IMG/VR virus record: IMGVR_UViG_3300032117_002338
Coordinates: 1 to 53,414 of that record
Reading direction: 5' to 3' (one strand)
Source: a virus
Taxonomy: Duplodnaviria; Caudoviricetes
Length of the DNA: 53,414 bases
Shown: piece after piece, positions 1 through 53,414 of the stretch
How positions within the stretch are numbered: position 1 is the first letter of the stretch
Layout: each line of letters starts with the position of its first letter
The notes under the pieces: generated by a model
What the model saw: the letters and a program-made list of their open reading frames with translations, nothing else
Told to the model about the DNA's origin: nothing
Database searches by the model: none
Program-made: the position numbers and the translations under genes

Positions 1-2
1 TG

Positions 3-1046
3 TTGGCCACCATCGTCAACACCGACCCCGCATGCTGGTGGCTGCCCAGCTACCTCGAGACAGCGCTGTTGCGTGCCATCTGGTACCCAACCACGGTAGC
101 CACCAATAGCTGGCATTGCAAGCAGGCCATCAAGGCAGCGCTGATGAAGAGCAGCGACGATCAGTCCCAGATCGCGTTCAAGCTGCACGACTTCGGTGCT
201 CGCGGTGTCTCAAGCATGGAATCAGCAGCCATCGGCGGTGCTGCACACTTGGTCAACTTCATGGGTTCAGACACCGTGTCAGGTGTGCTGGCCGTTCGCA
301 GATACTACGGCGAACACATGGCTGGCTTCTCGATCCCTGCATCAGAGCACAGCACTATCACATCATGGGGCCGAGATCACGAGGTTGATGCATATCGCAA
401 CATGCTTCGGCAGTTCGCTAAACCGGGATCGTTGGTAGCAGTGGTCAGCGACAGCTACGACATCATGAACGCTGCTGCCAACATCTGGGGCGGCGTGCTC
501 AAGGACGAGGTCATCGCGTCGGGTGCCACGGTCGTGGTCCGTCCTGACAGCGGCGATCCGCTCACGGTACCGGTAGAGGTCATCGCAGCCCTGGCCGAGA
601 AGTTTGGCTACACGGTCAACAGCAAGGGCTACAAGGTGCTGCCCGCCTGCATGCGGGTGATACAGGGAGACGGCATCAACGTGCACACCCTGCCGCTGAT
701 CCTCGATAACCTGCTTGCAGCTGGCTTCGCTGCTGACAACATCGCGTTTGGCATGGGCGGCGGGCTGCTGCAGCAGGTCAACCGAGACACGCAGCGGTTC
801 GCGATGAAGTGTTCGGCAGTCTGTGTCAACGGCGAATGGCGCGATGTCTACAAGGATCCCAAGAGCGATCCAAGCAAGGCCAGCAAGCGCGGGCAGCTGG
901 CATTGATCAACGACGGCGAGGGTTGGCAGACAGTGCCGTTGGAGGGCAACGCATGGTCCGACCAGATGGTGCAGGTGTTCCGCAACGGCAATCTCCGCAG
1001 GGAGTGGACGTTTGCTGAGATCCGCGAGCGTGCCAACAAGGGCTGA
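3..1046 (+). CDS. nadV: Nicotinamide phosphoribosyltransferase (NAMPT/NadV), 5' end outside window
   Basis: Motifs LHDFGARG, SIPASEHS, VSDSYD, VVVRPDSGDP, VIQGDG, AFGMGGGLLQ, RDTQRFAMKCS typical of NAMPT; frame open from window start. Confidence 0.95.
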   Translation: MATIVNTDPACWWLPSYLETALLRAIWYPTTVATNSWHCKQAIKAALMKSSDDQSQIAFKLHDFGARGVSSMESAAIGGAAHLVNFMGSDTVSGVLAVRRYYGEHMAGFSIPASEHSTITSWGRDHEVDAYRNMLRQFAKPGSLVAVVSDSYDIMNAAANIWGGVLKDEVIASGATVVVRPDSGDPLTVPVEVIAALAEKFGYTVNSKGYKVLPACMRVIQGDGINVHTLPLILDNLLAAGFAADNIAFGMGGGLLQQVNRDTQRFAMKCSAVCVNGEWRDVYKDPKSDPSKASKRGQLALINDGEGWQTVPLEGNAWSDQMVQVFRNGNLRREWTFAEIRERANKG

Positions 1047-1058
1047 GCCAGACTGAGA

Positions 1059-1086
1059 GATACTGCCCAATGGGCAGTATCCCTTT
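1059..1086 (+). terminator. Hairpin terminator after nadV
   Basis: GATACTGCCCA-A-TGGGCAGTATC inverted repeat followed by CCTTT. Confidence 0.65.
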
Positions 1087-1112
1087 GACAAGCACACGGC
1101 ATCACCTATAAT
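1085..1112 (+). promoter_or_regulatory. Sigma70-type promoter
   Basis: TTGACA-16 nt-TATAAT, followed by GGAGGA RBS. Confidence 0.8.
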
Positions 1113-1132
1113 GTGCAGACGGAGGAGAGATC

Positions 1133-1192
1133 ATGATTGAGATACTGATTGGAGTGATCATAGGCGTTTATGTCGCTAGGAGATTCAAGTGA
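1133..1192 (+). CDS. 19 aa hydrophobic micro-peptide MIEILIGVIIGVYVARRFK
   Basis: GGAGGA RBS, ATG, single hydrophobic helix then basic tail; GTGA overlap with next gene. Confidence 0.55.
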   Translation: MIEILIGVIIGVYVARRFK

Positions 1193-1392
1193 CGCTGGCT
1201 GAGCTAGACCTATATGTTGGCAAGGTCTACAGCGTTGAAACAGATGCAGATGTGTTTGATTGGGCATCGAGGAACGGCTATTGCGTCAACCTGATGATCA
1301 CAGGCATGACCAACCCTGATGACAACGACAAGAGGCTCAACGTGTGGGCAGATCCTACCAACAGCTTCGTGACTGGGTTCAGCATCGGATGA
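1189..1392 (+). CDS. Small hypothetical protein, I78/potato-inhibitor-like pattern; paralog of 19848..20069
   Basis: AGGAGA RBS; YVGKVY...RLNVWAD...VTGFSIG pattern. Confidence 0.6.
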   Translation: MTLAELDLYVGKVYSVETDADVFDWASRNGYCVNLMITGMTNPDDNDKRLNVWADPTNSFVTGFSIG

Positions 1393-1399
1393 TCTAATG

Positions 1400-1427
1400 T
1401 TGACATCGGTATGTTAGATGCTATTGT
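1400..1427 (+). promoter_or_regulatory. Early sigma70-type promoter
   Basis: GTTGACA-16 nt-TATTGT with extended -10 TGC. Confidence 0.65.
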
Positions 1428-1477
1428 AGTGATTATGAACAACCATTGTTTATAATCACTGATTCACATAGAGGATA

Positions 1478-2026
1478 TTGATAATGGCTGTAACGCTTGA
1501 TAACATACATGAGGATATGCGGTTCTATGACGAGCTGAAACAGTACGTGTTCGAGAAAGAGCTTGATCCTGTAATCGAAGCCCACAACAGATGGATGGTC
1601 GATAACGGACTTCTACAGATCGAATCCCTGCTGGAGATCGCTATCAGCAACGTCAATGGCATCAAACGTGCAGCCGTGCACGGTATGGACTACATAGATG
1701 GCAGCGATGCCAAGAAAGTTACCAGCAGCTGGCGCAACAACAACAAGATCCGCGGAGAATGGACGAACAGCTTCAAAATCACAAACATCAATAACAAGCG
1801 AGGATTGCTGCGGGCTATGTGTTTCAACCGTGTTCTGTCACGTTTCCAATATTACGCCATACCTTACTCTGCTTATGCACATCTCACCGGAGACAGCTTG
1901 GATATCACCCTGGAGAGTTACCGTGGTTGTTTCAATGAACCGATGCCACGCGGAGAAGGGACTAAATCCAAGTGGGATAATTACAGGAAGTCTTCCTTCA
2001 TAGAGATGGCAAACACGAAAGACTGA
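1478..2026 (+). CDS. Hypothetical protein, possible PD-(D/E)xK-like nuclease
   Basis: 182 aa ORF with GAGGA RBS; MDYIDGSDAKK resembles D..D-x-K motif (weak). Confidence 0.55.
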   Translation: MIMAVTLDNIHEDMRFYDELKQYVFEKELDPVIEAHNRWMVDNGLLQIESLLEIAISNVNGIKRAAVHGMDYIDGSDAKKVTSSWRNNNKIRGEWTNSFKITNINNKRGLLRAMCFNRVLSRFQYYAIPYSAYAHLTGDSLDITLESYRGCFNEPMPRGEGTKSKWDNYRKSSFIEMANTKD

Positions 2027-2083
2027 GGTCGGCGACGTTTGTTATCACGGTTTATTAGTGAGATCGATCTGTCGTATGCTAAA

Positions 2084-2110
2084 GGAGAAAGGCAAGTCTT
2101 GCCTTTCTCC
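2084..2110. terminator. Hairpin between convergent genes (probable bidirectional terminator)
   Basis: GGAGAAAGGCAAG-T-CTTGCCTTTCTCC perfect inverted repeat. Confidence 0.65.
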
Positions 2111-2125
2111 ACACATGAACGGTGA

Positions 2126-2932
2126 TCAGCGGCGTGATAGAGACCTGTGTGGTCTACCAAGCTGTGCAGCAGGCAGAGCAGCATCGTCGTGCGCAGCACT
2201 GCTGATGCTGTCGGATTCCGGCCAAGCGTAGATGTAGTCTCCGAACTGATCGCGCACCAGCTTGAACCTCACACCTCCGACCACGTAATGCTTGACATCG
2301 GCGGTGTAGCCGGGTATGGATCGATTGAAATCAACCGTGGCGTCGTCCACCGGAACTCCGTGCTTCTCCACCCAGGCCGCGACCGAACGCACCTCGCGTG
2401 TGGTGTTGGGTCCCTGCCCGCCAACGTTGCCTATCATGACGATATCCTCGGTGGGAGTGCGTGTGAAGGCACGGAACAGCGACTTGCCAAGGGTCAGTAT
2501 GGCCCTGCTCATGTTGCCTGGTAGGTTTGAGACGGCATGCCATGTGGGGTTGACCGCATGCGGGTCGCTCATGGCGATCTCCCTGCTGATGATGGCAGGC
2601 AGGTGATCGGGGGTTATCTCCGCCGGCACGGGTAGGTTATCCACCTCATCAGATCCATCATCGTCCATGTCATCGGCTGGCACGTTGATCCTGCTCATCA
2701 CGTCGCGCATGGCATCCGTTGGGGTCATGCCAGCCGTCGCCCTCGCTGTGTCGGCGGCGCTGGTGGGTTCCATCCTCGGCACAGCCACGCCCGCGGCATC
2801 ATCGGCCGCCGAAGCAGCATTGCTGATCTCGCCCTTGCTGGTGGGATCGTCGAATATGTCATCCCATTTGATCTCGGTCGGATCCTTGAAATCCGTTGGG
2901 TCGCTCGCCTCGCGTATGGTTCTCTTGGTCAT
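2126..2932 (-). CDS. Hypothetical late protein, acidic N-half, possible virion/head protein
   Basis: 268 aa ORF, GGAG RBS and CATAAATA late-type motif upstream; starts MTKRTIREA. Confidence 0.7.
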   Translation of the reverse strand: MTKRTIREASDPTDFKDPTEIKWDDIFDDPTSKGEISNAASAADDAAGVAVPRMEPTSAADTARATAGMTPTDAMRDVMSRINVPADDMDDDGSDEVDNLPVPAEITPDHLPAIISREIAMSDPHAVNPTWHAVSNLPGNMSRAILTLGKSLFRAFTRTPTEDIVMIGNVGGQGPNTTREVRSVAAWVEKHGVPVDDATVDFNRSIPGYTADVKHYVVGGVRFKLVRDQFGDYIYAWPESDSISSAAHDDAALPAAQLGRPHRSLSRR

Positions 2933-3038
2933 GATGGTCTCCGTCGTTGGATTATTTATGTGCCAAACGGTTGATTGATCGGTCTATGACACCGCGGCTA
3001 TAATACACGGCAGCCCATCATCAGGAGAGACAGCTCGC

Positions 3039-3998
3039 ATGGACCATGGATACGTAAGGTTGGAGCATGCCAACCCAGAGAGCAAGCAGTGGTTCGTGGT
3101 CAATTGGTGCCTAGGCAACACCTGCAACTTCTCCTGCAGCTATTGCCCAAAGGCCCTGCATGATGGGTCCAACAGATGGCACGACAAGCACATGGTCAAG
3201 AACTTCATCACCAAGGTGCGCAACCATCACTGGGACAAGAACATATACTTCGAGTTCACCGGCGGCGAGGTCACGCTGTACAAGGATTTCACGGAGATAT
3301 GCCAATACTGCACCGATCTCGGGATCAAGGTGGGCATGATCAGCAACGGATCGAGGACCATCCGCTGGTGGGAGCAGAACAAGGGATTCTTCGATCACGT
3401 GTGCCTCAGCTTCCATCCGGAGTTCACCAAGGAGGATCACTTCACCGAGGTGATCAGGCTGCTGCATGTGGACACCAGGGTGCACGTCAACATCATGATG
3501 AGCCCCGAGCGATTCGACCACTGCCTGGAGGTGGCGCATCGCATCAAGGACATCGGCAACATCAGCATGGCCCTGCAGCCCCTGATACAGGATTTCGGAT
3601 CGGAGCTATATGATTACACCGAGCAGCAGAAGGATGTGTTGGCCCGGCAGTATGAGCTGCTGGTCAAGCACATACGCCACGACAGGGCGTTCCCCTACTA
3701 CCGAGGCGCCATGCGCAAGGTGTTCCCCGATGGCAGAACGACGGTGCAGCCGGCGCACAGGTTCATATCGGACGGCAGCAATGATTGGTCAGGGTGGCGA
3801 TGCTACGCCGGTGTTGAACAGCTGATAGTGGAGATGGACGGAACCATAAGACGCGGGTGGTGCAAGGTCGGCGGGCCGGTTGGTCACATAGAATCCCTGA
3901 GCCTGGATCTCCCCACGAGCCCTGTCATATGCGACAAGACCATGTGCCATTGCAACTATGACATCATGTCGACCAAGGAGAGGATAGATGGACGATAG
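3039..3998 (+). CDS. Radical SAM protein with C-terminal SPASM/twitch-like Cys cluster
   Basis: CNFSCSYC motif, FTGGEV, SNGSR; C-terminal CYAG...DG...WC...C-C-C. Confidence 0.9.
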   Translation: MDHGYVRLEHANPESKQWFVVNWCLGNTCNFSCSYCPKALHDGSNRWHDKHMVKNFITKVRNHHWDKNIYFEFTGGEVTLYKDFTEICQYCTDLGIKVGMISNGSRTIRWWEQNKGFFDHVCLSFHPEFTKEDHFTEVIRLLHVDTRVHVNIMMSPERFDHCLEVAHRIKDIGNISMALQPLIQDFGSELYDYTEQQKDVLARQYELLVKHIRHDRAFPYYRGAMRKVFPDGRTTVQPAHRFISDGSNDWSGWRCYAGVEQLIVEMDGTIRRGWCKVGGPVGHIESLSLDLPTSPVICDKTMCHCNYDIMSTKERIDGR

Positions 3999-5019
3999 CA
4001 CGCCTGGGAAACCGCTGCGCGCCTACGACGGAGACGGCAACTGGCGAGATTTAAGCACCGACGAACTGGTCGGAGCCAGGCTCAACGGATATCGCGGGTG
4101 GACGTGTGCCATAGGTGTGGATAACCTGTTCATCAACCCAGACGGCAACGTCTACGGCGGTGCCTGCGAGGTCGGCGGCAAGCTGGGTAACATATATGGA
4201 GACTTTTCCATACCAGATGCATGGTCAACCTGCAGCAAATTGCTGTGCACCTGCGGCAGCGATCTTTTCATACCAAAGGCCAGGACCCCATACGAGACCA
4301 ACCTCCTTCGCAAGTCCAAGAATCTGCCAACCCAGACCAACAGGCGTCGCAATAGGATATCGGAGATGGCGGCGCTTGAGAGAACCCACAGCGCAGGTGT
4401 CAAGCAGATATATTGGGAGATAGGCAGGCGTTGCAACTATGATTGCGGCTATTGCTGCCCGTCCATACACAACAACCACGAGAGGCACAAGACCCTGGAT
4501 GAACTGCTGACCGCCACCAAGCTGTTACAGCAGAGGTTCATCGGCGTCGGCGGATGCAACTGGATCATAAGCGGTGGCGAGCCCACCGCCAACGGCGCGT
4601 TCCTCGATTGGTGCAGATACATAAGCTCGTGCGGATACCACCTCAGCATGCACAGCAATGGCAGCAGGAAGCCCGACTATTACCGAGAGCTGATAAGATA
4701 TGGTAACCTAAACCTCAGCGCACATTACCAGTTCTGGAATCCAGACAAATTCATAGACGTGGTGGCCGCCGTGACCGAGGCCAAGGCGGCCGCCGACAAC
4801 GCCGGCATGGGGCATCTGGAGGTAAAGCTGATGATGACCCCCGGATCGAGGCAGACGACCTTGGATTTCGAGGAGAGGTTGAAGGCCATACCACGTTTCA
4901 CCGAATACTGCACATGGGCCATAGTGCCGGTCAGGGACGGCGACAGGGATGATGCCGTCCTGGACGGATACGATGAGGTTGATTTCGCTCTGTTCGGGGA
5001 TCGCCTGGATGGCAGATGA
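3988..5019 (+). CDS. Radical SAM protein with N-terminal SPASM/twitch-like domain
   Basis: N-terminal CAIG...INPDGNVYGGAC...CSKLLCTC; then CNYDCGYC, ISGGEPT, SNGSR. Confidence 0.9.
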   Translation: MDDSTPGKPLRAYDGDGNWRDLSTDELVGARLNGYRGWTCAIGVDNLFINPDGNVYGGACEVGGKLGNIYGDFSIPDAWSTCSKLLCTCGSDLFIPKARTPYETNLLRKSKNLPTQTNRRRNRISEMAALERTHSAGVKQIYWEIGRRCNYDCGYCCPSIHNNHERHKTLDELLTATKLLQQRFIGVGGCNWIISGGEPTANGAFLDWCRYISSCGYHLSMHSNGSRKPDYYRELIRYGNLNLSAHYQFWNPDKFIDVVAAVTEAKAAADNAGMGHLEVKLMMTPGSRQTTLDFEERLKAIPRFTEYCTWAIVPVRDGDRDDAVLDGYDEVDFALFGDRLDGR

Positions 5020-5068
5020 CGCGGCGGCAAACATACCTGTGGTTGGCGGATCGATCGCAAGGGGAGAT

Positions 5069-6403
5069 ATGATGGGCACCATATGCACCATACCGTGGCA
5101 TCACATAGGAATACAGCAGAACGGAGACTATCGCATGTGTTGCCAGATGGTGCATCAGCCGTACGGCAAGTTGGCGGACGGTGAAGGCGGCCACATGAAC
5201 GTGCTACGGCATACAATGGACGATGCCAGGAACCACGATACCATGCGAGAGGTCAGGCGCAGCATGATCCAAGGCAAGAGGCACACCCTGTGTAGGTTAT
5301 GCTATGAGGAGGAGGATGCCGGATTGCCCAGCAGGAGGATCACCACCAACGACAGGGTTAGCCAACCCCACATGGAGAGGATGCTGACCGAGACCGCACC
5401 CGATGGTTCCATCGACACCGATGCCTTCCCATTGACGTACTATGACATCAGGTTTGGTAACCTATGCAACCTGAAGTGCAGGAGCTGCGGTCCGAGCGAT
5501 AGCAGCATGTGGTATGAGGACTACTTCAGGATGGTCGATCCCAGCGACGGGGTGGCACCGTTCTGGCACTACAGCAGCAACAAGCTGACCAGATATTCCA
5601 TAACCAAATCTGACAACATGTATGTCTTCAACCTCCCGGAGGAGTTTGAATGGTATGATCGTGAGGAGTTCTGGGATCAATTTAGGTCAAACATACGCAA
5701 CGTGGAGACCATATACCTAACCGGAGGTGAACCAACCATCAACAAGGCACATTTCAGGCTGCTGAAGCTGTGCATAGATGAGGGCGTGGCCGGGAACATC
5801 AACCTTGAATACAACTCCAACATGTGGGCAATACCCGATCATCTGCATGATCTATGGAAGCCCTTTGGGCATGTCAACGTGGGATGCAGCGTGGATGGCA
5901 AGGATCACATGGCCAACTACCTAAGGCCGCCCAGCACGTGGGACAGGCTGGAGAGGAACCTGGACAGGTTGGGATATTCAGATGCGGCCAACATCAGCGC
6001 CAGCATCGCCACCACCATCAGCGTCTACAACGTGCTGCACTTCATCGACCTAACCAAGTGGTTGACAGGCAAGATGTATCCCAGGATGGATGATATACCA
6101 TTGTTCCACATGCTACACAGCCCTGACTATCTCAACGTGCAGGTGCTGCCTCGCCACATCAAGGACATGATAACCATGAGGTACGAGGAGTTCTACGGCG
6201 AGATAGAATCAAGCAACGGCAGGGATTGGGCAGATCTCGTGCGTGGGAAGCTATCGGGGATAACCACCTTCATGAACGCCAATGACCTATCGGATCACCT
6301 AGGCGATCTCAAGCGCATCACAGACAGGCTGGACGGCATGCGAGGCCAACGCCTGTCTGATGCCGTGCCGTGGCTGCACGATGCGCTGAGATTCGTGAAA
6401 TGA
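5069..6403 (+). CDS. Twitch-domain radical SAM protein
   Basis: CTIPW...GDYRMCC N-terminus, CNLKCRSC motif, LTGGEPT; start at 5069 (GGGGAG RBS) or 5009. Confidence 0.9.
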   Translation: MMGTICTIPWHHIGIQQNGDYRMCCQMVHQPYGKLADGEGGHMNVLRHTMDDARNHDTMREVRRSMIQGKRHTLCRLCYEEEDAGLPSRRITTNDRVSQPHMERMLTETAPDGSIDTDAFPLTYYDIRFGNLCNLKCRSCGPSDSSMWYEDYFRMVDPSDGVAPFWHYSSNKLTRYSITKSDNMYVFNLPEEFEWYDREEFWDQFRSNIRNVETIYLTGGEPTINKAHFRLLKLCIDEGVAGNINLEYNSNMWAIPDHLHDLWKPFGHVNVGCSVDGKDHMANYLRPPSTWDRLERNLDRLGYSDAANISASIATTISVYNVLHFIDLTKWLTGKMYPRMDDIPLFHMLHSPDYLNVQVLPRHIKDMITMRYEEFYGEIESSNGRDWADLVRGKLSGITTFMNANDLSDHLGDLKRITDRLDGMRGQRLSDAVPWLHDALRFVK

Positions 6404-6471
6404 TGTGGTCATGATAGGTTGACACGGGTGGCGCAGGCTGTATCATGCTGTGATTGACAGGGGGTGGTTCC

Positions 6472-6690
6472 ATGGAAAGAAACAGCACGCACTTCGTGGG
6501 ATTCAGGGGTGACGAGTTCAACCGGGCCGTGAGGATCTGGGGCCGCCCTGACTTCGTCCACCGCATCTGGGACGTGCGTGCGGCTAACGAAGCGTCACCT
6601 GAGGACACTGTGATCTTCGCCCGGGCCAAGGATTGGGACAATCTGGACGAGCCAAACCCCAGATCTTTCGACGATTCCGCCGTTATGTGA
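6472..6690 (+). CDS. Hypothetical early protein
   Basis: 72 aa ORF downstream of GTTGACA..TATCAT promoter-like motif. Confidence 0.7.
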   Translation: MERNSTHFVGFRGDEFNRAVRIWGRPDFVHRIWDVRAANEASPEDTVIFARAKDWDNLDEPNPRSFDDSAVM

Positions 6691-6781
6691 GGGCTAGAAA
6701 CCCTCGGGAAAACTGGGCGGTCTCCGCTAAGTTATTGGAAATACACGGGAAAAAAATCTTGAAAAAGATGCATTTTTCTGG

Positions 6782-6809
6782 TTGACTGCATCGCTGTAGG
6801 TGCTATTGT
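6782..6809 (+). promoter_or_regulatory. Early sigma70-type promoter with A/T-rich UP-like element
   Basis: GTTGACT-16 nt-TATTGT, TGC extended -10, A and T tracts upstream. Confidence 0.7.
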
Positions 6810-6872
6810 GTCCGAGTTGAGCAAGACGCTCATTGACGTTTAACACACAGATACACACACAGGAGATACAAC

Positions 6873-7343
6873 ATGGATAAGCTTTTCTCAGTCGCTGGCG
6901 TTTCAACGCTTGATGGTGTCGTTAAGGCTCGCTTCGCGAAGGACATGTCCCGCGCCAAGGTCCTCGAGAAGAACGGCCACAAGGCGGTGCGCTTGATCGA
7001 GCTTCCCAAGGCGATGGCCAAGGATGAGGCGCTTGCGCATCTCCGCTCGCATGCTGCGTTCCAGGATGCTGCCGCGCAGTCAGCTTTCGCAGGCGAGGGC
7101 AAGGTTGAGGCCAAGCCCAACAAGATGGCGCAGGCCATGGCACACGCTGCGGTTAAGTCGGTGGCTGCCAAGGCTGCACCAGCCAGCAAGGCCGTTGATG
7201 TCAAGTCTAAGAACCTCGAGACCATGAAGAAGGTCTCCGCCAAGATGGCAGAGCGCGAGCAGGAGGAAAAGGAGGCCGAATACGAGCTCTCCAAGGAAGA
7301 GCTGGGCCTCGGTGTTGACACATACCTCAAGGCCCGTGCGTAA
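6873..7343 (+). CDS. Ala/Lys-rich hypothetical early protein
   Basis: AGGAGA RBS, strong codon bias, 156 aa. Confidence 0.8.
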   Translation: MDKLFSVAGVSTLDGVVKARFAKDMSRAKVLEKNGHKAVRLIELPKAMAKDEALAHLRSHAAFQDAAAQSAFAGEGKVEAKPNKMAQAMAHAAVKSVAAKAAPASKAVDVKSKNLETMKKVSAKMAEREQEEKEAEYELSKEELGLGVDTYLKARA

Positions 7344-7355
7344 CCCAGGCGCGTT

Positions 7356-7509
7356 TGACCCTTGAAGTTCAGGGAGGATGGAAACATCCTCCCTTCCCCA
7401 CCTCGGCAACATGGTCGCAGCATTGTCCGACTTGACATCACTGCAGGTTAGGGCTAGGCTGAACCCATCGACCGCAGCGACCCTTGGCAGTTTAGGAACT
7501 TCAAGGTCA
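7356..7509 (+). ncRNA. Candidate structured RNA (unknown class)
   Basis: TGACCCTTGAAGTTC / GAACTTCAAGGTCA closing stem; inner 10-bp GAAA hairpin; GGTCGC/GCGACC stem. Confidence 0.45.
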
Positions 7510-7523
7510 GCTAAAGATTTCGG

Positions 7524-7551
7524 TTGACACGAGCGCTATAGGTGCTATCGT
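7524..7551 (+). promoter_or_regulatory. Early sigma70-type promoter
   Basis: GTTGACA-16 nt-TATCGT with TGC. Confidence 0.7.
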
Positions 7552-7579
7552 GCCGCATATATGATGCGGAGATGGCACC

Positions 7580-8155
7580 ATGCAGTTTTCAGTACCCCTG
7601 TTGATCTATGAGATGCCCGCGTTGGAGGATTACAAGGCGCTGTATCCCAAGCATTTCTATGCCAAGCTTGTGCACAAGATCGCGACCAAGGTGCACTGGC
7701 GCACGATGCTCAGCGAGGCGCAGAACCATCGCTGCTGCTGGTGCGGCATCAAGGTCACGGAGCTGCGCGATCGTCCGGATTCAGCCACCATCGAGCATGT
7801 GGTACCCAAGAGCCACGGCGGGGCGGATCATCCCGATAACTTCGCCATCGCTTGCCACTCCTGCAACGGGAACCGCGGCGTCAAGAGCGTGGAGGATTTC
7901 ATGCTGCAGAAACGGTCAGCCAACGATAAAGCATCCCTCCGCAGGGAGCTCATGAACAAATTCGAGGTCAAGTCCAGTAACAATGCCGGCCGTGCACGCC
8001 TCAAACGCAAGTTGGATCTCAACCAAGCCAGGAACGCGGTGCTCACCGGCCTGCCCAACACATTCGAACCCGGCAGCAGGGCATATATAACGCATACCTG
8101 CGCTACAGCGCGTTGTCCAAGGAATCGCTGTGCCATGGGGATCCCCGCACGGTGA
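7580..8155 (+). CDS. HNH endonuclease (possible C-terminal frameshift)
   Basis: CCWC...TIEHVVPKSHGG...NFAIACHSCNGNRG. Confidence 0.88.
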   Translation: MQFSVPLLIYEMPALEDYKALYPKHFYAKLVHKIATKVHWRTMLSEAQNHRCCWCGIKVTELRDRPDSATIEHVVPKSHGGADHPDNFAIACHSCNGNRGVKSVEDFMLQKRSANDKASLRRELMNKFEVKSSNNAGRARLKRKLDLNQARNAVLTGLPNTFEPGSRAYITHTCATARCPRNRCAMGIPAR

Positions 8156-8203
8156 CCGCCGGATCGATCGGTGAGGATTCCCAGATCGCAGCGTGATCTT
8201 CGG

Positions 8204-8231
8204 TTGACAAACCAGCTGATGATGCTATTGT
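8204..8231 (+). promoter_or_regulatory. Early sigma70-type promoter
   Basis: GTTGACA-16 nt-TATTGT with TGC. Confidence 0.7.
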
Positions 8232-8258
8232 AGCGCATAGGCAACGAGGAGCACACAG

Positions 8259-8726
8259 ATGCAACACAACGTTGAAACCATACGAGAACTGCTCGCAACC
8301 AATGACCGCGCGGTGGGGCGTGCGCTGATCGTATTGCGCAACCGCCAGACCTCTGATGAGCAGGTCAGCGAGACCACCAAGCATCAGAACGGTCGCGGCT
8401 TCCGCCCTGCCCATGCACGCATGGGGACCAGCATGGCCAACTTCTTCGAGGCACGCGGCTACCTCACCTCCAAGCAGGCCAGCTACTGGCGCACCGCGAT
8501 GGCGGACGGCAAGAGCCGCATCGGTATCTACGCACGCCAGCTGTTGGAGGAGGTCGAGGCCAAGCAACGGCCCAAGGCGGCGGTCGAGGATGTGGGTAAC
8601 CACGAGGAGGCCATGATGGCCGAGCGCGAGATGCAGCAGATGGAGGCTGAACACGATCGCGAGCAGTCGCGCTTGGAGGAGATCCGCAAGCACCTCGCAC
8701 GCGATGTCATGGAGATCGCGGCATGA
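8259..8726 (+). CDS. Hypothetical early protein
   Basis: GAGGAG RBS, 155 aa, phage-like codon usage. Confidence 0.8.
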   Translation: MQHNVETIRELLATNDRAVGRALIVLRNRQTSDEQVSETTKHQNGRGFRPAHARMGTSMANFFEARGYLTSKQASYWRTAMADGKSRIGIYARQLLEEVEAKQRPKAAVEDVGNHEEAMMAEREMQQMEAEHDREQSRLEEIRKHLARDVMEIAA

Positions 8727-8799
8727 TAGAGATTTCAGGTTGACGGCTGATTCAGAGATGCTACTATGCATCATAGGCGATGAGAAACGGGAGGGTTAC

Positions 8800-8856
8800 A
8801 TGGACGATATGATCATGGACGGCGACGACGAGGGTCTCATCCTCGATGAATATTGA
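8800..8856 (+). CDS. 18 aa acidic micro-peptide MDDMIMDGDDEGLILDEY
   Basis: Own promoter-like motif (TTGACG 8740..TACTAT 8767) and GGGAGG RBS. Confidence 0.45.
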   Translation: MDDMIMDGDDEGLILDEY

Positions 8857-8882
8857 GGCGAAGATTTATTTTTAACCCGATA

Positions 8883-8913
8883 TTGACAGCTTTATTAACA
8901 GGCTGTATAAATA
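8883..8913 (+). promoter_or_regulatory. Dual promoter: sigma70 TTGACA-17-TATAAA overlapping T4-type late TATAAATA
   Basis: TTGACA 8883-8888; TATAAATA 8906-8913. Confidence 0.8.
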
Positions 8914-8947
8914 GATCGAACTTGAAGTTAAAGGTTTAGAGGAACAT

Positions 8948-9037
8948 ATGCAACACCTGAACAAAGACATGTTTAATATGGGTTTGGAACACATCGTCTG
9001 GTCGTATCAAGCGGCCAAGCGAGGAGGGTTTGCATGA
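8948..9037 (+). CDS. Putative leader peptide (29 aa) MQHLNKDMFNMGLEHIVWSYQAAKRGGFA
   Basis: AGAGGA RBS; lies between promoter and terminator; last codons form the antiterminator strand. Confidence 0.7.
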   Translation: MQHLNKDMFNMGLEHIVWSYQAAKRGGFA

Positions 9038-9104
9038 TGCTGTGATCAAGTATCACATCATTGGTTTGCTAAACCCTCGAAGGTAACTTCGGGGGTTTTT
9101 CTTT
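9024..9104 (+). promoter_or_regulatory. Putative attenuator (antiterminator/terminator pair)
   Basis: GAGGGTTT 9024-9031 complementary to AAACCCTC 9071-9078, which is also the 5' arm of the terminator. Confidence 0.65.
9071..9104 (+). terminator. Intrinsic terminator upstream of tRNA array
   Basis: AAACCCTCGAAG-GTAA-CTTCGGGGGTTT then TTCTTT. Confidence 0.85.
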
Positions 9105-9263
9105 GGGTTTACATGACAGGCCGCTGCTCCCTCGGCATAAGAGCAGCCCCCGACTAGTACGTGGTCCCGAACGGGACGTACAAGTGGTTTCAGCGGGGAG
9201 CATATGCGATGAGTATGTCTCATCACGGTCACATCGAGAGGTGTGCCTCTGATGACACGTATT

Positions 9264-9354
9264 GGGTCGTGCAATAAGGACAGGCTGGTGCCGTCGCCGC
9301 GCTGTAAACGCGGTCCCTTGAGGCAAGAGGTTCGATTCCGTCCACGACCCACCA
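9264..9354 (+). tRNA. tRNA-Tyr(GTA), atypical (enlarged D region, imperfect T stem)
   Basis: GGGTCGT/ACGACCC-A-CCA; CCGCG-CTGTAAA-CGCGG; long variable arm. Confidence 0.75.
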
Positions 9355-9401
9355 ATACAAGCAAGGGCAAGGTGATAAACCTGTAAGTCCCATGATATGA
9401 C

Positions 9402-9477
9402 GGGGCCTTAGCTCAGCTGGAAGAGCGTCTGCCTTGCACGCAGAAGGTCATCGGTTCGATCCCGATAGGCTCCACCA
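9402..9477 (+). tRNA. tRNA-Ala(TGC)
   Basis: Canonical cloverleaf, G3:U70, CCA. Confidence 0.95.
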
Positions 9478-9483
9478 AGACAC

Positions 9484-9558
9484 GCGATGTTCGACTATCG
9501 GTAAGGTCGCTAGCCTTTCAAGCTGGAAAGACGGGTTCGATTCCCGTACATCGCACCA
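9484..9558 (+). tRNA. tRNA-Glu(TTC)
   Basis: CTAGC-CTTTCAA-GCTGG; GGTTCGATTCC; CCA. Confidence 0.92.
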
Positions 9559-9560
9559 AT

Positions 9561-9636
9561 GCATAGCGAGCAAGTCTAGTGATTGCGCCGGTCTGAAAAA
9601 CCGGAGAACCAGGTGCGATCCCTGGGCTATGCACCA
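9561..9636 (+). tRNA. tRNA-Phe(GAA)
   Basis: CCGGT-CTGAAAA-ACCGG; GCATAGC/GCTATGC-A-CCA. Confidence 0.88.
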
Positions 9637-9637
9637 T

Positions 9638-9922
9638 TCATATATGCGGATCATCCAGCCAGCGTATGATGGCGAACTGCAGGTACAGCTTGGCATCCTC
9701 GGGTGTCATGTTGAACCATTCGCCCTTGAGCCGCTTGTGGTTGAGCTCCGCATGCAGCTTGCGTTCGAGGAGCCGCACGCGACCCTCTGGAACGGGCTCT
9801 GCGTGATGTATCCTGAGCCTGTTGGGATTGCCTGTCTGGAGAGTCGCGAGGCGTTTGGCAACATCCTTGCTGAATCCGATCTTCTGATAGCTCTCATCGG
9901 TGCCGATCACATATAGGAACAT
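9638..9922 (-). CDS. GIY-YIG/T5orf172-family protein
   Basis: FLYVIG...KIGFSKDVAKRLATLQTGNP...LKGEWF; TAAGTA 4 nt before ATG. Confidence 0.88.
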   Translation of the reverse strand: MFLYVIGTDESYQKIGFSKDVAKRLATLQTGNPNRLRIHHAEPVPEGRVRLLERKLHAELNHKRLKGEWFNMTPEDAKLYLQFAIIRWLDDPHI

Positions 9923-10020
9923 GTGATACTTATGACCGGCATGCATGGTTGATCCGGTGATTTTCCAAGGTTATCCGATCCGACGGTGGCTTAAATAAAG
10001 CTAGACATTTCGGGAGAAAT

Positions 10021-10785
10021 ATGATGATCGACCTTGATGCGGAGAAGGCCGCGGTGGACACGGTGAGGCGCTGCCAGAGGAACTGGGACCTGACCAATGG
10101 CATACCGGAGGAGCACATACAGCACTGGATATACATGGCCACGCATTCCCCTTCCAAGCAGGATGAGGGATACTTCAACCTATACGTGCTGACCGACAGG
10201 GAGCTGATAGATCGCATGGTCAAGCACACCTGGGGGCACACCATACCCGTGATACCAAAGGTGGTCAGGGGATTGGCCAGGAATCCGCAGATGGGAGCCA
10301 GCGCCTACTTCCTGTTCGCCAGCAAGGATCCGTCAACCGTCAGAACCTGCAAGCCCAACGGCGAGTGGGGCGATCCAACATACTATGGCCGAACCGTGCA
10401 GAACAAGTACACATCCATCGGATTGGCCATGGGCATGATAGCGCTATCGGCCGCCAACATGGGATATTCCACCGGGTTCAACAAGTGCCACGGCCAGGAC
10501 AACTCCCCCGATCACGGCATATGGCGCGAGACGCTGGGGTTGACCGAGGGAGAGAACATCGAGTTCGGGCTTGGCATAGGACACGGGCAGGAGGGTCGTG
10601 CCCACTACGAGACAGACGAGACCGAATTCCTTGTGGGTGTGCATCCCAGCCCAATGCATTCCGTGCACGATCAGAAGATACCATGGAATGGCGTCGAATA
10701 CGATAACCCCGTGAAGGCCATAGGGTACACCAATTTCAGCGAGATGTACAGAGACACCAAGGACATAAAGGTGTTTAGGTTCTGA
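10021..10785 (+). CDS. Nitroreductase-fold protein; paralog of 39590..40288
   Basis: RRCQRNWDL, HSPSKQ, IGLAMGMIALSAANMGYSTG pattern. Confidence 0.75.
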   Translation: MMIDLDAEKAAVDTVRRCQRNWDLTNGIPEEHIQHWIYMATHSPSKQDEGYFNLYVLTDRELIDRMVKHTWGHTIPVIPKVVRGLARNPQMGASAYFLFASKDPSTVRTCKPNGEWGDPTYYGRTVQNKYTSIGLAMGMIALSAANMGYSTGFNKCHGQDNSPDHGIWRETLGLTEGENIEFGLGIGHGQEGRAHYETDETEFLVGVHPSPMHSVHDQKIPWNGVEYDNPVKAIGYTNFSEMYRDTKDIKVFRF

Positions 10786-10803
10786 TCACCGGTGCGGGTT
10801 GAT

Positions 10804-11823
10804 TCATGGGATGCGTATGCCGTTGGCCACGCGGGCAGCCTCCAGCCTGTTCCCCAGATCCGCGATGGTGGGTTCAAGATCGGGAAGCATGCCGCGATCG
10901 ACCAGCGGTAGCACAGATCCAAGCACGGCTAGGTTCCGGTATGAATATGAATGTATCTCAGCCTTGTCTATGCGCGACAGCACGTCTGATCCGCAGTGGT
11001 CTAGGTCGAAGAAGAACCTATCGTAGTCGACGGTGGTGATGCGCGATGCGCAGTTGATCAGAGGCTTGGCATACCTGTAGTATGCGTTCCAGTCTGACAG
11101 CCAGGCGAACGATTCCAAATCTAGGTAACCGTAGAACAACCTGCCTGTGGCATACCTCTTGAAATCATCGACGGAATGCATGTCTCCGCCATTGTTGATG
11201 CAATGCGTGTGCCACTCCCATGAGAGTGGGGTGAACCTGATGTCGATGCCACCTATATCGCTTTCAAGCTGCTTGACCATGGACGAATAATCCTTGAAGC
11301 TTATCTCGCGAACCGTGCAGCAGTTAGACAGCAACTTGGCTATCAGCACCGGCTTGCCGTTGTAATCCCTGTTCAAGGAATCCTTGATCTCCAGCAGGGA
11401 GCAGGTTAACCTGCTCTGGGCATCGTTGGTCTCTATGCAGATCAGCTCGTCGGTGTGGTACGAATACACCGATTGGGTTATCAGGGGCATCTGATGTCCC
11501 ATGGACACCCTCAAACCGGTGGAGGTACCGCTGGTGAGCCTGCCGACGTCTCCCTCGTGCTTGGCGACCATGTAGCAGGCGTCTAGATCCAGGATTGATT
11601 CGCCGTCAGATCCCATGGTCACTATGTCCAATGACAGCTTGTGCCTGCGATCTACGATGTACTCATTGATCGAATCGTAGCGAACGCCATGGCCGGTGAG
11701 CTGGTATCCGATGAAATTACCCCCGGCTCCTGGTGGGAAGCATATGGTCGTGTCGAACTCATAGGCGCGATGTTTGAAATCCCTGAACAGGGGATGATCT
11801 TGCTTTAGGATGCCATCTATCAT
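10804..11823 (-). CDS. Hypothetical protein with P-loop/sulfotransferase-like N-terminal loop; paralog of 11926..12957
   Basis: TICFPPGAGGNFIGY; start MIDGILKQDHP 4 nt after TAAGTA. Confidence 0.75.
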   Translation of the reverse strand: MIDGILKQDHPLFRDFKHRAYEFDTTICFPPGAGGNFIGYQLTGHGVRYDSINEYIVDRRHKLSLDIVTMGSDGESILDLDACYMVAKHEGDVGRLTSGTSTGLRVSMGHQMPLITQSVYSYHTDELICIETNDAQSRLTCSLLEIKDSLNRDYNGKPVLIAKLLSNCCTVREISFKDYSSMVKQLESDIGGIDIRFTPLSWEWHTHCINNGGDMHSVDDFKRYATGRLFYGYLDLESFAWLSDWNAYYRYAKPLINCASRITTVDYDRFFFDLDHCGSDVLSRIDKAEIHSYSYRNLAVLGSVLPLVDRGMLPDLEPTIADLGNRLEAARVANGIRIP

Positions 11824-11847
11824 ACAGTACTTATGCGAGTGTTTAAT

Positions 11848-11923
11848 GCTCCCATCGTCTAGTGGCCTAGGACACCAGCCTCTCACGTTGGGTACACCGG
11901 TTCGAATCCGGTTGGGAGCGCCA
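11848..11923 (+). tRNA. tRNA-Glu(CTC)
   Basis: CCAGC-CTCTCAC-GTTGG; canonical T arm; CCA. Confidence 0.95.
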
Positions 11924-11925
11924 AC

Positions 11926-12957
11926 TCAGATCGAATCTATGCCATGTGATATCTTGGCATGGGCCAATCTATCCCTTATGCTTGATATCTCCGTCCGCAA
12001 CCGCAGCGCAGCATCATCCTCCACCAACGGTAGCACAGATTCAAGCATGGCCATGTTACTAGCGGAGTAGGAGTGTATGTCTCTCCTATCTATGCGGGAC
12101 AGAACGTTGGATCCGCAGTGGTCCAGATCAAAGAACAGGCTGTCATAGTCAACGGTGATCAACCTCGATGCGCAGGTGATGGATGCCTTGGACAGTTGGT
12201 AGGTTTCGCCGTCCCTGGAATGCTCGGCAGGCGGATCCTCGGCCATGTAATCTCCCAGCAGGTTGTTGGTCACGTATCTCCTGAGGCTGGGTATGGACAT
12301 CCTGTCAACGCCGTGGTTGACGCAGTTGGTGTACCACATCCAGAACATCGGAGTGTGCCCTATCTCCCAGGTGCGAGGTATCCCATGCCCGTCCAGATGC
12401 GCGTTGATGTTGTCCACCACATCGTCATAATCCCGCATCGCCACATCAGGTGGCATCGGGCATCTGTAGAGCATGTCGCTTATGGTTATGGGCCTAGCCT
12501 CCCTGATATCGGTCATGAACATCTTGTAGCATAGCAACGCACCTATCAGCCTGCATCGTTCGGATGGCATCTCGATGGTGATCAGCTCTTCGGTGTGATA
12601 GCCGTATATGCGTTGAGTCAACACGGGCAACCTGTGTCCCATGGATAGGCGAATGCCTGTGTTTGCCGCGCCGGAACCGCCTAGGGGGTTGTATCCATTG
12701 GCCATTATGGCATGGCATGCATCAAGGTCTATCACCGGATCGAGGTCATGGTTTATCAATGTCTCCAGGCTTAGCCAATCTATGTTGGCTGCCTTGTATT
12801 CGTTTATACCCTCCCATACCGCCCCTCCACCGGTGAGGCGGTATCCGAGGAAGTTGCCGCCGGTCCCTGGTGGGAAGCATATGGTGGCATCAAAGCTGGC
12901 TGACATGCCTTTGAAATCCCTGAACAGGGGGTGATCTAGGCTTAGGATCTCATACAT
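11926..12957 (-). CDS. Hypothetical protein with P-loop/sulfotransferase-like N-terminal loop; paralog of 10804..11823
   Basis: TICFPPGTGGNFLGY; shared FFDLDHCGSxVLSRID block. Confidence 0.75.
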   Translation of the reverse strand: MYEILSLDHPLFRDFKGMSASFDATICFPPGTGGNFLGYRLTGGGAVWEGINEYKAANIDWLSLETLINHDLDPVIDLDACHAIMANGYNPLGGSGAANTGIRLSMGHRLPVLTQRIYGYHTEELITIEMPSERCRLIGALLCYKMFMTDIREARPITISDMLYRCPMPPDVAMRDYDDVVDNINAHLDGHGIPRTWEIGHTPMFWMWYTNCVNHGVDRMSIPSLRRYVTNNLLGDYMAEDPPAEHSRDGETYQLSKASITCASRLITVDYDSLFFDLDHCGSNVLSRIDRRDIHSYSASNMAMLESVLPLVEDDAALRLRTEISSIRDRLAHAKISHGIDSI

Positions 12958-12986
12958 CGTGGGATCATCTCTGATATGGTTAAATT

Positions 12987-13060
12987 GGGCCGTTGGTTAA
13001 ACGGGATAACTTCGCCTCGGCAGGGCGACATCGGGGGTTCGACTCCCCCACGGTCCACCA
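12987..13060 (+). tRNA. tRNA-Ala(GGC) with C33
   Basis: G3:U70; TCGCC-TCGGCAG-GGCGA; CCA. Confidence 0.88.
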
Positions 13061-13067
13061 AATACAT

Positions 13068-13142
13068 GGGTGCGTGGCTCAGTGGTAGAGCACCTGCTCG
13101 ACACGCAGGAGGTTGATGGTTCGATCCCATCCGCACCCACCA
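13068..13142 (+). tRNA. tRNA-Val(GAC) with C33
   Basis: CCTGC-TCGACAC-GCAGG; CCA. Confidence 0.9.
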
Positions 13143-13147
13143 CGGCA

Positions 13148-13900
13148 TCAGTTGAACAGGTTGCGAAGGGCCCTGCCCACCAGCAGCTTGACCCTGCTGG
13201 CGAAACCAGGCTTATCCCGATCGATGCGCTGCAGCTCCTGATAGAATGAATAGGCGCGGGTGAGCAGCCTGTTGTACTGCTTCTGTCCCTTGCGGGTATC
13301 CCACTTGAACATGCGTGGCGACAGCTGATGCTTGGAGAATATCTCCTTTATCTCATGCTCCAGGAACCTGGGATCGATCTTGGCCTTGGACATGTCCATC
13401 AATGCCTGGCTGAACCTGGCGTTGATCTCCTCGTGGTATCTGACGTACTCGTCGTACTGGTCGCCGGTGACATCATCGCCCATCTGAGGCCTGGGCGGCA
13501 ACGCCTTGGTCCTGCTCTTGTAGTAGTCCAGGGCATGACGCAGCTCATGCACCAGCGTGCTCTCCATCTTGGAGCGCACGGTCCACTTGGCCTTGCCGAT
13601 CAGCCCGGCCACGTTGAGACCAATGGCGCTGTTTGCGGTATCATATTCACCTCGATGCCGCGGATTGTCCCTGTCGTTGAACATGTAGAATGAGGTCCCG
13701 TCCAACATGGAATGCACCACCGGAGATATGACGCTGGGAGAACGTTTGCCTGATATGTCCTCTAGGTCCTCGAGTGTGAGCGGACCCCTCCTCGGTTTCT
13801 TGGAGAGGATGCCGGCCACGTAGGACGCTATGTCCTGCAGCTCTCGCTCCTCTTGCACGGTCTCGTTTAGGATGTGGTCTGTGATCTCTGATATGCGCAT
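13148..13900 (-). CDS. HExxH zincin-like metalloprotein, late, possible head-internal protein
   Basis: LVHELRHALD...HEEINARF; starts MRISEITDHILNE 4 nt after TAAATA. Confidence 0.72.
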   Translation of the reverse strand: MRISEITDHILNETVQEERELQDIASYVAGILSKKPRRGPLTLEDLEDISGKRSPSVISPVVHSMLDGTSFYMFNDRDNPRHRGEYDTANSAIGLNVAGLIGKAKWTVRSKMESTLVHELRHALDYYKSRTKALPPRPQMGDDVTGDQYDEYVRYHEEINARFSQALMDMSKAKIDPRFLEHEIKEIFSKHQLSPRMFKWDTRKGQKQYNRLLTRAYSFYQELQRIDRDKPGFASRVKLLVGRALRNLFN

Positions 13901-13910
13901 CAAATATTTA

Positions 13911-13987
13911 CCCTGTCTAGTGTTAGTGGCAAAGCACGCGAGTTTGTGGCACTCGTAGGGCTGGTTCGAATCCAGCGGCAGGGACCA
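13911..13987 (+). tRNA. tRNA-His(GTG), no encoded G-1, A73
   Basis: CGAGT-TTGTGGC-ACTCG; CCCTGTC/GGCAGGG-A-CCA. Confidence 0.9.
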
Positions 13988-13997
13988 AAGATAACGG

Positions 13998-14025
13998 TTG
14001 ACGCATCCCACAGAGATGCTATTGT
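13998..14025 (+). promoter_or_regulatory. Internal sigma70-type promoter in tRNA region
   Basis: GTTGACG-16 nt-TATTGT with TGC. Confidence 0.65.
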
Positions 14026-14110
14026 AACCATGTAGACGCTGTTTGACATGGTTAATGACGACGATTGCTTCGGCAGGGCTGCATCGCAGCATACCCAAAA
14101 GGTAATAGCT

Positions 14111-14180
14111 GTAGGTTGGTCTTAACGGAAAAGGCGCCCGCTTTCCGGCGGGAGATGCGGGTTCGAATCCCAGCACCACG
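14111..14180 (+). pseudogene. Degenerate tRNA-like element (Gly/Glu-like loop, no CCA)
   Basis: CCCGC-TTTCCG-GCGGG 6-nt loop; GGGTTCGAATCCC T arm; poor acceptor stem. Confidence 0.5.
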
Positions 14181-14203
14181 ATGTGGCCCTGCCGAGGCAT
14201 ACG

Positions 14204-14360
14204 CTGTCGTTTCGCTTGCACAGGAGGCTGATGGTTGGGAGTAATTGACCCAAACCATGGATGGGTAGTCAGGTGAGAAGGTTCACCGAGAAGGTGTAAC
14301 CGAGGTTGGGTTCGAGTCCCATGATCCATGCTTGCTGTGCAAGCGTGACGGCAACGACAG
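14204..14360 (+). ncRNA. Candidate structured RNA with embedded T-arm
   Basis: 8-bp and 11-bp perfect end-to-end stems; internal TGGG-TTCGAGT-CCCA. Confidence 0.55.
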
Positions 14361-14367
14361 AGACGAC

Positions 14368-14442
14368 GGACTGGTAGCTCAAAGGAGGAGCAGGCCCCTC
14401 ATAAGGGCAAGGTTGAGATATCGTAATTCTCCCGGTCCACCA
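14368..14442 (+). tRNA. tRNA(CAT), Ile2 or Met
   Basis: GCCC-CTCATAA-GGGC; GGACTGG/CCGGTCC-A-CCA; atypical T loop ATCGTAA. Confidence 0.8.
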
Positions 14443-14494
14443 TTCGCCGGATTGCTAATCAGCGGTTTCTAGATCTGCTGAGGTGTTTACCGGT

Positions 14495-14525
14495 AGAGGA
14501 TCCCGACACCTCTATAAAAACGCGG
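14495..14525 (+). ncRNA. preQ1-I-like pseudoknot, copy 1
   Basis: AGAGG-ATCCCGACA-CCTCT-ATAAAAACG-CGG. Confidence 0.55.
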
Positions 14526-14534
14526 AGGAATCAT

Positions 14535-14610
14535 TCCCTGGTAGCTCAACTGGTAGAGCACCGCACTGTTAATGCGGGGGTTGCTGGATCGTACCCAGCC
14601 CTGGGAGCCA
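14535..14610 (+). tRNA. tRNA-Asn(GTT)
   Basis: CCGCA-CTGTTAA-TGCGG; G73, CCA. Confidence 0.92.
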
Positions 14611-14707
14611 ACATGCGCATTGCGACGGCATCACCGTCGCGTTAGCGGAGGGAACCACTCGGCTGTTGGACGCGAGTCCGGCAGGAGCCCTCCGCTGTTG
14701 ACACAAT

Positions 14708-14784
14708 GGACCCTTAGCTCAATTGGTTAGAGCAACCGCCTCTTAAGCGGTAGGTTCCCGGTTCGATCCCGGGAGGGTCTACCA
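14708..14784 (+). tRNA. tRNA-Lys(CTT)
   Basis: ACCGC-CTCTTAA-GCGGT; canonical. Confidence 0.95.
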
Positions 14785-14790
14785 ACACAT

Positions 14791-14865
14791 TGCCCGTTCG
14801 TCTAATCGGTAGGACACCTGACTCTGACTCAGGCAGTCGTGGTTCGAGTCCATGACGGGCAGCCA
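14791..14865 (+). tRNA. tRNA-Gln(CTG)
   Basis: CCTGA-CTCTGAC-TCAGG; canonical. Confidence 0.95.
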
Positions 14866-14870
14866 ACAAC

Positions 14871-14947
14871 GCCCCACTAGCCCAACAGGTAGAGGCGCCT
14901 GCTTCAGGTGCAGGAGGGTTCCCGTTCGAATCGGGAGTGGGGCACCA
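14871..14947 (+). tRNA. tRNA-Leu(CAG), short variable loop
   Basis: CCTGC-TTCAGGT-GCAGG; A73; CCA. Confidence 0.88.
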
Positions 14948-14972
14948 AATCTGACCAGTGCGGAGGTGATGT

Positions 14973-15512
14973 ATGATAGAGAAGCTGACCGATAGGGCTG
15001 GCAGGGCGCTGTACCTCATGCATCTGCTGAATCTCAACCGCGAGGATCGCATGCTGCGGTTCGCCGGCAACATGGATGGCGATGTCATAGTGGGCTACGT
15101 CAACAACATACCCGACACCGATCACCTGCTGGGTTATAGGTACGATGGGGAGCTGGTGGGGTTCGCCCACATCGGCTACATGGGAGATGGCAAGGCCGAG
15201 ATAGGCTTCAGCGTCGATTCGGAGGCCCGAGGCAAGGGCATAGGCGAGAGGCTGTTCAAGTACTGCGTGGACTTCTGCAAGCTCAAGGGGGTTGACACCA
15301 TATACACCTTCTGCCTGCCAACCAACGTCGCGGTGACGAGGATAGTGTCAAAGTCAGGCCTGAGCATCAGCAAGGATGAGCCGGGCACGGCATTGGCCAT
15401 AGATCAGCATCCAGACGTGTTGGCCTACTACACCGTCCTGGGGAACGAATACATGAGGAACATATACAACGTGAACCGCCACTTCATGCGGCCGTTGATG
15501 TTCGATCGATGA
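14973..15512 (+). CDS. GNAT-family acetyltransferase
   Basis: AEIGFSVDSEARGKGIGERLF acetyl-CoA motif; GGAGGTG RBS. Confidence 0.88.
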   Translation: MIEKLTDRAGRALYLMHLLNLNREDRMLRFAGNMDGDVIVGYVNNIPDTDHLLGYRYDGELVGFAHIGYMGDGKAEIGFSVDSEARGKGIGERLFKYCVDFCKLKGVDTIYTFCLPTNVAVTRIVSKSGLSISKDEPGTALAIDQHPDVLAYYTVLGNEYMRNIYNVNRHFMRPLMFDR

Positions 15513-16431
15513 ACCCATCCCTGGCCAAGCGCGACATCCTGGACACAGGCATGTCCATGCCAAGCTGGTGGCGTATGTGCTGCACCGGTATGTATATGGA
15601 TCCCAGATGGGGGAACAGAGCACCAAGCTTTTTCTCCATCGGCTTCCGCCAATGGTTGATGTTCTCATACCCCTCGTACTTGGGGCGGACGACCATGTCG
15701 GGCCACAGGCTGTGCAGGACCAATATCTTCTCGGGGCTGGTTGCGGTTGGCATGGCGGTCATGAAGTAGTCGGGATTGCGCAGCATGCATGCTATGAGAT
15801 CGATCTCTTGGTATGCCGCGAACAACTCAGGCGTGTCACTGAAGAAGTATGGGTAATGCACGGCGTGGTTGCGATGCAACCACTGCAATGGTGGTATGAG
15901 GTTGGTGTTCTTCTTCATGTGTATGCGGCGGTTGATGGTGGTGAATCCCTGCACTCCGCCACCGATGATGGCACAACCTCCGCTATCCTCGACGTGCTCC
16001 ATCAGAGCCAAGACCAGATATCTGTAGACACCGTTTGATTCGTACCCGTCGGCGCAGAAGCGACGGATGGCATCCTCCAGATAGGGGATGGGATCCACCT
16101 CCAACAGCTCATGGGCTATGCCCCGCTCGGTGCAGAAACGCTTGGCGTATCCTATGTCATGCTCGTTCGTGCCATCGGAGAAGCTGATGCTGAGCGCGGA
16201 GAAAGGTATGCCTTGGTCGTGGAAGGCCCTGGCGACGACCTCGCTGTCTATGCCGCCGCTCATGCACACTACCATGGGGCGTTTGGTTGATTCGGCTATG
16301 CGCCGTGCCTCCAGATATATCTCCTCCTTCCATGGCAGCAAAGGTCGGGTGATGGATCTAAAGCTGATGCCAAACCTATCCGCTATCGCAGCGGGGTTCC
16401 TGCCATCGAATCTGTAATCAAAGCATATCAT
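15484..16431 (-). CDS. PP-loop (adenine nucleotide alpha-hydrolase) ATPase-like protein
   Basis: VVCMSGGIDSEVV PP-loop motif. Confidence 0.75.
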   Translation of the reverse strand: MICFDYRFDGRNPAAIADRFGISFRSITRPLLPWKEEIYLEARRIAESTKRPMVVCMSGGIDSEVVARAFHDQGIPFSALSISFSDGTNEHDIGYAKRFCTERGIAHELLEVDPIPYLEDAIRRFCADGYESNGVYRYLVLALMEHVEDSGGCAIIGGGVQGFTTINRRIHMKKNTNLIPPLQWLHRNHAVHYPYFFSDTPELFAAYQEIDLIACMLRNPDYFMTAMPTATSPEKILVLHSLWPDMVVRPKYEGYENINHWRKPMEKKLGALFPHLGSIYIPVQHIRHQLGMDMPVSRMSRLARDGFIDRTSTAA

Positions 16432-16476
16432 GACAGCAGTATGCCAGCATGGCATGCATCAGGTCAAATAGTCAAA

Positions 16477-16553
16477 GCCGCCGTGGCCCAACTGGCAGAG
16501 GCGCTAGGTCGAGAGCCTAGATGGTGTTGGTTCAAATCCAACCGGCGGCACCA
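16477..16553 (+). tRNA. tRNA-Leu(GAG) with C33, short variable loop
   Basis: CTAGG-TCGAGAG-CCTAG; CCA. Confidence 0.88.
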
Positions 16554-16559
16554 ATCATC

Positions 16560-16637
16560 GCCCTCATGGCCCAACTGGCAAGAGGCGCCGGGTTCAAACT
16601 CCGGATGTTGTAAGTTCGAATCTTACTGAGGGCACCA
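16560..16637 (+). tRNA. tRNA-Leu(CAA), short variable loop
   Basis: CCGGG-TTCAAAC-TCCGG; CCA. Confidence 0.9.
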
Positions 16638-16646
16638 AGTTTACAT

Positions 16647-16720
16647 AGGTCGTAAGTGTTATGGTAGCACGCTGAGCTCCAACCTCAGAAGCGCGGGTTC
16701 GACTCCTGCACGACCTGCCA
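16647..16720 (+). tRNA. tRNA-Trp(CCA)
   Basis: CTGAG-CTCCAAC-CTCAG; G73; CCA. Confidence 0.92.
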
Positions 16721-16731
16721 TAAATACCAGC

Positions 16732-16899
16732 ATGAAGATATCAGAGATACTCAAGCCGATGACCATCATGGGGGCCACTGACAGCCACGGGCATGTCAAC
16801 AGGGCCAAGGCTGAGCGCATCCCAGACCCTCGAGGTTGGTTCGCCAAGAACAAGCGAGCCTTGAGGAAGAATCGCAAACCAACCGGCTCCGTTAGGTAA
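16732..16899 (+). CDS. 55 aa basic late protein (MKISEIL...)
   Basis: ATG 5 nt after TAAATA; K/R-rich C-terminus; not in supplied ORF track. Confidence 0.65.
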   Translation: MKISEILKPMTIMGATDSHGHVNRAKAERIPDPRGWFAKNKRALRKNRKPTGSVR

Positions 16900-16975
16900 G
16901 TGTTATACTAGCTGATTCGTAACCAGCACGTGAACGCTGGCGATCATCAATGTTGCCATTGGGCCAAATCAATGG

Positions 16976-17003
16976 TTGACACCGACAGCAGAGATGCTAT
17001 CGT
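16976..17003 (+). promoter_or_regulatory. Internal sigma70-type promoter
   Basis: GTTGACA-16 nt-TATCGT with TGC. Confidence 0.65.
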
Positions 17004-17040
17004 AGATGAGTTGAGAGACACAGTTGAAAGGTTTCTTTAC

Positions 17041-17137
17041 CGGTTTCGGTCGTCCGGTCCACCGCCGGCAAGCATGGTAATGCCCGATTGAGTTGCGGAC
17101 GCTGCCAAGCCCAAGGGTGAGCATGTGGATGAAACCG
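17041..17137 (+). ncRNA. Candidate structured RNA
   Basis: CGGTTTC/GAAACCG and GTCCAC/GTGGAT nested stems just after promoter. Confidence 0.4.
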
Positions 17138-17146
17138 AGCAGTTTA

Positions 17147-17221
17147 GGGCCGTTGGTGATAACGGGAGCACGACGCGTTTGCACCGCGTAGGCCGGGGTT
17201 CGACTCCCCGACGGTCCACCA
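17147..17221 (+). tRNA. tRNA-Ala(TGC), second copy
   Basis: ACGCG-TTTGCAC-CGCGT; G3:U70; CCA. Confidence 0.9.
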
Positions 17222-17225
17222 ATTT

Positions 17226-17301
17226 GCGCATGTCGATCTCTGGTGAGATCACCTGTCTGTCTAACAGGTCTAGGCGAGTTCGATCCTCGTCATGCGCGCC
17301 A
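17226..17301 (+). tRNA. tRNA-Asp(GTC)
   Basis: CCTGT-CTGTCTA-ACAGG; G73; CCA. Confidence 0.9.
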
Positions 17302-17326
17302 AATTTAACCAGAGAGGACTACGAGA

Positions 17327-17599
17327 ATGTCTAGCGACGAAGATAACGAAGGCAAGATGAAGGTGGTGTTCGCACCCGGGTCCTTTGATGGGTTCGAGGG
17401 GACGCAAGAGGAGCTCGACGCGCTCGTGGCGGAGATCATGGGCATGTTGGAGAGCGGCGATCTGCTGGAGAAGGCTGTGGTCCTTGACGAGGCATCGTTC
17501 GATGAGCTGCCCGATGACGTCAAGGAGAGCATCATGCGAGATCTCGCCAACATCAACGAGGACGGCGACATCGACGTCAAACCTCGCCTGCTCAACTGA
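17327..17599 (+). CDS. Highly acidic hypothetical protein
   Basis: GAGGA RBS; 90 aa D/E-rich. Confidence 0.78.
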   Translation: MSSDEDNEGKMKVVFAPGSFDGFEGTQEELDALVAEIMGMLESGDLLEKAVVLDEASFDELPDDVKESIMRDLANINEDGDIDVKPRLLN

Positions 17600-17605
17600 C
17601 ACAGA

Positions 17606-17679
17606 TGGCGTGTAGCTCAATGGGAGAGCATTGGTCCGATAAACCAAAGACGAAGGTTCGATTCCTTCCTCGCCAACCA
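17606..17679 (+). tRNA. tRNA-Ile(GAT) with C33
   Basis: TTGGT-CCGATAA-ACCAA; CCA. Confidence 0.88.
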
Positions 17680-17686
17680 ACATCAT

Positions 17687-17762
17687 TCGGGGATAGTTCA
17701 ACTGGAAGAACGCTGGCCTTTGAAGCCGGATGCTGGTGGTTCGAACCCATCTCCCCGAACCA
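17687..17762 (+). tRNA. tRNA-Gln(TTG)
   Basis: CTGGC-CTTTGAA-GCCGG; CCA. Confidence 0.9.
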
Positions 17763-17765
17763 AAT

Positions 17766-17849
17766 GGACCAGTAGCGTAAAGGCAGGCAAGTGCCGCCAC
17801 CGGATTTTTAACCCGGCCGCAGGGGGAGCGTTACCTCACTGGTCCTCCA
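17766..17849 (+). tRNA. tRNA-Lys(TTT), atypical (enlarged D region, non-canonical T loop)
   Basis: GGACCAG/CTGGTCC-T-CCA; CCGGA-TTTTTAA-CCCGG. Confidence 0.65.
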
Positions 17850-17851
17850 AT

Positions 17852-17930
17852 GCCCACGTAGGCCAACAGGTTAGAGTCACCGGACTTAAAATCCGGACAG
17901 TGTCGGGTTCGAATCCCACCGTGGGCACCA
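17852..17930 (+). tRNA. tRNA-Leu(TAA), short variable loop
   Basis: CCGGA-CTTAAAA-TCCGG; CCA. Confidence 0.9.
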
Positions 17931-18018
17931 GTCAGATCGTGGAAAACACGTCAAATACCGGCATATGGTTGACATATGCTGGATCGCTGCTATATACTAA
18001 TGACACGATGAGAATTTC

Positions 18019-18093
18019 GGTGTGGTGGCAGAGCATTTATGCGCCAGCCTGCAAAGCTGGATTAGGTAGGTGAGACTCCTACCCACACCTCCA
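18019..18093 (+). tRNA. tRNA-Cys(GCA)
   Basis: CCAGC-CTGCAAA-GCTGG; U73; CCA. Confidence 0.9.
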
Positions 18094-18138
18094 ACATTTG
18101 ACCATCAAATGGTCCTTTCCTCGATGAAGCAGGTCAGA

Positions 18139-18167
18139 TTGACACGGCGCCGAGGGTCGAGCATAAT
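18139..18167 (+). promoter_or_regulatory. Sigma70-type promoter upstream of pseudoknot copy 2
   Basis: TTGACA-17 nt-CATAAT. Confidence 0.7.
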
Positions 18168-18190
18168 TGATTCAACCAGAATGTTATGCC

Positions 18191-18221
18191 AGTGGAAGCC
18201 GTCACCACTATAAACAATCGG
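18191..18221 (+). ncRNA. preQ1-I-like pseudoknot, copy 2
   Basis: AGTGG-AAGCCGTCA-CCACT-ATAAACAAT-CGG; same spacing as copy 1 with compensatory change. Confidence 0.55.
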
Positions 18222-18230
18222 TGCGAAATT

Positions 18231-18332
18231 TGGGAGTACGGGTGCATGGTAACATGTTGCTCCGTCCGGCTTAACCGTTCACACAGCGGGCCGGACACTC
18301 ACCGGGTCGAGTGTGCGATGCCGGTGCTCCCA
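18231..18332 (+). ncRNA. Candidate four-way-junction RNA (cloverleaf-like, no CCA)
   Basis: TGGGAGTAC/GTGCTCCCA closing stem; CATG/CATG, GTCCGGC/GCCGGAC, CACTC/GAGTG arms. Confidence 0.5.
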
Positions 18333-18343
18333 TGCTAGTTTAT

Positions 18344-18427
18344 TCCTGGGTGGCGGAATGGTAAACGCACCGCACTGTTAATGCGACGCCGAAAGGTTTG
18401 CAGGTTCGAGTCCTGCTCCAGGAGCCA
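18344..18427 (+). tRNA. tRNA-Asn(GTT) with long variable arm
   Basis: CGCA-CTGTTAA-TGCG; extra arm CGCCGAAAGGTTT; G73; CCA. Confidence 0.88.
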
Positions 18428-18495
18428 ACGATCAAAGTTGTGGGTGACATAGTTGTAACGGAACCCTCGCATATCAACCGGCTGGGAGGCATGGC

Positions 18496-18840
18496 ATGAA
18501 ACAGATGCTGATAATGCGCAAGGATCTAAACATGCGCAAGGGCAAGCTGATCGCACAGGGTGCGCATGCCAGCCTCAAGGCCACTTTGGAGAACCTGGAT
18601 CATCCCAGCGTCAAGGAATGGCTGGCTGGCAGGTTCACCAAGATAGCGGTCAGCGTGGACAGCGAGGCCGAGATGTTTGACATCCTCGGCAAGGCACGCG
18701 CAGCCGGATTGATCACCGCGCAGATAACCGACGCAGGGCTCACGGAGTTCAACGGGGTGCCAACCAACACCTGCATCGCGGTGGGGCCGGCATCCGCTGA
18801 GGATCTGGCCCCCATCACCGGCCATCTCAAGCTTCTGTGA
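18496..18840 (+). CDS. pth2: Peptidyl-tRNA hydrolase Pth2
   Basis: KQ...RKDLNMRKGKLIAQGAHA, ITDAGLTEF, TCIAVGP, ITGHLKLL. Confidence 0.95.
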   Translation: MKQMLIMRKDLNMRKGKLIAQGAHASLKATLENLDHPSVKEWLAGRFTKIAVSVDSEAEMFDILGKARAAGLITAQITDAGLTEFNGVPTNTCIAVGPASAEDLAPITGHLKLL

Positions 18841-18842
18841 CC

Positions 18843-19661
18843 TCAACCCAATCTATCGATCAGGGGCCTCATGGCCTCCTCGAATTCGTCGCAGTAGCGT
18901 AGCAGCTCCTCGCCATTGGTGAAATACCTCAGCGCACGCTCCCTGTGTGGCATGTGGTTCTTGGCGTAGTATGTCCTAGCCTCACCTGACATGCCTATGG
19001 CCTCTATGGTCGGGGTGGGCAGCTGATCAAACCAAACCAACTGGTCCAACAGATCTAGGTTGCTGTGCAACCAATCGTTGTGCCAAAGCACCTGCTCGGA
19101 ATAGCTCCTCAACGATCCCAATCTGATCTCCTTGGGAGTGATGCTCTCGCCCAACCTCCTGTCGAGCTCGGATCTGTCGTAGCTCCAGATGTTGAAGTAG
19201 TCTCCCATGGCCAGGCTTATGAGGGCGGCACCAACGTCGCGGCGATTGAGCCCTATCTTTATCACGCTGCCATCGTTTATGAGATGATCGTATATGGGCA
19301 CATCGTTGCCTTCCAGCAGATCCTCGGCGCCCATCTTGATTATGAAGAACCGACGCTCGTGTGCATCCAGATGGCGCAGCTTTGATCTGACCAGATATGT
19401 TGGGGTGGGTCGGCGTATGAGGCTGACGCTGCCGTCGGCGAATGGTATGCTCTCCCTGATGACGCTGTGAGTCGACACGCCGTTGACATCGCGCTGGTAG
19501 TGGTTGCAACCCAGATACTCTGACAGGTTGACGCTATCGATGCCTAGCCCTGTGACATGGTTATGTATCATGTCACACAGCGCTGATGTGCCGAATCGCC
19601 AGCTGCCGAAGACGACCAATCCCCTCTTGCCGGCCATTGAATCCGGTGGGTTGGTAGACAT
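18843..19661 (-). CDS. Sulfotransferase-like P-loop protein
   Basis: VVFGSWRFGTSALC (PAPS-loop-like), LNRRD..AALIS; TAAATA upstream. Confidence 0.65.
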   Translation of the reverse strand: MSTNPPDSMAGKRGLVVFGSWRFGTSALCDMIHNHVTGLGIDSVNLSEYLGCNHYQRDVNGVSTHSVIRESIPFADGSVSLIRRPTPTYLVRSKLRHLDAHERRFFIIKMGAEDLLEGNDVPIYDHLINDGSVIKIGLNRRDVGAALISLAMGDYFNIWSYDRSELDRRLGESITPKEIRLGSLRSYSEQVLWHNDWLHSNLDLLDQLVWFDQLPTPTIEAIGMSGEARTYYAKNHMPHRERALRYFTNGEELLRYCDEFEEAMRPLIDRLG

Positions 19662-19707
19662 GTGGGATCCTCCATGCTATAATATGTGCATATTTATCCA
19701 GTGGTCA

Positions 19708-19795
19708 GGAAGGGTGGTAGAGCGGTCTATTACGTCGGTCTTGAAAGCCGAAGTACCGAAAGGTACCGTGGGTTCAAATCCCACCCCTTCCGCCA
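19708..19795 (+). tRNA. tRNA-Ser(TGA)
   Basis: TCGGT-CTTGAAA-GCCGA; long variable arm; G73. Confidence 0.95.
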
Positions 19796-19847
19796 AATGA
19801 TACGCATCGTTAAATAAAAATGGGCACGGTGCCCGGAGGAATGTACG

Positions 19848-20069
19848 ATGGAACAGTTCGATCGATTCATAGGCAAGGTCTATGATGCGGCCACGGCCGA
19901 TCAGATAGCCGACATGGCCAAGCAACATGGATGGAGGATCCTACCATGGCCAGAGGGCGTGTCGCAGGTCAGCTACGACGAGGGCTGCCTCACAATATAC
20001 CTCAACAACGACATAGACGGCATCATCACACGCTTCCAGCTTGGAGCGGGTGAATCCCAGTCGGCCTAA
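19848..20069 (+). CDS. Small hypothetical protein; paralog of 1189..1392
   Basis: GGAGGA RBS; FIGKVY...LTIYL...ITRFQLG. Confidence 0.7.
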   Translation: MEQFDRFIGKVYDAATADQIADMAKQHGWRILPWPEGVSQVSYDEGCLTIYLNNDIDGIITRFQLGAGESQSA

Positions 20070-20303
20070 GTGGCTGGCCAAGGATGGCACGGAATTCGAG
20101 GGGCAGAGTTGATTCACGGATGAGTTGTCACTGCTCACCCAAGCCAAGGCTTAGAGGTGATCACACAGCCACATCGAGGTCGGGAGATGGGATACGCCGT
20201 GCAATGACCCTCGGGTGCATTGCAGCCACTATCCAATCATAACCTTGTAAACCCGGACTCTGAAAAGGGGATGCATACCCGTTCCCCTCGGATGTTGATT
20301 GGA
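20069..20303 (+). ncRNA. Candidate structured RNA region
   Basis: AGTGGCTG/CAGCCACT, TGCAATG/CATTGCA, TCCAATCA/TGATTGGA, AGGGGA/TCCCCT stems; no credible ORF. Confidence 0.4.
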
Positions 20304-20395
20304 GCATGGTTGATGATCATGAAGATAGCGTTGATGGCATCATTGCTGGCGGCCGCGGCCGCCGTGATAACGGCCATGCTGACACACAGGGATTA

Positions 20396-20482
20396 GGAGC
20401 GTGTACCGAACGGGGTTCGGCACCGATTGGAAATCGGTTGATGCCATCTTGGCATGCGGATCGAGACCGCCGCGCTCCGCCA
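20396..20482 (+). tRNA. tRNA-Ser(GGA)
   Basis: ACCGA-TTGGAAA-TCGGT; long arm; G73; CCA. Confidence 0.85.
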
Positions 20483-20489
20483 CACACAC

Positions 20490-20581
20490 GGAGGGGTAAC
20501 CCAGGCGGCCCTGGGCACGGATTCGAAACCCGTTGGTGCCATTCGCTTGGCATGGAGATCGACACTGCCACCCCTCCGCCA
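20490..20581 (+). tRNA. tRNA-Ser(CGA)
   Basis: ACGGA-TTCGAAA-CCCGT; long arm; G73; CCA. Confidence 0.8.
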
Positions 20582-20659
20582 TCTATTGTTTGACCTAGAA
20601 CTGCGCATGCGGCATAATACGCATGGGGATGATACCCCGGAAGCATGAGGAGACATGTA

Positions 20660-20812
20660 ATGGCAGATCCTAGAAGCAAACCCAAAGCGGCCAAGACCAA
20701 GGACAGCAAGGCCCCGCACGTGATGCAGGAGCAGTCCAAGCTGACGGCCATGAAGGCCACGCAGGTGCAGGCCAAGCCTCAGATCCAGAAGAACGTGGGA
20801 CGAGGTCGCTAA
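20660..20812 (+). CDS. 50 aa basic K/Q-rich protein
   Basis: GAGGAG RBS; MADPRSKPKAAKTK...VGRGR; not in supplied track. Confidence 0.65.
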   Translation: MADPRSKPKAAKTKDSKAPHVMQEQSKLTAMKATQVQAKPQIQKNVGRGR

Positions 20813-20856
20813 CATGGCCATGCGTCGCCTCGCGGCGGACACACGGAGCGTCAGGC

Positions 20857-21732
20857 ATGGATAGGTTTTTCATAGAATTCGGATCAGATGATGATAGGTT
20901 CACACTGTGCTTCGGGGTCCACGACACATCACTGGCAAGCAGATGGTTTGATTGCCTGAGAGCGTCCGTTGCCCACGACCAACATCCAAGGGAGGACGAC
21001 AGGCTGTATGGTTTCCCAGCCAATGGTTGGTCGGAGGCAAGGATAGTGGACGGGATCAACGCATGCATAGATGCCGTCAATGACCACGGCGGCTATCGCA
21101 TAGATGATAGGGCATCCGTGGATTGCGGCCAGGATGCGTTCAACCGCCTGCACACGCACTTCGAGGCCATGAGGGGTAGCGTGCTGAACCCCAGCGAACT
21201 CTTTAGGCAGGCCCCCGATCACCTTCGGCGAACGATAGAATCCTACAACGTGCTCATACACAGATGGGAGAATTGGCGCAACAACGGCGGCAGGGGATCA
21301 GCGATGATGGTCGTCACTTTCGACGACCAACCAAGGTATCCACTGTTGGAGGAGGACTACGATCTGTTCACCATCGACAACAGGTTCGGAGATGCCTATC
21401 TCAGCTATTGCGAGGTCGGCAAGACGCTTACAGACGTGTTCGAGGATGACGATCACGATGTAGGCGGAGAGGCTATCATACCACAGCGATATTACTCTTC
21501 CGCATTCTCCGTCAAGTTCTGGGACGGCCATTCAAAGGGATACATGGACAGGTTTAACGCCTGGTGGGATAGGAACGAGGATAGGTTGGCAGGGTTAGGG
21601 TTCAACCGAGGCGACAGGCATCTATCCATAGGTTACATACCAGTGGCGAGCATCATATCAGACCTGCCAAGGGCGGCCCTGCTGGAGGCGATAGGTAGGT
21701 TTGATAGGATCAGCAGGGTGTACGTGGCCTGA
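20857..21732 (+). CDS. Hypothetical protein
   Basis: 291 aa ORF with phage-like codon usage. Confidence 0.8.
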   Translation: MDRFFIEFGSDDDRFTLCFGVHDTSLASRWFDCLRASVAHDQHPREDDRLYGFPANGWSEARIVDGINACIDAVNDHGGYRIDDRASVDCGQDAFNRLHTHFEAMRGSVLNPSELFRQAPDHLRRTIESYNVLIHRWENWRNNGGRGSAMMVVTFDDQPRYPLLEEDYDLFTIDNRFGDAYLSYCEVGKTLTDVFEDDDHDVGGEAIIPQRYYSSAFSVKFWDGHSKGYMDRFNAWWDRNEDRLAGLGFNRGDRHLSIGYIPVASIISDLPRAALLEAIGRFDRISRVYVA

Positions 21733-21832
21733 TGTCAATACCAGATCACATCAGGCTGTTATCGCCATATGCGATCATGAGGATAATATCCACACGATGG
21801 CCTCTGACGTGATAAATACCAACATAAAGATT

Positions 21833-21906
21833 GCGGGCATGATGTAATGGTAGCCTGTCACCTTGCCATGGTGAAAGCCCGGGTTCGATTCCCGGTGCCC
21901 GCTCCA
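21833..21906 (+). tRNA. tRNA-Gly(GCC)
   Basis: TCACC-TTGCCAT-GGTGA; U73; CCA. Confidence 0.92.
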
Positions 21907-22120
21907 ACCAATTCCGTCCCAGGCGGCGAGTCGCCGTACCACATTGGGTTGCATGAGATCCCCATGCCAGCAGGCATAGAGGGTCTTGCGATCAGGACCA
22001 ACCTGATCCAAGCGTGTGCTGAAGCACGAAATCGTTCAGTAGGCCACATGATGTGAAGGTGGCAGCGGGCGGCGCCGCTAAAGGGAGATGGGTCCCCACG
22101 CCGATCATAAATATCCGACC

Positions 22121-22759
22121 ATGGTTAAGATAGCAGAGATAGAACGCAACTACATCGAGAAGGACGAGCTGGGACTGCCTCGCGGCAGGGGCAGGTACAA
22201 GGGCAAGCTGCCCATCAATGTGTTTGGTTACGAGGCTCTGTATGGCAAGGGATCGAGGGGACACAGGGCGGTCACCCTATGGGATGGCAGGCGATGCGTG
22301 GCAGAGCTAACCATGGAACCGGTCACCTACCACGGCATCAAGGCATACAGCGTGGAGACCGCCATGGTCAATCCCAAGTACCAAGGCAGGGGCATAGGGG
22401 CGGAGCTGTACAAGACGTTGGTCTCCGATATGGGGATCGTGTTGGTCAGCAACCAGAGCCATAGCCCGGGGGCGAGGAAGACCTGGCTGAGATTGAGCAC
22501 CGATCCCTCGGTCAACGTGTATGGTTTCAACCTATTCTACAACACAGTGTTCAAGGTCGGTCCCAATAGCACGCGAACGGAGCTGAAAGGCAAGGGCCAC
22601 GATCTCTATGACGAGGATGGCACCGGTGTGGTCATGGTGCGCAAGGGCAGCCATGAGGACAAGATAATGGCGAGCCTGCTCAAGCTCAGCGCCAAGAAGC
22701 ATGAGGCCGACCCGCTTGACACCAATTGGGGATTCGCAGACACCCTAGAGCCGAGCTGA
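22121..22759 (+). CDS. GNAT-fold protein, late, possible head-internal protein
   Basis: VNPKYQGRGIGAELY; QSHSPGARKTW; starts MVKIAEIE 7 nt after TAAATA. Confidence 0.8.
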   Translation: MVKIAEIERNYIEKDELGLPRGRGRYKGKLPINVFGYEALYGKGSRGHRAVTLWDGRRCVAELTMEPVTYHGIKAYSVETAMVNPKYQGRGIGAELYKTLVSDMGIVLVSNQSHSPGARKTWLRLSTDPSVNVYGFNLFYNTVFKVGPNSTRTELKGKGHDLYDEDGTGVVMVRKGSHEDKIMASLLKLSAKKHEADPLDTNWGFADTLEPS

Positions 22760-22837
22760 CAGTCATCATATAGATTGCGTTCAAACGTGACCCACGATAT
22801 AATGATCAAGGGTTAGATTAACACAAGAGGGCGCGAG

Positions 22838-23386
22838 ATGGCAGAACACAAGGATCACCTGGACGACAATAACATCTTCCTGTTCATGGAGGATTTCACC
22901 AACAAATCGGTGAAGCCGGTGATAGATTGGATACTGCAAAAGAATCTCATGTCCAACAAGAGCCGGCCAAAGCATCTAACCCTGATGATCAACAGCCCCG
23001 GCGGCGAGGTACACTCGGCGTTCGCCCTCATCGACATGATGAAGGGCAGCAAGATCCCCGTTCGCACGGTGGGTCTGGGCATGATAGCCAGCTGCGGGCT
23101 GTTGACATTCATGAGCGGAGAGAAGGGACATAGGATCCTCACACCCAACACCAGCATACTCAGCCATCAGTACAGCTGGGGCAGCTACGGCAAGGAGCAC
23201 GAGCTGTTCGCCAGGGTGCGCGAGTTTGAGCTCAGCACCGAACGCATGCTGGAGCACTACAAGAAATGCACTGGCATGGACGAGGCCGGCATACGCAAGT
23301 ATCTGCTGCCCGCCAAGGACGTGTGGCTGTCGGCCGAGGAGGCCGTCAGGTATGGCATAGCGGATGAGATCAGGGAGACCTACTGA
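22838..23386 (+). CDS. clpP: ClpP-like serine protease subunit
   Basis: INSPGGEV, GMIASCG (Ser), ILSHQ (His), DVWLSAEEA (Asp). Confidence 0.92.
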   Translation: MAEHKDHLDDNNIFLFMEDFTNKSVKPVIDWILQKNLMSNKSRPKHLTLMINSPGGEVHSAFALIDMMKGSKIPVRTVGLGMIASCGLLTFMSGEKGHRILTPNTSILSHQYSWGSYGKEHELFARVREFELSTERMLEHYKKCTGMDEAGIRKYLLPAKDVWLSAEEAVRYGIADEIRETY

Positions 23387-23802
23387 TGCGCATAGGGTTC
23401 ACCTGCAGCGCGTTCGATTTGTGCCATTCTGGGCACGTGGCCATGCTGCGCGAGGCCAAGGATCAGTGCGATTACCTCATCTGCGGCCTCCAGGTTGATC
23501 CGACCATAGATCGAACCAGCAAGAACAAGCCGGTGCAGACCATAGTGGAGCGCTACACGCAGCTGTCTGCGGTTAGGTATGTGGATGAGATCGTGCCGTA
23601 CGTGACCGAGGCTGATCTCGAGGACATATTGGCCATGTATCCCATCAACGTGCGGATACTGGGCGAGGAGTATCGAGACAAGGATTTCACCGGACGTGAC
23701 ATCTGCAAGAAGCGCGGCATCGATCTGCACTTCAACCGCAGGGATCACAGGTTCAGCACCACCGAGCTGCGCAACAGAATATCGTTGACAGGCAAGCCGT
23801 AA
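23386..23802 (+). CDS. Cytidylyltransferase (TagD/glycerol-3-phosphate type)
   Basis: GFTCSAFDLCHSGH HxGH motif, ERY, FSTT. Confidence 0.9.
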   Translation: MRIGFTCSAFDLCHSGHVAMLREAKDQCDYLICGLQVDPTIDRTSKNKPVQTIVERYTQLSAVRYVDEIVPYVTEADLEDILAMYPINVRILGEEYRDKDFTGRDICKKRGIDLHFNRRDHRFSTTELRNRISLTGKP

Positions 23803-23826
23803 ACGGTTATATTACATGCATAAAAC

Positions 23827-23900
23827 GCGGGGTTGGCATATGGGTTGTGCTCCAGCCTTCCAAGCTGGCTAAACGAGTTCGAGTCTCGTACCCCGCTCCA
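23827..23900 (+). tRNA. tRNA-Gly(TCC)
   Basis: CCAGC-CTTCCAA-GCTGG; U73; CCA. Confidence 0.92.
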
Positions 23901-23988
23901 TAGTTCGATCTGTCACCGACCCTTTCGTGGTTGGTCGCCAAGTCACAGAGGACATTCGAGCCGACGGCGTGAGGTTCAGCGTTTATAT

Positions 23989-24065
23989 TGCGGGTTAGAG
24001 AAGTGGTCCATCTCGCCAGCCTCATAAGCTGGAGATCCCTGGTTCGAATCCAGGACCCGCAACCA
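23989..24065 (+). tRNA. tRNA-Met(CAT), initiator-like body
   Basis: TGCGGGT/ACCCGCA-A-CCA; CCAGC-CTCATAA-GCTGG. Confidence 0.9.
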
Positions 24066-24110
24066 AGATTTGATAAGTATCGCAACCACTTAGACACGGG
24101 GAGGTGTGAT

Positions 24111-24269
24111 ATGAAACAGGGCAAGTTGGTCCGCAGGCTGTACGAGGCTTGCTTGGAGCACGATTTGGTGAAGCTGCAGGAGCTCCGCATGGAGGAGTTC
24201 GCCAAGATCATCAAGCGCAAATCCAAGGGCAAGGGTTTCGATGCCAAGTGGACGGTGGTTAGGTTCTAA
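24111..24269 (+). CDS. 52 aa basic hypothetical protein
   Basis: GGAGGTG RBS; TAAGTA upstream. Confidence 0.7.
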   Translation: MKQGKLVRRLYEACLEHDLVKLQELRMEEFAKIIKRKSKGKGFDAKWTVVRF

Positions 24270-24278
24270 GGGTTAGAT

Positions 24279-24353
24279 GGGTGGTTAGCTCAGAGGCAGA
24301 GCATCGGTGTTACATACCGACGGTCGGGATTTCAAAATTCTCACCACCTACCA
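24279..24353 (+). tRNA. tRNA-Val(TAC)
   Basis: TCGGT-GTTACAT-ACCGA; CCA. Confidence 0.88.
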
Positions 24354-24359
24354 ACGAAT

Positions 24360-24443
24360 GCGCTTGTGGCGAAATTGGGTAGACGCATCAGATTTAGGTT
24401 CTGACGGGCAACCGTGGGGGTTCGAGCCCCTCCAAGCGCACCA
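24360..24443 (+). tRNA. tRNA-Leu(TAG)
   Basis: TCAGA-TTTAGGT-TCTGA; long arm; CCA. Confidence 0.93.
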
Positions 24444-24461
24444 CAAACATAGGGGTTGAGC

Positions 24462-24638
24462 ATGGCCACCTGCAAGGTGATATACCACAGAGAGTTCCCC
24501 CTGGATATCATAGAATACGTGAACACGCTGGCCGAGGGCCTCAGGCGCACCAACAGGGGCGACGCATACGTCGTGGATGTGATCCACGACAAGACGGGCG
24601 AACCTCTGATAAAGATCAGGAAGATAGGCAAGGGATAG
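24462..24638 (+). CDS. Small hypothetical protein
   Basis: 58 aa, AGGGG RBS. Confidence 0.6.
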   Translation: MATCKVIYHREFPLDIIEYVNTLAEGLRRTNRGDAYVVDVIHDKTGEPLIKIRKIGKG

Positions 24639-24641
24639 AGC

Positions 24642-24836
24642 ATGACCGATTTCGAGACCAAATACCGCACGTGGCACACTCGCCTCAGCTACATCAAGAG
24701 CGCGATGCGCATCGCTTCATGCGGTCTATGCTGTTTCTCCGTCTGCGTGATAGGCAGCGTCGAGACCAGCGTGTTGGCCCTGGCTGGTGGATTGTTCATG
24801 GCCGAGCTGATCGGCATCGCCGAGGAATTTGTGTGA
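24642..24836 (+). CDS. Small membrane protein
   Basis: Two hydrophobic segments; ends AELIGIAEEFV. Confidence 0.7.
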   Translation: MTDFETKYRTWHTRLSYIKSAMRIASCGLCCFSVCVIGSVETSVLALAGGLFMAELIGIAEEFV

Positions 24837-24917
24837 TTGATATTGCTAAGCGTTGGCGTCGTCAGTAAATATTGTCAGTGCACGATGAGTTCGTGCATGC
24901 AAACGGAGGACACTGAC

Positions 24918-24995
24918 ATGGCATGGAACACACCTTCCATCGTTGAGATCTGCGCGGGTATGGAAGTCACATCCTACTCCTCGGCGGAGATCTGA
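24918..24995 (+). CDS. pqqA: Pyrroloquinoline quinone precursor peptide PqqA (MAWNTPSIVEICAGMEVTSYSSAEI)
   Basis: GGAGGA RBS; W-x-x-P leader and GMEVTSY E-x3-Y core of alphaproteobacterial PqqA; not in supplied track. Confidence 0.92.
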   Translation: MAWNTPSIVEICAGMEVTSYSSAEI

Positions 24996-25019
24996 GAACA
25001 AGCTGACGTATTGATACGG

Positions 25020-25053
25020 ATGGGAGAGATGATTCATCTCTCCCATTTCATTT
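25020..25053 (+). terminator. Terminator after pqqA
   Basis: ATGGGAGAGAT-GATTC-ATCTCTCCCAT then TTCATTT. Confidence 0.75.
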
Positions 25054-25098
25054 GACGGCAGGCTAGACCATACCGGGTGCGTGCGCTATAATTCGACG

Positions 25099-25353
25099 AT
25101 GGATAAGACCGAATTCTACGCTGAATGTGACAGGCTGCTAGGGCAGCATCACCCACCACCAAAGACATACGGATACAGGGGCCGTTGGGGCCCACGTGAA
25201 CCTGGTTCAGGGAGGTTCGAGGGATACGGGCTCATACGTTGGATGAGCCAGCGGGTGGTGCACATAGCGCTGAGGCATCCCGTGCACCTGCAGACGCATG
25301 CAACCCCCGAGCGTGCGCTGGAGATCCTAGCTGAGATGATGGAGACGCGGTGA
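25099..25353 (+). CDS. Hypothetical protein
   Basis: 84 aa ORF shortly after TATAAT. Confidence 0.65.
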   Translation: MDKTEFYAECDRLLGQHHPPPKTYGYRGRWGPREPGSGRFEGYGLIRWMSQRVVHIALRHPVHLQTHATPERALEILAEMMETR

Positions 25354-25520
25354 TGCTGCGCAAGGCATGGCGGTATTGGGCTAAGGCCCTGGGGGAGAAG
25401 GCATCCGACGATTCAGCCGAGGCTGACAGGGTGGCGCTGATAAGGACGGCCATAGTGCTGTGCTACATCATCACCAACTGCTTCATCGTCGCCGGCGTCA
25501 TCAAGCACTGGAACCAATAG
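25353..25520 (+). CDS. Small phage membrane protein (WRYWAKALGEKA...IRT type)
   Basis: 55 aa, TGATG overlap, C-terminal hydrophobic helix. Confidence 0.7.
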   Translation: MLRKAWRYWAKALGEKASDDSAEADRVALIRTAIVLCYIITNCFIVAGVIKHWNQ

Positions 25521-25522
25521 AC

Positions 25523-25582
25523 GCATCCGTAGCTCAGTGGAACAGAGCAGCAGACTTCGAATCTGCGGGTCGGGGGTTCGAA
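25523..25582 (+). pseudogene. 5' part of canonical tRNA-Arg(TCG), interrupted in the T loop
   Basis: GCATCCG-TAGCTCAG...GCAGA-CTTCGAA-TCTGC...GGGGGTTCGAA then breaks into HNH gene. Confidence 0.85.
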
Positions 25583-26290
25583 CATAAATAGAGTATGAAC
25601 TATAAGAAACTTTACGACAATATCATATCTAAGGCCAAAACAAGACCAATCTCAGGTTATACTGAAAGGCATCATATTGTACCCAAGTCGTTCGGAGGTA
25701 CTGATAAGAAAGATAACATCGTTAGGTTAACTGCTAGGGAACACTTTATCTGCCATTATCTCCTATGTAAGATAACAGTTCCTAAATCTATCGAATGGTA
25801 TTCGGCTATAAAGGCATTTAATATGATGTGTTCTAAATCTAACACACATCAAAGATACATTAACTCGCGACTATACCAGTCAATGCGACAGCATATGTCT
25901 ATTACAATGAGTAATCTTCAGTCTGGTTCTAAGAACTCTCAATATGGAAGTTGTTGGATAAACAAGGAAGGTATCGTAAAGAAAATTCCTCAAGAATATC
26001 TCACAACATATGAGCAAGAAGGTTGGCAAAAAGGTCGAAAACCTCCAAAACCTCCAAAAGTAAGACCAGACAAACCTCTGAGAATTCTGAAGCGTCCTCA
26101 ATCTTCGGGTGTTAAGAATAGCCAATTTGGCTCATACTGGATCAACAACGGTAAAGACAATAAGAAGATTCGATCATTAGATATTCCATCTGGATGGACC
26201 AAAGGTCGGTTAATGAAAATGATAAATTAGCACCCGTATGCCGCCTGGCTTCGAACCAGGAGAAAGCTAATGGAATCACGGGGGTTCGAA
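25583..26290 (+). mobile_element. AT-rich HNH cassette inserted in tRNA-Arg, bounded by 12-nt direct repeat CGGGGGTTCGAA
   Basis: Repeat at 25571-25582 and 26279-26290; abrupt GC drop. Confidence 0.75.
25595..26230 (+). CDS. HNH homing endonuclease
   Basis: MNYKKLYDNII...YTERHHIVPKSFGG...NIVRLTAREHFICHYLL; repeated SGxKNSQxGSxWIN..GWxKGR modules. Confidence 0.92.
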   Translation: MNYKKLYDNIISKAKTRPISGYTERHHIVPKSFGGTDKKDNIVRLTAREHFICHYLLCKITVPKSIEWYSAIKAFNMMCSKSNTHQRYINSRLYQSMRQHMSITMSNLQSGSKNSQYGSCWINKEGIVKKIPQEYLTTYEQEGWQKGRKPPKPPKVRPDKPLRILKRPQSSGVKNSQFGSYWINNGKDNKKIRSLDIPSGWTKGRLMKMIN

Positions 26291-26307
26291 TCCCTCCGGG
26301 TGCTCCA
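26230..26307 (+). tRNA. Non-canonical tRNA-Arg(TCG) lacking a positional D arm
   Basis: GCACCCG/CGGGTGC-T-CCA; only 7 nt before CCTGG-CTTCGAA-CCAGG; 19-nt variable region; canonical T arm. Confidence 0.7.
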
Positions 26308-26392
26308 ATTAAATGTTGACGCGTCATGCAACCGTCACACACCCGCGGTTAAATAACCGTGCGATGCAACGACAACACAGCAGGGGTGACAC

Positions 26393-27442
26393 ATGTCCAG
26401 GGTACTGTTCATACTGAAGCGCAGGGAAGATTTCAACAGTGCCGTGCACAACAAGATAGGGCTGACCACCGGCCTATACAACTCGGCCAAGTTCATGGAT
26501 GACATGCTGGTCGACAATGGCGTCGACAGCCGGTTGGAGGTGGTCATAGACAACAACGACATAGATAGGGTGGTCACCGCGCACAGGCCCACGCATGCGA
26601 TAATAGAGGCGCTATGGGTGGTGCCGACCAAGTTCGCGGAGCTGAGGAGATTGCATCCCAACGTGACATGGATCATACGCCTGCACAGCGAGATGCCATT
26701 CATGGCCGGCGAGGGCATGGCCATGGATTGGATAGGCGACTACAGCGGCATGGCCAACGTGATCATGGCCTGCAACGCGCCTAGGATGCTGAAGGAGATA
26801 CGCAGCTACCTGGGGATCCGCAACGGATGGAGCGAGGAGATCGCGGCGCAGAGGGTCATATACCTTCCCAACTTCTATCCACAGGCATACACGAACAAGC
26901 AGCCGGATCGCGAAAAAAACGTCATTGATATCAGCTGCTTTGGGGCCATCAGGCCGCTTAAGAACCATCTGTTGCAAGCACATGCCGCGATACAATTCGC
27001 GGAGGTCCTAGGCAAGAGGCTTAGGTTCCACGTCAACGCCGGGCGCATCGAGATGAAGGGCGAACCCATGGTCCACAACCTCAGGGGGTTGTTCCAACAG
27101 CTGGCGGAACGGGGGCATGCCCTGATAAACCACGAGTGGGCCCCGCGTGAGGAGTTCCTGCGTCTGTGCGCCACCATGGACATGGGCATGCAGGTCAGCT
27201 TCTCGGAGACCTTCAACATAGTGGCGGCGGATCTCATCAGCCAGGGCGTCCCTGTGGTGGGCAGCATCGAGATACCATGGATGACCGCGGACTGCTGCGC
27301 CGATCCAACCAACAGCGAGGACATGGTGGCCAAGATGATCAAGGTGTGGGACGATCCCTCCGCCGTGGTTTCGGCCAACCAATCGGCTCTCACCGAATAC
27401 ACCAACCAGACCGTGGCCCAATGGCTGCGGCAGCTATCATGA
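26393..27442 (+). CDS. Glycosyltransferase (GT-B fold)
   Basis: FGAIRPLKN, SFSETFNIVAADLISQGVPVVGS nucleotide-sugar motif. Confidence 0.85.
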   Translation: MSRVLFILKRREDFNSAVHNKIGLTTGLYNSAKFMDDMLVDNGVDSRLEVVIDNNDIDRVVTAHRPTHAIIEALWVVPTKFAELRRLHPNVTWIIRLHSEMPFMAGEGMAMDWIGDYSGMANVIMACNAPRMLKEIRSYLGIRNGWSEEIAAQRVIYLPNFYPQAYTNKQPDREKNVIDISCFGAIRPLKNHLLQAHAAIQFAEVLGKRLRFHVNAGRIEMKGEPMVHNLRGLFQQLAERGHALINHEWAPREEFLRLCATMDMGMQVSFSETFNIVAADLISQGVPVVGSIEIPWMTADCCADPTNSEDMVAKMIKVWDDPSAVVSANQSALTEYTNQTVAQWLRQLS

Positions 27443-27456
27443 CAGGGAGACATAGC

Positions 27457-27660
27457 ATGAGCAAGCATCACGGAAGACACAAGGTCAAGGCGCACAAGTG
27501 GAAGGACGGGATACTCAACGTCCAGGAATATCTGTTCGACACGTTCGAGAACGCGGTGTTATGGGCATCGGGAGCCGGCGCCGACAGCTACAAGATCTAC
27601 GACGATGGAGAGCAGCTGGTGTACAGCGGCGATCTCACCGACATAGAGACCTACGCCTAG
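27457..27660 (+). CDS. Small hypothetical protein
   Basis: GGGAGA RBS, 67 aa. Confidence 0.7.
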   Translation: MSKHHGRHKVKAHKWKDGILNVQEYLFDTFENAVLWASGAGADSYKIYDDGEQLVYSGDLTDIETYA

Positions 27661-27675
27661 CAGCGGAGTGATAGG

Positions 27676-28173
27676 TTGGAGACCATCGGCAGTGTCGTTG
27701 AATTGACCTGGGATGATGTCTTGCCTATATGGCGAGACGTGTTATGGCCCGGACGGATATCCCCGATAAAGCAGCACAGCAGCATGAGATACCTCGGCGG
27801 ATACGATATGTCTGTATACAGCAATCCCGTGCACTTCTGGGGATTGCGCAGCAGCGATGGATCTGTGACGGCATTGACCAGCGGATTCAAGACATCCGAC
27901 CACTTGTATCGCAGCCGCAGCATATGGATACATCCCAGTCTGAGGAAGAGGAATATCACGAGAATCCTCTTCGATAAGACATTCGAGACGGCGAAATCTC
28001 AGGGATGCACAGCCGTCTGGAGCTTTCCTCGACCATCTGTGATATCAAGCTATGAGAGATACGGGTTCAGACAGGTCAGCGATTGGGTCATGGACGGGGA
28101 ATTCGGTCCGAACTGCTATGCCATAAAACACTTCGCCGAGCGGCCTGCCGATGCCGAACATGCCACCAGATAA
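27676..28173 (+). CDS. GNAT-like protein
   Basis: YRSRSIWIHPSLRKRNI...AKSQGCTAVWSFPR..YERYGF. Confidence 0.75.
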   Translation: METIGSVVELTWDDVLPIWRDVLWPGRISPIKQHSSMRYLGGYDMSVYSNPVHFWGLRSSDGSVTALTSGFKTSDHLYRSRSIWIHPSLRKRNITRILFDKTFETAKSQGCTAVWSFPRPSVISSYERYGFRQVSDWVMDGEFGPNCYAIKHFAERPADAEHATR

Positions 28174-28180
28174 ATATCAC

Positions 28181-28630
28181 ATGTCATCAGGTATCATGGT
28201 AAGATTGAAATCGGCGTACCAATGGGCGGTGGCCAGGGCCATGCGCGATTACACCATAGCGCGACGACTGGAGCTGGGCATAGAGCAGACCAAGCCCGTC
28301 GCCGACTTCAACGAGAGGTTCACCGAGGTGGAGGCCAGCATAATCCAGGCCTTGGGCGGGCCCGACGGCAGGGTGGCCGAAGCCCTCCTGCGGTATCGAC
28401 GGTTCGCCACTGACCACGAGGTGGCGGAATGGCTGATAATAGATGCCCTGGAGTTTGGCTTGGCCCTCATGACCGGGATACTGGGTGCCATGGCCATATA
28501 CGCCGTGATAACGGCGTTGGATGACATCATCAAAGGTGACACGCTGAGCGAGTCGCTGCTGAGGGCCGCGGGCAGCGCCAGCACAGAGCTGGTTCCCACG
28601 GGACAGATAGTGGACACCCTCATCAAGTAA
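28181..28630 (+). CDS. Hypothetical late membrane protein
   Basis: ATG 4 nt after TAAATA; one hydrophobic segment. Confidence 0.7.
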   Translation: MSSGIMVRLKSAYQWAVARAMRDYTIARRLELGIEQTKPVADFNERFTEVEASIIQALGGPDGRVAEALLRYRRFATDHEVAEWLIIDALEFGLALMTGILGAMAIYAVITALDDIIKGDTLSESLLRAAGSASTELVPTGQIVDTLIK

Positions 28631-28752
28631 AACACCAATTTAACCAACGGATAATTAAACCTCCACATAAATAAATCTGGCCAGGGGAGAAATCCCTGGC
28701 GTTAGATCCATTATGGTTCAGGGGATTCTCCCTGATAGGCAGGAGGTAAAAA

Positions 28753-30159
28753 ATGGATAAGAACCTAAGGGCGGAGCTGTCTGCCCTGAAGAGCGAGGTC
28801 TTGGCCAATCTCAAGGGATTGGAGAAGGTCGTCGCCAACATAGACAGCAAGATGACACAGATAGACAGCGGGCAGGTTAGCCTCGAGGAGGAGTTGGTTG
28901 ATCCCAAGGCCTTGGAGGAGGCGCGTGCCTGGGTCAAGGAGTGGGACGATGCATACGATAGCACCCAGAAGAGCATCCGGGAGAGGAGTGCAGATTTCCT
29001 CAACCCAACCCGAGAGCCATTCAAGGATCCGCTGGATGACAAGAGCCTCGTGGGCTTGATCAGCAAGGCCCGAGAATGGGATGAGTGGACATATGAGCTG
29101 TTCAACGCCCAGTGGGACAAGAAGAAGAAGCAGCGCGCGGAGGGTGCCATAAACACCATCAACATGTTCGTGGCTGACGTCAAGACCCGCAAGGGTTTGG
29201 CCACCGTGGTCAAGGATATCAACGATGCCAATCGTGCGTTGGAGGACATAAACCATCTGGAATCAGCCAAGGCCGAGATATTAAAGCAGTGCGACATGGC
29301 CATCATTGATCTAAACTATCTGTTGTCAAAGCGAGATGACCCAGATGGCTTTGCGTTCTATTACCAGGTGTTGAATGATCTGGTCGAGGCCGTCATAGCC
29401 GTGCAAGCTGGTGCAGGCGACAGGAATGCCGCCGCCATCAGCACGTTGGTATGGCTGTTGAAATCCATGCTGGAGACCAACGAGAAGGAGCAGTTCGATT
29501 ATGTGGCCCTTGATCCCATCACCTTTGAACCGGTCAGGTTGGAGGGTGAGAAGCTGAGCAAGTACAGGGATGTCAGGCTGCGCGAATACAACCGCGATCT
29601 CATGAACGCATTCGAGTTCAAGTCCAAGCGCGACGGCAGTTGGCGCCGGTGGCCGGGCACGGACATGCCCAGCATGGATGAGGTACTAGACAAGGTGCAG
29701 GTGGCGGCCAAATCTGGAGATAAGCAGCTAGCAGAAGCTGCACAAGCATTTGAGATGGCCGTGATCAAGGCAAGGCAGGAGAGTGATGCTGCTACCGTCA
29801 ATGCTATCGAGAAATCCAATGATCTCATCAGAGAAGTCAAGGAGGCGCTGAAAGAGGTCAGCGCGAGACCTGAGCCGGAGGTTGCGGTGAGCATACCATC
29901 CCATAGGTCAGAGGCTGACGCCAAGAGGTTGGAGATCGTTAAGGATGCTGTCCATGCTCAATATAAGACCGGCAATCTCGGCAGAGAGGCCAAAGGATCA
30001 ATATCCGATATCAAGAAGGCACGTGACATCGTGCGCGAGCATGAGGCGGCCCGCAAGGCTGTCGATAATGTCCGAGGCACCTGTGAAGAACGTGTAATCT
30101 CAGCGTTTTCAAAAAGGCCCTACGGGGCCTTTTCTCGCGATCGTGTCATGATATCGTGA
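28753..30159 (+). CDS. Helical/coiled-coil hypothetical protein
   Basis: AGGAGG RBS, 468 aa. Confidence 0.8.
   Translation: MDKNLRAELSALKSEVLANLKGLEKVVANIDSKMTQIDSGQVSLEEELVDPKALEEARAWVKEWDDAYDSTQKSIRERSADFLNPTREPFKDPLDDKSLVGLISKAREWDEWTYELFNAQWDKKKKQRAEGAINTINMFVADVKTRKGLATVVKDINDANRALEDINHLESAKAEILKQCDMAIIDLNYLLSKRDDPDGFAFYYQVLNDLVEAVIAVQAGAGDRNAAAISTLVWLLKSMLETNEKEQFDYVALDPITFEPVRLEGEKLSKYRDVRLREYNRDLMNAFEFKSKRDGSWRRWPGTDMPSMDEVLDKVQVAAKSGDKQLAEAAQAFEMAVIKARQESDAATVNAIEKSNDLIREVKEALKEVSARPEPEVAVSIPSHRSEADAKRLEIVKDAVHAQYKTGNLGREAKGSISDIKKARDIVREHEAARKAVDNVRGTCEERVISAFSKRPYGAFSRDRVMIS
30111..30133 (+). terminator. Terminator-like hairpin
   Basis: AAAAAGGCCC-TACG-GGGCCTTTT. Confidence 0.65.
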
Positions 30160-30214
30160 CATACCGTTCGATAAATACCGGAGGATGGGATGGTCCCATC
30201 ATGAGGAGGATGTG

Positions 30215-30733
30215 ATGAGTTGGAATCCATTGACGTGGCCGATAGTGAAGACGCTATTGGATCTGGAGCATAAGGCCGCCACACAGGTCGGCAAGGTGGA
30301 ATCGAGGTTGTCGCTCTCAACCTCCAGCGTGGTGCACGCCGCCGAAGGCAACGCCGTGCAGATAGCCAAGGATGCCGCCAACAAGGCCAAGGCCTTGGCG
30401 GATGATGCGGTGGCAAAGGCGCAGGCGGCGAGGACGCTGCTGCAGACGGCGCTGTCCGATGCGGCTGACAAGGCCGAGGCGGCCAGGGCGGCTTTCGAGT
30501 CGGCGGTCAAGACGGCAGCCGATGAGACTGCAAACCTGACGCAGAGCCTGGCGACCGCCACCGATGACGCCGCCAAGCACGCGGCAGCGGCGGCCAGCAT
30601 AGCATCGGCGGTGGCCAACGCCAACGTGTCGGTGTCATCGTCTGGTGTGGCCGTGAGCATAACCGCGCCGTCTGGGAACGTCACAGCTAACGCTGATGTT
30701 CTTGTGTTTGATAATGGCACCACGGCATCGTAA
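30215..30733 (+). CDS. Ala-rich hypothetical late protein
   Basis: GAGGAGG RBS; TAAATA upstream. Confidence 0.75.
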   Translation: MSWNPLTWPIVKTLLDLEHKAATQVGKVESRLSLSTSSVVHAAEGNAVQIAKDAANKAKALADDAVAKAQAARTLLQTALSDAADKAEAARAAFESAVKTAADETANLTQSLATATDDAAKHAAAAASIASAVANANVSVSSSGVAVSITAPSGNVTANADVLVFDNGTTAS

Positions 30734-30763
30734 CCCACTGTGAAAGTTGGATGAAATATTGAT

Positions 30764-30790
30764 AAAAGGCCCTTCGGGGCCTTTCTTCTT
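30764..30790 (+). terminator. Intrinsic terminator
   Basis: AAAAGGCCC-TTCG-GGGCCTTT CTTCTT. Confidence 0.85.
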
Positions 30791-30909
30791 GATACAAGAT
30801 ATCGAATCGGTTGACATCATATAACCAATAATATACAGTCGACGACATGATCTTGCCAGGTAGACTACCTGTCAGGCAGTTACCTGCTAAACCATAATGG
30901 AGATAGTAT

Positions 30910-32265
30910 ATGACATATCCGCACGAGGATCCACGAGATATATTTGGACAGGATCTAATCAAGGTGTTTGGCCCAAAGGCTGAGCGCAAGCATGTGAAAG
31001 ACCTCACCTACAGGGAGCGTGAGGAGATCATCAAAAATGTGCCGAAGTACATCGACACCTATGATATCGGTGCCCGTCCGAGCATCTTCCAGGTCACCAA
31101 CAAGATCCTCACCGTCCTGCAGCAGTCCGGTGCGCTCATGGGCGTCGACCTAGATTGGTGTGATGACCTCCGCAAGGGTGCCCTAGTCAGGCACGACAGC
31201 GCATACGTTGACGTCAGCATCTGCTACAAGAACAACGACGTGCAACGCGGCATCTGGTTACAGCATCTGGTCCAGGACATCTTGTTCTCTTTCAACCCAA
31301 CCAACGTGCTCAGCGGGTTGGCTCGCAAGCTCAGCGATGGCACGGTGAATCTCAACAACGGGCAGCATCGAACCATCGCCTGCGTGATCGTCGGAGTCAG
31401 ACAGGTCCCGATCGAATACATCGCCAGCGATAGCATCAGCATCGACATCGACGAATATGCCACTGACAACCTCAACACTCTGTCCAGCAGCGAGTTCGAT
31501 GAGATTCGCATCCGCGTTTGGCGCAACAAGGTACGCAAGGCAGAGGGTCGCACCGATCTCGATGATGAGGACATCAAGGTAGAGGAGCTTTGGGACATCC
31601 ATGCCGCCAAGCAGAGCCGATTCGTAGAGGTGGGTACCGCCAATCCCAAACCGCTCGAGTGCACGAGTGCCGGTAACATGCGCAAATATTTCAAGCATTA
31701 TGGGAATGATCTCTACACCCGTGCCTTGGACATCAACTGCACGGTTTGGAGCAAGACCGCCATCAGCAGCGCCAACTGCTGGGGGTTAATGGAATTCCTC
31801 GTGACGCAGCGCGACCTCCGGGGATTGACAGGCAGCACGGTGGATTTCGCCGTGCAACAGGCCATACAGCACAGATACAGCAACCCAGGCCGCGGCAAGA
31901 AGCAAAGCAGCAACCCAGGCCGCGGCAAGAAGCAAAGCAGCAACCCAGGCCGCGGCAAGAAGCAAAGCAGCAACCCAGGCCGCGGCAAGAAGAAACACAG
32001 CGTCGGCATGCATAGCGAATTCAAATCCATCATCAAAGAGAATCCTGTGGCCCTTGAGCTCAGGATCCCGGAGGAGAAGATCGTCGCCGCTGGAATTTAC
32101 AAGATCTGCAAGGTCGTGCGGCCAGACGTCAATTGGGCACCGATCATGTTCAACGGCATGAACATCGCTGACGATTTCATGGGAGAGTATCGAATCATGC
32201 CTTGCGCTACAAACACAAGGGTGTCGCACGATCTGGTTCAGTTGACCTCGGCGATGGAGGCTTAA
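30910..32265 (+). CDS. ParB/DGQHR-like domain protein with internal tandem repeat
   Basis: LNNGQHRTIA motif; SNPGRGKKQS repeats. Confidence 0.7.
   Translation: MTYPHEDPRDIFGQDLIKVFGPKAERKHVKDLTYREREEIIKNVPKYIDTYDIGARPSIFQVTNKILTVLQQSGALMGVDLDWCDDLRKGALVRHDSAYVDVSICYKNNDVQRGIWLQHLVQDILFSFNPTNVLSGLARKLSDGTVNLNNGQHRTIACVIVGVRQVPIEYIASDSISIDIDEYATDNLNTLSSSEFDEIRIRVWRNKVRKAEGRTDLDDEDIKVEELWDIHAAKQSRFVEVGTANPKPLECTSAGNMRKYFKHYGNDLYTRALDINCTVWSKTAISSANCWGLMEFLVTQRDLRGLTGSTVDFAVQQAIQHRYSNPGRGKKQSSNPGRGKKQSSNPGRGKKQSSNPGRGKKKHSVGMHSEFKSIIKENPVALELRIPEEKIVAAGIYKICKVVRPDVNWAPIMFNGMNIADDFMGEYRIMPCATNTRVSHDLVQLTSAMEA
31878..31992 (+). repeat. Perfect 30-bp tandem repeat, 3 full copies plus 25 nt
   Basis: Unit CAGCAACCCAGGCCGCGGCAAGAAGCAAAG. 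Confidence 0.97.
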
Positions 32266-32266
32266 C

Positions 32267-32803
32267 ATGGATATCCACGGTGAGATCAACGAGAGCATCC
32301 GTAACAGGGCTTTGCACACAGGGTTTGACGACGGTACCTACTTCACGCAGGAGCTCTACAATTTCGCCGTCGATCACTATGATGATCCATTGGTGCTGTT
32401 CAAGATAAAGATCTATGGCTACTACGTCCCTAAGTACAAGTGGACGCGGCAGCAGGCGGATTGGTTCATCGAGAACAACGCCAAGGATGCCATTGGGCAC
32501 TCGGACGGCGAGCATGAATACCTATATGATTGGGGACGCGGCCACAACAAGGTTACCGAGCATATGATGCACGAGCCTAACCTGGATCACATCAATCCCC
32601 GCAGCCTAAGCAAGGACAACCGTCCCGAGAACTTCCGCATCCGATGTGCCCGACTCAACGAGAACAAAGGCAACATGGTCAGCGATCGCGAGCGACGCGC
32701 TACCATCATCGACATGTTCATGGACATGGGAGATGCCGAGCGCATGTCTTTGCTAGAGCACCTCGGTAGAGTTACCCGTATATCGGAGACAATGGATGCG
32801 TGA
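32267..32803 (+). CDS. HNH-motif nuclease
   Basis: NLDHINPRS...PENFRIRCARLNENKG. Confidence 0.78.
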   Translation: MDIHGEINESIRNRALHTGFDDGTYFTQELYNFAVDHYDDPLVLFKIKIYGYYVPKYKWTRQQADWFIENNAKDAIGHSDGEHEYLYDWGRGHNKVTEHMMHEPNLDHINPRSLSKDNRPENFRIRCARLNENKGNMVSDRERRATIIDMFMDMGDAERMSLLEHLGRVTRISETMDA

Positions 32804-35129
32804 TAACGAGCAGATGGCAAGGTCAGTCGATGATGGCAGCCATATGATTGAACCCAAGAATGCCAAAGAAGCGAGCGCATCATATCACGACAGGATGTAC
32901 TGCTACCTATGGTACGAGAAGACCAACCCAGACGAATGCAAGTTTGGAGAGAGATATGTTCCGGCTGGGAAGGATCCCAGCCGTGAGGTTTGGAAACGCA
33001 TCAAGGACAGCGTGGGGGTACGCAAGGATCTCATCAAGGACGGCACCATCGTGCTGGAGCGCACCTGGGATGTCAGCGAGTATGCGAGGAAGGTCGATCG
33101 CTTCTACAGGCACGGCAAGGTTGACGATCACATACGACCACACATAGGGTTCAGGAAGAACACGACCGGCGAGATCCACGGGCTGCCAGCCGGAGAGGTG
33201 GCCGTCAAGGTCGACCGTTTCCTGGCTGCCATGGGGCAGCCACTGCCGGTGGCAGGTTTGGCGGCTTGGCAGGCACGCAGCACCGAGGACATCCTCGAGG
33301 CCATCGGCGATGGCAAGAGGACCATCGTGGCCGAGCTATGCCCGCGATTCGGCAAGACCATATGGACTGGGGCGCTGGCCAGGGAATCTGGTCGACGGCT
33401 GACCATAGTGGCCAGCTACGTGCTGACATCGTTCTCCAGCTTCGAGAACGATCTGTCGCGCTTCGACCAATTCAAGGACATGGTCCTGGTTGACATGTCA
33501 AACGGCGAGCATGCGAAGATAATAGATTCAGCGTTGGCCTCCGGCAAGCAGGTGGTGGCCTTCCTCAGCATGTGTGCGGGTGGCAAGCGCCAGCGCAAGA
33601 TAGACTACCTGTTTGGGTTGGATGCCAAGAGGTTGCTGGTGATAGATGAGGCCGACTTTGGGGCGCACAAGGCCGCACAGTCCAAGCCACTTATCTCCGC
33701 ACGCGACCCAGACGACGTCGTGGTTCTCATGACCGGTACCAACGCGGACAAGGCGATCGGAACCTGGCACGTGGATCACATGCTAAGCGTGGTGTATCCA
33801 GAGCTGCTGATGGAGAAGCGCAACAGGAGACCCGGCCATCCAACATCGCTGAGGTTCTTCAAGATTGACCCCAGCCGGCACGATCTCGTGGTGGACGTGG
33901 AGTTCTACCAGATGGATCTCCGCAGCGCCGTTGAGCTGGCCAGGGACTCCGATCCCGACATGTTCGTGAAGGACGGCATCTTCCTACCCAGCTGGAGCAA
34001 GTTCGCCGCGCATCCGGTCAAGGCCAAGGGATTCTGGACCCGCATGCTGCAGGCGGTGTTCATGGGACAGCATGGGCTTGACGAGCTCAACGTGGACTAC
34101 CAGACCAATCGCAGGGCCAAGGAAGGCCAGAGGGTGGCCATGATGTTCCTCAGCGGCAGCATGACCAACGATAACCTAACGGAGGCGGCCGCCTTGGCCC
34201 AGCAGGCCCTACCGGGTTACCACGTGGTGCCGGTGTACGGCGAGGCCATGACCAACCGCACCGCCGAGCAGAAGGTCAGGGAGGAGATAGCGCGAGCCAA
34301 GCAGCGAGGGCAGAGCGTTCTGCTGCTCAGCGCAGGCATGGCATCACGCAGCTTCAGCAGGGGTGAGATCACCGAGCTGTACCTCGCCTATGACAACGGC
34401 GACAACGGCGCCACCATGCAGAAGATAGCGCGGACCCTGACCCCGGATATGCTGGGCAAGGTCGGCCGCGTGATCAGCCTCAGCTTCGATCCCAACAGGG
34501 ATGACAAGTTTGATTCCATGCTGATCGAGACCGTCATCAACTACAAGAACAGCCGGGAGATGCGCAGCGCCAAGGACGCGCTCAGGGATGTGCTGCGCAC
34601 CGTCGATATCTTCAGATGCACCAGCGATGGTTCGGTTAAGATAGAGGCGGACACCTACCTGGAGGAGGCGCTGGCACGCAACAGCATCAGTAGGGTCATC
34701 GGAAAGGTGGCTGACATCACCAAGCTCACGCCGGCGGAGCTGCTGGCGCTCAGCGAGGGCAACATAGACAAGTTCAAGGCGGCACTGCGAGAGACCGCTG
34801 ACAAGGGCAAGACCAGGGATGGATCCGCGGTGGCCGGGGACGGCGGTACAGGTGGCGATATGCCCGACATCACCGAGGACATCATCGCTGACGTCAAGAG
34901 GATCATCGCCACCATAGTGGAGAACCTAGACATCATCGTTCTAGGCACCAACACCACCGAGATAAACGATGCCTTCGATGTGCTTGAATCCAATCATGAG
35001 ATGAGGCGTGCGGTGATCGAGGAGTTTGGTGTTGACTTCTCCATAATAAGGGATCTGTTTGACAGGGGTGTCATCAACCAGGATCTGCTGGAGCTGCAGC
35101 TGGATGTCTCCAACAAGGGAGCGGCATGA
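32796..35129 (+). CDS. SF2 (DExD-like) helicase/ATPase, restriction-subunit-like
   Basis: ELCPRFGKT Walker A-like, VIDEADFGAH, LMTGT, QKIARTLTP. Confidence 0.85.
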   Translation: MRDNEQMARSVDDGSHMIEPKNAKEASASYHDRMYCYLWYEKTNPDECKFGERYVPAGKDPSREVWKRIKDSVGVRKDLIKDGTIVLERTWDVSEYARKVDRFYRHGKVDDHIRPHIGFRKNTTGEIHGLPAGEVAVKVDRFLAAMGQPLPVAGLAAWQARSTEDILEAIGDGKRTIVAELCPRFGKTIWTGALARESGRRLTIVASYVLTSFSSFENDLSRFDQFKDMVLVDMSNGEHAKIIDSALASGKQVVAFLSMCAGGKRQRKIDYLFGLDAKRLLVIDEADFGAHKAAQSKPLISARDPDDVVVLMTGTNADKAIGTWHVDHMLSVVYPELLMEKRNRRPGHPTSLRFFKIDPSRHDLVVDVEFYQMDLRSAVELARDSDPDMFVKDGIFLPSWSKFAAHPVKAKGFWTRMLQAVFMGQHGLDELNVDYQTNRRAKEGQRVAMMFLSGSMTNDNLTEAAALAQQALPGYHVVPVYGEAMTNRTAEQKVREEIARAKQRGQSVLLLSAGMASRSFSRGEITELYLAYDNGDNGATMQKIARTLTPDMLGKVGRVISLSFDPNRDDKFDSMLIETVINYKNSREMRSAKDALRDVLRTVDIFRCTSDGSVKIEADTYLEEALARNSISRVIGKVADITKLTPAELLALSEGNIDKFKAALRETADKGKTRDGSAVAGDGGTGGDMPDITEDIIADVKRIIATIVENLDIIVLGTNTTEINDAFDVLESNHEMRRAVIEEFGVDFSIIRDLFDRGVINQDLLELQLDVSNKGAA

Positions 35130-36397
35130 TGGCCAAGAAGATCAAGGCCAAGGACAAGGCCACGCTCGCGAGGTTAAAGTTCAGGCTGGACAGATTGGTG
35201 GGAGAGATATTGGATTTGATCCCACAGGACGCCATAATACACGGCATCGTTCTGGATCCGGCCGTCGCCGGTGGCCAGTTCGTGAAGGAGATAGAGCGCA
35301 GGAAGCGTGCGGCTGGGAAATCCGATGAGGAGATACGGCAGACCGTGTTTGGCATAGAGGACAACGTGCTGCGTCGCAACTACGCGGTGTCCAAGAATGA
35401 TCTCAAGGGCACATACACTGTGGAGGATGCGATGGCCAAGGATTTCCAGGGCATGAGGTTTGATGTGATAGTGGGTAATCCACCGTTCCAAGAGACCGAC
35501 GACGATGGCAACCGCAAGAGCCTCAGCAGCAACCTGTGGAGCAAGTTCATAGATAGATGCGCCAATGAGCTGCTCGAGGAGGATGGGTACATGGGCATGA
35601 TATCCCCCGCAAGCTGGGCCGGGCCGACCAAGAACCTCAGCGGCGACAGGCACATCATGAGGGACATATTGGCCAAGAAAGACACCACCCATATCAACAT
35701 CAGCGACGATCTCAACCTTCACTTTGGTTCGGTTGGTAGCACCTTCTCATACTTCGTGCTGCGCAATCAACCCTACGGAGGCAAGACCACCGTGACGCTG
35801 GGCAGGGATATCACGGCGGAGATCGATCTGCGCGACCACAACTGCCTACCTAGGATCAAGCATCCCCTGTCGTTTGGCATCAACCAGAAATATTTCTCCA
35901 AGGTGGGAGGCAACGTGATCGATGGGCAGCTCATGGGCAGCAAGAGAGGCATACGCTACAGCGAGTTCAAGGACGAGACCTTCAGCCATCGCGTGTACCA
36001 CACGGCGGCCAAGGGAGGTAGATATTGGTACACCAACATACCCCATCCGAGGCTGAACGCCCACAAGGTCATGATAAGCATCAGCGGCATCTACAAGCCC
36101 GTGTTGGATAGGGGAGAGATCGGCTACAGCAACATGTGCCTGGCCTACATAGTCAAGGATGGAGAGACGGTGGAGAGCGCCTTCTCGGTGATCAACAGCA
36201 GGTTGTTCCATTGGGTGACGAAGGCCAACAAGTGGAGCGGATTCAACAACAAGGAGGTCATCAGGCGCTTCGCGCTGCCCAAGCTTGACCACGTCTACGA
36301 CGACGAAGAGATATTCGATCACTTTGGGCTCACGCCAGAGGAGAGGGAGTTCGTTTGCCAAACGGTGAAAACAACATCCGACGCAACAGACGGGTGA
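35126..36397 (+). CDS. N6-adenine DNA methyltransferase (Eco57I/gamma-like) with target recognition region
   Basis: LDPAVAGGQF motif I, FDVIVGNPPF motif IV. Confidence 0.9.
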   Translation: MMAKKIKAKDKATLARLKFRLDRLVGEILDLIPQDAIIHGIVLDPAVAGGQFVKEIERRKRAAGKSDEEIRQTVFGIEDNVLRRNYAVSKNDLKGTYTVEDAMAKDFQGMRFDVIVGNPPFQETDDDGNRKSLSSNLWSKFIDRCANELLEEDGYMGMISPASWAGPTKNLSGDRHIMRDILAKKDTTHINISDDLNLHFGSVGSTFSYFVLRNQPYGGKTTVTLGRDITAEIDLRDHNCLPRIKHPLSFGINQKYFSKVGGNVIDGQLMGSKRGIRYSEFKDETFSHRVYHTAAKGGRYWYTNIPHPRLNAHKVMISISGIYKPVLDRGEIGYSNMCLAYIVKDGETVESAFSVINSRLFHWVTKANKWSGFNNKEVIRRFALPKLDHVYDDEEIFDHFGLTPEEREFVCQTVKTTSDATDG

Positions 36398-36732
36398 AGG
36401 TCAACGGCGAGGTGTTCACTCCCACGCCGTTGGTGAGGGAGATACTGGATCTGTTGCCGGCTGAGCTGTTCACCGATCCCAGCAAGACCTTCCTCGACCC
36501 CAGCTGCGGCAACGGGAGATTCCTGTTAGAGATACTGCGGCGGAGATTGGCCAACGGCATGGACATGGCTGCCGCGCTCAGAACCATATACGGTGTCGAC
36601 CTGATGCAACACAACGTGGATGCCTGCAGGGATAGATTGCTGGGCGATCGCACGGATCTGCGACACATCGTGGAGAGGAACATCGTCCGTGCCGACGGCA
36701 TGGCATACGACTACACGTTCGATGCCGCATGA
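36355..36732 (+). CDS. Short methyltransferase-like protein (SAM-binding half only)
   Basis: GEVFTPTPLV, FLDPSCGNGRF, IYGVDL; no NPPY/F. Confidence 0.82.
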   Translation: MPNGENNIRRNRRVKVNGEVFTPTPLVREILDLLPAELFTDPSKTFLDPSCGNGRFLLEILRRRLANGMDMAAALRTIYGVDLMQHNVDACRDRLLGDRTDLRHIVERNIVRADGMAYDYTFDAA

Positions 36733-36785
36733 ACGCGGTTGACGATGATCCCATATCGTGTATAATAGTGGTAAGATAAGGGTTA

Positions 36786-36861
36786 GCGCTGGTAGTATAA
36801 TGGTCAATGCAACCGCCTCATAAGCGGTCCTATGGGGGTTCAAGTCCCTCCCGGCGCACCA
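36786..36861 (+). tRNA. tRNA(CAT), Met or Ile2
   Basis: ACCGC-CTCATAA-GCGGT; GCGCTGG/CCGGCGC-A-CCA. Confidence 0.92.
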
Positions 36862-36904
36862 TTCCTCGATGACCTCGTTTGGCACATCATAAATATGCTG
36901 ATAA

Positions 36905-37912
36905 ATGGGTAAATGGCCACACAAGAAGGCGGATGTGACGACCATCCAGCTTCAGATCAGCAACTTCTGCAACCTATCATGCCCCAGCTGTGCCAGGCAA
37001 TCCCGAAGGGACGGCGGTGAGAAGGTCAGCGATACCTTCCTAGACCTAGGGTTGATGCAACGCAGCTTCGTGCCAGGCGAATGGCCCAGCATGAACAGGG
37101 TGCTCATATGGGGCAGCATCGACGATCCCACCATGCATCCACAGCTGATACCGATCATCAAGCACTGGCTATCGATCAACGACACGCTTGAGATAAGGGT
37201 ATCCACCAACGGCAGCACGAGGACGGAGAACTTCTACTCCAGGTTGGGTGGGTTGAGTTTGGAGAGCAACCATCGCTTGAGGATCATGTTCGCCGTCGAC
37301 GGGTTGGAGGACACCAATCACATATACAGGGTTGGCAGCGACTGGAACAAGGTAAGGAGCAACTGGCGAGCCTACATCGCGGCGGGCGGATCAGCCATCT
37401 GGCAGTTCGTCGTGTTCCCACATAACCAGCATCAGCTTGAAAGCATCAGATCGCTGCATGTGGAGGAGGGGTTTGACAGGCTGGTGGTTCGCTACAGCGG
37501 TCGACCGCATGTGGACACGGATGTGAACGTGACCTCATTGGACGATCACCGGGAGAATGCCACGGTCATATGCAAGGCGATGAGGGGGCACGAGACCGCA
37601 CCCGATGCCACCAGATTGTCCCCCGAGCTATTCGTCAACCATCTGGGAGACGTCACGCCATGCTGCTACATAGATCCCAGCAACATCTTGGTCAGGGACA
37701 GGTACAGGAAGATATTGGACGGATTAGGCGGCGATGCCGCATGCAACCTCAAAGCGGCCAGCATGGATCGCATCATCGACGGACCTTGGTTCGATTGGCT
37801 GCATGATAACCTGCAGACCAACGGCGAATGCGTGACGCATTGCAAGCATAACCATGTGGATAGGCTGGTGAGGCAACCATGGAATCCCAAGGCGAGGCCG
37901 GCAGCCACCTGA
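36905..37912 (+). CDS. Radical SAM protein with SPASM-like C-terminus
   Basis: CNLSCPSC, STNGS, VDGLEDTNHIYR, GDVTPCC. Confidence 0.9.
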   Translation: MGKWPHKKADVTTIQLQISNFCNLSCPSCARQSRRDGGEKVSDTFLDLGLMQRSFVPGEWPSMNRVLIWGSIDDPTMHPQLIPIIKHWLSINDTLEIRVSTNGSTRTENFYSRLGGLSLESNHRLRIMFAVDGLEDTNHIYRVGSDWNKVRSNWRAYIAAGGSAIWQFVVFPHNQHQLESIRSLHVEEGFDRLVVRYSGRPHVDTDVNVTSLDDHRENATVICKAMRGHETAPDATRLSPELFVNHLGDVTPCCYIDPSNILVRDRYRKILDGLGGDAACNLKAASMDRIIDGPWFDWLHDNLQTNGECVTHCKHNHVDRLVRQPWNPKARPAAT

Positions 37913-37986
37913 TGCCATTGACATCGGTATCAGGCAATGCTACAGTTTAACATGAAAAAACGCATTCGGTGATAGGAGACGTCCAC

Positions 37987-38382
37987 ATGCAAGAGAAGCT
38001 GATGAAGGTGCGCGAATGGTCAGATGGTGATAGCCTCTGGCGCGTGGCGTGCGACTGCGGGGATCAGAACCATGATGCGAACCTTTGGTTCGAGGCCATG
38101 GATGAGGATCACGAGGACATCAGCCTCTGCCTCAGCATGGAGATCGGCATCTACAAGCACTATAACCTACTGGAGAACCTGTGGAAGCGCATCACCATAG
38201 CCGCCAAGGTCCTGTTCACCGGCTACCACACCGCCACGGGCGAGGTGGTGTTGGATGAGGCTGGAATCAAGGCCATGCAGATCGCCCTCGAGAAGGGTGT
38301 CGCACATCAGGCCAAGGTCAAGGCTGAACGCGATGCGCAGCGTGCGGCCAACAAGGCCAAGCGAGGCAATGCTGGCGCATGA
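37987..38382 (+). CDS. Hypothetical early protein
   Basis: AGGAGA RBS, promoter-like TTGACA-17-TACAGT at 37918-37946. Confidence 0.75.
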   Translation: MQEKLMKVREWSDGDSLWRVACDCGDQNHDANLWFEAMDEDHEDISLCLSMEIGIYKHYNLLENLWKRITIAAKVLFTGYHTATGEVVLDEAGIKAMQIALEKGVAHQAKVKAERDAQRAANKAKRGNAGA

Positions 38383-38397
38383 ACGTGGAGACATCGC

Positions 38398-38820
38398 ATG
38401 AGGATGATGGTTGATGTTCCATTCTCGGATCTCATGGGCAAGACCATGCGCCGCGTTGAGATGTTCGGGGATGATGAGATCGTGTTCAAGGATGTCGACG
38501 GCACGATGTACAAGCTGTACCACCAGCAGGACTGCTGCGAGACCGTGACCGTCGAGGACATATCGGGAGATCTCTCGGATCTGGTGGGCACACCCATACT
38601 GATGGCTGAGGAGATCAGCGGCTACTCTGCCTCGGAGCAATCCAGGGTCCAGCATGCGCTGATGGCCACCAAACCCAGGGACGAGGACGACGAGAGCTTC
38701 ACCTGGACGTTCTACAAGCTGGCCACCATCAAGGGTTATGTTGACATACGTTGGTATGGCGTCAGCAATGGATACTATTCGGAGAGCGTCAGCTTCTCCA
38801 AGCTCGTGGATCGGATCTAG
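38398..38820 (+). CDS. Conserved-type phage hypothetical protein (YHxQDCCE...SNGYYSE)
   Basis: 140 aa ORF, GGAGA RBS. Confidence 0.8.
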   Translation: MRMMVDVPFSDLMGKTMRRVEMFGDDEIVFKDVDGTMYKLYHQQDCCETVTVEDISGDLSDLVGTPILMAEEISGYSASEQSRVQHALMATKPRDEDDESFTWTFYKLATIKGYVDIRWYGVSNGYYSESVSFSKLVDRI

Positions 38821-38905
38821 ACAACGATCAACGAGATGGCTATACTATCCGATAGCTTGATTCGTGCAACGTGTGACACGCCATGCAAGCACAGGAGGAT
38901 ATCAG

Positions 38906-39520
38906 ATGTTTAACCTAGGATCGTACACCGGGAGATTGGTGCTGTTGCACATCGCCATCATCGCCCTATCAAACTACCTCGTCACCATACCGCTGACCCT
39001 GCTGGGCATACAGCTGACATGGGCCGCGTTCACCTTCCCACTGATCGTCGTGGCAACCGACCTCACGGTTAGGCTCAGCGACAAGTACAAGGCGCGTCGC
39101 ATCGTGGCCATCGCATACATCCCAGCCATCATCGCCAGCGTGCTGGTGGTTTGGTACACGGGGGCGCCGACCAGCGTGGCGGCACGCATCGGCATCGCCA
39201 GCGGTACGGCCTACCTGTTTAGCAACCTGCTGGACGTCTACGTGTTCCAGAAGGTGCGAGAGCGCCTCAGCCAATGGTGGGCGGCCCCGGCGCTTAGCAG
39301 CATAGCTGCCAACATCATCGACACGTTCGCGTTCTTCGCGGTGGCATTCTACGCCAGCGAGAACGTGTACATGAGGGAGAATTGGATTGGGGTGGCCGAG
39401 GGCCAGACGCTGACCAAGATCATCGTCAGCGCATTGGTCATACTACCCACATATGGCGTGCTGCTCAGCTATCTCACCAAGAGATTGGGGCAATCGCTGA
39501 CCGGCAAGGTCGCCTCGTAA
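38906..39520 (+). CDS. yhhQ: Queuosine-precursor (preQ0/preQ1) transporter, VUT family
   Basis: HIAIIALSNYLV, TWAAFTFP..ATDLTVR, ARIGIAS..AY..LLDVYVF, WWAAPALS, IDTFAFF. Confidence 0.9.
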   Translation: MFNLGSYTGRLVLLHIAIIALSNYLVTIPLTLLGIQLTWAAFTFPLIVVATDLTVRLSDKYKARRIVAIAYIPAIIASVLVVWYTGAPTSVAARIGIASGTAYLFSNLLDVYVFQKVRERLSQWWAAPALSSIAANIIDTFAFFAVAFYASENVYMRENWIGVAEGQTLTKIIVSALVILPTYGVLLSYLTKRLGQSLTGKVAS

Positions 39521-39540
39521 ACCATCATAAGGCACTCAAC

Positions 39541-39568
39541 AGAACAGGGGCGTCAAGCCCCTGTTCTC
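39541..39568. terminator. Hairpin between convergent genes
   Basis: AGAACAGGGGC-GTCAA-GCCCCTGTTCT. Confidence 0.7.
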
Positions 39569-39589
39569 ATGATCAACGCACGGATCTGA

Positions 39590-40288
39590 TCAGTCCACGA
39601 ATTTGACATCCATCGGCTGCTTCTTGAACGAGCCGAAGCTGATGGTGTGATCGGCGTGATGTATCTTGCGATTCATCTTCTCGTTCCTGTAACCCACACC
39701 CATGAGCAGAGCTGGCTTGTTCCTCATGCCCAGCACGTCGCGTATGCCATCGAGGTCGCCGCATTGGCAGCATCCCGTGGCGTAACCCAGCATGTTGCTG
39801 ATGAAGTTGACGTATCCAGCCGATATACCCATGGCCATGGTGGCATCGCGCTCGATGCTGAACACCACACCCTCATCGATCTGCCCTTGGCTCTTCTTGA
39901 AGGTCTCGGCGTTGCGCGGTGGTCCGAACTCGCCGGAGTCTATCTCGTCGAGGGATTTCCTCTCATAGATTATCAGCAGGTTGGCCAGCGTCTGTGGGTT
40001 GGTGTATGAGCGCCCGCGTGGTGGATATCCTCCCACCGGACCCATCTTCTGTGGATCCATTATGGCACCCTGTGTGAGCTCATAGATCTGCTCTATGACG
40101 CTGCGATTGGTTATGAACTGCAGGCGGTAGTAGCTGATGTTCTGCTTGCTGGGGCATTGCGTGGCCGCCTCGGCTATGAGGTCTATGTCCTCCTTGGGTA
40201 TCTCCCTGCTGAGATCCCAGTTACGCTGGCAGTGTTGGCTTCTGTGTATGGCTTTGACCACATTGGCATGTGTGAATTCGATGCTCAT
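39590..40288 (-). CDS. Nitroreductase-fold protein; paralog of 10021..10785
   Basis: SQHCQRNWDL, QCPSKQN, MGISAGY...LGYATGCC. Confidence 0.78.
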   Translation of the reverse strand: MSIEFTHANVVKAIHRSQHCQRNWDLSREIPKEDIDLIAEAATQCPSKQNISYYRLQFITNRSVIEQIYELTQGAIMDPQKMGPVGGYPPRGRSYTNPQTLANLLIIYERKSLDEIDSGEFGPPRNAETFKKSQGQIDEGVVFSIERDATMAMGISAGYVNFISNMLGYATGCCQCGDLDGIRDVLGMRNKPALLMGVGYRNEKMNRKIHHADHTISFGSFKKQPMDVKFVD

Positions 40289-40430
40289 GTCATCTCTCTC
40301 CTATGGTTGATGGATGCAAGTCATGTCCATGCATCCGAATCTATTTATGGTTGGTCAGAGTCACGGCGGTTGCTATGGCCGGCGCGGTAAAGCTATAATG
40401 ACAGCGTCATCAACAGTGGAGGTAAATCAC

Positions 40431-41039
40431 ATGGCTGAATTCAAAGACCTAATCGACCGGCGCAGGAGCGTGCGAGACTTAGATCCAAGCCACGAGATCT
40501 TGGATGAGGATCTAAACTACATCGTCGAGTCGGCGATGACCACCCCAACCAGCTTCAACATACAGAACTGGCGGTTCGTGGCCGTGCGTGATCGCGGAAT
40601 CAAGGAGAAGATCAAGAGAGCATCATGGAACCAAACGCAGGTGGCCAGCAACAGCGTCCTCATGCTGCTCTGCGCCGATATCAAGGCGTGGGACAAGGAT
40701 CCAGAGCGCTATTGGGTGGCCAACGGTGCGGAGGTCGCCGCGACCATGGCTGAGATGACTCGAGGCTTCTACAACGGCAAGCCTGACATACAGCGGGATG
40801 AGGCCATGCGCAGCATCGGCATGGCGGCCACCGCCATCATGCTGGCAGCCACCGATATAGGTTACAAGTGCAGCCCGATGGTAGGGTTCGATCCAGTCTC
40901 CGTGGCGGAGATCATCAACCTGCCGGAGGATCACGTCGTCGGCATGATGATCGCCATCGGCAAGAGCGATAGCGACCCCTATCCCAAGACCACGATACCG
41001 ATCCGAGAGGCGCTGATCTACGACTTCTTCCCGTCTTGA
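40431..41039 (+). CDS. Nitroreductase family protein
   Basis: RRRSVR, TPTSFNIQNWRF, GYKCSPMVGFD. Confidence 0.92.
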   Translation: MAEFKDLIDRRRSVRDLDPSHEILDEDLNYIVESAMTTPTSFNIQNWRFVAVRDRGIKEKIKRASWNQTQVASNSVLMLLCADIKAWDKDPERYWVANGAEVAATMAEMTRGFYNGKPDIQRDEAMRSIGMAATAIMLAATDIGYKCSPMVGFDPVSVAEIINLPEDHVVGMMIAIGKSDSDPYPKTTIPIREALIYDFFPS

Positions 41040-41098
41040 CAATGGCACGGGCAGGTGCTATCCTGCCCGTTACCAACAATGCCATAGGGGACCAAACC

Positions 41099-41551
41099 AT
41101 GTTGAAGAAACTGATCACGGCGGCGGTGTTCTCGCTATCCGCATCAATGGCCTCGGCCGCGACCATCGAGATCGACACGCAGCATCGGGTCCTGATGCTG
41201 ATGCAGGATGACGGGACCACCAAGACCTATCGCATCGCGGTGGGGCGGCCCGATGAGCAATGGACGGGTGTGAAGAAGATCACGCGCAAGGCCGAATGGC
41301 CGGAATGGCATCCCACGGCGCAGGAACGCGACGAGGATCCAACGCTGCCGTCCGTGGTGCCAGGTGGACCCGGCAACCCGCTGGGTGCCCGTGCGCTGTA
41401 CATCGGAGGCACGCTGTATCGAATCCATGGCACCACCAAACCAAAGAGCATCGGGCATGCGGCCAGCGGCGGTTGCTTCCGCATGCTGAACAGGGATGTG
41501 ATCGATCTCTATGATCGAGTGCCGGTTGGCACGACGGTCATCGTGCGATGA
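41099..41551 (+). CDS. L,D-transpeptidase (YkuD/ErfK family), signal peptide
   Basis: GPGNPLGARALY, YRIHGT, SIGHAASGGCFRM. Confidence 0.93.
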   Translation: MLKKLITAAVFSLSASMASAATIEIDTQHRVLMLMQDDGTTKTYRIAVGRPDEQWTGVKKITRKAEWPEWHPTAQERDEDPTLPSVVPGGPGNPLGARALYIGGTLYRIHGTTKPKSIGHAASGGCFRMLNRDVIDLYDRVPVGTTVIVR

Positions 41552-41646
41552 TGGTGACACGCGGGACAAGGATGGTGGTGGCTGTGGCATACGTCGCCAT
41601 CTTCATCGTGCTGGAGATCGCAGCCATCATAAAATGGGGATGAGGG

Positions 41647-42378
41647 ATGCCTAAAGATTCGCAGGCGAGGTTGATAGTGTTCAGTGGCGCTGGCCTGTCG
41701 GCCGACAGCGGCATCCCAACCTTCAGGGGCAGCGACGGCCTCTGGGAGGGGCATGACGTGGATGTGGTGGCCAACGGTTCCACATGGCGAGACAACAGGG
41801 ACATCGTCAGGACATTCTACAACGCACGCAGATCAAATCTAGCCAACGTCGAGCCAAACCCAGCACATGCCATGATCGCCGATTGGCAACGTCGATTCAA
41901 CACCGTGATCATGACCCAGAACGTGGATGATCTCCTGGAGCGTGCCGGCTGCAGGGATGTGATACATCTACATGGGGAGCTGACCAAGATGCGCTGCGTG
42001 GCATGCGGCAGGGAATGGGACGTTGGCTATGATGAGGTCAGCGAGGATCACCGCTGTCCAAAGTGCAACAGCCTCAGGGGTGTGAGGCCGAAGGTGGTGT
42101 TCTTCGACGAGATAGCACCGCAATACTCGCTCATGCATGCGGCGTTCAAACGCCTGCGCCGGGAGGATTGCGTGGTGGTCATAGGATCCAGCGGGCAGGT
42201 GATCAACATGGATGCGTTCCTGTTCGATAAACCCTGCATGAAGGTGCTCAACAACCTGGAATCGTCGAGATTCGTGGACGAGTCCATATACGACCACGTG
42301 TTCATGGGTCGCGCCAGCGAGGTTTGGCCAGATGTGGATAGGGTCGTTGGAGAGCACATGGAGATATTGACAGGATAG
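41647..42378 (+). CDS. Sir2/CobB-family NAD-dependent deacylase
   Basis: FSGAGLSADSGIPTFRG, TQNVDDL, HLHG, CxxC..CxxC. Confidence 0.93.
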   Translation: MPKDSQARLIVFSGAGLSADSGIPTFRGSDGLWEGHDVDVVANGSTWRDNRDIVRTFYNARRSNLANVEPNPAHAMIADWQRRFNTVIMTQNVDDLLERAGCRDVIHLHGELTKMRCVACGREWDVGYDEVSEDHRCPKCNSLRGVRPKVVFFDEIAPQYSLMHAAFKRLRREDCVVVIGSSGQVINMDAFLFDKPCMKVLNNLESSRFVDESIYDHVFMGRASEVWPDVDRVVGEHMEILTG

Positions 42379-42542
42379 TCATGAGATGTGCATACTTGCA
42401 CGGTAAATACCTCACCGCAGATCATGCGGTTGGATAGCTCTCATAGTATAAAAGCAGTACACGTGATTGGTAATCACGAGACGCAGGGGCGGTACCTGCT
42501 GGGAGCACCATTCCTCACCCAGAGGACGATAAATATTCTTCC

Positions 42543-42893
42543 ATGCCAAACGATAAGAAACCCAAGGTATCGGATATCATACGCTCTGTCATGGGCGATA
42601 GGATAGCACAGGATGCCAACCCTGGTAAGATGTGTAAAGACAGTCGCCAGCGAAAGAACCAAACCATAACCAGCTACCAGCTGTTGGGCTTCAAGCTCAA
42701 CGGGGTCGACGGCAGGGTACACGGATGCGATCACGATTACTACAGGGATCACTCCGGCGACATCAGGGACCTGCAACGTCGCCTCGGGGATGCGCTGCGC
42801 GATGCCGGGTATGACATAGACCACGTGGTGCTCATGCCGGTCGAGAACAACAGGCATTGGTCACTCAGCTTCACGGTAACCACCAGCATCTGA
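42543..42893 (+). CDS. Hypothetical late protein
   Basis: ATG 7 nt after TAAATA. Confidence 0.65.
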   Translation: MPNDKKPKVSDIIRSVMGDRIAQDANPGKMCKDSRQRKNQTITSYQLLGFKLNGVDGRVHGCDHDYYRDHSGDIRDLQRRLGDALRDAGYDIDHVVLMPVENNRHWSLSFTVTTSI

Positions 42894-42942
42894 CCCCATG
42901 CCTTGGACCATAAATAACCAACGATAGACACGAGGGTGTTGG

Positions 42943-43527
42943 ATGCTGATACGTGACATAATATCCCCAACCGTGCTGCGCGAGGCGATGGATCCAGGTG
43001 ACTACGGTGGCTGGATAGATGCTCGCACTGGCAAGGTCACCCTCATAGACCGAGGCAGCACCCACATGCAAACGGCCGTCGATAAGCTGGGCGTGATATC
43101 GCATGTCCGTGCCAATTCACAGGAGTTTGAGTTCGACTATCCGGCGGCATACGCACACCATCTGGTGAGATTCGTCAGCGACAGCTACCCCATAGCGTTT
43201 GGAATCAGCGGTTTCACGGCGGACATATACAGGACGTTCAAGGTGTGGTATCCCGCAGCAGCCAAGGCTGATGTCGTGTATGTGGATGTCGAGGACACCA
43301 ACGAGGGCCACAGGTACGAGATGCACGACCCGCGGGACAAGGTCAACCTGCGGCAGGGATTTGGTCCCCAGACCGCCAGCGAATCAGAGGTCTGGGACGA
43401 GCCAAACCCAAAGAGCAAGCATGATAAGCTGAGCCCATCCGATAAGGCCGCAGCCAAAACCCGTGCTCGGCGAGCTGGCCGCAGATACCCAAATCTCATC
43501 GATAACATGTGGGCATCGCGCAGATAG
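42943..43527 (+). CDS. Hypothetical late protein, possible head-internal protein
   Basis: TAAATA upstream; starts MLIRDIISPTVLREA; basic C-terminal module. Confidence 0.72.
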   Translation: MLIRDIISPTVLREAMDPGDYGGWIDARTGKVTLIDRGSTHMQTAVDKLGVISHVRANSQEFEFDYPAAYAHHLVRFVSDSYPIAFGISGFTADIYRTFKVWYPAAAKADVVYVDVEDTNEGHRYEMHDPRDKVNLRQGFGPQTASESEVWDEPNPKSKHDKLSPSDKAAAKTRARRAGRRYPNLIDNMWASRR

Positions 43528-43625
43528 TCGCCATATCAGGCCAAAAACACCACGATATGCGTGGTTGACGGCATGCCGTCATCGTGCTATCGTAACCAAA
43601 TAGCGCAAAGCAACGGAGATGCATC

Positions 43626-44396
43626 ATGGGCGGCGACGGTTTGGGAGATAGCATCAAGAGATTCATACTGATCACGGTCGTGCTGTTCCTCGTGTCTTTA
43701 CCAGCGTTCGCGCCGGAGATGTTCATCGTCGTCTCGGTGCTAGCATGGCCTCTGATCATGCTGTTCTTCATCGTCCGCTCGTTCTTCTTCGATCTGTCGC
43801 ATAGCCTACCTTGGTTCGTGTTCGTGGCGTCAGATCTCGGGGTCGGACACATGGTGGGCTACTGTTTGGTGTTCATGTGCCTGGGTGCCGTGGCCAATGG
43901 TGGCAGGGGTGCCGTGGCCATGCTGTGCTTCTACGGTCCCACCATGCTGATACCTGTGCTGTGGACGGCGTTGGGGCTGGGGGTGGTGCACAAGGGCGGA
44001 TGGGAAGGATACAAGAAGGACATGTACACCGACACCTGCAAGGATGTCTACGTGCCCGGCACGGTGTACGAGGATGGCATACAGGGACGCGATCTCAAGA
44101 TACTCTGCACGTATGTCCCCAACCCCGGGTTGGAACTGCCATCATTCACCGAGGACGAGAAGGGCGGCATCACGGATGTCGTGCCATATGGTGGTGCGGT
44201 GGCATCGCGCAAGTCGTCCCAGGATGCTGAATCTCCGGGCGAGGCATCTCCGATCGACGGTGTGTCGAGGAAGCTGGATAAGCTGATCAACGAATCGAGA
44301 CCGATCACGACGGATGATCGTAAGGCGATCACCTCCCCCGATGGCAAGTGCGTCACCCGCAGGATCAACAACGGGTGGGAAGTGACATGCAAGTGA
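43626..44396 (+). CDS. Multi-pass membrane protein
   Basis: Hydrophobic N-half; GGAGA RBS; promoter-like motif 43565-43593. Confidence 0.75.
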   Translation: MGGDGLGDSIKRFILITVVLFLVSLPAFAPEMFIVVSVLAWPLIMLFFIVRSFFFDLSHSLPWFVFVASDLGVGHMVGYCLVFMCLGAVANGGRGAVAMLCFYGPTMLIPVLWTALGLGVVHKGGWEGYKKDMYTDTCKDVYVPGTVYEDGIQGRDLKILCTYVPNPGLELPSFTEDEKGGITDVVPYGGAVASRKSSQDAESPGEASPIDGVSRKLDKLINESRPITTDDRKAITSPDGKCVTRRINNGWEVTCK

Positions 44397-44509
44397 ACGC
44401 TGTCAACCATTAAATCTCGATCACATGTGCATGCATGTTTGATATTCAGGTTGCGCCTCCCGCGGCGTCTTGGTTAAATAACTACAGTGAAAACGCGGGA
44501 GTTCCACAC

Positions 44510-46447
44510 ATGTCCAACATCTTCGACGAAATACTCCAAGAGCGGAAATCCAAGAAGAGGGAGTCGATGGACTTCCTGGAATTCCTCAAGCTCTGCAAGA
44601 AGGATCCAACAACCTACGCCTCGGCCGCAGAGCGGATGCTGGCCGCCATCGGTGAGCCAGAGATGGTTGACACCAGCAGGGATCCGCGCCTCAGCAGGAT
44701 ATTCCTCAACAGGACGCTGCGCATATATCCGGCGTTCTCGGATTTCTACGGCATGGAGGAGACCATCGAGCGCATAGTGGGTTACTTCCGCCATGCGGCA
44801 CAGGGCCTCGAGGAGAAGAAGCAGGTACTGTATCTGCTGGGACCGGTTGGCGGCGGCAAGAGCAGCCTGGCCGAACGCCTCAAGGAGCTGATGACCAAGA
44901 ACCCGTTCTACGTGCTGACCGCCGAGGACGGCACCATGAGCCCCGTGTTTGAATCCCCTCTCGGAGTGTTTGACGTGCGCAAGCATGGTGCACGCCTGCA
45001 CAAGGACTATGGCATAGATCCTCGATATCTAGGCGGTGTGATGAGCCCGTGGGCCGTCAAGCGCCTTGCGGAGTACGACGGAGACATATCCCGCTTCAAG
45101 GTCACCAAGGTGTGGCCCAGCAAGCTGGAGCAGATAGGCGTGGTCAAGACCGAACCCGGTGACGACAACAACCAAGACATATCGAGCCTGGTGGGCAAGA
45201 CCAACATACGCATGCTGGAGCACTTTGACCAGAACGATCCGGACAGCTACTCTTTCTCGGGTGCCCTGTGCCGCGGCAACCAGGGCATCATGGAGTTCGT
45301 GGAGATGTTCAAGGCTCCCATCAAGATGCTGCATCCGCTGCTAACGGCGACGCAGGAGGGCAACTACATCGGCACCGAAGGCATATCGGCCATACCGTTC
45401 AACGGCGTGGTGCTGGCACACAGCAACGAATCCGAGTGGCAGAGCTTCAAGAACAACAAGAACAACGAGGCATTCATCGATCGCATCTACGTGGTCAAGG
45501 TGCCTTACTGCCTGCGCGTCAGCGATGAGGTGCACATCTACGAGAAGATGCTGGAGAACAGCAGCCTCGGCGGCGCCAACTGCGCTCCGCAGACGCTGGA
45601 CATGCTCAGCAGGTTCTGCGTGCTGACCCGCCTGTCTCCTCATGAGAACAGCAACCCCTACAGCAAGATGCGCGTGTATGACGGCGAGACCATCAAGGAC
45701 GTTGATCCCAAGGCCCGTAGCATGCAGGAGTATCGCGATGCCGCGGGCATTGACGAGGGCATGGGTGGCATCAGCACGCGATTCGCGTTCAAGGTGCTGA
45801 GCAAGACCTTCAACTTCGATCCCAACGAGATAGCGGCTGATCCGGTGCATCTCATGTACGTGTTGGAGGACAGCATACGCAGGGAGCAGTTCAGCACGGA
45901 GGTCGAGGAGAGATACATCGACTTCATCAAGGACAGCCTGTCACCACGCTACGCCGACTTCATAGGTCATCAGATACAACAGGCGTATATTGCGAGTTAC
46001 TCAGAATTTGGACAATCGAGCTTCGATCGATACGTGGAATATGCGGATGCTTGGATACAGGAGATCGACTTCAAGGATCCCGACACCGGCAATCTCTATG
46101 ACAGGGAGATTCTCAACAAGGAGCTGGAGAAGATCGAGAAACCAGCCGGCATAGCCAACCCCAAGGATTTCAGGCATGAGGTGGTCAACTTCGTGCTGAG
46201 AGCCCGCGCCAAGAACGGCGGTGCGGTGAGCTGGACCAGCTACGAGAAGCTGCGCGAGGTCATCGAGAAGAAGATGTTCGCCAGCGTCGAGGATCTGCTT
46301 CCGGTTATCAGCTTCGATAGCAAGAAGGACAAGGAGATTGAGTCAAAACATATCGACTTTGTCAACAGGATGGTTAAGAGCGGATACACCGAAAAACAGG
46401 TGAGAAGGCTAGTTGATTGGTTCATGCGTCATCAGAAGTCGTCTTGA
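44510..46447 (+). CDS. prkA: PrkA/YeaG AAA+ serine kinase family protein
   Basis: LLGPVGGGKSS, KTEPGDDNNQDISSLVGK, EFVEMFKAPIKMLHPLLTATQEG. Confidence 0.96.
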   Translation: MSNIFDEILQERKSKKRESMDFLEFLKLCKKDPTTYASAAERMLAAIGEPEMVDTSRDPRLSRIFLNRTLRIYPAFSDFYGMEETIERIVGYFRHAAQGLEEKKQVLYLLGPVGGGKSSLAERLKELMTKNPFYVLTAEDGTMSPVFESPLGVFDVRKHGARLHKDYGIDPRYLGGVMSPWAVKRLAEYDGDISRFKVTKVWPSKLEQIGVVKTEPGDDNNQDISSLVGKTNIRMLEHFDQNDPDSYSFSGALCRGNQGIMEFVEMFKAPIKMLHPLLTATQEGNYIGTEGISAIPFNGVVLAHSNESEWQSFKNNKNNEAFIDRIYVVKVPYCLRVSDEVHIYEKMLENSSLGGANCAPQTLDMLSRFCVLTRLSPHENSNPYSKMRVYDGETIKDVDPKARSMQEYRDAAGIDEGMGGISTRFAFKVLSKTFNFDPNEIAADPVHLMYVLEDSIRREQFSTEVEERYIDFIKDSLSPRYADFIGHQIQQAYIASYSEFGQSSFDRYVEYADAWIQEIDFKDPDTGNLYDREILNKELEKIEKPAGIANPKDFRHEVVNFVLRARAKNGGAVSWTSYEKLREVIEKKMFASVEDLLPVISFDSKKDKEIESKHIDFVNRMVKSGYTEKQVRRLVDWFMRHQKSS

Positions 46448-46451
46448 TACA

Positions 46452-47195
46452 ATGGATTACTCATCTCATTATTCCAGGTTAATAGAGAGAGCAAGACCAA
46501 GAGGGTTAAAGAAACCTTCTAGGTCAGATGAATCATACGTCTACTATGAATCACATCATGTGATTCCGCGATGCTTGGATGGGTCAGACGACCCATCCAA
46601 TATGGTTCTACTCACACCACAGGAACATTATGTAGCACATCTCCTACTGATGAAAATGCATCCAAACATCAAATCGTTGGTCTATGCCGCACAGATGATG
46701 ATAGTCGGTGGTTCACGTAACAATAAGTTGCATGGTTGGCTGAGAACCAAGGCAAGTCGAATGATATCTGAGGATTTCGAACGGGCCAAGAAGATAGGAC
46801 GAACCCTAACCGGTAGGGTAGTATCCGAGCATGTGGGTCGTAAGATATCACAATCAAATATCGGGAGACAGACATCTGAATTGACAAGGGCTAAGATATC
46901 TGTCAGCACCAAAGGCAAACCAAAAAGCATTGAGCATAGAGAGAAGATAAAGGCGGCCCTATCTGGCAAGAAGCATTCTGAATCACATATCACCAATTTG
47001 ATCAAGAGTAAGCGCAGAAACGGAACATTAGGTCATTCATCTACGGCTAAACGTAAAATCAGCAACACCTTATCTCAGCTGAGATGGTTCAATGATGGTT
47101 CGGTTAACATACGCATCGCCGGCGATCCACCAGAAGGGTTTAAGTCTGGTCGATTAAAAATGATGCGTAAAAGAAACACATCTGATCAGGAGTGA
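46452..47195 (+). CDS. Free-standing HNH homing endonuclease with NUMOD3-like repeats
   Basis: YESHHVIPRCLDG..NMVLLTPQEHYVAHLLL; HSESH/KSIEHREKI repeats; AT-rich. Confidence 0.9.
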   Translation: MDYSSHYSRLIERARPRGLKKPSRSDESYVYYESHHVIPRCLDGSDDPSNMVLLTPQEHYVAHLLLMKMHPNIKSLVYAAQMMIVGGSRNNKLHGWLRTKASRMISEDFERAKKIGRTLTGRVVSEHVGRKISQSNIGRQTSELTRAKISVSTKGKPKSIEHREKIKAALSGKKHSESHITNLIKSKRRNGTLGHSSTAKRKISNTLSQLRWFNDGSVNIRIAGDPPEGFKSGRLKMMRKRNTSDQE

Positions 47196-47200
47196 GGGGT

Positions 47201-48460
47201 ATGTCAGATTACCACATAATAGATCGGCGGGATAACCCCAAGGGCAAGAACCTGCCCAACAGGCAGAAGTTCCTCAAGAAGGTGCGCAAGCACCTCAAGG
47301 AGCAGGTGCGCGATGCCATGGGCAAGAAGCGCATAACGGACGAGGGTGGCACCGACATAGTGGTGCCATCGGACGGCATAAGCGAACCCAGCTTCGACTA
47401 CGATCGCAGCACAGGAGAGTGGGATAGGATACTGCCGGGCAACAGGGACTTCAGCGCCGGGGATAGGGTCAAGAAACCGGACCAAGGTGGCAAGGGTTCC
47501 GGCAGCAAGGCCGGCAATGGCGGCGACGGTGAGGATGACTTCCGTTTCACCATAACCAGGGACGAATACCTGGACATGGTGTTCGAGGATCTCGAGCTGC
47601 CTGACATGATCAAGACCAGCGAGAAGGCGGCCGTGGCTTGGCAGCGCGTGAGGTCCGGGTTCAAGACCGACGGTAACCCCAGCCAGCTGGATCTGGTGCG
47701 CAGCCTGAGGAACAGCCTGGGACGGCGACTGGCACTGCGGAAGCCGGTCGAGCGCAAGATGGACGAGCTCGAGGCATTGCTGGAGGACAGCGAAAACCCC
47801 GAGCTGCTGCTCGAGGAGATCGAGAAGCTGAGGAGGAAGCGCAACGCCGTGCCATGGGTAGATCCCATAGACATAAGATACAGGCGCTGGGACAAACGCC
47901 CCATACCCAACAGCCAAGCGGTGATGTTCTGCCTGATGGACGTCAGCGGCAGCATGGGCGACAGGGAGAAGGAGATAGCCAAGAGGTTCTACCTGCTGCT
48001 GTATCTGTTCCTTGAACGCCAATACGAGAAGGTGCAGATCGTGTTCGTGAGGCACACGGACACCGCCAAGGAGGTGGACGAGCGCGAGTTCTTCTACGGT
48101 ACCGAGAGCGGTGGCACCGTGGTCAGCAGCGGGCTACGGATGGTGAACGACATCATCGCGCAGAGGTATCCCTTGGATGCGTGGAACATATACGTGGTGC
48201 AGGCCTCCGACGGTGACAACTGGATGGGCGACAACGACGAATGCAGGGAGCTGCTGGCCAAGCTGCTGCCGTTGGTGCAGTATTACGTCTACGCCGAGGT
48301 CAGGCAGAGCCATCCAATATACGGAGACACCGGGCTGTGGAAGATGATGTCCGATCTGATCGGCTCATACAAGCAGATGGCGGTGGCCAGCATACCCAGC
48401 GTGGACCAGGTGGTCCCGGTGTTTAGGCGAGTGTTTGCGAAGGAGAAGGCCAATGGTTGA
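47201..48460 (+). CDS. yeaH: YeaH/YhbH (DUF444) vWA-like protein
   Basis: IIDRR.NPKGKN, AVMFCLMDVSGSM, ESGGTVVSS, QASDGDNW. Confidence 0.95.
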   Translation: MSDYHIIDRRDNPKGKNLPNRQKFLKKVRKHLKEQVRDAMGKKRITDEGGTDIVVPSDGISEPSFDYDRSTGEWDRILPGNRDFSAGDRVKKPDQGGKGSGSKAGNGGDGEDDFRFTITRDEYLDMVFEDLELPDMIKTSEKAAVAWQRVRSGFKTDGNPSQLDLVRSLRNSLGRRLALRKPVERKMDELEALLEDSENPELLLEEIEKLRRKRNAVPWVDPIDIRYRRWDKRPIPNSQAVMFCLMDVSGSMGDREKEIAKRFYLLLYLFLERQYEKVQIVFVRHTDTAKEVDEREFFYGTESGGTVVSSGLRMVNDIIAQRYPLDAWNIYVVQASDGDNWMGDNDECRELLAKLLPLVQYYVYAEVRQSHPIYGDTGLWKMMSDLIGSYKQMAVASIPSVDQVVPVFRRVFAKEKANG

Positions 48461-49931
48461 GCCGCTGTTCACGGGTAGCGATTGGGATTTCTCCCTGATC
48501 GACAGGGCGATGGTGGAATGCGGCATCATAGCCAAGGACGAGCTGAGGCTTGACACATATCGCAATGCCTTAGAAATAGTCACCAGCGAGCAGATGCTGG
48601 ATGCATACGCCAGCGTGGGGCTACCGGTCATGTACAAGCATTGGAGCTTCGGCAAGAAGTTCTCACGCGAGAGAGATCTATACCAGAAGGGCAAGCGCGG
48701 TTTGGCCTACGAGCTGGTGCTCAACACCAACCCGGTGATCAACTACCTCATGGAGGAGAACACGGCCTGCACGCAGGTGCTGGTGATAGCGCACGCCGCA
48801 TACGGACACAACCACGTGTTCAAGAACAACTACATGTTCAAGCAGTGGACCGATGCCGACGGCATAGTGGATTACCTGATATTCGCACGCGACTACATAG
48901 CCAAGTGCGAGGAACGCTACGGCGAGTCAGCCGTGGAGAGGACCCTCGACAGCGCACATGCGCTGATGATGAACGGCATAGATCGCTACAAGCGACCGCG
49001 CCGGCTCAGCATGGTGGAGGAGCAGCTGAAGCAGAGGGAGAGGACCGAATATCTGGAGAGGACGGTCAACGACCTATGGCGCACGGTACCCAAGCAGGTC
49101 ACGGAGGCTGATGACCCGGTGGGCACGGGATTCCCGGCACAGCCAGAGGAGAACATACTGTACTTCCTGGAGAAGAACAGCCCCGCGCTGGAGCCGTGGC
49201 AGCGCGAATGCCTGCGCATCGTCCGCAAGCTGGCGCAGTATTTCTACCCACAGTACCAGACCAAGGTGCTGAACGAGGGTTGGGCCAGTTTCACCCATTA
49301 TTACATAATGAATCGCTTGTTTGACAAGGGGTTACTGACGGAGGGTGCCATGCTGGAGTTCCTCAAGCTACACACATCCGTCCTGTATCAACCGGCGTAT
49401 GATAGCCCATACTACAGCGGGTTGAACCCATACTACCTCGGCTTCGAGATATTCATGGACATCAAGCGCATGTGCGAGAACCCCGACGATGAGGATCGTG
49501 AGCTGTTCCCGGATCTCTGCGGGTCGGATTGGGTGGAGGCATGCCTTGACGCCGTGGCCAACTACAGGGATGAGAGCTTCATACGGCAGTTCCTTGGCCC
49601 AAAGGTGGTTCGCAGGATGAGGCTGTTCAGGTTGGTCGATGACAAGAGGGAGGAAAACTACCTCATCAGCGCCATACAGGATCGAGAGGGGTTCCGTGAG
49701 ATACGCAGCAGCCTCGCCAAGAGCTACGAGCTGGATGATTGGTTCCCCAAGGTGGAGGTGACCGATGCCGACGTCAAAGGCGATCGCACCCTGACCCTCA
49801 CATACCATCGTGAGCGCGGCAGGGCCATCAGCGATAGCTGGAGATTCATGATCAGGCATGTCAACAACCTCTGGGGGCACAGGGTCAAGCTGGTCACCAA
49901 GAGGGGTCATCTCATCGGAGAGAGCGTTTGA
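48453..49931 (+). CDS. spoVR: SpoVR/YcgB family protein
   Basis: YKHWSFGK, GLAYELV, IAHAAYGHNHVFKNN, QTKVLNEGWASF. Confidence 0.95.
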   Translation: MVEPLFTGSDWDFSLIDRAMVECGIIAKDELRLDTYRNALEIVTSEQMLDAYASVGLPVMYKHWSFGKKFSRERDLYQKGKRGLAYELVLNTNPVINYLMEENTACTQVLVIAHAAYGHNHVFKNNYMFKQWTDADGIVDYLIFARDYIAKCEERYGESAVERTLDSAHALMMNGIDRYKRPRRLSMVEEQLKQRERTEYLERTVNDLWRTVPKQVTEADDPVGTGFPAQPEENILYFLEKNSPALEPWQRECLRIVRKLAQYFYPQYQTKVLNEGWASFTHYYIMNRLFDKGLLTEGAMLEFLKLHTSVLYQPAYDSPYYSGLNPYYLGFEIFMDIKRMCENPDDEDRELFPDLCGSDWVEACLDAVANYRDESFIRQFLGPKVVRRMRLFRLVDDKREENYLISAIQDREGFREIRSSLAKSYELDDWFPKVEVTDADVKGDRTLTLTYHRERGRAISDSWRFMIRHVNNLWGHRVKLVTKRGHLIGESV

Positions 49932-50269
49932 TAGACACCAACGACGAACCGGAATTCCACACGGTCAGATACGAGTTACACCTGCCCAAGGACCTGAGGA
50001 CCGAGTTCACGGAAGAGGAGAAACGCAATCTGCGCCCCATAGCCGAGGTGTTGGCGCTGCTGGACGGTAACGCCTTCTTCACCATGACGCTGGGCAATGG
50101 GATGGAATGGTATGAGCAGTATCTGCCAGAGGCGTGCTGCATATACGAGCAGACCGGCGGTTGGTGCGATGAGGTCAGCTGGATCAAGGACCTGCAGCAC
50201 GAGAACGACGCCGTGCGCGAGGCATACGAGAGCTACAGGATGCTGAAGGCGCTGAGCCGCGGCGATTGA
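49928..50269 (+). CDS. Hypothetical protein
   Basis: TTGA overlap with spoVR, GGAGA RBS, 113 aa. Confidence 0.7.
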   Translation: MIDTNDEPEFHTVRYELHLPKDLRTEFTEEEKRNLRPIAEVLALLDGNAFFTMTLGNGMEWYEQYLPEACCIYEQTGGWCDEVSWIKDLQHENDAVREAYESYRMLKALSRGD

Positions 50270-50296
50270 TACCGCATCTCACCAATAAATATTGCC

Positions 50297-53200
50297 ATGA
50301 CATATTCTCATGGTAACATAATAGCATCACAGGATTTCATGGGCTTCAGAGGCCCAGCGGACATAGACGTCGCGTATCCAGATCCGCAGACGGCCACCGA
50401 CGCCATAGCGGCGCTGATAGGTGTCGGGGAGGCTGACAGGGGTTACGGCCAACCCACGCCCAAGATACCGCCCGCTAGCAGATGGCAGGACATAGGGCAT
50501 CGCGAGTGGAACCAGCTGCGTGCGGCCATGGGCAACATCAACACGCACACCGGAAGCCACCTCACCATACAGCCGATCTTCAACCCCTTCCAGCAGATCT
50601 TGGTGGAGGATGGCAACACCTACGTTCCGACCGACGGCGTGCACACCTTCTCGGCGCATGACATCAACAACAACGGCAACACGGTATCCCTCACCGTTGA
50701 TCTGATCAACTATCAAACCAGCATCACCATCAACGTGGGCGGTGTCGCCTCGCTGCCAACCAGCTATCCCCCAACCAGCACCGGATACTACATCGTGCAC
50801 GATTCTCTTTCCAAAATATCAGCCGCTGATACGTTGGGCAGCGTGATGTCGCAGCTGTTCGCCCAGGGTAGGCTGCTGGGTGCCATGGCCACGGACGGCG
50901 TGCCACCATCGGGTGGGATCATACGGACGGTCGGATTGGATGGCATACCGGTCATAGGATACGACAACGTCGGCATGGTCAGGGAGGTGGTGAGCATAAG
51001 CGCCAGCGCCGCTGGATACATAGCGCTCACCGATGCCATAGCGGGATACGGATCGATCAACGTGGTGGAGCTGCATGTGTCAACCCCAGGCAAGCCATAC
51101 GCGGTGCAATCTGTCACCGTGCAGAATCCCAACAACGCTCGCGTTGACATACCCATGTTGGTCAGCACGCTGGATGCCAACAGGCTGCTGTTCGATCCCG
51201 CGCAGATGGACACCAGGTTGGCCTTGACCAACCAGAGGACACTGAAGTGGGGCGGCAACATCACCCACGAGTTCACGGTGGACTTTGGCACGGAGGACAG
51301 GGCTAGGTGGTTCTTCAACAGCGGAGGCAGCATATTGGTCTCCGCCGACAGGTTGGGAGGTGGCGGTAACACATCGCCGGTGACCGGAACCTTCACCAGT
51401 GGTACCCTGTACCCCGTTAGCTATCCACCCGCATGGTCATCGTTCATGGACACGTATGCTGTTTGGGTCGACACCGGGGTGAACGCATTCGCCGGCGTGT
51501 CGCAGACCTACTACAGGAGCTTCACTGCATCCTACACGGGTTCCTACACATTCACATACCAAGCTGACAATGAGCTAACCCTCTACGTGGATGACGTCAC
51601 GGTGGGAACCAGCGTCAGCTACAACGGTTTGCCTAGCACCACATCGATCACCCTGGCGGCCGGCCAGCATCTTCTGAGATTCGTCGCCGAGAACATCAGC
51701 AACAACACCAGCGGCGCTTGGATCGACAATCCAGCGGGATGGGCGGTCACCGTATCCAACACCAACAACAGCGTCATATGGGACAGCAGGACGCATGCCG
51801 CCGCCGAGGTCATACAGGCATACACGTTCACCAGCCCGCAGGTCTATGCCGTGTCCAGCACAGCTGGTGATTGGAACGCTTTCATGAACCAGCATGCGGT
51901 CTGGGTGGATCCAAACGAGGACACCTACGTCAACGTGCCACAGACCAGATACAGGAACCTCAGCGTGGCAACGGCTGGCACATACACGTTCACCTATGCC
52001 ATCGACGATGACATGACCATATATCTGGACGGCGTGGCGGTGATATCAGCCAACGTCAGCAGCAGCAGGTACGCAAACACACCACCCACGGCCAAGATAC
52101 ATCTGACCGCAGGCAACCACGTGCTGAGGTTTGACGTGCTCAACGTGACCGTGAGGGGAGGATGGGCGCTGACCATCGCAGACGGTGTTGGCAACGTGAT
52201 ATGGGACACCAGGAATCACCTACCGGCCGAGTCGATCGCGGCCGGAAGCAGCACCAGCTCAAACTCCAGCGTCTCGGATGGGTTCATCAGCAATCTTCTG
52301 GCTGCGGCCGGCAACGTCTACATAAACGCATACGACATCACCAAGGACGGCGATGGGTTCATCACCGGTGGCGGATACTACGACCTAGGCGCACTATACA
52401 CGCCCATATATTCAACCTACGCATATCCGGAGGCTGCGACACCACCAGAGCTGCTGAACTGCCCGGGGGTGTTCCCCGTGACGTGGCCCACTTGGAGCAC
52501 GTTCATGGACCAATATGCCGTGTGGGTGGACACCGGCGTTAGCGCCCACCAAGACACGCTGCAGACCAGCTACAGGCAGTTTGACACACCGCAGGCGGGA
52601 TACTACACGTTCACCTACCAAGGCGACAACAGGTTGACGGCATACATAGACGGGGCGGTGATCAGCAGCTCAAACAGCTACAACGGTCCACCCATCACCA
52701 GCAACGTGTATCTATCCGCCGACAGCCACGTGCTGAGATTCGACACCGTTAACATAGGAAACGGTACGGACGGCACATGGATAAAGAATCCAGCCGGATG
52801 GGCGGCCACGATGTCATCACAGTCCAACGTGATGGTGTGGGACACCAAGACGCATGCCGCCCAGGAGACCATAGATTACACCCCCCAGACCTTCCCAGGC
52901 GTGGACAAGCAATCCGTCAAATCAGCCACCTATAACACGCCAAACACCAGCTACAGCTACACCGTGCCGGAGAACGTGAGCCTCATCACGGTGAAGGTAT
53001 GGGGAGCCGGCGGTGGCGGCGCCAGCGATCTCAACGGTGTTTCCAGATGCTTCCCGGGCGGAGCCGGTGCCTTCATACAGGCCACCATACCGGTGATACC
53101 GGGAGAGACCCTGACGGTGTTGGTGGGCGGCGGAGGATTGGCTGGCAAGAGGGGACGAGATCCCAGAGGCAGCGATTGCATCGGCGCGGGAGGCGGTGGG

Positions 53201-53414
53201 GCAACGGCGATATATCGCGGCACTACGCCGCTGATCATAGCCGGTGCCGGCGGAGGTTCTCCCAGCAACAACTACAGGACCGATCTAGACGCCGGGCGAG
53301 GCGGATGCGGTGGCATAGACAGGGGCCACCCTGGCACCAGCTGCACCAACAACGGCATAGCACAGGGCGGATCGCCTAACGCCGGAGGCATCGGCGGCAA
53401 TGGCAAGCAGGCCG
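50297..53414 (+). CDS. Large virion structural protein (tail/fibre-like) with three PA14-like repeats and Gly-rich region; runs off window
   Basis: ATG 5 nt after TAAATA; open frame MTYSHGNIIA...FGTEDRARWFFNSGG...; repeated WxxFMxxYAVW..YTFTY..DN..Y(V/I)D..HxLRF..GWA..WD modules; absent from ORF track because no stop. Confidence 0.85.
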   Translation, partial: MTYSHGNIIASQDFMGFRGPADIDVAYPDPQTATDAIAALIGVGEADRGYGQPTPKIPPASRWQDIGHREWNQLRAAMGNINTHTGSHLTIQPIFNPFQQILVEDGNTYVPTDGVHTFSAHDINNNGNTVSLTVDLINYQTSITINVGGVASLPTSYPPTSTGYYIVHDSLSKISAADTLGSVMSQLFAQGRLLGAMATDGVPPSGGIIRTVGLDGIPVIGYDNVGMVREVVSISASAAGYIALTDAIAGYGSINVVELHVSTPGKPYAVQSVTVQNPNNARVDIPMLVSTLDANRLLFDPAQMDTRLALTNQRTLKWGGNITHEFTVDFGTEDRARWFFNSGGSILVSADRLGGGGNTSPVTGTFTSGTLYPVSYPPAWSSFMDTYAVWVDTGVNAFAGVSQTYYRSFTASYTGSYTFTYQADNELTLYVDDVTVGTSVSYNGLPSTTSITLAAGQHLLRFVAENISNNTSGAWIDNPAGWAVTVSNTNNSVIWDSRTHAAAEVIQAYTFTSPQVYAVSSTAGDWNAFMNQHAVWVDPNEDTYVNVPQTRYRNLSVATAGTYTFTYAIDDDMTIYLDGVAVISANVSSSRYANTPPTAKIHLTAGNHVLRFDVLNVTVRGGWALTIADGVGNVIWDTRNHLPAESIAAGSSTSSNSSVSDGFISNLLAAAGNVYINAYDITKDGDGFITGGGYYDLGALYTPIYSTYAYPEAATPPELLNCPGVFPVTWPTWSTFMDQYAVWVDTGVSAHQDTLQTSYRQFDTPQAGYYTFTYQGDNRLTAYIDGAVISSSNSYNGPPITSNVYLSADSHVLRFDTVNIGNGTDGTWIKNPAGWAATMSSQSNVMVWDTKTHAAQETIDYTPQTFPGVDKQSVKSATYNTPNTSYSYTVPENVSLITVKVWGAGGGGASDLNGVSRCFPGGAGAFIQATIPVIPGETLTVLVGGGGLAGKRGRDPRGSDCIGAGGGGATAIYRGTTPLIIAGAGGGSPSNNYRTDLDAGRGGCGGIDRGHPGTSCTNNGIAQGGSPNAGGIGGNGKQA

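Follow-up and report, generated by a model that had tools for sequence, protein, structure and literature searches.

A phage tRNA-Arg(UCG) gene with a putatively rewired core and its presumably D-transposed relatives in viral genomes

A gene lying directly downstream from an HNH homing endonuclease gene in an uncultured phage probably specifies a working tRNA-Arg(UCG) with a rewired core. Judging from sequence comparisons, the 5′ strand of the D stem and the D loop do not occupy their usual place ahead of the anticodon arm but appear to have moved into the variable region behind it. The gene would belong to a phage family of such "D-transposed" tRNAs; 95 distinct sequences from 74 loci, nearly all of them uncultured viral contigs, share the architecture. 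The stretch of DNA analyzed here (hereafter the window; 53,414 nucleotides, from a virus of the Caudoviricetes) is the entire IMG/VR virus record IMGVR_UViG_3300032117_002338. Since the completeness of this record is estimated at 13%, the window is a piece of a jumbo phage. Coordinates of the features discussed below are collected in Table 1.

Most of the presumptive tRNA looks ordinary. Features by which the tRNA family (RF00005) is recognized were found in the acceptor stem (7 bp, followed by a discriminator), in the anticodon arm (5-bp stem and 7-nt loop with U33) and in the T loop, which is of the TTCRA type; the 5-bp T stem includes one G-U pair. What is absent is the D hairpin between positions 9 and 26, where 5 nt are present instead, so that U8, A9 and five further bases make up the whole 7-nt interval between acceptor and anticodon stems. 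The interval between the anticodon and T stems, by comparison, measures 19 nt and contains the sequence TAATGGA. A previous sequence-only reading of the window had claimed this very architecture (7-bp acceptor, CCA, anticodon and T arms, no D hairpin, 19-nt variable region), and every one of these features is indeed present. The same reading anticipated that standard tRNA finders would miss the gene. This holds for ARAGORN, which lists 30 tRNAs in the window, none for Arg and none at this location, but not for the Rfam tRNA model, which reports the gene with 39.4 bits against a gathering score of 29. In the Rfam alignment, 15 D-arm model positions are replaced by 4 nt and a 16-nt insertion is placed in the variable region. 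A covariance model built from 69 relatives (model R1) assigned 82.5 bits to the window gene and at most 34.2 bits to the window's canonical tRNAs.

Table 1. Positions of the rewired tRNA gene, its parts and the neighboring features in the window.
Feature	Position	Strand	Basis
Dead 5′ remnant of the resident canonical tRNA-Arg(UCG), interrupted in the T loop	25523..25582	+	Rfam tRNA, 30.5 bits; intact gene in contigs L484 and L485
12-nt direct repeat, left junction	25571..25582		100% identical to the right copy
708-nt insertion relative to an endonuclease-free relative	25583..26290	+	blastn synteny with L485; repeat at the ends
HNH homing endonuclease gene, 211 aa	25595..26230	+	phrog_655 "homing endonuclease", E 1.7e-45
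Whole rewired tRNA-Arg(UCG) gene, with discriminator T and encoded CCA	26230..26307	+	Sequence; Rfam tRNA; family model
Acceptor stem 5′ strand (partner 26297-26303)	26230..26236	+	7/7 Watson-Crick pairs; all 7 covary in the family
Interval between acceptor and anticodon stems	26237..26243		Sequence
U8 A9	26237..26238	+	TA invariant in alignments A1 and A2
5′ linker, putative 3′ strand of the pseudo-D stem; last base equivalent to position 26	26239..26243	+	Family covariation
Linker bases pairing with 26267-26266	26240..26241	+	Family covariation
Anticodon arm, 5-bp stem, loop CUUCGAA	26244..26260	+	Sequence; all stem pairs covary
Anticodon UCG (TCG in DNA)	26251..26253	+	Sequence
Interval between anticodon and T stems	26261..26279		Sequence
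A-rich connector AGAAA, from anticodon stem to transposed D strand; first two bases likely equivalent to positions 44-45	26261..26265	+	AGAAA or UGAAA in many type A members
Putative transposed D-stem 5′ strand, 2 bp here (2-4 bp in relatives)	26266..26267	+	Family covariation
Putative transposed D-loop equivalent UAAUGGA (A14, A15, G18 G19, A20)	26268..26274	+	Motif in all 95 members
Tail into the T stem; last base equivalent to position 48, C here	26275..26279	+	Family comparison
12-nt direct repeat, right junction	26279..26290		100% identical to the left copy
T arm, canonical loop TTCGAAT	26280..26296	+	Sequence; stem pairs covary
Acceptor 3′ strand and discriminator	26297..26304	+	28/29 identical to L485 922-950
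Discriminator T	26304		Sequence
CCA	26305..26307		Sequence

Folding of the gene's sequence by itself was little informative as to its core. The minimum free energy is −27.6 kcal/mol (z −0.92; 38 of 200 shuffled sequences fold equally well), the proposed structure lies 1 kcal/mol above it at −26.6 kcal/mol, and the three stems alone reach −26.4 kcal/mol. The possibility that the 19 nt represent the long variable arm of a class II tRNA was considered and rejected, as they are predicted to form no hairpin in the window (0.0 kcal/mol) and the region pairs with the 5′ linker. Across the family, a hairpin in the variable region is missing from 38 of 95 members and is as stable as −2 kcal/mol or better in 20 of 95. 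A 6.5-kb contig from another study, which differs from the window at 24 positions and by a 9-nt deletion over the interval from 25000 to 27000, carries the identical tRNA sequence; by chance, about one change would be expected in it.

Relatives of the gene were retrieved through three pattern scans of viral contigs, combined with a parse of the fetched loci that demanded pairing in the acceptor, anticodon and T stems. The parse also required UA-R...GG and left the base after GG free. The T loop was fixed in two of the three retrieval patterns and UAAUGGA in one; the least biased scan specified nothing but CUUCGAA, a gap of 22-34 nt and the T loop, and 49 of its 115 viral loci hold a member. 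The 95 sequences comprise 70 of type A, in which the linker has 5 nt like that of the window gene, 24 of type B, in which it has 6 nt, and one more of type A. When U8-A9 was not required by the parse, 90 of 94 candidates still had it and the other 4 were false positives. Application of the CUUCGAA/gap/T-loop pattern to one genome each of about 185,000 bacterial and archaeal species yielded at least 120 loci; among the matches listed, a single one in 120 was a member; it comes from a metagenome bin, where its contig measures 4 kb.

Members of the family are also found in cultured phages. A blastn search of phage isolates identified a gene of identical architecture in Streptomyces phage TunaTartare, unannotated, missed by ARAGORN and located directly after an HNH/endonuclease VII gene. 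The other isolates are Streptomyces phages Mildred21, Braelyn, Persimmon, WhereRU and Navo, and Microbacterium phage Zooman. The sequence was read in TunaTartare, Mildred21 and Zooman; Braelyn, Persimmon, WhereRU and Navo were included as blastn matches over 74% of the query. The Mildred21 copy is annotated in GenBank as tRNA-Phe(gaa), wrongly, the loop having been misread, and the Zooman copy, which lacks an annotation, is flanked by canonical genes for Arg(acg) and Arg(ccg). ARAGORN in bacterial mode found nothing for 91 of the 95 members, and its calls for the other four were over-long or had the wrong anticodon. Standard annotation thus misses or misnames these genes, and in the openly accessible full texts searched we found no description of such tRNAs.

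In the fold that we propose, the acceptor/T-arm half of the molecule would be canonical. The canonical block 10-21, which holds the D-stem 5′ strand and the D loop, would have left its site between positions 9 and 22 and come to lie between positions 45 and 48. The chain leaving U8-A9 would run straight into the equivalent of the D-stem 3′ strand and from there into the anticodon arm and the A-rich connector, to be followed by the D-stem 5′ strand, the D-loop equivalent UAAUGGA, a short tail and the T stem. The resulting short pseudo-D stem would stack on the anticodon stem, A14 would still meet U8, R15 would still meet the base before the T stem, and the GG dinucleotide would dock on the T loop to produce the elbow. 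In the canonical tRNA-Phe structure, base 9 lies on the D stem, base 45 adjoins the 10-25 pair and base 21 adjoins base 48; from this geometry, each of the three new joins would span a short distance.

Evidence for the pseudo-D stem came from comparing the members, with the register set solely by the anchors, that is, by the bases following U8-A9 and those preceding the UA-R motif. In type A, the second linker base and the last base before the motif are paired in all 70 sequences (CG 44, GC 12, UA 12, AU 2), and so are the third linker base and the next one (GC 30, CG 27, AU 10, UA 2, GU 1); the fourth linker base is paired in 38 of 70. Shifting the register by one left 13-49 of the 70 paired. 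A MAFFT alignment of 69 type A rows, a few of them misaligned (alignment A1), gave a similar picture: pair 11-44 was CG in 43 rows, UA in 12, GC in 10 and something else in 4, and pair 12-43 was GC in 29, CG in 25, AU in 10, UA in 2, GU in 1 and something else in 2. The structure as a whole is 94.6% paired in A1, as compared to 33-47% when the partners are slid, and none of 500 shuffles reached its covariation score. The 22 aligned type B sequences (alignment A2) have an additional 3-bp helix, formed by A9 and the next two bases with the 3 nt after GG-N. This helix covaries as well (AU 9, GC 8, CG 3 at one pair; CG 12, AU 3, UA 3, UG 3 at another), as exemplified by AAC/GUU, AGC/GCU, AGU/ACU and ACA/UGU, and the D-loop-like motif becomes a bulge within a 6-bp helix. 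A corresponding second helix in type A, in which A9 and the first linker base would pair with bases following GG-A, was considered and set aside: among some members inspected by eye, the window alone fitted. RNAalifold, run on A1, predicted only the three long stems and not the short linker helix. Since neither this program nor nearest-neighbor energies favor the helix, the case for it is made by covariation.

The motif UA-R-N(1-3)-GG-N occurs in all 95 members, its UA-R...GG part having been required by the parse, and it matches positions 13-20 of canonical tRNAs in pattern and in length variation, with 1 to 3 nt separating R15 from GG. The purine of the motif and the last base before the T stem change together: they are A and U in 79 members, G and C in 10, and another combination in 6 (n=95). 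Counts for the same pair are AU 62, GC 5 and other 2 in A1, and AU 16, GC 4 and other 2 in A2; the G-C version is seen in at least 10 unrelated members, of both types. This covariation resembles that of the canonical 15-48 pair. The window is one of two A/C exceptions and its copy is the weakest of its kind: the linker helix ends after 2 bp in a C-A mismatch, and the 15-48-like pair has A facing C. Neither GG nor the T loop varies in the family, hence their contact generates no covariation signal; the T loop is strictly canonical also in members found only in flanks, which were not selected for it.

These data bear on whether the genes could specify plain D-armless tRNAs, Y-shaped like mitochondrial tRNA-Ser(AGY), with a floppy variable loop and with UAAUGGA kept for some other reason, for example as a protein site. 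We regard this as distinctly unlikely. Such RNAs do function in mitochondria, as does a synthetic one in E. coli, according to PMC11551756, and the linker helix is merely 2-4 bp long and escapes prediction by energy models; still, plain D-armless tRNAs would not account for the covariation of the linker helix and of the 15-48-like pair, nor for the invariance of U8 and A14. The T loop, which would be free to drift in the absence of a D-T contact, is strictly canonical, and the spacing of R15 and GG varies just as in real D loops.

Further evidence for the rewired fold came from the base next to GG. Anticodons in the family are either those for Arg (ACG, UCG, GCG, UCU, CCU) or CAU, UAU and GAU, and a relaxed parse of all fetched loci found no other amino-acid classes. 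GG is followed by A in 85 of 86 Arg members, among them all 48 of the UCG members that came from a pattern with no constraint on that region, and by U or C in 9 of 9 CAU/UAU/GAU members. In the relaxed parse, the discriminator was A in 11 of 11 non-Arg members. The bacterial identity set for Arg is given in PMC9976931 as A20, C35 and U/G36, and that for Ile as including U20, U21 and A73; thus, to the extent that it can be judged from sequence, the base after GG and the discriminators match both sets. The window gene carries C35 and G36 in its anticodon and A after the GG of the putatively transposed loop. Taken together, the pairing of the linker, the 15-48-like covariation and the identity-tracking base after GG indicate that the D strand and D loop are most probably transposed. 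A relocation of just these elements, the D-stem 5′ strand and the D-loop GG, into the variable region was what the sequence-only reading had proposed on the basis of the window. It had suggested that homologs be sought and analyzed for covariation, and both approaches bore it out: 94 further distinct homologs keep the displaced GG, the linker pairs with the strand preceding UAAUGGA through compensatory changes, and R covaries with the base before the T stem.

If the rewired fold is correct, A20 would be offered to arginyl-tRNA synthetase together with C35 and G36, the host enzyme would charge the tRNA, and CGA and CGG codons would presumably be decoded by it. These codons are used at 7.4 (CGA) and 6.5 (CGG) per 1000 codons in the window. 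As reported in PMC11551756, the synthetase, EF-Tu and ribosome of E. coli accept a D-armless tRNA without adaptation. A role in decoding is also consistent with the gene content of the phages. The complete record of a 173.6-kb phage contains three rewired genes, with anticodons UCG and ACG in tandem in the main tRNA array and UCU elsewhere, and 34 distinct ARAGORN tRNA genes (35 calls, one of which was counted twice because of overlapping stretches), CCU being the only Arg anticodon among the latter. In the 34-kb tRNA-rich stretch read from TunaTartare, Arg genes acg, tct and cct are annotated and the rewired gene is UCG. Since they supply anticodons that the canonical sets of these two phages lack, the rewired genes appear to complete the Arg sets. 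Zooman is an exception, as its rewired Arg(ACG) adjoins a canonical Arg(ACG) and is therefore redundant.

The surroundings of the window gene retain the traces of its acquisition. In two contigs from metagenomes (L484 and L485), whose flanks on either side share 76-88% identity with the window, the canonical tRNA-Arg(UCG) is intact and 708 nt that the window contains are missing. By blastn, positions 447-933 of L485 correspond to window 25099-25582, and 1046-1736 to 26391-27081. The additional 708 nt begin with a leader of 12 nt, which is followed by the HNH gene and by the rewired tRNA's 5′ three-quarters, and are bounded by a 12-nt direct repeat, which means that their limits can slide by 12 nt. 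Upstream of them remain 60 nt of the resident gene, comprising its acceptor 5′ strand, normal D arm, anticodon arm, variable loop and T-stem 5′ strand. Downstream, 28 of the last 29 nt of the canonical tRNA of L484/L485 are identical to window 26279-26307, the sole difference being at 26300. G26300 pairs with C26233, and the difference turns the resident U4-A69 pair into the incoming C4-G69. A reading based on L250, the closest relative among viral contigs, with a canonical Arg(CCG) at that spot, in which the window's acceptor 3′ strand is the resident one, was rejected because the resident strand in L484/L485 differs from it by this one base.

The HNH gene, whose stop codon overlaps the first base of the rewired tRNA, has a G+C content of 36.6% (55.6% for the window) and blastn similarity to T4-type mobE genes. 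The PHROG match of its 211-aa product is clear, and the Pfam HNH score is 18.7 bits, below the cut-off. A group I intron carrying the HNH gene was considered and rejected, as there is no Rfam intron match, the ORF is preceded by a mere 12 nt, and its stop codon is where the tRNA begins. An intronless homing cassette is recognized by the presence versus absence of the endonuclease at the same site in a relative, which is what the window and L484/L485 display. Comparison of these sequences indicates that the rewired gene arrived with the HNH homing endonuclease in the 708-nt insert, which cut the resident tRNA-Arg(UCG) and supplied a replacement with the same anticodon. Among 80 loci from related jumbo phages in which the conserved neighboring gene was located, the family model found no rewired gene beside it; the best matches were two, both in one locus (L300), with 33-36 bits, the level of canonical tRNAs. 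Given its absence from these loci, the window gene would have come in recently, along with a selfish element, and the phage might tolerate it without needing it.

This history might raise the suspicion that the gene is a scrambled pseudogene, the dead by-product of an endonuclease-driven rearrangement: the insert in which it sits disrupted a canonical tRNA gene, whose dead 5′ fragment is still present immediately upstream, and tRNA fragments are described in PMC9897764 as a common cause of false tRNA calls. We consider this most improbable. Decay would hardly leave 95 distinct sequences that keep all stems through compensatory changes, or acceptor pair 4-69 intact across the junction. Many members reside in ordinary tRNA arrays with no nuclease gene (e.g., L003 and G005), and an endonuclease-free relative of TunaTartare (L005) already has the rewired gene; for these same reasons, the idea that the architecture is a by-product of endonuclease insertion was discarded.

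The association with HNH genes extends to other members. An ORF ends within 40 nt upstream in 15 of the 72 members whose upstream flank extends over 300 nt or more; the remaining 57 have no adjoining nuclease gene. Clear HNH matches were obtained upstream of the window gene and in L023, L024, L001 and L330, the last being a duplicate of a counted member; the upstream protein of L068 has no family match and resembles by eye that of L024. In addition, an endonuclease 51% identical to that of the window abuts a rewired Arg(ACG) in L493, one of 33 loci with homologues, most of the others lying among canonical tRNAs. Since only some members abut HNH genes, the link is recurrent and not defining. 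Its recurrence, together with the redundancy of the Zooman copy, would suit a tRNA-shaped RNA that is made and does not decode, acting as a decoy for a tRNA-cutting defense enzyme or toxin of the host, or representing an endonuclease-resistant allele that marks the home of the cassette. We think this unlikely. A decoy has no need for five Arg anticodons, for a discriminator and a base after GG that match the amino-acid identity, or for anticodon loops of canonical form; furthermore, the rewired genes of the complete phage genome fill exactly the Arg anticodons missing from the canonical set, and most members have no nuclease gene next to them.

A working tRNA with a rewired core thus remains our preferred interpretation, and it suggests that the classic tRNA shape can be built with a different wiring. 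If the D strand and loop are transposed throughout this large phage family, it would constitute a natural strand-order rearrangement of the tRNA core, and would show which contacts, as opposed to which order of the strands, make a tRNA. Locally, a selfish nuclease would have replaced a canonical tRNA gene by a differently built one. More speculatively, all rewired genes may be fully active tRNAs, the first natural non-mitochondrial ones with a non-cloverleaf core, maintained by selection since the rewiring renders either gene or RNA invisible to nucleases that recognize canonical tRNA-Arg or tRNA-Ile; this reading is offered tentatively and with some doubt. The nucleases in question could be the co-traveling homing endonucleases, host defense RNases recognizing the D arm, the variable pocket or the elbow, or enzymes of both kinds, and, were the reading true, endonuclease cassettes would be overwriting canonical phage tRNA genes with a resistant form. 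As annotation misses or misnames the genes, phage Arg and Ile tRNA sets are undercounted, which affects inferences on codon usage and host range. The presence of members in cultured Streptomyces and Microbacterium phages makes the rewired tRNAs directly testable, and orthogonal tRNAs could be built on the fold as a scaffold.

Compared with canonical tRNA-Arg (RF00005), the rewired genes have in common the acceptor stem, discriminator, CCA, anticodon arm, T arm, U8, GG-A and Arg anticodons. They differ from it in that the D hairpin between 9 and 26 is replaced by a D strand and loop placed 3′ of the anticodon arm, with a change in the order of the core strands. A connector of about 5 nt between acceptor and anticodon stems is likewise found in mitochondrial tRNA-Ser(AGY) and in the synthetic "mini HisT" of evolved E. 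coli, which indicate that translation can use a tRNA without D hairpin (PMC11551756, PMC4033280). These D-armless molecules are described in the same sources as Y-shaped, with no contact between D and T loops, whereas the rewired phage tRNAs, encoded in phage contigs and not in organelles, keep a D-loop motif, U8, a 15-48-like pair and a canonical T loop; for this reason, the L shape is probably rebuilt in them. A passage in PMC11551756 states that natural armless tRNAs are exclusively mitochondrial, and one in PMC4033280 that bacterial tRNA genes lack structural diversity; on the view presented in these sources, tRNAs of the bacterial type are cloverleaves throughout.

Permuted tRNA genes, described in PMC4033280 from Cyanidioschyzon merolae, some green algae and Thermofilum pendens, resemble the rewired genes in that tRNA parts are encoded in a non-standard order. 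Those genes, according to the same source, mature to normal tRNAs. In the C. merolae type the 3′ half is placed upstream from the 5′ half and maturation involves a circular intermediate, whereas the rewired gene has its acceptor strands at both ends and no bulge-helix-bulge site, and it is the mature RNA itself that would be rewired. As to the cassette, the nearest studied case appears to be SegB of phage T4. As described in PMC2330249 and PMC13096335, the free-standing endonuclease gene in a phage tRNA cluster spreads with the neighboring tRNA genes, and the SegB site contains a conserved T-stem-loop motif; the junction in the window likewise falls in the T loop. SegB belongs to the GIY-YIG class in these accounts, whereas the window enzyme is of the HNH class (phrog_655). 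Unlike SegB, moreover, the window insert breaks the resident tRNA gene and brings with it a replacement that is structurally different.

A rewired tRNA gene, lacking the D hairpin, is also found in Streptomyces phage Mildred21, immediately downstream from an HNH endonuclease gene. On a viral contig, several such genes lie together in an array, with anticodons CAU (twice), UAU, GAU, UCG and ACG. Another rewired Arg(UCG) gene, matching window positions 26236-26274 and differing from the window gene in its acceptor stem, was found in a freshwater run (X3, record 11) on a 3-kb contig with a depth of about 385. Thus, the depth of this contig indicates that very abundant lake phages carry rewired tRNA genes.

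Coordinates of features in the window and in the comparison loci (L-numbers)
Feature	Location	Strand	Source or remark
Rewired tRNA-Arg(UCG)	L330 1195-1270, Mildred21		Public annotation: tRNA-Phe(gaa)
Array of rewired tRNAs	L066 / record G001, about 4000-5200		Single viral contig of 15.9 kb
tRNA, anticodon CUA	L360 17683-17758, record G005 (complete 173.6-kb phage)		ARAGORN label: tRNA-Pyl
tRNA-Ile(UAU), long variable arm	L354 2682-2776	-
tRNA-Ile(UAU), long variable arm	L261 571-662	-
349-aa ORF	Window 26393-27442	+
tRNA-like gene, anticodon GGU (Thr), encoded CCA	Window 42437-42507	+	Rfam tRNA model, 50.1 bits
tRNA-rich region	L482 = record 70258-87170, Streptomyces phage TunaTartare

Relatives sharing 54-71% identity with the 349-aa ORF downstream from the window's rewired gene occur in 102 stretches of viral contigs, which for the most part are jumbo-phage fragments. 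The window also contains a tRNA-like gene, with anticodon GGU, that the Rfam tRNA model matches and ARAGORN did not call. GG is missing from its D loop, and the T loop has the sequence GGCGGTA in place of TTCRA.

The CUA-anticodon tRNA of the complete phage may be an amber suppressor. The two tRNA-Ile(UAU) genes, 92-95 nt in length and with a normal D arm, have a class-II-like form that is unusual for Ile. In TunaTartare, the annotated products of the tRNA-rich region include an RNA ligase and a polynucleotide kinase, along with a Ro-like RNA-binding protein. Together they resemble a toolkit for the repair or quality control of tRNAs.
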